The notes beneath the pieces were generated by a model. That model ran no database searches and was not told where the DNA came from. It saw only the letters and a program-made list of their open reading frames with translations. A program made the translations under genes and the position numbers. A stretch of DNA of 63,741 bases, the filler included, from Choristocarpus tenellus KU-1152 (taxonomy: Eukaryota > Protista > Phaeophyceae), in the NCBI GenBank assembly GCA_964200185.2. It is 13 parts of 13 records of this genome, joined end to end, with 100 filler letters (N's around TTAATTAATTAA, not from the genome) between each part and the next. Parts side by side here need not be neighbours in the genome. Positions count along the whole stretch, not along the records: positions 7,148 to 12,739 come from CAXNAD020010316.1; 12 more parts are not named here. The stretch is one strand, 5' to 3'. This document shows positions 1-63,741 of this stretch, piece after piece; the stretch's first letter is position 1, and every line of letters begins with the position of its first letter.

Positions 1-27
1 GGAGGAGACGGGGGGGCGAAAAACCCA

Positions 28-199
28 ATGTATGGGGGGGGGGGGGGGCGTCTACACCAGGGTGTCCATTTTGGTTCAAAATCAGAAAAAAAGTGCGTTT
101 ATATTATACATTCGACGTATGCAACCATAATATCACCAAAAAATCGCGACATGAAAAAGTTGACCCCACAGCCGCTACCCCCCCCAGATACTTCGAGCC
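28..199. mobile_element. MITE family A copy (about 180 bp, G/C-tract TIRs)
   Basis: Shares the internal sequence (gtctacaccagggtgtccat...aatcgcgacatgaaaaa) and the terminus cccccagatacttcgagcc with the complete copy at 45075-45253. Confidence 0.8.
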
Positions 200-736
200 T
201 GAAGACCGTCATGACATGAGTAAAAATAATCCCAGCATATATATAAACGCTAGAAGCACCCTCCTGATGGTTGTGGAAAGGGCACTGACTGACGGAAAAT
301 GCGATAAAATGGGAAAGCACATTGACCAGAAACGGTAAGCTTTTCTTCCTCCTTCGTATGTATTCGTATGTATTATTTTGTGGTAATGTTCTACTGATAC
401 TATCAGTAGTAGGTGTTTGTATTACTGTTAGATGTTTTGAATGGTTATATTGCGACGATTGAATCGCGACTTATCGAGACTAGAAATCGAGGGAGAATTT
501 TCGATTTTTTTTCTTGTGAACGCGAGATGTATGCTCTGCGCACAGATATCAGTCATTCGCGCACCCCCACTTGTGCAGTTCGTGTACCTTTCGATTATAT
601 ATCGATTACTACATCGATTTTTTTCCAGACGATGCATCTTGTACTCATAACTCCCTATTGCTTTCGACTCACAACACTATTAACAGTTGTTGTGTAACCA
701 TCTAATAGTCCTGATAGTGCCCTATATCTGAAGGAT

Positions 737-905
737 CCAGAAAAAAGACAAAAATATGTCATTTTGTAAAATTGTACAAGTAGCCCTTGCTGAATTGTGG
801 TGTCACTTTGTGTGTGTAAAGGGTGAGTATCAATTTTGCGTACACTATTATTGTACAAATAAAGCAAGTGAATAGAGTGTATTGCACAGGGTAAGAAAAG
901 ACCCC
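737..905. repeat. Dispersed repeat, inverted homolog of about 52530-52700; partial match also at about 42805-42852
   Basis: gtattgcacagggtaagaaa and tatcaattttgcgtacactatt match, as reverse complements, tttcttaccctgtgcaatac and aatagtgtacacaaaattgata. Confidence 0.7.
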
Positions 906-2190
906 AAGTATCTGGGTGGGGGTGGGGGAATGGCCAGCCAGCGTGCGCAATCCTCACTGTCTTTTGAGAAGGTATGGTGGGTGTGAGGTGGTTATGTCTT
1001 GCAATAATGTAATCCAAGGTTGTTTGCTGTGTTTATTCTATTTGGTGGAGGGGGGGGAGGGGCGGGAGTTCAAGGTGTGGTGTGGGTAATGATGTTAAAA
1101 AGGTGTGTTGCTTGCTATTTGTGCTTCGTGAAGCCTATGACTTGGTGTCCACTCTGAGAGTTCTGTTACAGAGCTGGTATGTTCGCAATTGGTTGGTTGA
1201 ATTAGATTGCTGATGTGATACTAGAGTGCCTCACTGTCTGGGGGTATCAGGACAGTGCGTCTGTGTGGACATTATGTGTTACTTGTTAAGTTATGTATTA
1301 TAATTACATAATGATTGCCCCCACTCTGCACTCAGTCATCCACACTTGACTTGAGTTTGTTTTAACTGAAAATCCTGTTTGTGGGGGGGAAGGTCCCTGG
1401 ATTTGCTTGATTAGAAAATGCGTGTCATGGGGTTGTAGATCTGTACCCAGTAATGCTGTGTTGAGGTTCACAAGGGTTCATATTTCTTTGTGTAGGAGTT
1501 GCTATTCATGGAGGATCATTTGTGACAGTTTCAGATGTTTGATGTTCTTTGAGTTTGAACAGGGCAGGAAGGGAAGGAGGGTATGTGATTGGCTGACTGG
1601 ACTTGGGGTTGGAGGTCGACTTGGATAAGACTCGTTGATCTTTGGCATAGGACAGTGCACACAAGATGTGATGTTGGGTGGGGGGCACCTTCAAGTCTGT
1701 GTTTTTAGGTGTCCGGGGGGGGGGGTGGGGGGTTGAGTTGGGGTTTTTTGTGAACTTTTGGTCAAGGCTTCTGTGCTTTGTGATTGCAGGTATAATGAGA
1801 AGTGCTTGGTATGTCTACAAAATTGCCCTTTACCTCCGAATTTCATGTTCATCTTGTCTTTTTTGGTCGTTGAGTTGATTGATAGGTTGGATATTGTAAG
1901 TTTTATCTTCTACCTTATCATGATAAGAGGAAGTGCCGGACCTAAACAGGGAGTAACTGTAGAAACATACATACTATAGATGTATGTGTGTGTATTGACT
2001 GTGTGTAACAGCTACTCATGTACTTCTGTGAGTTTTTCATCCTAGCATTCCATGTATGTCAATGCTCAACCATTTTTCAGCTGAAAAAGTTTGTATCAGG
2101 TGGTAAGTCCCCCCCCCCGTCCTTGATAGTAGAACTTACATTTTTTTCTTCTTTCTACCTCTGTTGTATTATCATACCTATTTAATATAG

Positions 2191-4191
2191 GACTTTCCGG
2201 CGCTTGGTGCTGGCATGGCAAATCTGAACTTGGGAGGGACAGGAGGAACAGAAGAGGCTTATTCCAGACAGGTGTGATGCTATTAATAGCAATACAGTTC
2301 ATGGTGCTGTCGCCAGTGCTGTGGGAGTTCGTGTCGAGGCACTGCAAGCTTAACCTTCTGCAGCTCATTGTGGTAAAAATATTAAAACGTGGGCTGTAAT
2401 GCCCATTATCCAGGGTTAGGGCTAGGGTTAGGGTCAGGGTTAGGTTCGATTTGCTCTGTGTTGTCTGTTACCATGATAACAGTCGGGTGTCAGGTTGTAC
2501 TTGATCAATTGACCCCCTGCGGATTTTGTTGTTGTGTCAGGCGTATCGAGGAGAGCAACAAGGCTTCAGCATGCAGAGCCATGACTTCCCAGCTCTACCG
2601 GTGACTGTCCCTTCATCTGCAGGTGGAGGAGGAACACAGGGTGAGTGAAAACCTCCTCCCCCTCCTGTCAAGAGACGTTGAGATGTGATGTCACTGTGCT
2701 ACAGAAGCCGTGCTCTGGACTCAAAGGATGATGGGGTTCGAGTTTTTTTTATCTGGGCAGTCCCTTGAGTCCCTTCTGGCGACTGATTTTGTGCACTTAC
2801 TGAGGCGTCACTGTTTCGCCTAGGCAGAGGTCCTTGAGTAGATATACTCGTGATGCAAATATTATGGGTGTTGGTGTGGTGCCTTGTGGAGGAGGGTTGC
2901 CGTTGCCATAGTTATTGCCTCCAGAGCTATTGATTATTTTTGGCTTTGTTATGTGGTTGATTGTGTTTTGGTACTTGATCTTTTGAGTGATCCGCCTTGT
3001 TGGTTAGGAGTATGAATGTATGTAGATGTGTGTGTGTGTATTTTTTTGTGATTTTTTTTTTTTTGCGGAGGCGAATCTTATCTGATGGTTTTGTCTATTG
3101 TTGTATAACGGTATGGATAAAATTATAATAGTAGCAGTGTGTGTATTTTGCACTATTTTTTTGTATCTACCTCTAGTACTGTTGGACAAGATCATTTTTT
3201 TATATTTTTGACACTGTAATTGCATTTTTTTTTCTGTGCAGTGTTTGTACAAGGTAGTACTATATTTATATATAGCATTGTTTCATCTTCCACCCCCCCA
3301 CCCCCACCCTCCCTGCTCCTGCCCGCCCACTCACCCTCACCTACTTCAGGTGGTGGATCTTCCCAGACGGGGCCATCAGCCCTGGGAGGAACAGCTTTCC
3401 ACCCTGGAGGCGGTGGTGCTGATGGAGTCGGTGGCATTGGACAAAACTCTGGGGCATCTAGGGCTGGGGCCCCTGGGCAGGTGTTTCTATAGTTGGTTAC
3501 ACATGTTTCTAGGGTTTGCAAGGGCTTTATTTATTTATTTCTTACCAATGGCAGTGGTGAAAGGGTGCGTGTATCCCTTGCAGGTATCAATTGTTGATTG
3601 ATATGAGTGAGTGAGATGATGTTATTTATTTTATTTTTATTTTTTTTGGGGGGGGGGTGTTGCAGTGAGACGCCATATCAAGGTGTACGTAAAGTGGATA
3701 CAGTATGTGTTGATTGAGTCTTGTTTGAATGAGTTACAAAGGTAATGGTAGATGGCGAACCAACCAGAGTGTTTTTCGTTTGTTTTCCTCATTTCTCCTC
3801 TTTTTCCAAAAAATAGAATAAAACGGCTCGTCTTCTGCTGTTGCCATTACAGCTTTGGTATTACAGATGGCGTTATATTTCCTCCGATCCTGTACTGCAT
3901 ACCTAGACTGCTGTTAGAATACCAATGTTACAATGTTGTGTGATAAAAAAAGTAACAAAAACGCAATCCCCCCCCCCCCCCCCCTCTACCAAACCCCTCA
4001 AGGCACGGATGGGACCAGGTTTGTCTGGTGCACCAACAGCAGCAGCTGTAGTGGCAGCCAGTGAGGGAAAGGCAAAGAAGTATGGACTACTGGGGCTACT
4101 GGGTGTAATACGAATGACTGACCCAGACCTTAACATGCTGGCACTGGGGTCTGATCTCACCACGCTAGGGCTTAACCTCGATAGCTCTGAG
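2191..4191 (+). CDS. CNOT2: CCR4-NOT complex subunit 2 (NOT2), partial; exons 2191-2271, 2541-2640, 3350-3480, 4003-4191
   Basis: Four AG/GT-bounded, phase-compatible exons. They give DFPALGAGMANLNLGG..., AYRGEQQGFSMQSHDFPALP..., a Gly-rich linker, then KKYGLLGLLGVIRMTDPDLNMLALGSDLTTLGLNLDSSE. The FSMQxxDFPALP and GLLGLL...LALGxDLTTLGLNL motifs are NOT2 hallmarks. The 3' part is cut off by the contig end. Confidence 0.92.
2412..2445 (+). repeat. Degenerate interstitial (TTAGGG)n array in a CNOT2 intron; others at 4406-4425, 19468-19510, 32538-32550, 54652-54667, 63622-63638
   Basis: agggttagggctagggttagggtcagggttagg, seen directly. Confidence 0.7.
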
Positions 4192-4301
4192 GTGTGTAGA
4201 GGAGTCTTGTGCTTGTTTGTTTGTTTTGGGGGGGGGGAAGGGGTTGTATAGTACTTGCCACTGGGGGACGTTTTGTGGAGAGGGTATCATTGAGATCGCT
4301 C

Positions 4302-4401
4302 NNNNNNNNNNNNNNNNNNNNNNNNNNNNNNNNNNNNNNNNNNNNTTAATTAATTAANNNNNNNNNNNNNNNNNNNNNNNNNNNNNNNNNNNNNNNNNNN
4401 N
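4302..4401. other. Artificial contig spacer (N-run, TTAATTAATTAA, N-run), present 12 times in the window
   Basis: The same 12-mer, with stops in all six frames, sits between N runs at every junction. Confidence 0.98.
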
Positions 4402-4579
4402 TACGGTTAGGGTTAGGGTTAGGGTTTGTCTGGGTTTTCCTCTGTTCTCGCGTGTCAAGTGAAGCCCTATTTTAGTTCAGGCTGTGTGTGTGGGGGGGGG
4501 GGTGGATTGATAGTGGTCGATTCGGAGGATCATTGGTTCTTGAAAGATGTGTGTGCAGATTTTAATTTTTGGCTTGGGC

Positions 4580-4604
4580 GAGAGAGAGAGAGAGAGAGAG
4601 AGAG
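4580..4604. repeat. (GA)n microsatellite
   Basis: Run of ga dinucleotides. Confidence 0.9.
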
Positions 4605-5359
4605 CGATAGAGGTCTTGGAGCTGCAGTTGCCCTTTTTTTGAACTATCTGCTACTCTTATTTTTTTTTAGCTTGTGATGAACTTGAGTAAGAGGTGTGAC
4701 AAGGTATACCCTTTCTTTGTCCTTGTTGGAGTTGTCTTTCGATAGCATGGAAGCTGGGTGTATCATAATGGAAGCCCCGGTGGTTAGGGTGGCGATCACT
4801 TAGAAAAAAAAAAAATGGTTTTGCCTTGATGTATCCTGTTCGGAAGGTGTTGGGCACAAAGAAGCACGATGATGGTGTTGGAAAACCGCCCGCCCAATGC
4901 AGACTAGAAATGTACTCTTTATCTTTTAAGGATGCGGTGACTATGGTTCACTCAAGATTCCTTTCTGTTGTACTTGTGTTTGGTAGATACATCGTGCATG
5001 TGCATGTGTTTGTTTTACACTAGAATGCACACTATGTGTCACTTGCACTAGAGCATACCCGACGCCTACACAACCCGGACTGATGTTGAAGACACAGCAT
5101 GTTGCGATGGCTGTGCCTGGAAGTCGTCATGTTTGTGTGGAATAAATAGAAAGTTTTGAAAAAAAAAAAATGAGGCTGCTATCCGGTTCCTTCCTTTCCG
5201 CAATCGTCAATATAAGGAGGCGTGTCACCTCTTATTGTCAATTGCTGAACTCCCGTGTGAGGCGTAGTAACCCCCCCTGGGTTGTGCATACGCACGCCTG
5301 TCGCTTGTGTATAATGTTTTTTTATTTTCCGCATATATTTTTTTTGTGGCGTTATCCAG

Positions 5360-5440
5360 GTGAACGACAAGCACCACCGGAGGTACGAACAAGCAGGCGT
5401 TTATGGCAACCGGGTCATGAGCCAACATCCCACAGATTAG
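5360..5440 (+). CDS. Possible terminal coding exon of an unknown gene (VNDKHHRRYEQAGVYGNRVMSQHPTD*)
   Basis: T-rich tract and cag acceptor, then a GC-richer open frame ending in TAG. No recognisable homology. Confidence 0.3.
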   Translation: MNDKHHRRYEQAGVYGNRVMSQHPTD

Positions 5441-5696
5441 TTGGAGGCGATGATGTTCTTGTCTATGAACTGCCATTACACGTGCACAGATCTGTGCACG
5501 TGTATTAGGTGGGGGGTGGCTGTGCTAGATTGTTTGGTACCCATGTCCCCGGTGGCCAAGTATTCCAACCTCTTCCTAACAAGATGAGAACAAGAGTAGG
5601 TCGGAGAGACGGTGCTGTTGGTTGGAGTTCCTGCAACATGGATTAGTTTTTTATTTACCGTTGAGTTCTTTTTTCTCACCAAGCCACAGGCTATAA

Positions 5697-6165
5697 CATG
5701 CCAAACATTCATCTTGTAATAGTACATTGCAGCAAACAGCTATTATTATTATTATGATTATTATTTTATCTATCGTTCTGCAACAGAAAGGTCCAGAGCA
5801 CCATTACAACTAGCATGTCAAACCTTTGTCTTGTAATAGTTCATTGGAGCAAACAACTATTATTATTATTGTTACTAATATTATTTTTATCCTATCGTTC
5901 CTCACCAGGAACTAACATATCAAACATTTACCTTGTAAGAGTACATTACAGCAAACAGGTAATATCATTACTATTATTATTGTTATTAATATTATTTTTA
6001 TCCTATCGTTCCCCACCAGGAAGGTCCAGAACACCATTGCAACATGTCAAACATTTACCTTGTAATAGTACATTACAGCAAACAGGTAATATCATTACTA
6101 TTATTATTGTTACTAATATTATTTTTATCCTATCGTTCCTCACCAGGAAGGTCCAGAACACCGTT
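5697..6165. repeat. Minisatellite, about 4 units of 103-126 bp
   Basis: Unit catgtcaaacatttaccttgtaatagtacattacagcaaaca...(tat)n...atcctatcgttcc...ggtccagaacacc starts at about 5697, 5814, 5917 and 6043. Confidence 0.9.
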
Positions 6166-6873
6166 CTACCTGCTGCACAGTCCACCTCGTCACAAGCCCA
6201 GAACTTTCGATAGGTGTTAAAAAAGAAAAAAAGGTGCAATCATGACCTTGGATCCACTATTGTTATATGAGTTCAAACCATTTGCTGATCGATGAAAACC
6301 AATGCACTTCAACCTCTCACTCTGTACACACACTCTGCCTCCATACCAAGGGCAGTCAACCCACCTATTATTTTTTTGTATGACTTGACTGAAGGCGTGC
6401 AAATATGGGGTGATGTTGTGGAAGTAAGAGGAATTGATATTTTTTAATCTTTTAATTTCACCCTAAAAGTAAGTGAAGAGAGACTCTCGCTACTCATACT
6501 TCTAACTACCCACTTCTAGTTTTTTGTTCGTTTGTTGGAAACAGGGGGATGTGATTTGTAATGTAGGCACATACATGCGCTGTACATGCAAGTGCATCAG
6601 GATCTGGATGATGCTACTATGTTTTAATTATCTCTCGCTGCGTTGGACATGGTGATTCAACACTACTGTATCAAAGGGAGGAGCGACTGATACAATTTCT
6701 ACAATGTAATGACCTGAGTACCTGTTGCTTCAGAGCATGGACAAGCCACACTATGGGTAGGTAGGTATCGTCATCTAGACACATAGTCCACTACCTGCTC
6801 TGACGTTACTCATGCGCTGAATTCACATAATGATTCAAAATGGTATCAATATTGGGAACAGCAAAGAAGTCAT

Positions 6874-7010
6874 GACTTTGTATCTGGGGGTGGGGGGGGG
6901 AGGCTGTCCATTTGGAGTCCATTTTTGTGTGATTTGGTTGCATACGTCAGATGGATAATGTAAATGCACTTCTCCTGATTTTGGTCCAAATGGAGACCCT
7001 GGTGTAGAAC

Positions 7011-7044
<34 letters not shown>

Positions 7045-7047
7045 TCT
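6874..7047. mobile_element. MITE family A copy (reverse orientation, ends in poly-C at the contig end)
   Basis: gtatctggggg...ggctgtccatttgg...gatggataatgtaaatgcact...ccctggtgtagaac. Confidence 0.8.
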
Positions 7048-7217
7048 NNNNNNNNNNNNNNNNNNNNNNNNNNNNNNNNNNNNNNNNNNNNTTAATTAAT
7101 TAANNNNNNNNNNNNNNNNNNNNNNNNNNNNNNNNNNNNNNNNNNNNTGTGTTTGGGGTTTAACCCCCACCCTACAAAAAAAAGGTCCCTTGATTTTTTT
7201 CGCGGGGGGGTTGCCGG

Positions 7218-7248
<31 letters not shown>

Positions 7249-7331
7249 ATACCCCGTTGGCGTGGAAATAACGATGCCTCATCCTCGCTGGCTGGGTGCA
7301 TAATATTTTCCGTCTTCTGCCCATCGCAAAG

Positions 7332-10300
7332 GTGGGCGTTACTCCCCCGGCGAAATCAACTCTACGAAACTGGCAGCAAGGCGTAACGTCCCTTCGACCA
7401 GAGTCCTTCGAGGTACTGAAGGAAGTGTGTGAGGCCTCGTCACCACAGGTTGACCGCAACGCAGTCACACTGAACTATCTGAGTCGCGAGGAGTTTGCCG
7501 GCTTCACTTCTCTCAAGCAGAGGCTATGCATCCATCTGCTTGCTAGGCAAGTCAAAACGCCACTGTGTTTTATCGTGTAGACAGCAGTAAGCGCAATTTG
7601 TGCAGGTTGCAGCACATTGCACAGGAACGTTAAATAGGTGTCTCCTGCGATGAAAAATGTAGTCGGCCACTGTTGTGTCGAACGAAAAACCCTTCGTAGT
7701 ATTGTGGTAATTCTACAAATAGTGTGTGTTTCCTGTGTATGTGCGCTCTTGTATTTTATGAAGTACGACAATCGATCCATGAATATTTCCTGCAGTGTCG
7801 ACCCTTTCCTCATCATAACCTGCGCATCATTCTCGTTGACGTCCTTCATGGCCATTCTCTTCTTGCAGGTACAAGTCGTTCTACGGGAAGATTCCTACGG
7901 CGAGGGACTACAAGGACATCAAATCGGACGCGCACGTGTCTGAGATGGTTGTCTCGCTCACCATGCAGATTGTGCCCTAGGAGAAGTGGACACCAGAGCT
8001 TCAAAGGTTGGTAAATGGTGCAGTTGCAGCGGTTATCCTTTTTCGCCTTTTCCGTATCTCCTGTGCACCCATACGTCGCGGTACCCCTCAATTGTAAAAT
8101 ATACTGTCAGCGTCTTTTTCTGCACCGCACTTATTGATTGTTGCAAAACCGCTCTGAATTCCGGACGTTACATGAATGATGCACGGGATGTCAGGGAAAT
8201 GGACAGGCTCGCATATGAGAAGTGCATTATGCACGACCTCTGGGTCAAGCCCCACCACAAGGAGAGGAAGAGGAAGGTGGCCCAACTTCTGCGTAAGGTT
8301 TCATCTGGCGACAAACAAGCAGGGCCCATCCGGCAGCTGAGGGCAAACATCTCCACGGTAGTCGGAATGAAGCCTCTGCAACGGGTCAGAGCCGTGAGTG
8401 TGCCTCCTGTGTTCGTAATTACAGCTGAAACGGCTTGTACCAAAAAAAATAGTTGATGCTTGGTAGGATTAGTGGTGGGTCTTCGTCATCATCATGAGCG
8501 ACAGAGTTGCCTTCCCTACAACAAACGATGCTGTTTTGTCAGTTCTAGTCTTTCGTTGCTAATAACGGGAATAGCCAATCATTTCCTTCAACTGTAGACA
8601 ACGATATTGATCTATGTCCACCTCGTTTCTGCCTCCAACACGTGTCACTGAAAAAAACTACAGACAGACTGGCGTCCTCGCCATGGACTTCTTTCAAACT
8701 ATTTCGCCCCGCAAGCCGCCTCAGGTAAACACGTTCACTACGTAAACCATATCGTTTGCTCTGTGCAATTGACATGCTATCGTACTTCCATTACACTCTC
8801 CCATTTTTGATGTCACCATCGTCCCCTCCTCTCCTCAACAACGTCCTCCGCTGTGTCCACCACCAGATTATCGAGAAGGACTCGACTCTACGCGCTTACC
8901 TCACCACCTGGGATGGAAAATACCAGGATGTACTCAACCAGGTCAACCTCCACCGGGTTCACAGCGGGCGGGGCTGTGATGGTGGCGGCGCAGAAGTTGA
9001 GAGCAACAACGGATTGGCATCAGATGGCGGTGAGAAAGAAGACGAGGGAGGGTGTGAACACAAAGGAGGGGACAAAGACGAGGGAGGGGACGGACTGCCA
9101 GACAGGGAGGATACGGGCAAAGGGGGTTCTGTCTGCAGTGTTCCTGATGCAGAAGAAGAATAAAACGGCCATAGAGGGTGGAACGCGGGCGTTTGCTGTA
9201 CTGAATGCGATCCTCCACCTACGTCTCGGTGAGTAATGTAGTTGTAACGGTGCACATGAGGATAGAGGATAATTAATGACGCAAGATTGGTTTCCATCCA
9301 ATCCGCCGAACGGCTAATTAGGTTGTCTTTTTTCAGCGGTGCACGCCATTAAACCGGTGGAACTTGCGGGGTCCCTTTGTGTGTGGCACTACGGTCGCTA
9401 CCCCCACGTCTCTTTATTTGCCACAGTCCGATTGTGTGTTAATGCATGTACATCACTGACTGTTGCATCTCGCCTGTACTACTTCGTGCTGCTTTGCGCC
9501 GCCAATTTCGTGATCCTTCGTAACTGTGGATTCCCGCGTTGCGTTCTTGTGCTCAATTAATTATTTGGAAAAATACTATCCTGTCTGTTTAATCCTCTCG
9601 TTCATTGACACGCACGACAGGTATTCATGCCCAAAGTGCTCCATCACGCATATGGGCGAATGTGCCTACGTGGAGATTGTAGGCGACGAGAGGCACAAGG
9701 ATCGATTATGTATCAATTGCCCCATGACACAGGAGGGCAGTGAAGGGTCTGGATCGGTGGGGAACGAAGCGGCGGGTCGGGGCAGGGGCAAGGGCAAGGG
9801 TAAGGGTCACGCAAGGAGCGCGAGCGAGTCAGCCACCAGGCAAAGCCTTTTACGTCCCCCCTCACGCAGCAAAACGGCGGACATAGAGAAGTGCATGTGG
9901 GTCTCGGCGTGGTTTCACATTATACGGACATAAAGTCATCTCTGCGTGTTTGGTTTCGCGTTGGTTTGCACGTAGGTCTTGGCTGCTTGTACATCATGTG
10001 GATTGCTCGTCCTTTGTGCGTTGGATGTATCGTTTTTTTGGAGGTTTCCATGGGCCATGGAACTTAGTGTTTTGACGTCTACCCTCCTTTCACGAGATGT
10101 ATCTGATGGGTCTGGCGTTGTGGAGGTTAAGGCTTGACATTTTGGGGATGCCGTGGAAATATAGTCAGGACCTCACTTAATTATAATATTGCCTGCACCG
10201 CTGCTTACAACGCTGTCCTTCTTGTTGTACTGTCTGTCTACTGTGTCGTGTCTCATGATGTCCAAACAGGACTGAGAACACTGCACTACACGACCTTCGC

Positions 10301-12372
10301 CCTCTCGACCCTACGGTACCCTTAGACCGCCTGAAAGAGTTCACCTTCCGCAATGCACCAAAGCTTGCCATAGTGTCCATTGCCGCCGACCCAAGACTCC
10401 TCAACGACGAAGAGGCTACCAACACACACTTGTACCAGGTGCTTAAGTGCTTGCAGGTGAAGATACATCCTCAGGGCACCATCGCGCTATTTGTGCCCCA
10501 CCCGTGGGCCGCACAATTACACCGCCTAAACGATGAGTTGCAGAGTTCGCCAGCGCTGGAATACGGGGTGGTATATTGCAGGAGACTATTGCAATCCGCC
10601 ATGGCCGTTATCAGTCCGTCCGTGTGCCCATCGAATATTGTGCGGCCGTTCAGGAGATGCGGATTATGTCGTGTGCCTTTCTCTTTCACTTTCCCCATGT
10701 TGTTTCATGTTCTTCGTACCTTCTATCTCCTTTCATGTCTCTTGCTCTTTCCCCCGGGTCCTTCGTAGTTCCTTGTTTCATTGTCCGCGAATCGCATGCT
10801 GGTGTTACTTGTCTTCACTACATTATTTTTGCCGCCTTTCTTTCTATTACAGAATTTCCTATTGTTTGTATTTTTTGCATTTGTTATTTGCCTTGCGTTC
10901 CAAACTCATTGTACTATTATAATATTAGTGGTATGAGATTTCAGGAATCCCTACGATAACTACTTGTGTGATGTCACTGTCAAGTTTGACGCATGCCGGA
11001 CCCACGCGCTCGCTCATGCCTTCTCTTCATTCAGGGGCTCTTATGGCGTCGAAGGTGGGCTTGGTTGTGGAGAATCATCCCCTAATCCTAACATACAAGA
11101 CGAGGGGGGGGGGGGCGCCCTCAATCAGTCACTGATAACCATCTCAGATGTTGTCTGGATATGATTCTTCTCGCGCACAACGATGGGACAGAGTTCACAT
11201 GCAACAAGCGAGTAACCGTCGACGACATCTTTGGCCACGGGAGGGATGCATCTCCTCTGGTACTCCAAATCATGTGTGATGTCGAGTACCAACGTGCGGC
11301 AACAGACATCCCCATGAGGGCCCTCCACTTCCTCCTTAACAGGTTCGTTAATAACGTCATACACACCCTTCTTCACAGGAGCAGCGACTTTTTCGTATAG
11401 GTGTAGGAGATCGTTAAACAGTAACACAACGAGCTGGGTGACGGTTCAGGGGCGTCAAACCATACCACGAGTGTGCTTCCCTGGATCAGTACATTGAGCG
11501 TCAAACCACGCCAAGAGTTGTTGCCCTGTATCGGTACATTACTCATACATTGTGATATGATGAATCCGTGCGCAATACAATGTGCTCCTCGGGATAATTG
11601 ACGAACTGCCCTCCTATGATAGGTACACGAATGCTGGGGACAACGTCGTCTCCTTCAGCGCAGAGAGGCACAACGTGGTGGAGGCGGCCCTTGAACAGGA
11701 GGGTGGAGGTGTTCGTGTCCAACGCAGTGTCAAAGGACGAGGTGAAAGAGAAGATGGACACCTCCTTCGGCCAAGCCTACAAGGACGGCAAGTGGAAGGT
11801 AAGAAGGGTGTGCTGTTTTTTTTCCATTGCTTTCCAACTTGTTGTCTCTCTTGGTTCCCTATGGATAGGTCGCGGGCGTGCGATTGTTGTAGTGATGTTT
11901 CCTTGTCGTTGTTTACATGTTGCTAACACGGTGCATGCAGTTACCCACACAACTGCTGGAAATCGCGAGACCCTAAGACTTTGTGTGTGAGCGTCGGTAC
12001 GTCGTAATGTCCTCCTTCCCCACACGAACAAAAACCAAATGTGCTGCGGTACACCACGTATTCTTTAGCCAACGCCAGAATAACCCCTACGTACGTGACG
12101 AAACCTTATCACATGGCTAACCCACTTCAATGCCACATGGTCGGGCTGTCACATGTACGTACATGATGTTGCAGCTATCCACGTCTCTCGTTCAAGAACG
12201 CGTGATAGGCCCTTCCTGCCTGCCGGAAGCCTTGGGGCAGACCCTCGTCCCAACAGAGACGCAGCGATGTTTTGAAGAGGCCGTCAATCCTCAGGGAAAG
12301 GCAACGGGACGCGATGAGGCGACAATTTTCGTTGTGAAGACGGTGGCGACGGACTTCGGCTACCAGGTCGAG
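7332..12372 (+). pseudogene. Spliced gene for an HTH-like / acidic linker / PHD-like finger / beta-class DNA amino-methyltransferase-like protein, disabled. Approximate exons 7332-7546, 7869-8006, ~8135-8393, ~8668-8724, 8867-9228, 9621-9890, 10270-~10523, 11035-11342, 11623-11798, 12175-12372
   Basis: Splicing creates C-x2-C-x9-C-x2-C-x3-H-x3-C-x15-C-x2-C across 9228/9621. It then gives KLAIVSIAADPRLL...QVLKCLQVKIHPQGTIALFV (motif IV-VI-like), GLVVENHPLILTYK...CCLDMILLAHN (VII-VIII-like) and PMRALHFLLNR|YTNAGDNVVSFSAERHNVVEAA..LNRRVEVF (X, I, II-like). This is the motif order of Pfam N6_N4_Mtase. Lesions: TAG 7978, TAA 9161, a G-run frameshift near 11110 and a frameshift near 11690. Confidence 0.65.
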
Positions 12373-12646
12373 GTGAATGTGCTATAGAATGCACTAAGTT
12401 TCATATTTTGTGAAGAACGAACAGCAGAGTCTAGTTACCGGCACGCAGAATAAACATTTTTTTATTCCCGAGTCCTAACCTATCCGCAAGGGCACCCAAA
12501 TACGTCGCGCAGAAAACTATGGGCCGTGCGGGTAAGTATTGCATCGGTAGTGTGTAAAACGCTTTTGCCACAATAAGGTTGACGTTTTTCCACCACCTTC
12601 GGACGAGATTACCTCCAAATCACGAACATTCATGAATCACCTAACT

Positions 12647-12698
<52 letters not shown>

Positions 12699-12839
12699 TT
12701 TTCTTCCCCCCTTCCCCACCCCCCCCCCCCCCCCCCCTTNNNNNNNNNNNNNNNNNNNNNNNNNNNNNNNNNNNNNNNNNNNNTTAATTAATTAANNNNN
12801 NNNNNNNNNNNNNNNNNNNNNNNNNNNNNNNNNNNNNNN

Positions 12840-13211
12840 ACCTAAAACATCTTATTGTGTACACTCCCCATTCTGCACACTTGCCATGAAAATGGAAGTA
12901 AAAGACGTCAGATTGGTTACATTCTCACACACATCACATTTATCATGTCAACGCAATAAAAGAGCACTGATTGCTTGAACTCAAACACACGTCATTCATC
13001 TAGTCAACACAGTGTCTACGAACTCTCAAACCTAAAACATCTTATTGTGTACACTCCCCATTCTGCACACTTGCCTTGAAAATGGAAGTAAAAGACGTCA
13101 GATTGGTTACATTCTCACACACATCACATTTATCTTGTCAACGCAATAAAAGAACACTGATTGCTTGGACTCAAACATACGTCATTCATCTAGTCAACAC
13201 AGTGTCTACGA
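12840..13211. repeat. 190-bp tandem duplication (2 near-identical units) at the 3' side of the Copia derivative
   Basis: acctaaaacatcttattgtgtacactcccc... starts at 12840 and again at 13030. Confidence 0.95.
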
Positions 13212-14386
13212 AGTCTTGTACCTGTTTCTTTAGATGCATCAACACAGTGATGTACAATCGTGTCCCATGATGACCCCTCGCTTAGTTTATGGTCAAACAT
13301 TTTAACCAGCCCCTTTTTGCTGTTTCTCTTGTTGGACGTAGCACTCACACTCCCCCAGGCTTGAGGCCTATAATAATTGAATGTCTTGTACATCCTCTTG
13401 TTGAGTGAAGTCCTGTGCCACCAAACATTCCTCGCCAGGGTGCTTCTGATATGGAAGATGGTTCTTGATGATCTGGAGTAGATATTATTTACTTCCCAGA
13501 CTTACAAATCTTGTACAGGCAGCCCTTTCCCGACAAGCTTCCTCTGGTTTTCGTTTCTGACTCCAACCCTGGTCCAGCTAATTCCTCCGCTTGTTAAGAT
13601 GGTGTCGCTTTCCTCTGGCGACAATCGATTTGAAGGTTTCCTTTACCTCCACAGTTGTAGCATATTCCTTCAAAAGAACAAGGACCAATATGCTTGATCA
13701 GTCCACAGTTTAAACATCTTCTGTTGGTCCTGATCTGGTTTCTGTTAGGGGATCTTGTTGTAATATGGTCCGTACGTTGACCAGTTGTACCTTGGTCGCC
13801 TCATCCGCCGACCTTCTGTGTTCTCTTCCATGAGTTTATGGTCCCAGTGGCTAGAGTGCTCCCAGGCTCCCCATGGTTAGCTCCTCCTTTCCTTTCTGGT
13901 GGAGGCTTAGTTACTGCTCCTGCTAATGTCCTGCTCCCCTAGTGGCAGGTACAGCAATTGCTTTTCTCATTCCGTAAGCAAGAATCTTGGGGTCTCCAAT
14001 CGATGGGCATGCCTCCTTCAGGGACAAGTGTTGTGACGACTGCTCTAGCTCCATAGGCAGATTGTTGTGGCTCAGGCTCAGGATCTGGCTCTGGCTCAGG
14101 CTCTGGCTCAGGCTCAGGCTCAGGCTCAGGCTGCATTGCCTCGATTAACTCCGTCATCTTGTCCCAGGGTCCCACTGCTCAATATTCGGCATGGCATACC
14201 AGGTACCCAAAGTATCTTCTTCACCTCCAGTTCTTGCTTGTTCTCGTTCGTACTATATCTAATGTCTCCTTAGCCTCCAGCTTCCATTTGTGTCGAAGGT
14301 GCAGGTCCACTTTGTTGGGATGACGATGATGATACTATTGCCCGTTTCAGCTTCCTGTAGCTTATATCGGGTCTTGTGATGACCTC

Positions 14387-14484
14387 CACGGGGATCTCGT
14401 CCTCCGCAGGTCCTCTGTTGAGCTGCACGGGGATCTCGTCCTCCGCAGGTCCTCTGTTGAGCTGCACGGGGATCTCGTCCTCCG
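14387..14484. repeat. 39-bp tandem repeat, about 2.5 units
   Basis: cacggggatctcgtcctccgcaggtcctctgttgagctg repeated. Confidence 0.92.
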
Positions 14485-14735
14485 TGCGTCCTTTGTTGAT
14501 TCCTCTTCGCAGTTCCAGTGTGATATTCGTTCCTGTTCCGTTAATGTCTCCATGAGTTCAGGACGACGTATCTTCGCCGCACAATGTCTTATAGACCCTT
14601 TCGCTGGCATAAACCACCAGATATAATCTCCATGTTGTCCAAGTCTCCACTGATCGTGCTGGTGCTCCAGTTCAGTTAGGCAAATTCTTCATGTCGTTCG
14701 GGCCCATCACCTGCTCCTTTTCTTCATACTACTTA

Positions 14736-14746
14736 GGCTCATAACC
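14736..14746 (-). promoter_or_regulatory. Primer-binding site of the copia type (internal/half tRNA-iMet primer)
   Basis: GGTTATGAGCC immediately follows a CA LTR terminus and resembles the GGTTATGGGCCC PBS of copia-clade elements. Confidence 0.7.
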
Positions 14747-15044
14747 TGTGCAAATTACCTTGGGAGGTAATGCTATTTGTTAGTAGTGAAGATAAGAAGG
14801 TGTGAAGCCTCACACGTCCCCCTTTGCTGAACGTGATTACAGTGTTGTAATTGGAAGAGTGACCTTGTCTGGTCTCTTCTCATTGCTTCTATATTATTTA
14901 TTTGTGCTTCCTAAGTCAACGGTTATGTCAAAGTAGTTGAATGCGGAATAAATACCAATACATAATCCCATTCATAATCCGGATGTACTATTNNNNNNNN
15001 NNCAATTCAACACAATAATGTCATATACACAAAATAAGGTACAC

Positions 15045-18000
15045 CTCACTATTGTCCTATTTTACACAGTTAGGAAGTGTCAGTATCCTTGTTCTGGACA
15101 CACCCGGATGTGAGCCGACCAGTGAAGAACCTGTGCATGAACTTGATTCCACTGAGGTTTGGGACACGTGGGTCGTGTCGTCCCGCACGGTCGATCTTGT
15201 AAGATGGAAGGTGGACTATCTCCTGTGTGCGGAACGTGTCAATGTATACAAGTTTCGTATACGTGCTACTGTGCTATCTGTCGTCCTTGTCAGTCCAATC
15301 TTAAGGGTTGTGGTGATTGTGCGTATAAGGGGAGGGGTGGTACGTGTTGGAATCAGTGTCGGCACTGAAGCAGTGTGCTGTGACCGATTTGATGTGATGG
15401 TATTTTGTTTGGAGTGATATGTGCTACCTATTGCTATAACGAGTGTTTGGTAATGATGGATGGCAGTGTCTGATGAAACCCAAAACTTGGAGTTTTGGGT
15501 TAGTTTGCCGATTGGCAGACTTCTGAAAAATAGAGGGCGATGGTTGCAAGTGCGCACGGACTCTGTGCGGTCGATTAGGAAGTGTGTATGAGCGATCATC
15601 ACGTTAATTGTATTGTTGCGCCTGCCAGATGGTGGTGTTGTGATGAAGGAAGAAGCTCTTATCGAAGTTTGCAAATATGACTTTTAGGAATGTAGGGAAT
15701 CTCTCAGTCCTTGGAAACAGCACCTGCATCGGATGGGCCAGGTAGTCACGTATCGAGTGTTGTTGCTGGTGATAGGTCGTGGTAATTCAGGCTTTGTTGT
15801 GGTGTAATCGATTATATTCGGTGCTGTGGGAGGGAGCATCTGCTCGTTGTTTGACGAATACCTCGTAACACATTCAATGTATACAGTAATTATTTGTCGA
15901 AGGAAACTGTCGCTCACCTTTCGCCTCCGGCTGTGTTTGTCCGTAGACCCTGTGGCGTCTTCGTCATCGTTCTCCTTGGTTCTGTTTCTCCTGAAGTCGG
16001 GGGCAGACTCTCCCACCATGCACTTAGCGATAATCAAATCGTCGATCATGAGATTGTCGGCCCTCAGTTCTGCATATTTTGCCTTGATAATCTGAATCAT
16101 GTCATCTTTGGTGGTCCTGCTTGGGGTGGCAATACCAAGTCTACATGACAGCGCCTGTGTGGCAGTGTAGACGGGCATAGAGATTTATTGCAGCATTGGC
16201 GTGTGGTCTGGATGTGAGCATGGGGATATGGTCGATTAGTAGGTAGGGTGCCATGTCGATCCTGGACCCGGCGTGAGGGTGGAACTGGACAGGTTCGTGT
16301 TCCAATTCTAACTAGTTGGTGAGTGCTTCGATAAGGCACACCTTTATCTCCTGGCAAGTCTCTCGTTGCAGGTCCACCTCCACCACCGAGGTGTATGCGT
16401 GGACGAACTCGTTCCATGTGACAGGGGTGCTGTGAGAGTCCAACATACAATGGCACTTCCACATCTGATGAGATTTCCAGTTACACCTGTCACATGTACC
16501 GTCGACACATGAATTTTTTAAACTGCCCAAGGAACCGCCAGAGGACGGTTCGCTGAGGGGCTCCAGCATGGTCCTCTTGCATCTGTTTTGTTTTGATTAG
16601 TCCACGAGCGGTTTTTGTTGTCAGTGTAGAGGTTTGAATAGCGGATCGAACGTCACTAGTGGAGTCCGGCTGTCGCTGCCACATATTTAGAGGACGTAGT
16701 GAAACGGTTTGAGGGCGAGTACGTTGGTGTGTATCTACAGTGGTCTCATTATTTTGGATACCATTCCAGCTCGTTGCAATAACACATTCGCCACGTTGTG
16801 GGTGTGGTTTGGCATAGAAACTTACAAGAGGAAGGCCATTAAATGATCACCTCTTTCCAGTGCGGTCTCCACCTCTTCAGACCCGCATCCTTTACCTTTG
16901 TCGCAGAATGCGCCTATGCATGCGCAAGTGCGTTGTCCATCATCGCCAAAGAATATCCTCGCATGTACTTTCTTCCAGTTCTCTCTTAGGTACTGAACCT
17001 GGAGGTCGGTGGTCATGTGGTGAATGCAAACGCACGATCTGTGTTGCGTGGAAGAGTGAAGGGAGGGATATGATGGGTTAGCACCCGTTGTGTGTGGACA
17101 CAGATGATGTAGTATGTGACTGGGTACCCTGTGGCGGTTAGGAAACACAGACATACCCAATCATCACTGTAGCGTATGTCCTAAAAATGGAAAGACTACT
17201 TCCGCACACACCTTGGCGTGATCTTTGTGTTGTAGAACGATTTCCACTTCACGAATGTCGACAGACAGGGCATTGGTCCTGACGTCCCCTCCTGTTCGAA
17301 TCTCTTCCTGAAGTTGGTGTAGACATCCTCACCTGTTTCAATCTGTGGGTTATGGTTAGTGTTGTCACGTCGGTTGCACCATGTGTACGTAGTGAAATGT
17401 CAAAGTTTTGTTTGTCGAGGATGAACATGTTACATTGATTTATCCATGTGGTGTCGAGGGTGGATATGCGCAATATTTGTGAGGATGACACTTGCTGGTG
17501 TAGAGTATCTCTGAGCGTGCTGTTGGCACAGTGCATCCGGGCGGCAAACTCTCTTGTTCGTACGTGGGTCTAAGTAGTGGATTCCCTGAGTGGAACCATG
17601 AGATGTGACCGGATCGTGGGGCATAGCAGTGCTGTTGCTCTCCCATATGATGATACCGAGAACCTGTGCATCAGGATGCTGTACATCGAACTGTCGCGAG
17701 AAGCTATCCCTTCCCACGTCGAATACCCTTGGTCTGCCGTTTTGTCTGATGCGACGATGGGAGATGTGGGGCGTGTGTCAGTTGTGCACCAGGATATTGG
17801 GATCATCCAGACATCTATTAGTGATGAAATTGCTTTGGACATGCAGTGGACGTGTTCGCTCGGGGGTCAAGCTGTGTGTGTCACACCATTGATGTTGGAT
17901 GAGAACGAACTTCCATACCTGTGGGCAGTGCCTTGAGGAGAGTAGTGAGGGGCGTGGCGTGAGTGTCAGATATGGGAGACGATCCACCAGTGTCATCTGC

Positions 18001-18529
18001 AGTCAATGCGGAGGGGCTCGCCTGGCGCCACATGTCTCGCATGAATTCCATGCGTTTTTTGGCGGATGACCTTTGTGTGTCGATGTTGATGTCGTATTTT
18101 CTTACTGTCACGGACAGAAGGGGTTGAAACGTCGATGTCACCCCGCCATCGCCTATTTCAACATCAGGAGCAATGCTGACGAGGATGGATTTGTATACCT
18201 GGCGGGTATGCTCGGTGCTAAGATCTTTCTTCACACATTCTAGGAATGACTTGACCTGGAGATCAGGCTTGGACTCGCGTTGTTCCCGAGCCAGCACAAC
18301 TTGCAGCGCACTCGCCAATGGTGCAAATTTGCTTTTCTCACCCAACAACCAAGAGGCAAGGTCGTTCCAAGTGCGGCCACTTCCTTCCATCTCTTCTGGA
18401 CCATCGTGGTTGACAAACATGGAGAGGAAGAGGTCCATGATCTGGTTCGTTTTGGATTTTTTCCACGAAAGAGCGGCACTGGTCTTGGGCAGTCTCTTTA
18501 GTCCCCGTTTCCTGAGTGGGTTTGTTTCC
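15045..18529 (-). pseudogene. Decayed, intron-containing Sola2-like DNA transposase gene. Approximate exons 18529-17919, ~17813-17491, 17333-17213, 17038-16826, 16583-~16315, ~16140-15860, 15723-15603, 15521-~15430, 15222-15045
   Basis: Spliced peptides: DVYTNFRKRFEQEGTSGPMPCLSTFVKWKSFYNTKITPR|SCVCIHHMTT; HLMAFLL|CKR...KNSCVDGTCDRC...PVTWNEF; FPTFLKVIFANFDKSFFLHHNTTIWQAQQY; SLPIG...FWVSSDTAIHHYQTLVI; IDR...VPNLSGIKFMHRF...S*LCKIG. This follows the motif order I recall for Sola2-type transposases. The DFxEN, SDG and DG catalytic blocks are missing, and there are several in-frame stops. Confidence 0.62.
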
Positions 18530-19139
18530 CTTTGACATCAGTGATGGATCTTCATGATGCGAACATAGGTAATAGTGCATCTTTCTTCGGGGGAAGGTGC
18601 TTACACAATGTTTGGTCATGAAGTGTTCCACGGAAAACGGCCATGTTGGATGACACCCCACTTTGAACGCACGGAGAAGGGTGTGTTTGATACATCAAGA
18701 ACCGAAACCGCCCCGATTAGAATATCCTGAAAAGGTGTGCATTGCATATTCAGTCAATTGCGCGAGCCACATAAAAAAGGTATCGAGAACGTACGATGAA
18801 GAATGTAGGACGAAGTGAATAAGGGTAGTTTGTCGAACGGTAGAATGTATGTTTGATCTGAATTGTTTTTGGGAAACATTTGACAGGTGCATGGTGGGTG
18901 TCGCCCCTGTCACTATTGGCGCATGTATGTGCCACAATTGATGTGTTCTGTTGAACGGTAAACTAATGTGTACGATGGATTTTGTGGTGGAAGGGATACT
19001 GAACGTTTCATGTGATGTCGGTCAACACATATCCCCACATGCACATACCATCGTATGTGCCCCTTTCTCTATGGGGGATATGAGATTGCGATTGAGTTTT
19101 GTGGTAAGTCGAGGACGATGGTTTGGAGGCGTGCGACTG

Positions 19140-19400
19140 CAAGAGGTTAGTATGTGGACAGCCGCAACTTTTGCCAGAATTTGTCGTATGGTAAAGTATG
19201 GCGAAATTGACTTGAGGCGTATAGCTTGAAAAATTTCGTGTATGGACCGCTGCAACTCTCGCCACACTTTGTTGTAGGACAACGTACGGCAAGAATGAGA
19301 TGATGCATGTGGCTTGATAAGTTGGTATGTGGAGAGCCGCAATTTTTGCCATACTTTGTCAAACGGTAAAGTATGGCAAAAATCACATGAGGCGAGCAGA
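19140..19400 (-). repeat. Three diverged ~90-bp tandem units encoding a 30-aa peptide repeat
   Basis: DFCHTLPFDKVWQKLRLSTYQL / HSCRTLSYNKVWRELQRSIHEI / QFRHTLPYDKFWQKLRLSTY*P. Confidence 0.7.
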
Positions 19401-20944
19401 TGAAGGAAGTGTGAAACATGACTTGGTATAATTTCATTATCGTGTACGGGTGAGAGACGGTGTCGGGGTTAGGGCATAGGGTTAGGGTTGGGACAGGTGC
19501 TAGGGTTGGGATCGGAAACAGAAACCGGAAGGAACATGGTTTGGTTCCGATAATTATTTCAGAATGCGGGTGTCGGAGAACAAGAATGTCGTCGATAGGT
19601 TTCGTTCTGTGCTTAATGGGAGCACGTGTGCGTCGCCGATTCGGAACTACAGTGGAACTAGTGAACACCACATCTCTCTGATTTCGATGGAAATGTGTGT
19701 TTTGGAAGGATATGGTGACCACATGCTTCGCTATGCCTAGTCTTCAAGCGCTAATCCTTCCTTCAGGTAATTGCAGAACACACAGGCTACATTGGAGTGT
19801 GTCTCACTGCGACGGAGGACTGGTCTTGCCTTTGGGAAGTCCTGGGGTCTACCCTTCCGGAGTCCACGAGTTCATTCCCGTTGTTAGCGAGATACCCTAG
19901 TGGCTGGCGGGTCGTCATCGTACATCTGCGGTGCGATGGATGTGGTCCCCTTGAAGAACTGTGACAACAATTCCTCTATATTGTCCAGACCCGTTGTTTG
20001 TTGTCGAGAGAGTGAGGGAGTGTGGGGTTTGTCGCGTATGTGGTTTGGCGCAAGTTTTTTTGTTATCCACTATAATATGTAATTCTACAAAACTGAAACT
20101 ATATAAAAAAAAGATGTCAACTCAAGTTTTGACCCTCTCGCACTAATGAAGAATTAGCGCATGGAGAGTTACATATATATACACCTTTATATATGTATTT
20201 ATTCTAGTTCAACGACATCGTATGCATGCATAGAAAAATTCCTTTTATTAAATGTCCTTTTTTATTCCCGACGAAAAGGAACACCCCAACTGGCTTGTTC
20301 ATAACCACAAAATATATACTATTATTTAATAGGAGTACAAAATTCCATAAAAACGGTTGTTCTTGTATGGACTATTGTGAAGTTGTTATACAACCGAAAA
20401 AATAATAGCTTAAGAGAACCATCACTTCTTGGTCAAGAGAAGATAGGTGTGCATCCCTTCCATGAGAATCGGGCTCGTCTGTGACTATCCCTGTGCACTG
20501 TACGTGACGCTGAATACTGGGCATGTAGGAAGATAAAAAGACGACAAGACTTTCACTTCGTGCAAGGTGATCAGGTTCGTATGGCTGGAGGATGATGTGA
20601 ACCGACCGCGACATGCCATCCTCTCTGGGCCTGACACGATGCGCAAAATATTTTCTCTCTCTCTTTCTGTGTGTTTCTCCTGTCCCATTTCCAATGTGCC
20701 CACCCGATGCAGAAATCCTCCGATTAACTTAGCGGCTTAGTCCAACCACCGAACACCGCAATGTTTCCAAAGGGAACCAGAAGGTGAGTCCCCATGCAAG
20801 AAACGTTCACCTTTCGTGCAGCCTGCACTGGAGCGTCTCTGAATGGCCAACTTTGCAAACACACCGTCATGATTTAGCGCCGTTGGCGGGTGTTGCGGGT
20901 ATCGTCCGTTCACGTAGCACGTATTAGCATGTGGCTGAGATGAT

Positions 20945-21709
20945 AGTGTACACACGACCTGTCAATGCTGGTAACACCAGCATTGTCAAATTCAATACCC
21001 TGTATCTGTTACCTTCACAACCGTGTACACACCACCTGTCAATGGTGATACCAGCATTTTCAGATTCGATGTCTGCTTTATCTCAACGCCACCCCACATG
21101 GTTCATACCAATGAGGGACAAAATTTGGTGGTGGTGAGACACCACCTGTCAATGCTGGTGATGATACCAGCATTTTCAAATCCAGTACCCCGTATTTGTA
21201 ACCTTTACAACCGTGTACACACTACCTGTCAATGGTGGTGAAACCAGCATTTTTAGATTCGATGCCCTGTAATTATTTGCATGTCCAACCGTGTACACAC
21301 CACCTGTCAATGGTGGTGATACTAGCATTTTTAGATTCGATGCCCTGTAATTATTTGCTTTTCCAATCGTGTACACACGACCTGTCAATGCTGGTAACAA
21401 CAGCATTTTTAGATTCGATGCCCTGTAATGATTCATGTGTCCAACTATGTACACACCACCTGTCAATGTTGGTAACACCGGCATTTTCAGATTCGATGCC
21501 CTGTAATTATTTGCGTTTCCAAGCGTGTACGCACCACCTGTCAATGCTGGTAACACCAGCATTTTCAAATTCAGTACCCTATATTTGTAACAGTTACAAC
21601 CGTATGCACACCACCTGTCAATGGTGGTGATACCAGCATTTTTAGATTCGATACCCTGTAATTATTTACGTTTCCAACCGTGTACACACCACCTGTCAAT
21701 GCTGGTAAC
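20945..21709. repeat. Minisatellite, about 9-10 units of 77-78 bp
   Basis: Unit ccgtgtacacaccacctgtcaatggtggtgataccagcatttttagattcgatgccctgtaattatttgc..tccaa; for example gtgtacacac recurs at 21291 and 21369. Confidence 0.95.
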
Positions 21710-21710
21710 A

Positions 21711-21863
21711 GACCCAAAGTATGTGTGTGGGGGGGTCTACACCAGAGTGTCCATTTGAACCAAAACCAGGAAAAGTGCACTTTCATTATCCATCCAACGT
21801 ATGGAACCAAATCACCCAACAATCGCGACATGGAAAAATTGGCCCCAAATGGACAGCCGCCAC
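21711..21863. mobile_element. MITE family A copy, truncated at the contig end
   Basis: cccaaagtatgt...gggtctacaccagagtgtccat...aatcgcgacatggaaaaattggccccaaatggacagccgcc. Confidence 0.85.
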
Positions 21864-21963
21864 NNNNNNNNNNNNNNNNNNNNNNNNNNNNNNNNNNNNN
21901 NNNNNNNTTAATTAATTAANNNNNNNNNNNNNNNNNNNNNNNNNNNNNNNNNNNNNNNNNNNN

Positions 21964-22165
21964 ACAGCAGATTTCAAAAATTGAGGATGGAGCTTTTCAT
22001 TGAGGACGAGCTTGACCCAAACTTGACTGGGATAAAGTGTCGATATGTTTTTTTTTGTATTGTCATTTAAAAAAATATACATATCGACACTTTATCCCGG
22101 TCATTTTTGGATCAAACTCATCCTCAATGAAAAGCTACATCCTCAATTTTTGAAATCTGCTGTTC
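21964..22165. mobile_element. Foldback/palindromic MITE (family D), ~85-bp inverted arms; partial copies at 43251-43312 and 55946-56013
   Basis: acagcagatttcaaaaattgaggatg...gataaagtgtcgatatgt is mirrored by acatatcgacactttatc...catcctcaatttttgaaatctgctgt. Confidence 0.88.
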
Positions 22166-22237
22166 GATCCTGAGTGGTGGATAGGAAAGATCAGGATCTA
22201 TCTGTTAAAATACGGAAGTCTCGGTACGATCTTCATA

Positions 22238-22562
22238 ATATTACAACACGCTCCAGAACTTACCTCCACAACAGGATGTGTAGCTCTAATCCAATGACCT
22301 TTAAACGACGCTACTACTGGGGTATTTCCACAGTTGATAACCACTTGCGGTGTCAGCCACTCTTCTCTCGGTGCTTCACTCAGTGCTTAACAGCATCATC
22401 CACCCCATTTCTACAGACTATAAGTTAAAAAGACATCTGCAAGCTGTTGTATACGTACTCAAATTACACATCTCTTCTGTAACTCCTATGTACTACGAAT
22501 CTTGTATACTACTCGCGCTTGCTAGAACGCGAGAAGAAACGCTCGCGCTATTTGCCTGTAAC
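22238..22562 (-). mobile_element. Diverged copy of family C (TGTTACAGG-ended element)
   Basis: Ends cctgtaaca. The internal gacctttaaacgacgctac...gataaccac..cggtgtcagc matches 47540-47600 in reverse. Confidence 0.7.
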
Positions 22563-23570
22563 AGATCCTGGCGTTTCACGGATAGGAGGTACGCCTTTCG
22601 CTTGTACAGGAGTCCTACTGGTTGCACAGTGGCGCCCAGAAGTTGAGTCGTCTATTTTTGGGTTGCAAAATCAGTGGCACAATAATCTCGACCAGATGAC
22701 GTCCAATGAAGCGACGGATTCTTGCACGTGGTAGCTGAGAACTTCAAAATATGTACTATAAGGATGTATTCCGTTATTATTCAAAGTCGTTCACGAGGTA
22801 TTCCATGCATTCCAGCACAGGGGGGTATCACCATCGGGTTCTGAGGACTTTGCGACAGGGTGGATCATGGTGAAGCTCAAGCCTCCCATCTCAATCTGTC
22901 AACGCTGAGTGGTGCATTGTAAAGACCCGGATCCTTGTTTCACAGGTATACTTCTCATCTGGAGGGTAGTCATAACGATTGTACAGTACTGCTTAGAAAT
23001 TGAGAGGTTGGTTTAGAGAATTAGAAATTGAGAGGTTGACCTATTGGGCTGGAAATAATCTTATCCTGATGACATCTAAGGAAGAAATCAACGGATTCTT
23101 CTGTGTGGTAGGTACAATCTAACTGTGCGTGGTGTCCGCAGTCTCACATTCATACAGTTTAAAGCCATTAACTAAATACAAGTGGACCTTCACAGGGGTA
23201 TCGCAATTAATCGAGGTTCTGAGGCGTTCGCATCAGGTTGAATCGTTAGGAAGTGAAAGTTCAGAAAGAACGTAGGTACAGGGCCGAATTCATCAAAAAA
23301 AGGGCAGGAAGGCAAAGGCTGAGTAGCTAGTGTTGAGTGAAGCTGCCAAATGTGCCCGGATGTAGATGTTAAAGCAGAATACAAGATGCCAGAGGAGGAT
23401 AAGGCGAGTAAGAATGAGGACAGAGAACCTCATTGCTCCCTGGGACTGAGGATGACATTCCCCATGTGCTACGAGATGGAGGAGGATGCAGATGAGAATG
23501 ATGAAGAGCAGAAGGAGGGTGTGGACAAAGAGATGGGTAGGCATCCTGTGTAGGGATAAAAAGAAATAGT

Positions 23571-23824
23571 TCGTCAAAGTGAACGAGAGGCACCTAGAGT
23601 TGCATTTTAAGGATACCAGCAAATATGTGCAAAATTCGGCGTTTTTCAATTGTTTTAAAGATATTTTCCAAAGTGTGTTGAAAACTCCCAAACAATGGAG
23701 AAATCATACCCACTCGCGTCAAACTTAGCACTTAATCGATAGAAATATGAGTGGATTGCAAAAGATTTAATAACTGGCTAATAATGCAAAACGTCCAAAA
23801 ACCAGGTACCTCTTGTTTAGACTC
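23571..23824. mobile_element. MITE family E copy (diverged)
   Basis: gtcaaagtgaacgagaggcacctagagttgcatttt...ggtacctcttgtttagactc is colinear with 46158-46384. Confidence 0.78.
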
Positions 23825-24624
23825 AGTAATAACCCTGCATGACCACAAAACACTTCATTCGATGATTCAATTTCTTCAGTGAATCAAACATCAATGAACA
23901 ACAAGGCCTGGGAGGCTACTCACACACGTGCAGTAACATGCAGGGACACAGATTATTTAGTGTCTGCTATGAGAAGAATGCACCAAAAATCTTCATTCTT
24001 TTCCCTGTTGAAGCCTCGTACGCCACAGCCACCCCACAATGTGAATGCTGTATTTTTCGAATCATGCATCACTCCCAACAGCACGCCACCTATACTAAAA
24101 CAAGTGCCTTAACATGCACCCTCTGTCAGTAAAAGCTTCCTCATGTCAAACCTTGAAAATGTGGCTGTTTTTCCCAACAATGTTGTAATTTCGATGTAAC
24201 GTAAATAAGTTGGAACAGGAGTAAATTTATTATTTAACCTGAGCATTAGATACGTACATCCTCACTCTCTTAATGAAATTCAAGATACCACCACCAAAGG
24301 TTTGGATATGAACCATAAAAAATTGTTACAATGCTGATAATTGTTGAAGGGATTACTCTGTATGAAAACCATAAATATATACTCGAGAATACTTCATACA
24401 TGCAACGAAACGGATCAACAAATAAACGTACCACTTTAAAAGTTTAGTTAAACTGAAGTGCAATTCCAGAGGTGGTCATTGGAAGGATTCTTGTTAACAC
24501 CCAATATCATCCTGTATACTTCCTCCTGGTACCTTACGGATTAGTGATCAAGGCGGGGAAGACCTGCAGAAAGTTACCAGGTTCGAGCAGCTTCGATTTT
24601 TCTCACAAAAACTTTGTCTCGATG

Positions 24625-24830
24625 ATGCCATTGTTCCATGTAGTAGCAAGAACAACGGGTTTTAATTCTCTGCATTATTCTCCTGTCTGTGCTATATCAC
24701 AAGAACGGCACAGCAAAACTCGCGGTGGAAAAATTTGTGATGGTTTCAGTGGAAGATTTGAGGGAGGGAGATGGAAGAAAGGTCGAAGTGCTGAACCCAA
24801 TGCGCGAGAAGCAAGGCAGGAACGGAGAGG
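24625..24830. repeat. Old dispersed repeat, homologous to about 48640-48845
   Basis: Shared anchors ttccatgt.g..gcaag and tgctgaacccaa....gagaagcaagg.aggaacggaga. Both read VVLA(T)TWN on the minus strand. Confidence 0.6.
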
Positions 24831-25567
24831 TTAAATTAGTCGTGGTGTAGGAGTAGTATAATTAATAATAGCACGATAAGTAGTAGTGGAGAATATTTTA
24901 TACGTTTGACAACTTGTTGGGATGATACTATAAAAACAGCAAGGTGTGACATAGAAAAATTGAAACTTTTAGATTTTTCCTCTTTTCCCACTAATACTGT
25001 TTTTTTTCTGTTCCGGTCATTGGACACTTTTTTCAAGTAGTACCAAAACCGTGTGGCAATATTAACCAGTTTGTCGAAAAATACCTCAACAAATGTCAAC
25101 AAAATTGAAATTATATGGTTAAACTTAGGCAAGATGAAGGGTTCAGAAACTGTGGGTAGACGACCGTCATCGCTAAATCTGCATACATACCTTGCAACCT
25201 AAAATCATTCAGAAAGAGAACTTTTGACATGTTCACCAAATCAAATGGCATTTTCTATATCTGTTGGCTTAGGTGTCCGCATGGGATTTGAGCCTGCTGC
25301 ATTGACGTTTGGGTTACATTTAGGAAGTTATCCGAATTCAGGATTGTCAGCCCTCCCTGCCTAGGTGTTTGGAAAGGTTTCGGGTCAAACGGTTTCTGAA
25401 CAAAACAATGTTGGGCAGATTCATCCCTATGGTGTGTAATTAAAGGCGAAAATTATAATTGTCTTTAAACAGCAGAGACAGAATGCATCATTTTGTGTGG
25501 CAAGTGATCCTCGCTACAGTTTCTTGTATGAGGCCTTTAGGCCAACCATGTCACAAATATGGTACAA

Positions 25568-25825
25568 GAGTGGAAGTATCTTAGAGGGTATGAGTTTTTC
25601 CCTGTTTGTTCATTTGGGGTTTGCCTTCCCACGGTTTTTAGAGACATTTTACCTGCTCCAAAATGTTTCGGAGTAGGTACATTGTGTACATTATGAAAAG
25701 GCGTGTCCGGAACAAGGATATTGACACCTCCTAACAAATATGAAGGCCAAAATTACATCAAAATTGCAACATTGGATTTTGTCCCCCAAATGTACTTGGC
25801 CCTACCCTCTAAGATACTTTGACCC
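25568..25825. mobile_element. MITE family B copy (258 bp) with 4-bp TSD ACAA
   Basis: TIRs gagtggaagtatcttagagggta ... taccctctaagatactttgaccc; acaa on both flanks (25564-25567 and 25826-25829). Confidence 0.9.
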
Positions 25826-27659
25826 ACAAAGGACAACCACATGCATGACAAGCACGTTTTATTTCCTCAAGGCTTTGCACTGTTGACGCAGGTTGAAGTT
25901 TGTGCATGCAGAACCGTCCGTTGAGTCTCTATGCGTGAGGTTTTGGAGATTGCGTTTTATCTGTCAGAAATAGTGTAGACGTCAACAATGCAAGACTCTG
26001 AAGCCCCTTGTTTCGGAGGAGAATTTGTGGGCGAAGTTGGAACCTGACCTGTTCAGGTTGTCTGCAGCCCGCCATACACGTTGAGGTTAGGACTGTGTGA
26101 AGAGAGTCCTTAACACATTTATCGAAGGCATATCATTGAAAATTCATTTTTTTCATTATCATTTTCAGGTGTATCAAATCATGCGATGGTTTAGTATTAG
26201 ATCACCTGTGGCATGCGATCAAAATATGGGTCTGGACTTACGAGATTATGATGAAAAAATAGAATCTTGGGGTTGGTGGAGTAACAAATGTAACACGAAT
26301 GTAGTCGGAAGAGCGGACCACTCTGCTTCATGGTTGACTGTTTCATGAAGACACCGCAGTAAAATCCTTTGAAATTGAAATGTGGGTAAAAATGTTGAAG
26401 CTTTGAATGCCTTCCAGCAACACAGGTTCGTAATGTATACCATTAGTGTAAGATATTTGACATTTTGCCTCACCCTTTCCGTATTCCATTGCTCTATCAA
26501 CTAGGAAGGTACAAAAGCACCTATGATGAAAATTCTACTGTGACCTCAGAGTCCCCCCATAGGACACACAACCTTCGCAGGTGTGACACTTGCATCCTCA
26601 CGAACCAACCGACCCCACTGCCCACCCAGAGAAAACACACCCTCTCCAGTACAAGAGGAGTGAGGGCACAAGTTTGTACACCCCAAGAAGCACTAGTCCA
26701 AACCTTCACCCTTTTTTTTTCTCGCAAAGGGCAAAGGCAAAAACTCTCTCCAACACTTATTCCGCTTATTGTTTTCCTGTATTATGATGGTTGATACATC
26801 AATTTCCATCTCAACACCCAATTTCTAGTAGGCACTCCAGATAGTGCCAGGATTCTAACTGACAAAAAACCTAGGTGCTCAAGTCTTACCCAATATAAGG
26901 TAATGGTCCCCCAGCCCCCTGGTCAGAGTAAGATATACCCTCCTGTGTCTGAACAAAAAGAGGCATGCAAACTCAAGCAGAAATACTGAAAGAAGAAATG
27001 AACACATCCCCTCCAGAGAGTAACTACAGCATGGAGACACAAGAAAAGGGAATATAGTGGGCCAACCCCCCACACACCCACACACCCTCCTGGAGCAAGC
27101 ACACCAGGTATTACGAAAAAAGGTGGGGGCATATTCCTATGCCCTCCTTTTTCTTGTCTAATTGCATTTCTCAAATGCTCTCCATCATCACAGATGCTGT
27201 CCAGCTGTGAAATGGGATGGGAGACAAGATCCCTGTGTGTTTTAACCTCCATAAACACAATGCCCTTTTCAGAGACACTGTAAGCTCTCTATGTGATGCT
27301 AATGCCAAACTGCCATCTGTTTTGCGTGCCTACCACTTGCCTGTGACACACAACACAACATCCAGACCCAAAACGAATATTCCTGTCCCAACAGGCATAA
27401 CGATCTGTGCTAATCTCACCATGTACTGACTTACCACAGGTGGCTTTCTTTCAGTCGTCTCTGCTGTTATTTGAGCGCCATTGAGGATCAAGCTCTGCTC
27501 CAACAGTAGCACCTATTAACAAGCACATGTGATCCTGCGACACAGGGCACCATGCATGGTGTACTTTTTATGGGGGGAGGGACAAGGCTTTGTTCATGGA
27601 TTATTTAGAGCAAGGAGGGCGAGACTCACCAAGTGGATACACAGTCACAATGTCCAGTG

Positions 27660-27830
27660 GACTTTTCTTGCACAATAGACAAACACATAACATCTGTAGG
27701 CTCTGCTCACCAACTTGTGGAAAATTTCGGTGCCATCCCAACTCTTCCACACCACAAGAGGAAAGTCAACAATGCTACCTACTGTCAGATCACGTTATAG
27801 GAATACCCTTACGCATACCCACGGCGCACA
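27660..27830 (+). mobile_element. Possible non-LTR retrotransposon ORF2 C-terminal remnant
   Basis: HNICRLC...EESQQCYLL resembles the CxxC...ES..H.L..C motif of LINE C-termini; degenerate. Confidence 0.3.
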
Positions 27831-28341
27831 GCACACTTAATTCCCCATCAACATGCACCAATTCCCTGGCCATCCCCTCCTCATATCACTCCTCATCCCT
27901 AACACCTGCATCAAACAAATCCACAAATCCTCTTCCACAGCAACATCGGCATCCTTACCCTCTGCTCTCCCTGACCCAGACGCCCTCAGGATCACCTGAG
28001 AGACGAGGACAAGAGATGGTGACATAGGGCGTCATGCACAGCACAGTGCGTACAGAGGTAAAAATATCTGCAGGATGCTCCTGCAAAAATTGTTACCTGC
28101 TTTAGATTCAAACACGGTAAGAACGTCACGTCACAGAAAGTGTTTCGAGGGTAGAGACGCTAGCGCCAGGTACAACAATGCAGACTTAACCACTACCACT
28201 ACCGAACGTGTACCGCTGTAGAAAGATCGAGCACCACAAAGAATACTTAACACGCCACCAAACGCCCATGTATAGGGGGGAAACAAACGGTTGCTTCATT
28301 ACGTTTCAACATCTACTGCCCCCATTCGGGCAGCATTAACC

Positions 28342-28954
28342 TCTTCACCGTCGACATCACGGAAATACTTCACCAACCCATCCAAAGACGCACTCAAACG
28401 AGCAACTCCGTCACTGTCGACTTTTGCGACAATTTTGTCGAAGGAGCGCTGAAAAGCTTCGAGGATACAAAAAGTATTCTTTTCTCGCATGATGTCGTCC
28501 TTCGTAACTCATACGTGACATGTTTGACGTAAAGGCCTTACACAAGAGACCGTTGCGAGGATCGCTTACCCCCCCTTCATTCAGCGAAACACCTATATAC
28601 AAAAACATGTGTTCTGGCACGGTTGTTTCGAAGATAAACCCAAATTTTCGCTCCGCCAAGTACATACCATAAAGATGAATGCTGCCAACGCCAGCGATGT
28701 TCCGTTCAAAAATCGTTTAGACCGAAATTTTTAACACACCTGATCAAGACCTGATCGAGGGAGGGCTGAAATCCCAAATTCGACCAAATACGCAATTGGA
28801 ACCCAAATATCAATGCAACAGGACCAAAAGGCATGCCAACACCTAAACAAACACATTGACATACCTCAGACATGTATTGTGCCGCATCGGTGGTAGACAT
28901 GACAGGGGTATCCTTTTTCAATTCGACGGTGCTCCTCAATGGTGGTGTGGTCAC
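28342..28954 (-). CDS. 5' exons of an unknown gene, head-to-head with the sulfotransferase
   Basis: Good donors (GAG|gtatgt, GGG|gtaagc, GAG|gttaat) and a coding-like exon AFQRSFDKIVAKVDSDGVARLSASLDGLVKYFRDVDGEE. Phases are not fully resolved. Confidence 0.35.
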
Positions 28955-29342
28955 ATGTAGTGCTGAGTGCGTTTAGGTCCCACTTTTGGACCTCAAAACT
29001 ACTATTCGTACACATTTTCTAAGTATGGTGTGTATTCTCTTCTTTACGTTTTTCATTACGGGTTCGGATCTTTCGGGCTAATGTGACCAAAATAATATAG
29101 AATAGAAACTAGAGTTCAAGGAACATTAAATGAAACACAAAAGATTTTGCATCGATGTCTATACAACTACATATAATATAATGTAATATATTCTTGGTTG
29201 GATGTAGAGTTTTTATGTCCCCATTCTCCATCTCCACAATTAAACCTTTAAAGGTTAACTAAACATCCAACCACCACACAAACTTTTAGGAACATGGAGA
29301 ATGAAACGCAACCCCACCAAAAATTAAACAGGCTGACAGAAG

Positions 29343-32300
29343 ATGTTGGGAGGTATGTGGAAGGTCATGTGGCCTCGTTGTTGGTGGACGCTGGTCTTGT
29401 GTCCCGTCCTGACGCCAAGATTGATTGCCGCAAAAGGAGAGGAGAGTCAAAATGGCGCAGGAAGGGTTTTTAGGGTCTTCATTTTAAAGACAGCCAGATC
29501 AGGATCCTCACTATTGGGTCATAGGCTCAATGAGCTTGGGGGAGAGGTATTGTGTCCTATGGTGGGCGACTCACTGCGCATGGAGCATTCTCCCAACGGT
29601 ACTAACGGTACAACTGACAGGAAATGGATAATGCCAGAGTTTTTGAATCATCGTTACAGCGATGAGGTAAGCTTGTCTACTTTTCCGCTTCCCTGTAAGA
29701 CTATGATTACAGGCGTGGAGCAATAGATCGACGAAGATGAAAGGGTCGTGATTGTATACCTTCTTAGCGGCCTCACATTGCCAACTACTGTCGCACTAAC
29801 AATATTGTACGATGTGTCTTTCCGTGTAAGGACACCGCGGCGATGCATCTGGATTATTTCAAGAAGATCATGGGGTATTTCCCTGAATGCACCGAGCATA
29901 ACGTGGGTGAGATTGCTGCACCAATTGCGTCAACGAAACCTATCATTCCTATTCCTCTATCATCTCTATTTCTTGAACTTACTGAACCTTGCACAAACCC
30001 ACCATCCAACGAGTAATATCGTGAGAAGAAACGGGTGTGGTATTGACAGGATACATAGCCTGCCAAACTTGCCATTGTTCCGTTTTCAACAGTGAACTCC
30101 AGAATTTGATGTTGGCTCAATATTCGACAATGCTACATGGTTCCAGGTACCGTAGATAATACCTGAAGATTGGTTACAAAAGTCTTTGTCAAGCCTGTAC
30201 ATAAATACCTAGAAGTACTGAGTATGTTCTCGAAGTATGTTTTTAACAGCAACAGCACTGTGACGAAGTCGAACACACGAACACGCCTATTATTGAATGA
30301 ATTAGACATAGTAGTATTGTTTTCCTCGTTAGGAGGACAAGAAGAGTGTAGTAAGATGCCATAGTCCAACAACACACCCTTCCCTAATAGAGCCCTGCCA
30401 GTAACGGCTGCTTGAGCTTAATGCAGTATTATAGTTGGGTGACTTGCCAACCACAATATTATCTGTCTGAGCAATAGGATGGAACACCAGTCAGTGTATG
30501 ATCTCACCTGCTCCATACTCTCCATCAACCACAATGATATCTCACTTTTTGTGTTCCACTGGCGTTCAAATTTCTTGTCTTGAACAAGAGAGATGCAGCA
30601 GCCCTGCAGTGAAGTGTCAAGGGGGAACAACATTCTATGGCGCTACTCTAAATCCCGTAAAGGACAAGAACAAAGGTCGTACAGCCATTTTCCTCAACTC
30701 TCTGCAAGAATTTTTGTCTGGAATGCCATCATCAAGTTGGCCACTGCTGTGGGTTCACTTACGAGCCAATTTGGTTCGCCAGGCGATTTCAATCCTCAAA
30801 GTGGACTATTTCAAGAAGAACAAGGTGAGTTGACGAGTTCTCAAAATGTTATGCCTATTACCTAAGCAGAAAGGGGTAGGAGACTAACCTTCAAGCAAAA
30901 TGAACAGTTCAAGACAGAATTAGAGTCTGAAGTCTGGGATTCCAGGGTCCAGAATTTGGGGCGCATTCTTGGGCTATATGTTTAGAAACTGAATGTTACT
31001 ATTTTCCACCACCTGACCAAAATTGATTGTGCAGGTTCCATTTTGGGGTATTACGGCAATAATTTATTGTCGACTCATCTGGTTAGTGAATCACCAGTTT
31101 CGTGTTCAGTCCCCTATTGTACCAAGTAAATCCCAAACCTCTCCTCTCACCCAGCCCGCACTATCGCACCTAACAGTTATGTCTTTGTTTGTTGAAGCAA
31201 TGCTTGGGGAAATCACCACAGTAGTGATCTGACCGGGTTGAGACTGATTGTTCATAAGCTATGAGGCCGAACTAGCCAAACCAGTCAGAAATATTCAGGT
31301 GTACAGTTAGCGAAAGGACTGAACCAAATTGAATGATTACTTGATCTTCCATTTTTCTACGGTTTTGTGTTCTTTTACGTCCCATTACATCATTTCGCAT
31401 ATTGGACAAATCATGATTTAACACCCTTGTGCTATACAAGTCAGTAGAAAATAAAGATAAACAAATATTTTTTTGTGGAAGGTGAAGGAGTGGTGAAGAT
31501 GTATAAACCATTTCTACTCAGGAACCTTGTAACACAAATCATGTACTGAGGGCAACGCAATGTTGAGGAATGAAGCACAAATCATTTATATTACCATGCC
31601 CTCTGACATTTTACAGATGTGTCAGAGAAAATGCAAAACCAGTATCACGAGGATCCCTGTAGGAGCAACAGTTATCGCAAAAAAGAAAGTTGTCTCTCAA
31701 AAGACTATTTACTACTTAAATACTAGCTATACAGCAATACTCCCTGAGAGGTTATTAATTACAATGTTATGTGCACACTACTGGTAGACCTCTAACCTGG
31801 CTTGACCCTACAGACGTGGTTGAGAAATTGAGTGATTTGCCACGTGTTGAGAGAAGATATTTGTGCATTGGTGATATGTCCCTACTCTCACATTTGTATG
31901 CAGAGTGAAATTATCTTATTAAGAGAGGGTACGAGTTTCGCCCTGTTTGTCCATTTGGGGCTTGGCTTCCCTCGAGGTTCTTACGACATTTTCCTACTCC
32001 AAAATATTTCGGAGTAGGTAAAATGTATACATTATGAAAAGGTGTGTCTGGAACAAGGATATTAGCCCTTTCCTAACAAACACGATAGCCAAAATTACAT
32101 CGAGATCGCAATGTTGGATTTTGGCCCCCAAACGGATGCGGCTCTACCCTCTAAGATAATTTGGCTCACAAATCTAATGTTGCGATTTAACAGGAAAGAA
32201 AATCTGTGTAGAAAAATCTCATCTTGTGGTGTAGTAGGAAAGAACAATGATCTCACGTTGTTTGCAGTTTCATAGGGAAAAAAAAAAATGTGCTCAAAAT

Positions 32301-35300
32301 CTCAGGCTACTACAACTAAAAGTTTGTGCAGTACTTCGTTCTCTTGTTGTTCTATAAGTAATACCAAAAAACATCACACCCCTTTCTAAACCAGGTCATC
32401 GTCGAAGCCCCAGTAGGGTCCCGGGTGACGCGATGTCTGTAGTGTGTCATCCTGAGGGTCCCTCTTTCGTACCTGTACATTATCCTGTGTACCAACATGT
32501 CAGTGCCCACATTTCATGTATCAGTAACATCACTACTCTAACCCTAACCCCAAGGTGTACAAATATGTGTTGTACAGGAGTCAAAGTATGTTAGAGGGTA
32601 GAGCCGCGTCCGTGTGGGGGTCAAAATCCAATGTTGCGATTTTGACGTGATTTTGGCTATTGTGTTTGTTAGGAGGTGTGGATATCCTTGTTCCGGACAT
32701 AACTTTTCATACCTACCCCAAAACATACACATTTTACATACTCCGAAACGTTTAGGAGTAGGTAAATGTAAAAAAAAAGGTGGGAAGTCAAGCCCTAAAC
32801 GGACAAACAGGGCAAAACTCGTACCTTCTAAGATAATTTCACTCACTGCTCACCCGTTCCTGAATCATGTACAGATATTTGTAGGTACTACTCTCCCATC
32901 TACGGAACATTTTCAGACAGTTCCCTGTGGTATCACACCAGTTTGTGAGCTCTCTGCAACAGTTTGCCCTTGTGGCCACAAGTTGTACGAATTAATTACG
33001 GTGTGTTGATTTGTCAACATTTCGCTATGTTATCGGAAGATTTGTCCTGCACAACACTCTCAGAAACACAAAATACGAACAGGTACAAACGATTCTGATC
33101 CTCCAATGAAAGAGTTAAATCCTAAGTACTTGATTTGTGATGAGGCTCCCGCAATGCGCAATAGCTCAGATTTATTACCAGAACGGGCATTGATTAGTCA
33201 GGAGTTGATTTGTTGTGCACCACAAATCGGATTTGATTTGTCCTGTTTGTGCACCATTACAAGAGCATACTGTATTACAGGGTTTTCACAAAATATTGAC
33301 CCGAAGGTTGACTCGATTCAATTTTATTTTTTAAGAGGCTTGAATGATGGAGCATGCACACTCTTAACATGTGGCAATGCAATGGGAAAACAAATGCATC
33401 TATCAAGAATTGGCATGTCACAACCAGAGCACTTCCACAGGATAATGATACCTACATTACCGTGTGTAATATTTGATCTGTCCAACCTCAGATATGCCTC
33501 CTACGTTTCCTGTTGAAGTGACGCCCTCAAAACTCAGAAACTAACAATAAACAGACTCAGAAACCGTTCAGCTATCTCCCTCTTGTGAGTATTACATCCA
33601 ATGGGTTCACAATTTGGAAAGTCAAATTAGATATCCCTCATGTAATGGACACCTTCTGGGTCCATTACAGCCTGATCCCATGCCTACCTGCCCTACAAAC
33701 ACCTTGTCTGCAAGCCAATATTGCCATGTTGAATGTTGAACCCTCTCACTTTTCTTCTGACTTTTATTTTATGAAAGGACCCGACTCATTGGGTGGGTGC
33801 ACCTACATGATGATCATATCAGTTGGTGATGAGGACCAAAGATGCTCAGATTGTTTCCCAACCATCTTGGCGACGGGCTGACGCGACATTGTCTATCCTG
33901 TTTACAGATATGCCCGGATCAGGACCCATTTCACATCGACCCTGACCTGTGTCCAGGAGCAAAGAACCCTATATTTGTGGCCCCGGAAGACTTAGCCTTG
34001 TTTGAGAAGAGCAGGGCCGAGAAAGCACAAAGGTCAGATCTTGTGTTCCACACAGCAATAGCGCACATGCCGCAAAATCCCTATTTTGAACATTGTCTCC
34101 AGCCATGTACATCCACGCATATATATGTATGCTGTCCAGAATGATTTTACCTTACTTCAAAGTATTTTTTTGACTAGAATATACTTTCCCCACTTGTTTA
34201 CTGAACTGCCTTGCCTCGATATGTTGCAGAGAGCAAGTCCTACAGGGTAACTTCATAAACACCCCCATCGACTTTCACTGATAGACTTGTTCCGTTGAAC
34301 TACTGCGTGGGTCTATGTTATTACAAAAATCGTCAACTTCCTATATCAGGCACACAGAGGACTCTTTAGAGCCTGGTCTAAACAACAAGCATTGTCTTGC
34401 TGTATGTACTGTGGAATGCAAGAGAGATGAAGACGTTCACTAAAACAAGGGACCCCTTCTCCTGCTACCAAAATTCGATGTAACACCATCATGTACCGTC
34501 CTATATTGACTGCTCAACAGATGCACTATCTCAAATGATTTTGCACCCAGGACTCCCTGCCCCCTCAATGGGTTTGAGATAGTAGGTTGGACCTTTGTGA
34601 CACCCTTATCGGACAACCAATTCCTCGCACTTCGATTTCACTGCTGACACATAAAGTTCACATCCTGCAATAGTATATAGATTGCCTTGGATTATACTCC
34701 TTCAAAATGATCTTCTGCTCTCCCAACAGGCCGTTAGAAGCGTGGTTTCCCTCAGAGCTAAGTCCTGCTTTCTGCTTGCCCTCACACCACTATCACCATG
34801 CAGTACACTCTGCTTTGGATTGGACCTGCTCATGCCGGATAACACTCTTGCCACGGGGGACTGGCTCGACTGTACGCAGCCCACGGATGGACTCTGTGCA
34901 TCACGCCCAATGTTGGATTTAGCAGGTGCTGGGGAGGGTAGAAATCTGGTCCCAAGTAACAAAACTGTGGAAACAAGGTTTGCCATCTCAAGCAACTTTG
35001 AGGTAGATGCTGAAGGGGAATCCCAAGTTGAAATGTCGGGATCAGGGGCAACATTCCCATTCATAAGAACCACATACGAGTATGTTGTGGCAACAGAGAC
35101 CAATGTTGAAAAGGCATTAGTCCACGCTCTATCAGGGAAGGATAATTGGATTTCAGTCTCAGGAGAGGAGGAGGTAACCTCAGGGCCTGCGCTGAACAGG
35201 TTTGCTGTAACCAGCAAGGCCAACACAAGGGATGTACTCCTGAACTTTGATGGGCTGGTGGAATATGCCCTGGAACAGCCTCTGGACAGTGAATGGCGAT

Positions 35301-35371
35301 GTGGTGAAGGGGGTGGGATAGTGAAAATGTTATGTGAGGGAGTGGATCCACCGTGCCCCCCTTTGGTGTGA
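29343..35371 (+). CDS. Stf0-like sulfotransferase with N-terminal signal/anchor; exons 29343-29666, 29831-29906, 30589-30824, 33908-34032, last exon ~34978-35371
   Basis: VFILKTARSGSSLLGHRLN (5'-PSB loop), WVHLRANLVRQAISIL (3'-PB, Stf0-type RxNxVxQAIS), TTYEYVV and SKANTRDVLLNFD at the C-terminus. The first four exons are phase-compatible GT-AG. The last acceptor is uncertain. Confidence 0.78.
31903..32167. mobile_element. MITE family B copy (intronic)
   Basis: Colinear with 25568-25825; termini gagtgaaa... and ...ctaagataatttggctc. Confidence 0.88.
32578..32844. mobile_element. MITE family B copy, opposite orientation; flanks acag/actg
   Basis: gagtcaaagtatgttagagggta ... taccttctaagataatttcactc. 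Confidence 0.88.
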
Positions 35372-35570
35372 TGATTTTTTTGTTTTGCTATCCCCCTGCA
35401 CTTGTTAGAGGCCTGGTGACTGAATCTGACAGCAATACCCTTGGGGCATCTTGTTGCCTTAAGACTCCCAGAAGTTTCTTAGGTGGTCGTGTCATGCTGC
35501 CGGCTAAATTGGTCCATATTCGTCTTGCTTGACCTGTACGGAGAAACTCTGTTTTTTATCTGTGGCATGA

Positions 35571-35599
35571 GAGTCAAAGTATCTTAGAGGGTAGAGCCG
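35571..35599. mobile_element. MITE family B terminus at the contig end
   Basis: gagtcaaagtatcttagagggtagagccg. Confidence 0.8.
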
Positions 35600-35699
35600 N
35601 NNNNNNNNNNNNNNNNNNNNNNNNNNNNNNNNNNNNNNNNNNNTTAATTAATTAANNNNNNNNNNNNNNNNNNNNNNNNNNNNNNNNNNNNNNNNNNNN

Positions 35700-35779
35700 G
35701 CGATATGAAAAAATTGGCCCCAAATGGACAGCCGCCACCCGCCCCCCACCCCCCGCCCCACCCCCAGATACTTTGACCC
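35700..35779. mobile_element. MITE family A right end; further A-type termini at 40004-40024, 43071-43150, 46680-46724, 49688-49726, 53014-53071, 63718-63741
   Basis: cccccagatactttgaccc or its reverse complement gggtcaaagtatctggggg at contig ends. Confidence 0.85.
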
Positions 35780-36434
35780 ATTCAGTCCGTAACATCAGGC
35801 TGTCTAGGGCAGCCTTCTGAGCAATTCAATCCAACAAGGGCTGCTGTCTGGACAACGCTTTGACATGTACAACACTAGAGTGTTAAGTTGGGATATGTGA
35901 GTAATACGTTGTTCAAGGCCTGTCTATTGTTCAGCGTATCAGCAACAGTGCTCCTATAGCAGCAAAGGAATACGCGTGTACGTGTCTTTCCAACTCAAAA
36001 ATGATACTCGCAGCAGATGCTATTCAAAAAAAAAAAAATGGTGTGCACACTATTGGTGTGCACACTAAAAGAGAATAAAACAATCGCTGCCGTGTCTGCC
36101 GTTGGGCTCCATTGCCAAAGACTTTCCAACTACACACCAGGCACACCGCTTGCATTGTGCTGGGGCCGTTATATACACTCAGTAGCGCTCCAGGGTGCTA
36201 CAGAGCATTTGAGGACAAACCTTGCTGCCCAATCCTACCAATATTGGCGTTCCATCCAAGGCATGTAATTAAAAACCTAAGATCCTAAGTGCATTTAGTA
36301 CCCAAGGCCCAGGTCTCGAGTGGCGAACACGCTCTGGGGTCTGCTGCGTAAGCATTGTGGTATGATCTTCCTTTCCAGTGTGTAACAATTGACTGCGATA
36401 CACCTTGAAAGCCGCCACACTAGTCTCGTCTCAC

Positions 36435-39400
36435 CTGATCAGGGACAGCTATGGCCCGATACAACCTCGACCCCACCTGTGAAGCCATACTGGAAGCATT
36501 AACAGAAGCAACAGCCGAGAATGGGGAGGTACATGGATGGGCAATCGAGTGATTTGATTGGTTGGCGGAAAGCAGCATTAGTTTGCAGAGGACACAAGGC
36601 ATGAACAGATTTATAACATACCTGTGTAGGTGACGAAGAGAGAGCCAAACCCCTCAAATGCATTTCAAGCAAAACACACACACAGACACACGTACATTAA
36701 ATACATTTATTTGGTTATTACAAACAACGGGAAGGAATTCTTCCCAGATATTTGAAGAATATTCTTGGAAATTTCTAGTCCGAGTGAGCAACCGCACCTT
36801 GTCTTTTGACTCCAGGATATGTGCTACACTTTTGGTGTGAAGTAGCAAGGGCAGAGGCTATACTACGCAGCAACACTTTGTCATATCACTAGAGATGGAT
36901 TGAGTTGGGGGGTAATGAAGGGCTCAAGTGAAAGCTAAGAGTATCTGCAACATCTTATCAGTGTAAGATTTCAAAAATGCAGTGTTGCTGAAAGGTGGAG
37001 GGCCAAATATTTCTCACAGTCCCTAGGAGTATTTTGAAGGGCATTTTGAAGTATTTCTTTTGTGTTTTGCATTATATTACACACTCAGAGTGTTTCCCCT
37101 TTGTCCCCTTTATTACTTGCATGTATCTTATAGTTAAGACCCTCCTCGACCACACTCCTAGCCACCTACTAGCTGAAATCTTCACGGACTCTCTCAAGGT
37201 TCCTCGATAGCCCCCATCAACACACTCTCCTTCTCCTAAATGTATTGTCATATCTGACTGCGTGTTCCCAATGAGGTGTTCGTACGGCCGTCTCCCTTCC
37301 ACCCCCCCTCTGCTCTCCTTGTACTCAGGATCCCCATATCATCCCAGCCCGGTATTTACCCGAGTCCTCCAACATGAAGCGCTTCTTGTTGAACTGTAAG
37401 CTGATGTACGCCTTGCCATGCTGCCAAAAGAGCTCTATCAGTGGACATACCAGCAAATACAGAGGGTTCCAGATACCACCCACTCTCTTCTAACAAGGTC
37501 TCAGCCCCCTCCTGCACGAACTCCTCGAGATACTATGCACCTGTTCCTCCCATTAGTTGGTCAGGCATCACCGAGGATCACCACCTGAGGCAGCTGCCCA
37601 CCCTTCCTTTGATCCATCCTCAGAGAGCTTGCAATTCTATGCTAAACTCTGCACGATTCCCTCACACCCATGGTTGCCCACCCCCTTGAGCTCAAACTCC
37701 CACTCCCTGTTGACTCAAGCGATATGCACAGTTGGAGGGTCTTACTCCCTCAGGCTGTGTATCACCATGAGAATAATCTGAATCTAACCCTAACATTCTT
37801 TCACAGGCTTGCCCTGCTGTGACACTTGTGTCCATCTACCTGTGCTCCTTAAGCTCAGTCCTTGCACAGACTGCTTTGCCCGAAATTTTCAGCACTGGGG
37901 ACTGCCACATAGCCACAGCAGGGGAGAGTTCAGCTTCTCCCACAATTCCTAGCACTTCCATCGTGGAAAAGCCCAGCGCCGCCACCACAGGACCCCCTCA
38001 CATGCACGCCCTTATCTCATGAACGACTACATAATTCCATGTTCAATTTTTGGGATCCGGTTGCAACACTCTCTGGCTTGTCGTCCCACCCCTTGCACAT
38101 GCTCATCAAACCGTGAAGGGAGCTTAACAAGTCCACTTCACTGTACAACCCCCCATATGTACCTCAAATACCCCCACCCACAAGTCCGAAACAAGGCCGG
38201 ATGGTGATTTGAGAACGGCGGTAACCACACCGCGAATTTATCCTTATGGCAATCAACTTCATATGCAAATGGTCGTGGCGGTAGGGGTGTATCAACTGGA
38301 ACTTTAACGCTTGATGCCACCATCCGATCAAAACAATTAAGCCTGAGATAAGCAAGGACTTCACGTTACTCCACCGTTCTTCTTTTTCTTTTCTTTTTTA
38401 CATTTTACAAGACGGTGTGATCTTGGTCCCTATGTTAACACACAGTAGCTACTCTCTGCACAGTCTTCGAGTCTCTATCCTGATTGGACAACAACGTGTG
38501 AACCACAACAACAGCTGATAGCAGAATGTACTACGAACAGCCGAGGTACTGGCATGAAAGGAGACAATCTAGGAGGCCGGTGTTAGATGGAAGGAGAGAG
38601 AGTGGATGGGTTTAGTAGAATAGAAGGCAGGCGTGGGTTAAAGGGTTTGATAAAAAAGAATGTTATATAAATAGAAGAAAATGAGCTAGTTCAGGAAGAG
38701 GAGCGCTATGGGCAGTGAATAACAGATAGAGCGCCTTGGTAGATTGGCAATGACATCACTGCTGGCAAAGGAGTCCCCGCTCTGAAGAAGAGATCTGTTT
38801 CTCTCCTTTTCATCCATTTCATCCAAGAAAGAACTAGCCACACTATCAGCACAACATACGTGTTAACTCTTGTGACGAAACAACAGTCTCTTTCAAAACA
38901 ACAATTCAACCTTCCAGGGTGACGAACTTCGAAAGGGCGCGACTCTCCCCGCACCAGCTCACCAACAAACACGCCATCTATTCACTACAATCAATGCCAC
39001 CGACTTGAAAAAGAAGGCAGAACAACAACAAGGGGCAGGGGGGAGAGATGACCCACCTGGCAACAGCATTCAGACCCGCCTCGTTTCTCGCATGCACCAA
39101 CACGCCCGGCCTAAGCATGGTCACCAAAGACTTCAAGTGCAATGCCCCTGGCTGACGCAGGGAGGAGCCCACAACAAAATACCCCAGAGAGAGGTTGTGC
39201 TCGGGGTCGCTTCGAGAGTCACGAGAACGATTACATGGGACTACAAAAAAAGCATGTACGGGATAGTGCTGAGGGCCGGCCACAGAGTCAACTAAAAAAC
39301 AAAGACACTTGAGTAAGAGGTTGTGGGGTTGGTGCAGGGCCGCAGTGATGAGAGGAGGATGATTGGTGCATGACCAGGACTGTTTTTTCAAGGCCTGGAG

Positions 39401-39685
39401 GCTTCTTGTGGGTTCAAACATTTCCCCCCTAGTTCAGCCCCGTACATGTCTTTCTCCTTGATAAGACTAACACACCACTACCGGTACAACGAACCCTCGA
39501 AGGCACCTTGACCCCATAATCAAGTAGGCTTACCACCCCATACTCAAGCGAGGCTCTTCCCGAAGCTTCACTGGCTCTCACCACTTGTACTGGCACAACA
39601 GGGAGCGATGGTCCAAACACCTTCTTCAACGCTGCAACTCCTGCCTCATTCGTGCGTTCTGAGAGTCCCACAAACATGTGACGTC
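36435..39685 (-). CDS. DDAH: Dimethylarginine dimethylaminohydrolase (amidinotransferase fold), partial; exons 39685-39582, 39151-39057, 36489-36435
   Basis: The spliced peptide GRHMFVGLSERTNEAGVAALKKVFGPSLPVVPVQV|PGALHLKSLVTMLRPGVLVHARNEAGLNAVA|SMASQVGSRLYRAIAVPDQ matches the DDAH motifs FVGLSxRTN, LHLKS and VPD. Phases are consistent. Confidence 0.85.
37200..37750 (-). mobile_element. Decayed RTE-like LINE 3' remnant in a DDAH intron
   Basis: LRMDQRKGGQLPQVVILGDA*PTNGRNR and ...STDRALL resemble the RM...RLP.+.L.G...GR and DR..W motifs of RTE C-termini; many stops. Confidence 0.35.
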
Positions 39686-40957
39686 CTGGGGCACGCCACA
39701 GAGCAAATACAAACGAAGTCAAAAAAAAAAAAATGGCAGGGCTGCACAACAAATCATTCTGCTCTTTTGAAACAGTAAACTCTTCTTGTCCGGGAGGGAA
39801 AGGGGCTATATCAACAGCAGCGATCCTTAGTTGGCTCTTCCCAAGGACAGACTGTGCCAATTGTATCTTGCGTCATACAGGGCATCGCACCTGTAGCCCC
39901 CTGCNNNNNNNNNNNNNNNNNNNNNNNNNNNNNNNNNNNNNNNNNNNNTTAATTAATTAANNNNNNNNNNNNNNNNNNNNNNNNNNNNNNNNNNNNNNNN
40001 NNNNCCCCCCAGATACTTTGAGCCCAAGGCTACCCCTCCTTCTTGAGATTATCACTATACACTTGAATATCGACTCTTATGCTAAATGTAGCATAGTGTT
40101 ACACTCGTCTTTCTCATTGAGCTTTTCGGAGTGCAATAAAACCATGTGGCATGATGGTGATTCCTTCGCAGATTGGTCGCAGAGGACTCTGAAATGAACA
40201 TAAAATAACTTATTCTAAACATGGCATAGTATGTAATGCGCGGTCAACACAGGAGGGAGATGCCATTATTGCAGTTCCACCATCATTGGTGATCAGTCGA
40301 AGTCAACTGCTGCAGTCGGAAAGAATTTCTCAGCATGACAAGAAAGTGTACATGTCGATTCGGAACAATGACCATGCTATCGCACTTTTCCTTCTAAAGG
40401 TGCGTTCATCGTGGTACTACCTAGTACACTCCAAATTTTATACTTTGAAGTATGTGCATGTTTCTTGTGACAAATGATATTCTAGCCAGATGAAAAAGTG
40501 ATCTCATGACTGAGCTTGTTCATGATACTGTCATGTAGCAAGTACATTGCAGGTGAGTGAGGTTCTCTGTAGAGAAATATTATTACAGTTCTTAGAAGAA
40601 AAATCCTCGGCATCCACCACCACTGATGGCTGATTGATGAGCTGATTCTGGACTGATAAGTGAAAAAAAATTGCATTGACCAACCTCATGTACATGTATC
40701 GTTGGCACAAGTTGTCTACTTCGTCATTGCTTTCTGGACAATACATGGGCCTACCAAATATAGTCACCAGTTTGATGAAATGGGGAAGTACTCAAGTGTA
40801 CGAAAATGTCTGAACAGTATGTTTCTTCAGTTTATCCTATTCAGTACAGGCCCTCCTTACAAGAAAAGTTGCTGGATTTATCAAGCATCTTCCAAACCCC
40901 TATGGTTTTGCTCTAGTGAAAGATGTGCACTTTTTGGGGCCTGAAGTACAATACTTT

Positions 40958-41150
40958 GGCTGAAAGTATCTGGGGGGGGGGGGTTGTCTACAGCAGGGTG
41001 TCTATTTGGGGCCCATTTTTCCATGTCACGATTTTTGGGTGATTTGGATTGTATGCGTTGGATGGATAATGTAAGTGCACTTTTCCTGGTCAGGATCCCA
41101 ATGGACACCCTGCTGTAGACACCCCCCCCCACACACACACACTTTGAGCA
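40958..41150. mobile_element. MITE family A, complete copy (flanks cttt/tttt)
   Basis: ggctgaaagtatctgggg ... actttgagca. Confidence 0.85.
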
Positions 41151-41621
41151 TTTTCATATATTGCTGGAGGAAGTGTAGCTTAATAGAGACAGTGTAGCTT
41201 TGCTATGCTTGCTCATTGGCATGTGTGATTTCTCTATACAACTACATGTGTTACCTGGACCAGACCACATCTTGAATTCAGAAAAAAAACAGACTACGGA
41301 TATATCTTCACAGTTGGCCCCAAAATGCTCTGAGATTGAGGAACACCCCACATAACATATACTTCTTTAACCAGGTTATTCCTGCTGCCCAGAAAACCAA
41401 CTTTGCATCAGTTGTTGGTGGACAGGTGCTCCAGTGATGCCAAATTTATAATAACAATCACAACAATCCCATTATAATTTGATCCCTTGACAACATTGAT
41501 CAACTTTGTGTCTAAACCAGTGAGGAAATCATGTAGTTCTAGCAAAGCCATCCGTAGCCACAATGCCAGGAACTTGACCCTTCAGAATGTCCTCAGTTTC
41601 TTGCAGATGCATCCTTGTATT

Positions 41622-41881
41622 GAGTGAAAGTATATTAGAGGGTACGAGTTTTGCCCTATTTGTCTGTTTGGGGCTTGACTTCCCACAGGGTTTTTTATTA
41701 CATTTTCCTAATCAAAAATATTTCGGAGTAGGTAAAATGTTTATGTTATGAAAAGGTTTGTCTGGAAGAAGGATACTGACACCTTCCTAACAAACACGAT
41801 AGCTAAAATTGCATCAAGATAGCAACATGGGATTTTGGTCCCGAAACGGACGCGACTCTACCCTCTAAGAAGATTTGACTC
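41622..41881. mobile_element. MITE family B copy
   Basis: gagtgaaagtatattagagggtacgag ... ctaccctctaagaagatttgactc. Confidence 0.88.
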
Positions 41882-42086
41882 ATTGACCATCCTTGTATTG
41901 ACCATCTATGCCTACCTCCGGGAGAATGTGCTGCAAGTTATCATCACCAATTGTACCTTGCAGTGTGAAATAATATATGAAGCCCTCTGATGCGTTGCAC
42001 AAGTGGAGGACGGTCTCCCTTATTACCTCTGCAGTGTTTCTTAACCTCCTTGCATCCCACACCACCTCTTCTACCTCCCATCTCAG

Positions 42087-42380
42087 GAAAGGTCCCTTGG
42101 AAAGGCATCCTTCTGGTATCCCTACATGCAGGTGCTCCCCAAGTCAGTTACGCCACGGCCCTCCTCCTTCCCTATCTATGACAAGAGCTTCCGTAGTAAC
42201 CACAACATGGGGAGTGGTGACAACAGGCAACATATAGTGGATGCAGGTGACCCTTTGGATCTCCTAGAAGACCTACCACTGCAAGAGGAAGGGTTACACA
42301 AGCGTGCTAGCAATGCAAGGGTTCACCAAACTCTGTCACCAAGAATCGATGCCCTGATTGGGGTACACTGTGCGAGCAAG
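42087..42380 (+). CDS. Internal exon of a SET-domain protein lysine methyltransferase (Rubisco LSMT/SETD3-like)
   Basis: cag|ERSLGKASFWYPYMQVLPKS...DPLDLLEDLPLQEE...|gt; 294 nt, open. E..G..SFW.PY+..LP is the family signature. Confidence 0.8.
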
Positions 42381-45074
42381 GTATCAGAGTATACTGCTAG
42401 TTCTAACAAGTCTGGGCCCAGGGGCAGGGGGGGTAGGTAGCAGAGGAGGGAAATATAAAAAAAATGTTAGGGTATTCAGAGGTAGGGGAAAAGGGTAGCC
42501 GACTTTTGTGAGAGCTCAAGGTGAGGTTTTGGGTTATGGTTGTGTCTAAAGGTTTGACTTCAGTTATTTTCAAACTGTGCTCCACTATTCTTCCTGTGGT
42601 CCTGGGTTTTGTTGGTTCACCATTGTCATGCAGAGCATCTTGCCCCTCCTTAAGTGCTTCATATTTTCCTAGTTTGGGGTCAACCGCGATCAATATTCCC
42701 ATTCCTAATATACGCATAGTGTACACTTGGAGGATGGTATACACCACGGCCTTACACCACTGTTTTCAAAAGTTCCTGAGCCAAAGCAAGTGAGAGGTGA
42801 GCAGGGTTGGACTCCTTTGCATTCTAAGCCATCTTTCTTGCCCTGTGCAATCCTCCCTGCACCACCTTCTCGACATATGAACATCACCGTCCCCAAAAAT
42901 ACTCCAGTAGGTATCATGTCGGCATGAAGAGGTAGATATCATAATACAAAGAGGAGAAATACTCCAGTAGGATCCTCCAGAAGTCACACTCTGCCAATAG
43001 AACAATTTTGTCATCCAACCTCCCTCATCCCCCTCAATCTTTAGTGAGACTATTTGAAACTACGTGTCAAGGCTCAAAGTATCTGGGGGGGGGGGGGGGG
43101 GGGGGGGGCGGCGCACCCACGGGGTGAACATTTTCAAGCTCGCGCTTTTTNNNNNNNNNNNNNNNNNNNNNNNNNNNNNNNNNNNNNNNNNNNNTTAATT
43201 AATTAANNNNNNNNNNNNNNNNNNNNNNNNNNNNNNNNNNNNNNNNNNNNATTTTTGGTCAAAACCATCCTCAATAGTACGCTCCATCCTCAATTTTTAA
43301 AATCCACTGTTCATAGGAACTACTGTCGATCCACAACAACTGGTGACGTGAACAGCAATAGTTTGATTGGCTCTTCAGCTCAATTAATCGGAATAATCGA
43401 ATGACTGGACGTATCATCTGAGGTCACAGAACCATGTAAGTCATCACACATCTGAGGTCACAGAACTACCCATACCTCACTTGACAATAACGGCTTCAGA
43501 GTAGACACTTGAGACCTACCTATAAAACCTTCGGAGATTTTTCTCCTAACCCACACATTACTCTATTTTCTACCCGTGTTTCCTGTGCGTTGTTTTTTTG
43601 CACTCATAATAGTTCAAGCGAATTATTTGGAATTTTCGAATGAACTTAATGTTAACTGTAAATCTTTTGGTTTATAGTAATACTATTTATAGTATGACTC
43701 AGGAAGATTTTTATCTCGACTTTTAGTCTCTTCTTGAATTTTCATTATTTATTCAAAATTTTGTTCTGTTAATTACCCACCTATATAGTGCTTACGTTCT
43801 GACAACATAATCGGATGAAGCTTATGACTTCACCTTCAAGTGACAGTTGACGCCTATCTCTAATATTCAACTTTTGGCATCTGCTTGAAAATTGGGGGAC
43901 CTTTTCAAGTCCTGATAATTCTACAATTTTTAGAGGTTGCATAACGAAATTGAGGAAAGACCGTACTTGGTTGTCAGAGAGAAGAAGACTAGACGCAGAA
44001 ATCTGTCAAGGGCAAATTTCGAGACTCAAAACCATTCTCGAGTTATCGACGCCCCAGGTAAGGAGTCTCTCGGTGGGGAAGACGAGAAACAAGAGATCTA
44101 GAGGACTGGTCGTAGAGGCGCTTATAGACGAGGGACGCTGCAAAAAAAACAGAGAGGGGGAGGGGGAGGCCAACCAAAGTTGAGGCAAGGCTTCCTACTG
44201 CTGCAGTGAAAAGGAAGCAAGACTTGAATGCCACCAGATGGTGTTAATACATAGGCCACTTCTTTCTTAGCTCGTAGACGTTCTACACTACTATCAAGCA
44301 GTGTTGACTATTGATTGGCTCACTAGTGCTGGTCACTCAGTGTGTAAGCACCTAGATCACACATGTACCGCCCTACGTGGTATGTGTGCATGAGTTACCG
44401 CTTACAGTATATGTAAACATGGAACGGTTGATTCCTGGAGTTAGGAGATATTCCTCAGAATAGAAAATATGTATGTATGTGCTCAACATGGCTTGACTCA
44501 GAATTAGACAGGCTTCATTTTGTTTTTCTTACTCAAGAAATAATAGTGTATGTTTTGATTTTCTTTTATTAGGATTGCCCCGATTTACACTACGGATTCA
44601 CAGTGCGCAAAGTGTATCTCTACACAACACTGGGTGGGATATATACAGAGTTACTAAATCCGTAACCTTCTTCACAAGGTACAAGCCTCTACACAAAGCA
44701 CGTATAACTTGATTTGAATCAACTAAAGGAACAGCACATAATACCATAGTATTTAACCGGCATCTATGTAGAGCATGTCACAAGATTAATCATGCTGAGT
44801 TCACTGTTGGTTCAATGCACTATGTCTCCCCTTCGCATTCAAATCTTCAAGCCTCTACATAGAGCACTTCACCAGGAATATCAACCATACAATCATTTCA
44901 AGGTTTCAACTGAGGCGGTGGAGGGTGTCCCTATGGCAGCGGGAGTGGAATACGACGAGGTTTTTCACATCTTGAAAACTTGAACAAAAGAGAAGGTATT
45001 TTGCATCTCTGGGACTGGGAAGGGGACTGTTCAAGCGAACTCTGATAACCACACCTAGACAAGATAGAACTCTT

Positions 45075-45253
45075 GGCTCAAAGTATCTGAGGGGGGTGGG
45101 GGGTCTACATGAGGGTGTCCACTTGGAACCTTACCAGGAAAGGTGCGCTTACATTATCCATCTGACACATGAAGCCAAATCACCCAAAAATTGCGACATG
45201 GAAAAACAAACCCTAAATGGACAGCCGGCACCCCCCTCCAGATACTTTGAGCG
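45075..45253. mobile_element. MITE family A, complete copy (179 bp) with 4-bp TSD TCTT
   Basis: tctt|ggctcaaagtatctg ... cagatactttgagcg|tctt. Confidence 0.9.
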
Positions 45254-45319
45254 TCTTCATCTTTACACATCACTCATTGGAAATGTGGTCTTCTGTCAGA
45301 TTTGGTGACCTGTGCATAG

Positions 45320-45500
45320 ACAAGGTTTGGGTGGAACTCCAATAGAGGGGTCTGGGTACCACCCTGAAGGATTTGGGCTATGTACGGAAAAGGTGTCGAA
45401 TCAAGATCCCACCTCTGACAGAGGAGGGGAAAGTACATGTTCGCAGGTTCCTGGTTGAATACTAGGAGGTCCTTAAGGATGAAGTTGCAAAGGGAGAATG
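45320..45500 (+). mobile_element. Possible IS630/Tc1-like transposase remnant
   Basis: GLGTTLKDLGYVRKRCRIKIPPLTEEGKVHVRRFLVEY resembles the second-HTH/linker segment L..LG+.+K...P.L......R; no DDE motif seen. Confidence 0.28.
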
Positions 45501-46157
45501 ATTGCCCAGGTGAGAGATCAGATAAGGCTAGACTTCTATGAAAACCAGCAGAGTACGACAAGCGGGTTGCCCATACTCAGAGGAAGGTGACAAAATACAT
45601 CAAGACAAAGGTTAACATATTGAGGGGAGACATGTTCAACCTGACGAATGTGCTGTGTGAGCTAAGAGATAAAGACGAGACAGCGAGACCAACAGATACT
45701 GTAGAGGGGAGAGGAGATGGGGATATTTTGCAGGAAGTTTATGGGGTAGAACTCATGGTGGAAGATGGTAACAATGACAACATCAAACCTGACGAATCTG
45801 AAACTATAATTTCATAAATTAATATCAAAAGACAACCCAGCAACATTCGGAGTGCTCCAAGTATACTCAGACCAGTCCAAACAATTTTGTTCTCAAATTG
45901 TTCCGCACTCCCAACCAAAACCGTTTGAGCCAGCAAAAACATATTCTATGAGTCCGGTGTATATTAGCATTACAATGGCATGTGTTTTACATGACAAACA
46001 GGAAAAACAATGGTGTTAATATGAAAACAACAAAATTATCCCCCAAAACAGAAACGCTCCCAATTGTATGCTGTATTGCGAATTGAACATGTTACTATAC
46101 CTTGATCAATGTGTTAGGACTCCACCTTTTATTCCATACATATATTTCATAGAATGA

Positions 46158-46384
46158 GAGTCAGAGTAACGAGAGGTACCCAGAGTTGCATTTTTAGGAT
46201 GTTGACAAATTTATGCAAATTTTGGCTTTGAAAAAGGCGTAGTTTCAAACACTAGATAATTCTTCACTCTCAACCCAAACTTAGTACTTATCCATGGAAA
46301 TATAGGTGATTTGCAAAAGGTTGAGAAAAATGGCTTAACATGCAAAGCGTCCAAGCCCTGGGTACCTCTCGTTTACTCTGACTG
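46158..46384. mobile_element. MITE family E copy (~227 bp, ~25-bp TIRs)
   Basis: gagtcagagtaacgagaggtaccca ... tgggtacctctcgtttactctgact. Confidence 0.88.
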
Positions 46385-46823
46385 TGAATAGACCTTCAGC
46401 AGAATCTGCAGCAGTTTGAAAACCCCCAGTCTACTATGTGGAACTGGACTATTTTCTCCAAATTTGGCTTTAATCAGAACGTATCTTGGGTTCCAGGTAG
46501 AGACAGGACCTTGAATCAACTGCACGAGATTTGGCTTGCTCTTTCAACCGCATTTTGTATGTTATCTAACTCGAAACATTTTAGAAGATATTGAAAAAAT
46601 CTCGAACACTTCCCTTCGTAATAGCAACGAGTTGATGAAATCCTATCTCAAGTATTGGGACCTTCTTCTTATTCTTCATGGGTCAAAGTATCTGGGGGGG
46701 GGGTGTTGGCGTCCGTTTTTCACCNNNNNNNNNNNNNNNNNNNNNNNNNNNNNNNNNNNNNNNNNNNNTTAATTAATTAANNNNNNNNNNNNNNNNNNNN
46801 NNNNNNNNNNNNNNNNNNNNNNN

Positions 46824-47697
46824 NGCCAAAATCCAATATTGCGATTTTGATGTAATTTTGGCTGTTGTGTTTGTTAGGAAGTGTCAATATCTTTGTTACG
46901 GATACGCCTTTTCATAACGCATACATTTTACCTACTCCGAAACATACTAAAGTAGGAAAATGTAATAAGAAACCCCAAGGTAAACCAAGCATCAAATGTT
47001 ACAGGAGAATAGCGTGAGCATCTCTTCTTGTGTTACAATGAAGTGCGAGCATTTGTTACACGCGGATAGTGCGAGCATTTCTTCCCATGTTTTAGCAAAC
47101 ACGAACATTTGTGACAGGCGTAGAGGGTGAGGATTGTTTCTCGCGTTCTAACAAGTGCGAACAATATACGATATTAGTAATTGGTTTCCCCCCTGACACA
47201 TCTGCAAAATGTCAGAGGGCATAATAATAAAAATATTTGTAACACATAGGTAGCCTTACAGAATAAATTATGATTTGATAGGAGATGCAGAGCAAGATTT
47301 GAAGTTAAAAAATAATCTTACAGAATAGATGTCAATTCCTGGAAGTTGCAGAATAAAGACGTATGATTGAAGTATCTACTTATCAGTTTGCAGACTTCAT
47401 TTAACTCTTTGGCTATAGAAAAATGGTGAATGATGTTAATAAAAAGCTGATGTGGACTACCACGCCCTCAGTTCCTTTTTGATGTTACCTCTTTTGATAA
47501 AGCGAAAAGCAAGCCGTTGACTGAGTTAAGCATCAAGCTGACACCGTACGTGGTTATCATCAGTGGACTCCCCTCGTAGCGTCGTTTTAAGGTCGTTAGA
47601 TATGAGTTGCATATCCTGTGGAGATGAGTTATGAGGGGCGCCTGTAACACAAATGGACAAACAGGGCAAACTCGTACCCTCTAAGATACTATAACTC
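46824..47697. mobile_element. MITE family B copy split by a nested insertion (46824-46996 plus 47650-47697)
   Basis: The two halves rejoin to match 32578-32844. Confidence 0.85.
46997..47649. mobile_element. Family C element (653 bp), TGTTACAGG...CCTGTAACA, 4-bp TSD CAAA; near-identical young ends at 49827-49905, 52844-52913, 59273-59347
   Basis: caaa|tgttacagg ... cctgtaaca|caaa. Confidence 0.88.
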
Positions 47698-50600
47698 CCA
47701 AACAATTTTTTGTACTAGGGTGTCTCTTGAGCCTGTGTCTTACATAAACTACTGGGATTCATACTGGTAATAAATTTGCACTTGGGGTGTAAAATTTTTG
47801 TGCTCAAGTTGGTCGAGTAGAATTTACCCTGTAAGGATCTGAATCTATCTGAACTTGTATGAGTGGCGCTTTGCATTTCATGGCGATTTAATAGTTATAG
47901 AAGGTGCACAAAACGCTAATATTAATGCCGATTTCCATGTAGTACGTGAGGTAGTTGGATTTTTACATTTACCAGTTTTGGCAATCTATTAGGTGAACAA
48001 AGATAGAAGGTCATGCCCCCAGATTGTGTAGGGTTGCTGTTCGAGAGATAGCCTCTTGTCACATGGATAGAAACCATCTTTGGAGGTTCCTGCTTGATTT
48101 AATATTGCACAATATAGTTTGAAGTACGTATGCAGTGATGATGCTCAAACGAGAAAAAACAATCGGCAGATACTGTAGTAGGAGACAGACACCTTCAGCC
48201 TTCAGTCAAGTCAGATATGCTACTCTTCCGGCAACAGAAAGAAGCCTTCTTTAACAATTAAATAATTATCCCTCTTATCCTGGTCGTGTAAGTATCAATT
48301 GATATAGAAGCCTCTTCGTGGTTCTTTGATCCCTTCACCCTCCATGTATGCGAAGATGTTGAGTACATGAGACCATCCCACTTACATAAGCGTGGTTGCA
48401 GCGTAATGGGTTTTTGCTCTTACGGGTAGCTACGCCAGGACACGCGAGGAATAGGCGTTTTCCGTGTATATGGTATCAACGCGCGCACTTTGTTTCAGTA
48501 CATGCCCGAAAAGAGCAAATAAGTGGGGCTTCCACATCTTGAAAGACATTTAAAAGAAAAGTACATCAAAATGACATAAGTCCCACACCGGTTTCCTTTA
48601 TTAAATCTTACTTTTTTTCATTCAAATCGTACTTCGATTGTACTATTCCATGTGGCAAGCACAACGAATTGTATACACCTGACTGTGCTATCCTGTTTTC
48701 TGTTGTACCACCACACACGTCCGGACCAAGATGAAGGTGAAAAAACTTCAGGGCGACTCTGGGAGAATACTTGAGAGAGGAGAAGGAGCGACGAGTGGAG
48801 GGGATGCTGAACCCAACATAGAGAAGCAAGGTAGGAACGGAGACGGCAATTTTTTAAGCTACAACTGTTAGAAATTAGAGAGGAAATTTGTGCAGTTCAT
48901 GGTGCCTCTGACCACGGGTTAGGATCATAAGTAAGGAGAAAAAAAGGTAATACATAATACCAAGTAGCTTACGTATGTATGTAACCAACACCTTCGTGTG
49001 TAGTCAAGCAAGGCATTAATAGGTTTTATTGCGTAACTGTAAAGCAGATACAGTGTTACTATTGAGAGCTCAGACCCATGGTCGAAAAGGCAGTCCGAAG
49101 GAGGGAATTCACACTACTCCTTGAGAAAAACACAGTTGGATTTATGAAAGAAATAACTTTGTTCTCACATCATGACATTTGTGATGATCCTCTCTCATCA
49201 TGAAGATCCTCACCCAGTCAGTCTCCACAGTTTTGTGCGGTCTTGCACTTGTACAGCCTAAACCTCATCATCTCGGTTACGGTTTGTCTTAGTCCGTCTG
49301 GTCCGTCTTGGGCGGTGATTCTCTTAACCATCCTTGGCTGAGTGAACCATGCCGCCACAGAATGAACGATTCATACACGACCGAGTCCACAATAACCCGT
49401 CACTACTTATTCAACACGATGACCCGAACTGACAGTTGGCAAGGTACAATGAAGCTCGACCACAAAGGATAATGAGTGAAAAATAAGAAAAAAGAGGAAA
49501 GAGTAAAAGAAAGACAAACTAAAAGGAGAAATATGCAACACACAGAAAAAAAAACATAACCCAAAAGTGAAGAGTTTGTGAAGAAATCTCAATATTGAGC
49601 ACAGGACAATTCGCTGTATGTAGTAGACGAGTTAACCACCTAACGTTCTGGACGAGAAAAAAACGGAACTAGGGAGGTTGGACAAAAGGGTAAAAGTATC
49701 TTGGGGGGGGGGTGGTTTGTGAGGGGNNNNNNNNNNNNNNNNNNNNNNNNNNNNNNNNNNNNNNNNNNNNTTAATTAATTAANNNNNNNNNNNNNNNNNN
49801 NNNNNNNNNNNNNNNNNNNNNNNNNNCCCATAATAGCGTCGTTTTAAGGTCGTTGGATTTGAGTTGTACATCCTGGAAGGTGAGCATTGAGGGGCGCCTG
49901 TAACACAACAACAAAAAAACTAACAGCGCAGACCATACTCTCAAGTAGGTTCTTCTGGCTATGTTGAGTAGTGTGCGGATCCCGCAGTTCCCACCACCAA
50001 CATTTTCCACGCATCGAAAGGCGTGATGAAGGGAAATCTTCACACCCATCCGCGCACATAGACCTTAAATGACACCCTCTCATTTTTCATTTTGTGTGTC
50101 GGGAAGTAGATGGCAAAATCAGGTTTTGTTAGGACGATTGGCTACCTTATTTTCATCTCCATCAAAAAAACCGACTTCACTATCCAAATATCTATCATGC
50201 TTATTAATAGAATATTTTTATCAAAACTGAATCCAATCTTAATACTCAAGTTTTGACAAAAAGTGCTGCAGAATTACCACATGCATCCAAAATTTTGAAC
50301 CTTCATTTTTTCCAATCCATATACCAAGAAGCTCCTTCTTGCCACAACTTCCACTCCTTCCACAACTAAAGAGAGGGACTTCATCGCACTAGGAGAAATG
50401 GATGTGAAAAGATGAGGTACAGAGCGCTAGATTGCTAATGAGCATCAGTCATCAAAAATAATATCCACAATCAAAACTCTTCCTTGTCTACCCACAACTT
50501 TAGAGTAAAGAAGAATCGGAGAGTACGTACGCCAGGTGCTTTGCCAAATGTACAATTGACCAATAACACTGTCATGTCGGGATATTAACCCAACATCGAT

Positions 50601-51449
50601 CCGACCAACAAGATGAGAGACGTAGTAACTGCGGATCTCTCACTGCCCATCCCTACCCAGTACACGGGTACAAGGCGAGAAGATTTAATCTCGCCCACTG
50701 GACTCTTGAACAACCTATTTGCAAGAGCGTGGCGAGAGAGAAGTAAGAGAAACAAATCGCAGTGGTAATAAAAGTCAAGAGAGAGGTTTAGGTGGCATTG
50801 ACATGGGCAACGACTTCAGCTCAGCTGAGCGAAAGCGGATGGGAGAAATCGAGAAAGCACCCTTTACGCACACCTTCCAGATTCAAAACAAGAGGCTTCA
50901 AATTTACATTTGTGGAATTGATATGGTAGTAGTATGATTCTCACTTTTGTTTATGTCTTGTGTATGTTTACTTCTGTTAGAGATTGCACATGTCACCAGG
51001 TGTAGCCCAATTGAGTTAATATATTACATTGCATCAGTGCTATCCTGCTTTGTTGGATATCGCGCTAGGTCGATCTACAAATATTTGGGGCGTTGACGCC
51101 TAGTCTTGATACCCAACCCTTTCCCCTCTCAAGAATACCACAACTCATCAGTGGGACATATTGAACTATGTTTTTTTACTCTTTGTTCTGAGTACATACG
51201 ACTTTGTTGTTTGTTGGCAATACATGAGGACAAGCTGGCCGCCCACTATTGTGCGATCTCGATTGAAAATGGACAGGTTTTGACATGTACGATTTGTTTG
51301 TTGCAATTTCTACACTAGCAAATATGTCCAACCTTGAAAATCACGGAGTTGGGCCCACAACATTGGGCAATACTTCTTGCAATAGTTGAGCCTACCCATC
51401 CAACCCTGACCTATTATCCATTACCGATCACTGTTCGCTTCAATTCTAG

Positions 51450-51991
51450 TCGATTCAAGAAGTGGGATTTTTCGTCCATCATTTCCAGTGATGGGGTGCA
51501 GACACATGAAGTGAGGACCTTTTACGACAAGGGTGGTGTTGACCAGCGGGCTCTCTATAAGCTCCTGTGAGCTGATGGGACACCCTTGGTCTGCTATCAC
51601 CCCATCCATCAAGGGCAAAAAGCGACGACCAAGGATGACAGTGGCACGTGGGAGGTGTTCGGTCCTGCAGGTCCAGAGGGTAGTAATCCCCCCCATTTGT
51701 TTGTCCGGCGTTGCAACGGGATCAAGAATGAGAAGATTATGTTTGGCAGCACACGGCCCATTGCCGCGAGCCAGAATCCCGAGCGTACGTTGCTACTGGC
51801 CAGTGGAAGCCTTGAGCCAAGGGGCATCATCAAGTCAAACCCTAGTGGTGTCGTTGAGGCCACTCTTCGAGCCCGGTATGGCCGCAAGAGTCCGTCATTG
51901 TTGTATGTGCCGGGTGATGTACAGGATGTGGAGCAGATTCTTCTCTTCTTCTGCCTGTACGACACGATTCGCTCAGTTGGTGAACTGCAGG
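51450..51991 (+). pseudogene. LURP-one/Tubby-C-like (scramblase-fold) exon with an in-frame TGA at 51568
   Basis: ORFs 51334-51570 and 51586-52002 share a frame: RFKKWDFSSIISSDG...KLL*ADGTPLV...TWEVF...LFVRR...SGVVEATL...LYVPGDVQDVEQILLFFCLYD. Bounded by tag| and |gtgagc. Confidence 0.55.
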
Positions 51992-53335
51992 GTGAGCAGT
52001 GAGATTAAATTGATATCTTCCCATGTTACTAGATGCACCTCCCACAAACATATGTGCTTGCCCCTTGCAATGGTAGCTACTCAGGAGTCATTATGCCTTT
52101 TGTCTTACTTGTATGTACAGTTAATACAGGCCTTCATTTTAACACTATTCAAAACAATAGTGAAGATGTGTACATTCACTAAAGTGTTACACTCCCAGAG
52201 GATGAATCAGAGTAGGGGATTGGTCGCCCACGGGTTCCTCGTGAAGAGTAGGACCAAGTGGACATTTCAGTCCAGCAATCAGGGAAGCACAACCTTAGGG
52301 CGGGTGAAAACAGAGACTCCTTCCATACAGTAGTTGATACAATCTGGTAGGCGAGTATGACTTCCTAGAATATATTGACACCTGTATGTCTACAATATGA
52401 CTTCCATCCTTCCTTTACTTCGGCAACTAATTTTTAGTGAGTGGTACACATCATCACTGTTGTTCTGAACCATTGCTCTTGAGTCAAACCAATAGGGAGG
52501 TAGGCAGGTTTGGACCCTTTTCATTCCAAGTCATCTTTCTTACCCTGTGCAATACACCCTATTTCATTGCATTCAGTGCACAATAGTGTACACAAAATTG
52601 ATATTCCTCTCCATATACAAGGTGACATCACATTTGAGCAAAGGCTTGTTCTGCAATTTCACGAAATGGCGTCTTTTTGCCTATTCTTGGTATCCTTAAA
52701 ATTCAACCCTGTCTACATCTCAATTGGTTTGACTGCTTTGATATGTTATTTCAAATACGACAATATATGTCACACTCGCTAAAATGATAGTGTTTTTGAG
52801 TCCTACTTCTAGTAGTTGATTAGCGTCCAATACGGATTGCTACTGTTATAGGCGCCCCTCAATGCTCACCTTCCAGGATGTACAACTCAAATCCAACGAC
52901 CTCAAAACGACGCNNNNNNNNNNNNNNNNNNNNNNNNNNNNNNNNNNNNNNNNNNNNTTAATTAATTAANNNNNNNNNNNNNNNNNNNNNNNNNNNNNNN
53001 NNNNNNNNNNNNNCGCAATGGATGCCCCGTCACAAACCTCCCCCCCCCCCCCCCCCCAGATACTTTGACCCAATCAATAGGTTGAAGTTCAATTGCCACT
53101 CACAACTAACTGATGTACTCCGAAGAAGATAATGGGATACATCATCCTAGGACATGATGAGTACTGACAGAGGGCAGTATTCTTTTCTACACATAAAAAC
53201 CACTGGCAAGCTCAAATGGGTACCCCACTCTTCCCTCATTCACCAAGTGTGCTTCTGATGACTTAAGTCCCCCACCATCCTGGTCTTCAACTTGACTTCC
53301 TTATTCTGAGACCATTTGTTGGGGAGCAACTCTGC

Positions 53336-53388
<53 letters not shown>

Positions 53389-53519
53389 CCCCCCAATTAC
53401 TCTTTTATATTTTTTTTTTTTTTTTGTTTTTTTTTTATTTTATTATANNNNNNNNNNCATCCCCCCCTTTCTTTTCTTCTTCTTGACTTTTTTTTTTTGC
53501 ACCTCTTTGTTTGGAAGCA

Positions 53520-53550
<31 letters not shown>

Positions 53551-53944
53551 CTCAATGCAACTAGGATAGTATGTTACTGCAAAGATTTTTTAAAATGTAT
53601 TTTCTTCAAAGCATTAACATTCATAGTATAAGGTTTTGCCGTTACAGAATTATTCGTTGTTTGTTCTTAATGGTCACTAATGCTCAGGGGTGCAATCGCG
53701 CGTGTCAGGTGGGAGAGGGGAGGGGGGAGGATGAGAGAAGTGAAATCTAAGCCAAACTTAAGAAAAATGAACCAGATAGAGAGGGAGAGAAAAAGATTAA
53801 GAAAGCCTCTTCATTCACAAGCACCAACAAGACTCCCAATTTAGTATGCGCAAGAGATCTTCTGTCTCCTCCCCTCCCCCCCCCAAAAATAAATAAATAA
53901 ATAATATCCTGGCTTTGGTGTGCCCCCCCCCTTCTCACACTCAC

Positions 53945-55034
53945 TCGTACTGAAACCTCAAGCGCCTGGGGTATGAGAACATGTCAATCTATATACCAAA
54001 AAGACACACTTGGGGAAAAAAATAAAAATGAATTGCACCATAGAGTTGGAGGGTTCTGAGCACACACATCGACACAAAAACAAACGCACGTGTGATTTGC
54101 TCGACGGTATACATTTCGGTATATACCAAAAAAAAATCGGGGCCCTCTCCACAACAACCTCTCAAACAAAACAAAACAAACAAAACGCCTCCGACAACAA
54201 GCCAGATCAAGAAAACCCTGAAAACGAGACCAGACCAAGAACTTCGTGGTCTCATCATTCTGCCAGGAGTATAACAGCAGCTGGTCCCATCCAGACAAAC
54301 TACTACCAGATCATTATTCTTCACTTCTTCAAAAAGCACACATCTCCAAGATCACCCAAGCGCCTTCACATAAGACTCTGTCATCAACAAAACCCACAAT
54401 TGCACCGACAGATAGGTCTCGCCTATCTCCCCCCCCCCCCCCCCCCCCCCTCTCCCCCATCGAGAAGAGGGGGGTGGTGGAAAGGGAGGGAATACTCCTC
54501 TTCCCCCCCGCTTCCATTCCACTTCCCCCACCACGTGTACCCTCCTCCTTTCACCCACCTCGAGCACTTTCTCCCAGCTCTTGGCTACATGAAGATAAGC
54601 GTTGGTTTCATTATGAACAAGCATATCTCGGTGCATTCGACTCCAACCCTGAGGGTTAGGGTTAGGGAAGTGGTATGATAGGGTGGGGGTGGATAGCTAT
54701 GAAATGCCTACCTTCTTACAACCACTACACTTGTTGTGTACAAACCACCATGTGCTATACACGGTATGTTGGCATTTTTTTGGGGGGGAGGGGGCACACA
54801 CACACACACACTGGTAGTGGAACAACAGCGATGTGTTGAGCAGGGGCATGGTTTTCCTCTTACAAATACAGCACACACACACACAGACAGACGCAAGACT
54901 TTCACCTCGTAATTTTCCGGCAGGAGGTCCTTGGTGGTGAACAGACTCCTCAGCGTCTGTGCCCTCTTGTCCAGCTGATTGTTCACATCGGTCGTAGCCG
55001 CCATGATGCTCTGGAGCCCCGATGTGAGGTAGTC
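53945..55034 (-). CDS. Internal exons of an unidentified gene: 55034-54906 (43 aa) and a probable 21-nt microexon 53965-53945
   Basis: cag|DYLTSGLQSIMAATTDVNNQLDKRAQTLRSLFTTKDLLPENYE|gtgaaa, then ccccag|ALEVSVR|gtgagt; both phase 0. Confidence 0.55.
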
Positions 55035-58000
55035 CTGGCATCGCAAGCACGGGAGGGACAGGAGCAACATGTCCGGGAGTTACAACGATGGCAAGATTAC
55101 ATTTTATTTATTTATTCATGACTAACACAGAATAAAAATAAATAAATAATAGTAACAGCATTGGGATTGCAATAGAGCAGTGCTTTTGGTAAAATAATAA
55201 TAATAATAATAAACGGTTCCATCTTCGTGCAGCAGGATGGGGCAAAGCCACATCGGTAGGACAGGAAGAACCCCAACATACACCCACACATACGAACACA
55301 CAGCAAATGCTATGTTTTGATTTGCAATGTATTATTTCCGTTTGCATCACTTATTTACTCACGTACATACAAATATGCAACGAAGCATCAGGAGGGGGGC
55401 GGGAGGCTAGGTTTAGGTATAGGGATGTGCAATACTCAGTAGGGTGTTGGGGATAATTTGCATACAAAAGGGGTGACCCAAGGGATGAGAGTCGACCTTT
55501 TGATGCACGCCAAACAGAATATCTCAACCAATCAAACACAACATGTCACACACGTACAAACTGAGGCCCGCTAGTAAAATAAATAAAAAAATCATTTTTT
55601 TGCACTGTTTCATCGCAATGGGATAGGAACGTGACCTTTTCATGAATATTCAAAAATTGCAAACTTTAATTTTTTATTATTATTTTTTGGGTTGTTAGGG
55701 GGGCGGACCTGAATGGAGCATGGCAGTTACAGGAGGAAGAGGAAGAGGTGCAGCTCAATAACAGGGAGACAAATGCTCCTCCTTTGGACGTCAACAACAC
55801 ACCCCATTGTACTGAATGTTGCCCCCCTACTTATCCCCCCTCCCCNNNNNNNNNNNNNNNNNNNNNNNNNNNNNNNNNNNNNNNNNNNNTTAATTAATTA
55901 ANNNNNNNNNNNNNNNNNNNNNNNNNNNNNNNNNNNNNNNNNNNNAAAGACCGTTTTCGCAAAACAACCATCCTCATAGTCCGGGGCCATCCCCAATTTT
56001 GAGGATCCCCTGTTATTGAGAGTCAAAAATATGCTCCAGTTGGAAATGACTCAAGTCTTGTGTAATGACTGACAATTATTCGTGCGAGAACCCTGGTACC
56101 TATTGGTATTATTATCACTAACATTACATTTCATCCTGCTGTCCCTGTCTTGTACTACAGTAAACGTTTACTGACCTAGTTGGAAATTGTTTTGCTTACA
56201 CCCTACCCAAAACTTCGGCTGGCCAAGACAAGTCTATCTATCCGGCAACTGGTGGATGAGCTTAACCCTTCACATTGGCCTTCATATGTTGGTCTAGTAC
56301 AGCACAACCTTCAGAATTGGCTTGTGATGTGCTCATTACTGTAGGCAGAGAGCTGCAAATTTATCTATTTTTTAAATTTCAATACACAATACAACACAGA
56401 AGTTTAGTAGATTTGTTTGGTCGAACCTTGGATATGGGAGATTGCTTGGAACTCAACATCGAACATATAGAGCTAGAATGCCCCAAACAAGTTTAACAGA
56501 GCATCAACAATGATGGCACGACAAGTGAAACTTTCACCCAGAAGGACATACTGTGCAGTTTGCCATATGGTGAGGAAGTTAGGAAACCTATTGTATGACC
56601 TGTATTTCCTCTGTCTTCTCTCACTCTGGTGTTCAGCACGTCTTTCAATTCCAACAATTGTTGTGCATGAACCACTTCACCTACAAAAAAGAAGAGGATT
56701 AAAAATACTGAAGAATAGCTTGACGAGGGATGGCCTACATTCAGTGAACTGCGTGTGAACTCTTGAGCCTTGCAGTGGCGCAAGGAAGTCAACTGGTTGT
56801 CAGGGTTCCCTCATGACAGTGGGTACTCCATGTAGTGTCCTAGGGTGGACACACATAGGAAGAAAGTGTTCCAGATACTAGATGACACAGGAGGAAATGA
56901 ATAGGTTAGGGAAATCCTTAGAGGGATCAAGAGGGAGATGCATCTCTCTTCAACACAGGGCACATATCTGACAGGGTGAGCACAGGACTCAATGGGTGAG
57001 AAGGGAATTGAGCCAATAAGTCAAGGCAGACAAAAACCCAGACACATAATAATATATATTGTTAGTAGCATTACAGCAACAAATATGGAAGACAAGAAAC
57101 AAACAACAGCATGTGCGTCAGCAACACTTCTCAACTTGGCAGAGCTTTCCAACAGCACCTGACGTTTAGGGGAAACGACATGTGTGTCCACCTGAACTTC
57201 CTCCATCTCCAAGAACATCAAGGCGTGCGATGTCCAACAATGTCACATTCACAAACAAGACCTTTACACAGGTACAACCTTTCTCTTGCAGTGCGAGATG
57301 GACAAAAAATCCATCAAATACAATGTGTCAAAGTAGCAAATTTACTAACTTTCGGAAAACATTGTCCCAATGCTCTCAAAATTCCATTCCAGGGAAACTC
57401 ATAACAAGATCCATAGGTGCCACTCAGGTTTGCTCAAGTCTGCCCTCCCCTCACTCCTTACCACATCCTTGCAACCATCTCAAACCTTCCCATGGCACCA
57501 TGCTGCGCACAAGTCTAAGTCTACGACCCATTATTATTCACCACAGCTCATGTGAAGCGAAAGCCTCGCTTGGTTAGATCAGCCTTTGCCGCGAAAATAT
57601 CCTGCCAGAAAAAAAGTGATTGATGGGGAAAGGGGGTGGGAGCAGAAGGAGTGATTGAACGTTTGAACACATATCTCATTCTGGACACACCAGTAACTCT
57701 TATCCCCTAAAGGTCTGCCTTCCTGCCTTACACCTCTGCACACACCATAAATAATCATTCCAAGCAGGTAATTTTCTGATAGCTAGAATTGGTATTGAGT
57801 GTGGTCACTTGGCGTATCACACTAAAGGAAAAAAAATTGTTAGTAAGATGCGTGCAGAGGAAGGCGTCTTGCAGCAAATTGCATACCACACTAAGCCAGA
57901 CTCTAAGACCATTCCCCCAAGAACAGAAATGCGGTCTCACATGTTGAAACATTAGCAAGAACGACACAACATAGGTCATCCCATAGTATACTACTCTGGA

Positions 58001-58811
58001 GTAGTTCCAGATCCCCCTGGTAGACCAAAAAAAATGATTCAGTTATTGATGGCATGGCTCACATATCAGTGCAGCTACATATTTTTTTCTCTTGATACAC
58101 ATGTTGAAGTTCAGAATGTCAGCATTCAAATCAGTTTACCCAACATCTGAGCACTGTTCTTGAGACAAATATTAGTGAAGGTAGAGCACCAAGTCGCGGG
58201 AAGTGAAAATCAGGACTGAAACTATCAAATCGTGTCAACAATGTCCGGCTGCCATGCTCCCGAAGGGTGAAACTCCAATACACCAGAATTTCAATTCTCG
58301 AGATCAGCTGTACCAACAGACGCCACCTGGTACAATGAGAAAGACAAAGGACATTCCCCCTCACAAGGGGATAGCTGCCGTTGGAGACTACTTCAGGGTG
58401 TGCAAGGAGTCTGGCAACATCCGACCATCAATGCGACCAAGTCACACTACTAGAGGAAGACTTCTAGGTGAAAAAAGTGCTGCGTTAACATTACCCCGAG
58501 GCATGGAGCAGCATACACCAACGCAAAATATTGTCAACAGCACTTCCACAGCAAGAGGCTCTCTGTTGTTGCCCATTTCCCCCCCTCTGTTATGACTGAT
58601 ACACGAATGTCATGGATGCAGTGCCAATAATATACAAATAAAGGGTGGTGGGGGGGGGGGGGGGGGGGGGGGGGGTGAAAAGGAGGAACCCCCGGCGGGG
58701 GGAAAAACCGCCAAAAAAAAAACCTCTTATAACAGNNNNNNNNNNTTCCTCTTCCCCCCCCCGCGGTTGGAGAGTTGGGAGGGGGGGGGGGGGGGGGGGG
58801 GGAAGAGAGTA

Positions 58812-58847
<36 letters not shown>

Positions 58848-59117
58848 GGGTGTTGAAATGTAGGACACCCTGGCTTGAGACAAGCAGCCTACAGATTACG
58901 CCTTGATTAAGTGACAAGTGCAAACACATACAGACAGCTGCCATATGGAGTGTTCTATGGCACTGTATTATTTCAATCATCCCATTGAACAGGTGCTTCT
59001 CCTTGTGTCAACTAAGTACTACACAAATAGGAATTGCATTGAAGAAGCGGCTATTAAATCATCAACATCATCAACATGGTTGATGATCAGGTGCAGCACC
59101 ATCCATTCACACCACCA

Positions 59118-59147
59118 TAGGTAGGTAGGTAGGTAGGTAGGTAGGTA
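59118..59147. repeat. (TAGG)n microsatellite
   Basis: About 7 units. Confidence 0.9.
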
Positions 59148-61226
59148 GAAGTCCCTCTTACCACTGCAAGGGNNNNNNNNNNNNNNNNNNNNNNNNNNNN
59201 NNNNNNNNNNNNNNNNTTAATTAATTAANNNNNNNNNNNNNNNNNNNNNNNNNNNNNNNNNNNNNNNNNNNNCCATAGCATCGTTTTGAGGTCGTTGGAT
59301 TTGAGTTGTACATCCTGGAAGGTGAGCATTGAGGGGCGCCTGTAACACATATACTCTTATTCCTGGACTTAGGGTATAAAGTTGATTAAGACTTTCTCCC
59401 AGCCTACATTCATTCGAGAAATCAACACAATTTTCGATCAACTCAAGCCTGTCCTCCCTCGCCCTGCGCCTTCATAAAATATTGTAACCTGCCCAGGAAA
59501 CATGGATGGTGCCCATTTCCGGTGTTAAACAAGGAAATGTGATAGTAAAGGCTCTAACACTGCTAATCCTGTACCTGTATATGAACGACGGGAAAGTCTG
59601 TCAATCAAAAGGCACTCAAGATGGCAGCAGGATATGCGATGGTCATGTTGGAAACTGTGAGTAAATGGGACAGAGAACTTCCTATCTATCTAAGGGCCAC
59701 ATCAAGGTATCGGAGCAAGGGCGCTAGGAGAGGCGTTTCGTTCTGGGCCTCGACGAGGACATCCTAGCCGAGGTCAAAGATAGATTGCGCGAACACACAG
59801 GAAGAAAGGGTGGGGAGGATTTTTTTCCGGCTAAACCCAAAACTTTAATCAAGCAATAGTGCATCTGTGGTCACTCGTGGTGACCTACAATCCACGGTTC
59901 GAATCCCAATATGAGCGCTCTTTCTTCAAAAAAAGGAAAAAAAATGGCTTTAAAACCCCGCGAAGCCCGCTCTCTGGAGGATCTTGTGACGGGCATCACG
60001 AATATGCTTTTATTTTTTTAATCCGATGTCTACATCAAGAGTTATGACGTGTCAATTTCAGAGGGCGAAGTTACTGTTATCACTAAATATTAAAAACAAA
60101 ATGCTTAGGGTTAGTGTTAACTTTATCATGAAATGTTCTCTATTATTATTTCTATTCTGAATCTTCTATAATAGTTCGGAATTGTCCGATAACGATAAAT
60201 TAATCGTATTAATATGATGTACCTTCACAAATTGAATTTTTGTCATGTATAATAGTTGTCTTTTTCTTCTGTAATTATTGTTTAGTTCTATTCTTTTGTT
60301 CTTTTTCTAAACTTCGTTTTTTCTTTTATGTTGTTCCTCGTTTTTCTCAACTGATACGCTATTGAATATTCTATAGATGTATGAAATTAGGAGCAGTGTA
60401 TGTTGTAGTAGCATTCCATACACCTTGTTTATTTTCCTCTCTGTTGTGATTTTGAATGGTTATCTTTTTCCTCTGAGTTTGTTTTGTTCTTATATTTGTT
60501 TTCTTTTTCAACTCTATTTTTTCTTGTATGTTCATTCCCCGTTTTCTGAACCGATATCCTTCTTTCTACTACGTTTTCCACCACAACTATCTCTACTTTC
60601 TTCCTTGACATGAATGAATACTATATAATAATATACAATTCTTGTAAATAATACATGTGAAAATATGTGTTTGGTATAAATATTCTATCTAGCATAGTAG
60701 AAAAATATATATATATTGTAAAAGTATTCCAAGAATTCGATATTTTTGAGGTAAAGTAAAGATTCAACATTGTTCGATCGTCTTTTTTCAATTAAGAAGA
60801 ACATATTCCTCTTCCTTTTACCTCCTTGCAGTACAGACGTGTCTCTTGTATTATAATCTAACAGTTGATAACAACTACTGTATTTTACCAGGTATTGTGT
60901 GTTACTGATGGCATTGCAGTTCAAATCTATATATAGGTCGATGTTGTCTCCTTCTCCAAAGAAGTTCATTGGTCCTCCAATCCCGCTTGTCCTCCCATCC
61001 TCTCCCTCTTCGCATCCTCTGCAATACGAATCATTTCTTGTTCTTTTCGCTCTGAATTGGCAGGAAGGCAAGAGGGTGTGTAGATGCAGTGGTTGTGTTC
61101 TGCCCCTTTCTCAATCTCCACTCCTTTCTCCGCACTATCCTTACAAAATTACCCTGTATCCGTGCAAGCCCCGAGGATAGTAGCTTCTACTCCAGGACAA
61201 AGGGCATAGACCTTCGTTCTTGAGAG

Positions 61227-62057
61227 ATGGCGACTCGATTACGGATGTCATCAAAGTCGCGACCGTCGACGTCCCTCCTACGTTTGCTGGCGCCCTTGCT
61301 TTGTTTTCGACAATTGCTTGTCCTTGGAAATGTGGATGTCACTTTCGGTGATGGGGGGGAGAAATGGGTGGAAAGGGAGCAAGGAAGTTTATCTCTTGGT
61401 ATTCTTGCTTCTTCACATTGGGCTCAGGTGAGATACAGCTTAGGGCATGTTGGCCAGTGCTTCACCTCCATATTCTGCTCTGCGTGCTATTGAGGATAAT
61501 CTAGCTCTCTATTGTAGCGCCTGCTTGGTAGTAATTCATTTTGCACCGAGTCACTGACTGATTTCTTCGGCATGGCGATTAGCACCCAGATATAGTCGGT
61601 CGCTATATATGATGGAACACGGTAGGCGCTTGAAAGAGTCTACCTTACCTGTCGACAGTCATCTTGAGGTAGCAAGAGACGATCAACTTTAGCATCTCTC
61701 ACAACTCGAACCCCGACAGAGAAACAATGAGAGAGGGTCAAGTATTTGATTCTATGACCTTTTGCAACCCTTGGCCGTCCCTCGATTGCAGCCTCCCCCT
61801 TGGAATTCAACTGATTGCATGCGCAGCACGGGCTCAAGTTACCTGCAGCAGGAAGTTGATCCCGAGGGATATCTAGTATTGGTTAATGCCATGGAGCAGC
61901 TAGGGGGCACCAAGGCGATCCTCGCAGATGCCATATTTATGGCTAACGAACTAAACCGGACGCTGGTGGAATCTCCAGCGTCACGCTCTAGGGTGGTGAA
62001 CGCTGACTCGGGCACGGGAATAGGAATGTATTGGGATATGGACCTGATATGTAAAAG
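61227..62057 (+). CDS. O-fucosyltransferase family (POFUT-like) protein, 5' part; exons 61227-61427 and 61849-62057
   Basis: Hydrophobic N-terminus, then GYLVLVNAMEQLGGTKAILADAIFMANELNRTLVESP...MYWDMDLI. A..LNRTLV.P and +DL are O-FucT motifs. GT-AG boundaries are in phase. Confidence 0.72.
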
Positions 62058-62468
62058 GTATGAAGTATGGAGGAACTGGGGTCTTGCCCATTTTTTTCCA
62101 ACTCTATCTCAAGTGTCCAGGGTCTTCACCTTCTGACTATTGTAGTTTGAAAACTAAAAATGGAGTTGCTTCAGTGTTGCTGCGTCATAAAGAATATATA
62201 TATATATCATAGGTAGATATCTGTACACAAATGCATATTTTACCATATCGCACCACAGTAATCGTCACCTTGCAGAACACTAAACGCACCAGTGACCATT
62301 GATAATATAGCTACAATCTTACTAAAATCAATAGATACAGCAATTTAGGTATCGACAATATTTTCTACAGTAGTGATTATGCCATAAGCATCCCCACCTC
62401 CTGCACAGCAGAGAAGAAAATGTAGCAGAATAAATCGGTTCAATCGCTTTCACTTCAATTTTTTCAGT

Positions 62469-62719
62469 TCTCCCATAGAGTAAACAATGTGGCCAATGCT
62501 ATGGGCCCCTTTGCTGCTGTGTACGTAGTGTACGTGGATGGTACTGGAAACAAGTCTTGTGACCTTGGGGATGATGCCTTCTGGATATTGGCAGTTAGTG
62601 GTGTTGGTATCACTAATGGTCTGGCAGTGTATGGTTCCAAGATTATTTCGGCAATTGATGTGAAGATCTGTAAGATTACTCCCCGAGGGTTTGTGATTGA
62701 ACTTTGTCTGCGATACTAA
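62469..62719 (+). pseudogene. PiT/PHO4 phosphate transporter C-terminal fragment, degenerate
   Basis: FSHRVNNVANAMGPFAAVY...DAFWILAVSGVGITNGLAVYGSKIISAIDVKICKITP-RGFVIEL versus the family pattern HGANDVANAMGP...ITPSRGF.IELG. The signature is mutated and the frame stops early. Confidence 0.85.
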
Positions 62720-63741
62720 CCCTTGATTATTTCCAACATCTTATACACACTATTATGTCGTAAAAAATCATAGCCAAAACTAAACCAAATTGTTGAATCA
62801 TTAATAGATGGCCATTTTCACATCTCAAGGGTATCTTTTGATCCTCTAGATGTCTGCTATGATATTTTACATATTTGATATACTACCTAGTATTCATTCC
62901 AATTTTTTCCCCTCCTTGATGTGAGAATGCCCTTCAATGATCTAGCAGAACCCTCCTGTCCAAAGATAGATTTGTTAATTTAAGTTCCACTTCATAGTTT
63001 CTGAGCAGCAAACTACAACAATCTACACGCCATTTTTATATTGTTCAAGTGAGTGGTGCTGCTAAGCTGGTGGGATAGTGTTATTAATGGTTTTCTTCAT
63101 GTGCATGAGGTCTAGACTTTCTTGCCAATATTTGGCTTTTCATGGGAGCCATTATTTCCTCTTTGGAGTTTGTTGTTAGGCATGTCAAGAGAAGGAGGCT
63201 CTGTCATGTGTAACAAGTAACACACAAAATATCAAGTTATGTGTGTTTTCCAAGCATATCATAAACTGTGGTTCTGAGATACTGAGATGTGAAGTGATTA
63301 CATGTATGTCAATATGTGAATATACTGGAACCTCTTGTTCCATATATGGTGGTGCTTTATTGTGCAAGATGTAATACACCACTTTTCCCTTCATCCTTCC
63401 TTTCAATGAGGACACTATAAAAGTCAGAAAAATAAGTAAAATGTGCTTGAAAGTTCTGGGAATGCCAACACTAGGAAACTTCTCCTTTTGATCTATCCAG
63501 CTATGGTAGCCATCACCAGAAGTACTGTAGTACACACACAAACTTGTCACATCTCAGAAATGCACAAAGAAATCTAGTTGGTGGTATTCCTTGTGAACAA
63601 AAGCGTCAAACTGTCACCATCAACCTAACCCTAACCCTCACATTATTTTCTTCTTTCGATCAGTTGCAACCGTCTTTAAGATATAGTGTCTACTGATTAA
63701 TGTGTGTTTTAACACCTGGGTCAAAGTATCTGGGGGGGGGG

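Follow-up and report, generated by a model that had tools for sequence, protein, structure and literature searches.

The bdelloid rotifer N4CMT is a horizontally acquired bacterial PF01555 methylase fused to a chromodomain, and this enzyme has kept its catalytic motifs, is active and is encoded in low copy. Fusions of ParB_N domains to methylases are known in prokaryotes (PMC4738411). METTL14/Kar4 and the methylase domain of DIRS1 are amino-methylase folds in which catalytic and cofactor motifs are disrupted, and which are kept under selection as binding modules (PMC4738411). Among the algal methylases that stem from phage ParB-terminase loci are the chlorophyte-type Dam enzymes, with an N-terminal ParB-type HTH, and the lineage-expanded haptophyte clade 6 (Iyer, Zhang and Aravind 2016, PMC4738411).

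The locus described here lies in a window of 63,741 nucleotides (filler included) joined from the genome of the brown alga Choristocarpus tenellus, in which positions 7148-12739 form a single piece. This piece, bounded by the introns that flank exon 1 upstream and exon 11 downstream, is probably an internal fragment of a decayed, multi-exon nuclear gene copy belonging to an amplified family, descended from a bacterial or phage ParB-methylase fusion and carrying a non-catalytic methylase-like domain. Intact members would begin with a ParB_N-like domain and an intron-split HTH, both known from a relative only, followed by a helical region and an acidic linker. The middle would hold a C4HC3 zinc-binding pattern and a basic patch, leading to an alpha/beta domain putatively homologous to the permuted amino-methyltransferases of the PF01555 type and to a further C-terminal exon. 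As this domain order matches that of bacterial and phage ParB-methylase fusions, descent from such a fusion is the most likely origin, and the usual catalytic motifs would then have been lost. METTL14 and the methylase-like domain of DIRS1 suggest, by analogy, that a non-catalytic binding role most likely remains.

Compared with the PF01555 N6_N4_Mtase enzymes (YhdJ, DpnA-like and phage methylases), the family presents the same succession of a motif IV region, a helix with an RvLKxxG-like strand, an iiW.K-like strand, an hE.il..K..y.fN block, a variable region, a P..L helix, an sN.GD.V strand, a helix and an R...E strand. As in the ParB_N fusions of this group, a putative ParB_N-like domain and a putative HTH stand ahead of the methylase-like region in the related locus L006. 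However, the family gives no Pfam match, its DPPY tetrad and DPF.GSGTT loop are replaced, it has about ten spliceosomal introns and apparently hundreds of genomic copies, and it adds a zinc finger, acidic and basic linkers and the extra C-terminal exon. Like N4CMT, it would join a horizontally acquired beta-class amino-methylase to a eukaryotic chromatin-type module, but its motifs are lost, its accessory module is an unproven C4HC3 finger, and it is amplified and mostly decayed. The likeness to METTL14/Kar4 and DIRS1 lies in a probably inactive methylase-like domain, which in DIRS1 also sits within a high-copy mobile element; DIRS1 is, however, an intron-less retroelement polyprotein, and both DIRS1 (PCIF1-like, group 2) and METTL14/Kar4 (MT-A70) belong to other clades, neither with a ParB_N domain or HTH. 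The chlorophyte-type Dam enzymes and clade 6 are also algal methylases, with a fused ParB-type HTH or a lineage-specific expansion. Those enzymes, from chlorophytes, chytrids and haptophytes, are described as unpermuted or as group 2 (EcoKI/TaqI-like), whereas the present family, known from a brown alga and a few assemblies, is degenerate and permuted (motif IV before motif I).

The gene occupies 7332-12372 on the + strand and consists of nine exons, backed by the spliced contigs of one public run (X3) and by the same exon layout in relatives. Its features are as follows.

7148..7331, + strand: 3' part of the upstream intron, a C17 run then a (CA)n tract (about 7221-7253); the piece begins within the gene
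7332..7546, + strand: exon 1, second (recognition-helix) half of a putative HTH and a helical segment, with a GC donor at 7547
7869..8006, + strand: exon 2, with an in-frame TAG at 7978-7980 (nonsense mutation)
8195..8393, + strand: exon 3, a conserved basic helical segment, 39-43% identical to L003 and L006
8668..8724, + strand: small exon proposed in the sequence-only reading, unsupported and part of intron 8394-8866
8867..9228, + strand: exon 5, with a conserved motif at its N-terminal end, then an acidic/Gly linker, a nonsense TAA in frame (9161-9163) and the first zinc-finger Cys pair (9194-9228)
9621..9896, + strand: exon 6, completing the C4HC3 pattern (9622-9723), with a basic patch of Gly, Arg and Lys (9775-9807) and a linker
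10270..10532, + strand: exon 7, resembling motifs IV to VI of methylases: a strand with DPRL at its end, followed by a helix and LHPxGT...VPxPW; donor at 10533 changed from GT to AT
11035..11342, + strand: exons 8-9 (undivided in intact copies), covering the strand-hairpin of motifs VII-VIII, a variable stretch and the helix of motif X, with a 12-G run at 11104-11115
11623..11798, + strand: exon 10, the best conserved of all, a strand-helix-strand unit resembling motifs I/II, with a 5-bp deletion after 11696
12175..12372, + strand: exon 11, 42-87% identical to L003, L006 and L005, with a GT donor at 12373
12373..12739, + strand: start of the last intron, with a long poly-C tract at the contig edge

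These borders were fixed by the X3 contigs together with paralogous and related loci. The X3 contigs join 7546|7869, 8393|8867, 10532|11035, 11342|11623 and 11798|12175, and depth in this run is high over exons and low over introns; X3 appears to be an RNA run. The first of these joints was placed by X3 at 7544>7867, which on shifting by +2 becomes 7546|7869 with GC..AG sites, while 8393>8867, found in two contigs, has GT..AG sites and is in frame. The same exon set is present in L003, L006/L007, L002 and L004, exons with identical borders recur in loci of 33-60% identity, and the database fragments P0004, P0015, P0001 and P0002 span exon junctions (exon 6/7 in the case of P0004 and exon 7/8 in that of P0015). 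The hidden-gene signal is far beyond chance.

The hidden spliced gene proposed in the sequence-only reading is thus confirmed by the X3 joints and the shared exon borders, and the peptides quoted there all lie on the + strand where they had been placed. Its description as a multi-exon algal gene also holds, the closest database proteins being three unnamed partial proteins of Choristocarpus tenellus. Several borders had to be corrected. Exon 1, thought to end after ESFEVL, continues as far as 7546; over 72 residues it shares 60% identity with L006:1140-1355. The small exon at 8668-8724 is skipped by X3 contigs passing from 8393 directly to 8867, has an X3 depth of about 180 against 900-2600 in the flanking exons, and has no counterpart in relatives. 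Of the junctions left unsettled, that near 10523 is now fixed as 10532|11035, and of those around 8006-8668, the one at 8393 needs no intervening exon.

Since both ends of the piece lie inside introns, the gene is cut at both ends. Exon 1 is preceded directly by an AG acceptor and has no ATG, and in L006 two more exons lie upstream of its homologue. The last exon of the family is likewise outside the piece: relatives have one further large exon about 400 bp downstream, and no homology to it was found within the piece.

The three L006 exons 2-345, 646-788 and 1140-1355 join in frame at canonical sites, and the first, which lies outside the window, carries a G-x-x-R-x-x-A box. In a language-model feature search, ParB_N clusters ranked first for this exon (0.96, with 167 shared features), while searches against Pfam, PHROGs, NCBIfam and the PDB gave no match. 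The HTH-like pattern is split between L006:646-788, which holds the first half, and the homologue of exon 1, so that the window has the second half only; neither the pattern in profile searches nor exon 1 in a Pfam search found a match. The ParB_N-like and first-half-HTH exons are seen in a single relative (L006) and lie outside the window. The segment in exon 1 is plausibly an HTH recognition helix, and the earlier suggestion of a ParB-type HTH at the N-terminus is plausible, given an HTH half on the preceding exon behind a ParB_N-like one. Exon 5 opens with a motif that is also kept in L003 and L006.

The finger split between exons 5 and 6 has eight ligands in the arrangement C-x2-C-x9-C-x2-C-x3-H-x3-C-x15-C-x2-C. 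In comparison with the canonical PHD spacing (PF00628; C-x2-C ... C-x2-C-x4-H-x2-C ... C-x2-C, with a Trp before the last Cys pair), the His is off by one and the Trp is missing. The ligands are conserved in L006, in L004 and, alongside a frameshift and a stop, in L002; some are lost in L001 and L008, one is substituted in L005, and L003 has no finger. The Pfam PHD model matched neither half, the two halves being searched separately as they lie on different exons. Judged from these residues, the C4HC3 pattern proposed earlier is real, while the PHD call attached to it is unproven, with the missing Pfam match, the His spacing and L003 against it.

Profile-profile comparison, with shallow query alignments (Neff about 2), supports a likeness of 10270-11798 to the circularly permuted amino-methyltransferases of DNA (beta-class, PF01555-type). 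When exons 9-10 (alignment A2) were compared with PF01555 members (A5) in hhalign, the match reached 83% probability (P 9.1e-6, score 40.7, 94 columns) and ran from motif VIII through motif X to motif I. Column shuffles of this comparison scored 12.0 on average (sd 2.6, maximum 19.1) and the reversed alignment 14.6, placing the observed score about 11 sd above the shuffles. Exon 10 alone gave P 1e-4 and a score of 30.7 against a shuffle mean of 11.1 (sd 1.8), which none of 60 shuffles reached. Exons 7 and 8-9 contributed weaker, colinear matches (P 0.02-0.05): exon 7 fell on the helix and RvLKxxG strand of PF01555 members (P 0.02-0.04, with 3 of 60 shuffles reaching the score), and exons 8-9 aligned in the ...hE.il..K..y.fN block. 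Exon 8 can also be aligned to motif IV (P 0.0025), but this alternative breaks the colinear order of the matches. The similarity to a beta-class amino-methyltransferase proposed in the earlier reading is therefore upheld by exons 9-10, with exons 7 and 8 weaker and in the right order. The profile check it had suggested, against PF01555, PHD and ParB models, gave no sequence-profile match.

It could be argued that this likeness is convergent or due to chance, and that the alpha/beta region is another fold, such as the catalytic core of an undescribed transposon protein. We regard this as unlikely, although it has more in its favour than the other alternatives. Every sequence-profile search was negative: with the Pfam N6_N4_Mtase, MT-A70, PHD and ParB models and PDB sequences, no exon or spliced database fragment reached E = 0.01; the exons had no match in Pfam, PHROGs, NCBIfam or PDB sequences; Pfam gave none at E up to 10 for any exon of the window or of relatives, or for the spliced fragments P0001-P0003; and a custom PF01555-like HMM (26 members) found none in the loci. 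A feature search with P0001 led instead to Condensation domains (0.94, with a low shared-feature count), and both AlphaFold models, of exons 9-10 (P0001 with alignment A2, pLDDT 53) and of the C-terminal exon (pLDDT 42), failed, being too poor to use. In addition, a transposon protein would explain a very high copy number with most copies decayed. Against this stand the hhalign probability and its distance from the shuffles, and the aligned blocks (hE.il..K..y.fN; P..L...; sN.GD.V), which are specific to PF01555 and correctly ordered over three exons. Furthermore, no DDE, tyrosine recombinase or Rep domain was found.

If the domain is of methylase descent, its motifs bear on whether it could act as one. 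The (D/N/S)PP(Y/F/W) tetrad is absent from all members at either candidate position: the first reads D-P-R-L in the window and [DE][KP]x[LM] over 31 relatives, where it is sometimes non-acidic, and the second, N-A/P-P-K, likewise lacks the aromatic residue. Among the 31 relatives of exon 7 in the database, the residues H, G, P, P and W hardly vary. The glycine-rich SAM loop (D-P-F-x-G-S-G-T-T) is absent in the clade of the window copy, which reads S-F-S-A-E-R-H. With both tetrad and SAM loop missing, a non-catalytic domain is likelier than a writer, and by analogy the domain in this clade is most likely a DNA- or partner-binding module.

It seems improbable that the family as a whole, or some of its members such as those of the more distant L002/L004 clade, acts as a 6mA or 4mC writer targeted to chromatin, with the Choristocarpus copies as its degenerate descendants. 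The exon 10 loop of L002 and L004 reads G-I-G-V-E-T-T and so partly keeps the G-x-G and TT, all clades share the Glu ending the second strand, the Asp in G-D-x-V and several residues of exon 7, and the architecture includes DNA-binding and zinc-finger modules. However, no member has the tetrad, methylase models give no match, the L002 and L004 copies themselves contain frameshifts and stops, and the window copy is dead. Of the two options raised in the sequence-only reading, the active writer is thus disfavoured by five lesions and the missing tetrad and loop, and the catalytically dead domain fits better.

The window copy carries five disabling lesions: a nonsense codon in each of exons 2 and 5, two frameshifts and the loss of a splice donor. 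The TAG in exon 2 corresponds to TCG (Ser) in L006, within an IVP-x-EKWTPEL motif that is otherwise conserved, and the TAA in exon 5 to CAA (Gln) in the paralogs L001, L005 and L008. The G run in exons 8-9 has 12 bases rather than 11, causing a +1 frameshift; its length varies among copies, and three X3 contigs (depth 231 of 293) have it shorter by one. Exon 10 lacks five bases, CGGAG, found in every other copy and also carried by loose ends of X3, which shifts the frame again. The frameshifts noted earlier near 11110 and 11690 are thus real, as seen against other copies, and the LNRRV string quoted there is an artefact of the 5-bp deletion, intact copies reading LERSRRV. Finally, the exon 7 donor is G|ATGAGT where paralogs have G|GTGAGT. 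Because of these lesions, the window copy is a dead pseudogene, unable to make protein. A functional copy, in which TAA and TAG would code for glutamine, as they do in some green algae and ciliates, and the frameshifts would be homopolymer or assembly errors, is barely credible. Both in-frame stops are indeed TAA or TAG and never TGA, and one frameshift falls in an error-prone 12-G run. However, the TAG stands opposite a Ser codon and not a Gln codon, the 5-bp deletion and GT>AT change are not homopolymer errors, paralogs are open at the lesion sites, and we know of no code reassignment in brown algae.

In the DNA-like runs X1 and X2, 3,483 and 4,016 short contigs, respectively, match the 5.1 kb at 90-99% identity. 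This unannotated family thus appears to be highly amplified in Choristocarpus tenellus, with hundreds of genomic copies as estimated from short contigs. The sequence-only reading could not have revealed how very many copies there are in the family to which this decayed locus belongs. Among copies, dN/dS is 0.44-0.60 at a dS of 0.08-0.21, and introns are 86-94% identical. Lesions occur in the window, L001 and L008, as well as in L002, L004 and L003; of four related lineages examined, three have decayed copies. Like every paralog contig, the piece ends within the gene. No element ends were seen, and neither the gene nor the 20 kb surrounding the L002 copy yielded a transposase domain.

The family occurs in many copies, most of them decayed, as is characteristic of mobile elements, and the high copy number together with decay in three of four lineages suggests a selfish or mobile gene. 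More speculatively, and in our view rather doubtful, the family may mark a selfish element of a type not yet described, present in brown algae and related stramenopiles, which burst to hundreds of copies in Choristocarpus and in which its own ParB_N-HTH-zinc finger-pseudo-methylase protein replaces or accompanies a classical transposase. If this were true, such a protein might, for example, anchor an episome-like or giant element to host chromatin or partition it there, mimicking a modification enzyme.

The piece at 7148-12739 of the window (G+C about 50%) is bounded by homopolymer tracts, and its long protein-like reading frames lie on the + strand only, with pyrimidine-rich spacers between them. 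When contigs of three public runs (X1, X2 and X3) were mapped onto 7300-12400, exons and introns were covered equally in X1 and X2. In X3, depth over the proposed exons is 5- to 100-fold above that over the spacers and contigs skip the spacers at canonical sites, from which we infer that X3 is a cDNA-like run. Combining the X3 joints with homologous loci gave nine exons with compatible phases throughout (the numbering omits exon 4), bearing out, with corrected borders, the hidden spliced gene that a sequence-only reading had proposed at 7332-12372:

7332-7546, + strand: exon 1, with a GC donor
7869-8006, + strand: exon 2, from X3 joints and homologous loci
8195-8393, + strand: exon 3, from X3 joints and homologous loci
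8867-9228, + strand: exon 5, from X3 joints and homologous loci
9621-9896, + strand: exon 6, from X3 joints and homologous loci
10270-10532, + strand: exon 7, from X3 joints and homologous loci
11035-11342, + strand: exons 8-9, from X3 joints and homologous loci
11623-11798, + strand: exon 10, from X3 joints and homologous loci
12175-12372, + strand: exon 11, from X3 joints and homologous loci, with a GT donor at its end

Exon 1 follows an AG acceptor and lacks a start codon, and exon 11 ends at a GT donor; thus, both ends of the piece are intronic, and it starts and stops within introns of a larger gene. The intronic ends carry poly-C: at the 5' end C17 and then (CA)n (7221-7253), at the 3' end more than 80 bases of nearly pure C (12655-12739). 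These tracts probably account for the assembly break at each end. A small exon placed by the sequence-only reading at 8668-8724 is bypassed by the X3 contigs and lacks an equivalent in the relatives. An apparent GA donor was traced to a mutated GT lying one base downstream; with that, and with the matches to Choristocarpus, a dinoflagellate origin suggested by this donor and by AG|G acceptors was abandoned. In one X3 contig (depth 414), position 7546 is joined to 11036 with one extra A, fusing exon 1 at its 3' end to the beginning of exon 8 and leaving out 3.5 kb, which could reflect an exon-skipping isoform or a transcript from an internally deleted copy.

The C-terminal region had been read as a beta-class DNA amino-methyltransferase. 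Searches of Pfam, PHROGs, NCBIfam and PDB (the last with phmmer and hmmsearch) returned nothing significant for any exon, for the spliced database fragment P0001 (exons 9-10) or for a 31-sequence profile of exon 7, and a home-made HMM of PF01555 members found no match in any reading frame of the loci. P0001 gave sub-threshold methylase or Rossmann matches (E 0.04-0.2); a Condensation domain suggested for it by ESM Atlas features had a low shared-feature count and was taken as chance. Profile-profile comparison was then run exon by exon against a PF01555 alignment of Escherichia coli YhdJ and its orthologues, eleven phage methylases and one plasmid methylase. The family alignment of exons 9-10, built from the naturally spliced fragments P0001 and P0002 plus single-exon rows, matched this profile over 94 columns (83% probability, P 9.1e-6, score 40.7); 63 column shuffles averaged 12.0 (sd 2.6, maximum 19.1) and the reversed alignment reached 14.6. 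The matched blocks are those specific to the PF01555 family. Its strand pair hE.il..K then y.fN falls on ...DMILLxH...FTCN of the present family, and the alignment also takes in motif X with its P..L helix, motif I with its sN.GD.V strand, the helix after that and the Arg that precedes the second strand.

Exon 10 alone reached P 1e-4, a score attained by none of 60 shuffles. Exon 7 matched the helix and RvLKxxG strand after motif IV (P 0.02-0.04; 3 of 60 shuffles reached the score) and exon 8 the iiW.K strand (P 0.05; 2 of 60), and these three matches run in the order of the enzyme. An alternative, discordant alignment of exon 8 to motif IV itself (P 0.0025) would leave no room for three core elements and is regarded as spurious. 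Structure prediction gave a model of exons 9-10 too poor for a fold search (AlphaFold, pLDDT 53), and exons 7, 8-9 and 10 modelled as a three-chain complex scored 0.02, which speaks neither for nor against the fold. Taken together, the profile-profile matches make the proposed fold likely, although sequence-profile searches do not find it, and there is a good probability that the region is truly homologous to the permuted beta-class fold.

As to catalysis, after the exon 7 strand the window has D-P-R-L, and the same position over 31 relatives reads [DE][KP]x[LM], never with an aromatic residue. The SAM loop is S-F-S-A-E-R-H in the clade of Choristocarpus and the related loci L003 and L006, and G-I-G-V-E-T-T in the more distant loci L002 and L004. 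Exon 10 is the most conserved exon, with one Asp, two Glu and several hydrophobic residues invariant in both clades, and in exon 7 the residues H, G, P, P and W are nearly invariant. The most economical reading of these patterns is not a methyl-transfer enzyme but a fold that was kept while its pocket, which may bind a nucleotide or SAM, was repurposed. With the catalytic tetrad replaced, the SAM loop also replaced in the Choristocarpus clade, and the window locus a pseudogene, the suggested role as a 6mA/4mC writer is unlikely.

Upstream, the finger read as PHD-like does have an eight-ligand Cys/His pattern, interrupted by the intron at 9229-9620 and conserved in L006, L002 and L004, and is a candidate C4HC3 cross-brace. 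Its identity as a PHD is unproven, however, as the His lies one residue early against the consensus, the diagnostic Trp is missing, Pfam gives no match, and the ligand set is incomplete in some copies: the Choristocarpus paralogs L001 and L008 have lost ligands, and in a third, L005, one is substituted. The finger is entirely absent from L003. There, exons 5 and 6 form a single exon (L003:690-1214) and the acidic linker runs directly into the basic patch without a Cys/His finger, which implies that the gene can do without the finger or that this lineage has lost it. At 9055-9091, within the acidic/Gly linker that exon 5 encodes, contigs from X1, X2 and X3 alike double back by about 36 bases or carry extra letters, so the acidic Gly/Asp/Glu repeat differs in length among copies.

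The L006 locus has two further 5' exons, joined in frame at canonical sites. The first contains a G-x-x-R-x-x-A box and has ParB_N as its nearest clusters by language-model features (0.96); it has no Pfam match, and the ParB_N identity is a lead. A tblastn search of phages with it gave one match (E = 4) within a C5 methylase, which is noise. The second ends in an HTH-like first helix and turn, for which the start of exon 1 would be the recognition helix completing a split HTH; the N-terminal HTH originally proposed is plausible, its first half in L006 lying on the preceding exon.

Exon 7, searched against 1.8 billion representative proteins, matched 31 short proteins. These are without exception gene calls in prokaryotic style on eukaryotic contigs (ENA, Logan assemblies), and the contigs have the exon layout of the window copy. 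Two database proteins matched by exon 7, P0008 (615 aa) and P0027 (358 aa), resemble it solely in short tandem repeats of about 60 residues; they have the look of translated satellite repeats rather than relatives and were excluded from the alignments. Identity to the window copy is about 60% for L006/L007, about 50% for L003 and about 33% for L002 and L004. L002 lies on an 835-kb contig, where the neighbours of the copy carry no Pfam domains. No relatives turned up when viral contigs and JGI metagenome contigs were scanned. All relatives' loci examined have an extra large 3' exon, outside the window piece, that encodes a conserved stretch of about 170 aa, then a basic region, then an acidic tail:

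L006:6669-7298: terminal exon
L003:5971-6705: terminal exon, containing an in-frame TAA
L002:12601-13146: terminal exon
L004:7000-7578: terminal exon

Pfam, PDB and PHROGs give no match for this exon, and its AlphaFold model is unreliable (pLDDT 42). L002, L003 and L004 have stops or frameshifts of their own, and the L006 copy seems intact.

The window locus is a pseudogene, a dead copy. By alignment, 7978-7980 is TAG where L006 has TCG, and 9161-9163 is TAA where L001, L005 and L008 have CAA. The G run at 11104-11115 has 12 G, against 11 or an interrupted run in the in-frame copies, and three X3 contigs (depth 231 of 293) have one G fewer. Five bases present in every other copy are absent after 11696, and the LNRRV noted there in the sequence-only reading is an artefact of this loss (other copies have LERSRRV). 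The exon 7 donor is G|ATGAGT, as opposed to G|GTGAGT in three paralogs. Reassignment of TAA and TAG to glutamine is rejected on the paralog codons. When the poly-G site (Gly codons) was compared in the window, L001, L005, L008, L003 and L006, its length varied, from 12 in the window to 11 in L006 and 7 in L001, with interruptions in L005 and L008; it causes frameshifts in three of the four Choristocarpus copies examined. The run is a hotspot of mutation or else a site of repeated sequencing error.

Named database relatives are limited to three Choristocarpus tenellus entries, each titled "unnamed protein product, partial" and 83-85% identical. Their contigs, L001, L005 and L008, have the exons and introns of the window copy, with protein identity of 75-92%. 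On the 5.1 kb, 3,483 (X1) and 4,016 (X2) short contigs map at 90-99% identity, indicating about 100 different copies at the least, and more probably several hundred. Comparison of four copies gave dN/dS of 0.44-0.60 (dS 0.08-0.21) and intron identity of 86-94%, the signature of a family propagated under selection with each copy decaying once made. The gene was amplified together with its introns, and this high-copy family is possibly selfish.

Prokaryotic amino-methylases have repeatedly been captured by eukaryotes, and some captures became epigenetic writers. Algal methylases have been derived from phage ParB-terminase loci, the Dam family of chlorophytes and chytrids carries a ParB-type HTH, a haptophyte methylase clade expanded within its lineage, and METTL14 and DIRS1 elements contain inactive methylase domains (Iyer, Zhang and Aravind, PMC4738411). 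Compared with these cases, the present family combines their themes anew, being permuted, degenerate, intron-rich, zinc-finger-bearing and massively amplified. Its blocks, ParB_N, HTH and permuted amino-methylase, come in the order of the ParB-methylase fusions of prokaryotes and phages, an order that seems to have been kept whole. DNA methylation is absent or very low in most brown algae (bioRxiv 10.1101/2024.02.19.579948), and in this methylation-poor lineage the family appears to be another amino-methylase capture. It is missing from every profile library queried, and among the annotated Choristocarpus proteins matched here only three, all partial, belong to it, which marks an annotation blind spot. 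The window locus itself is only a pseudogene of this family, in which the catalytic motifs are lost, yet conservation is highest in the former cofactor-binding exon. The family is a candidate system for asking how an enzyme fold comes to serve as a module that binds DNA or chromatin, and also what amplifies such a gene.
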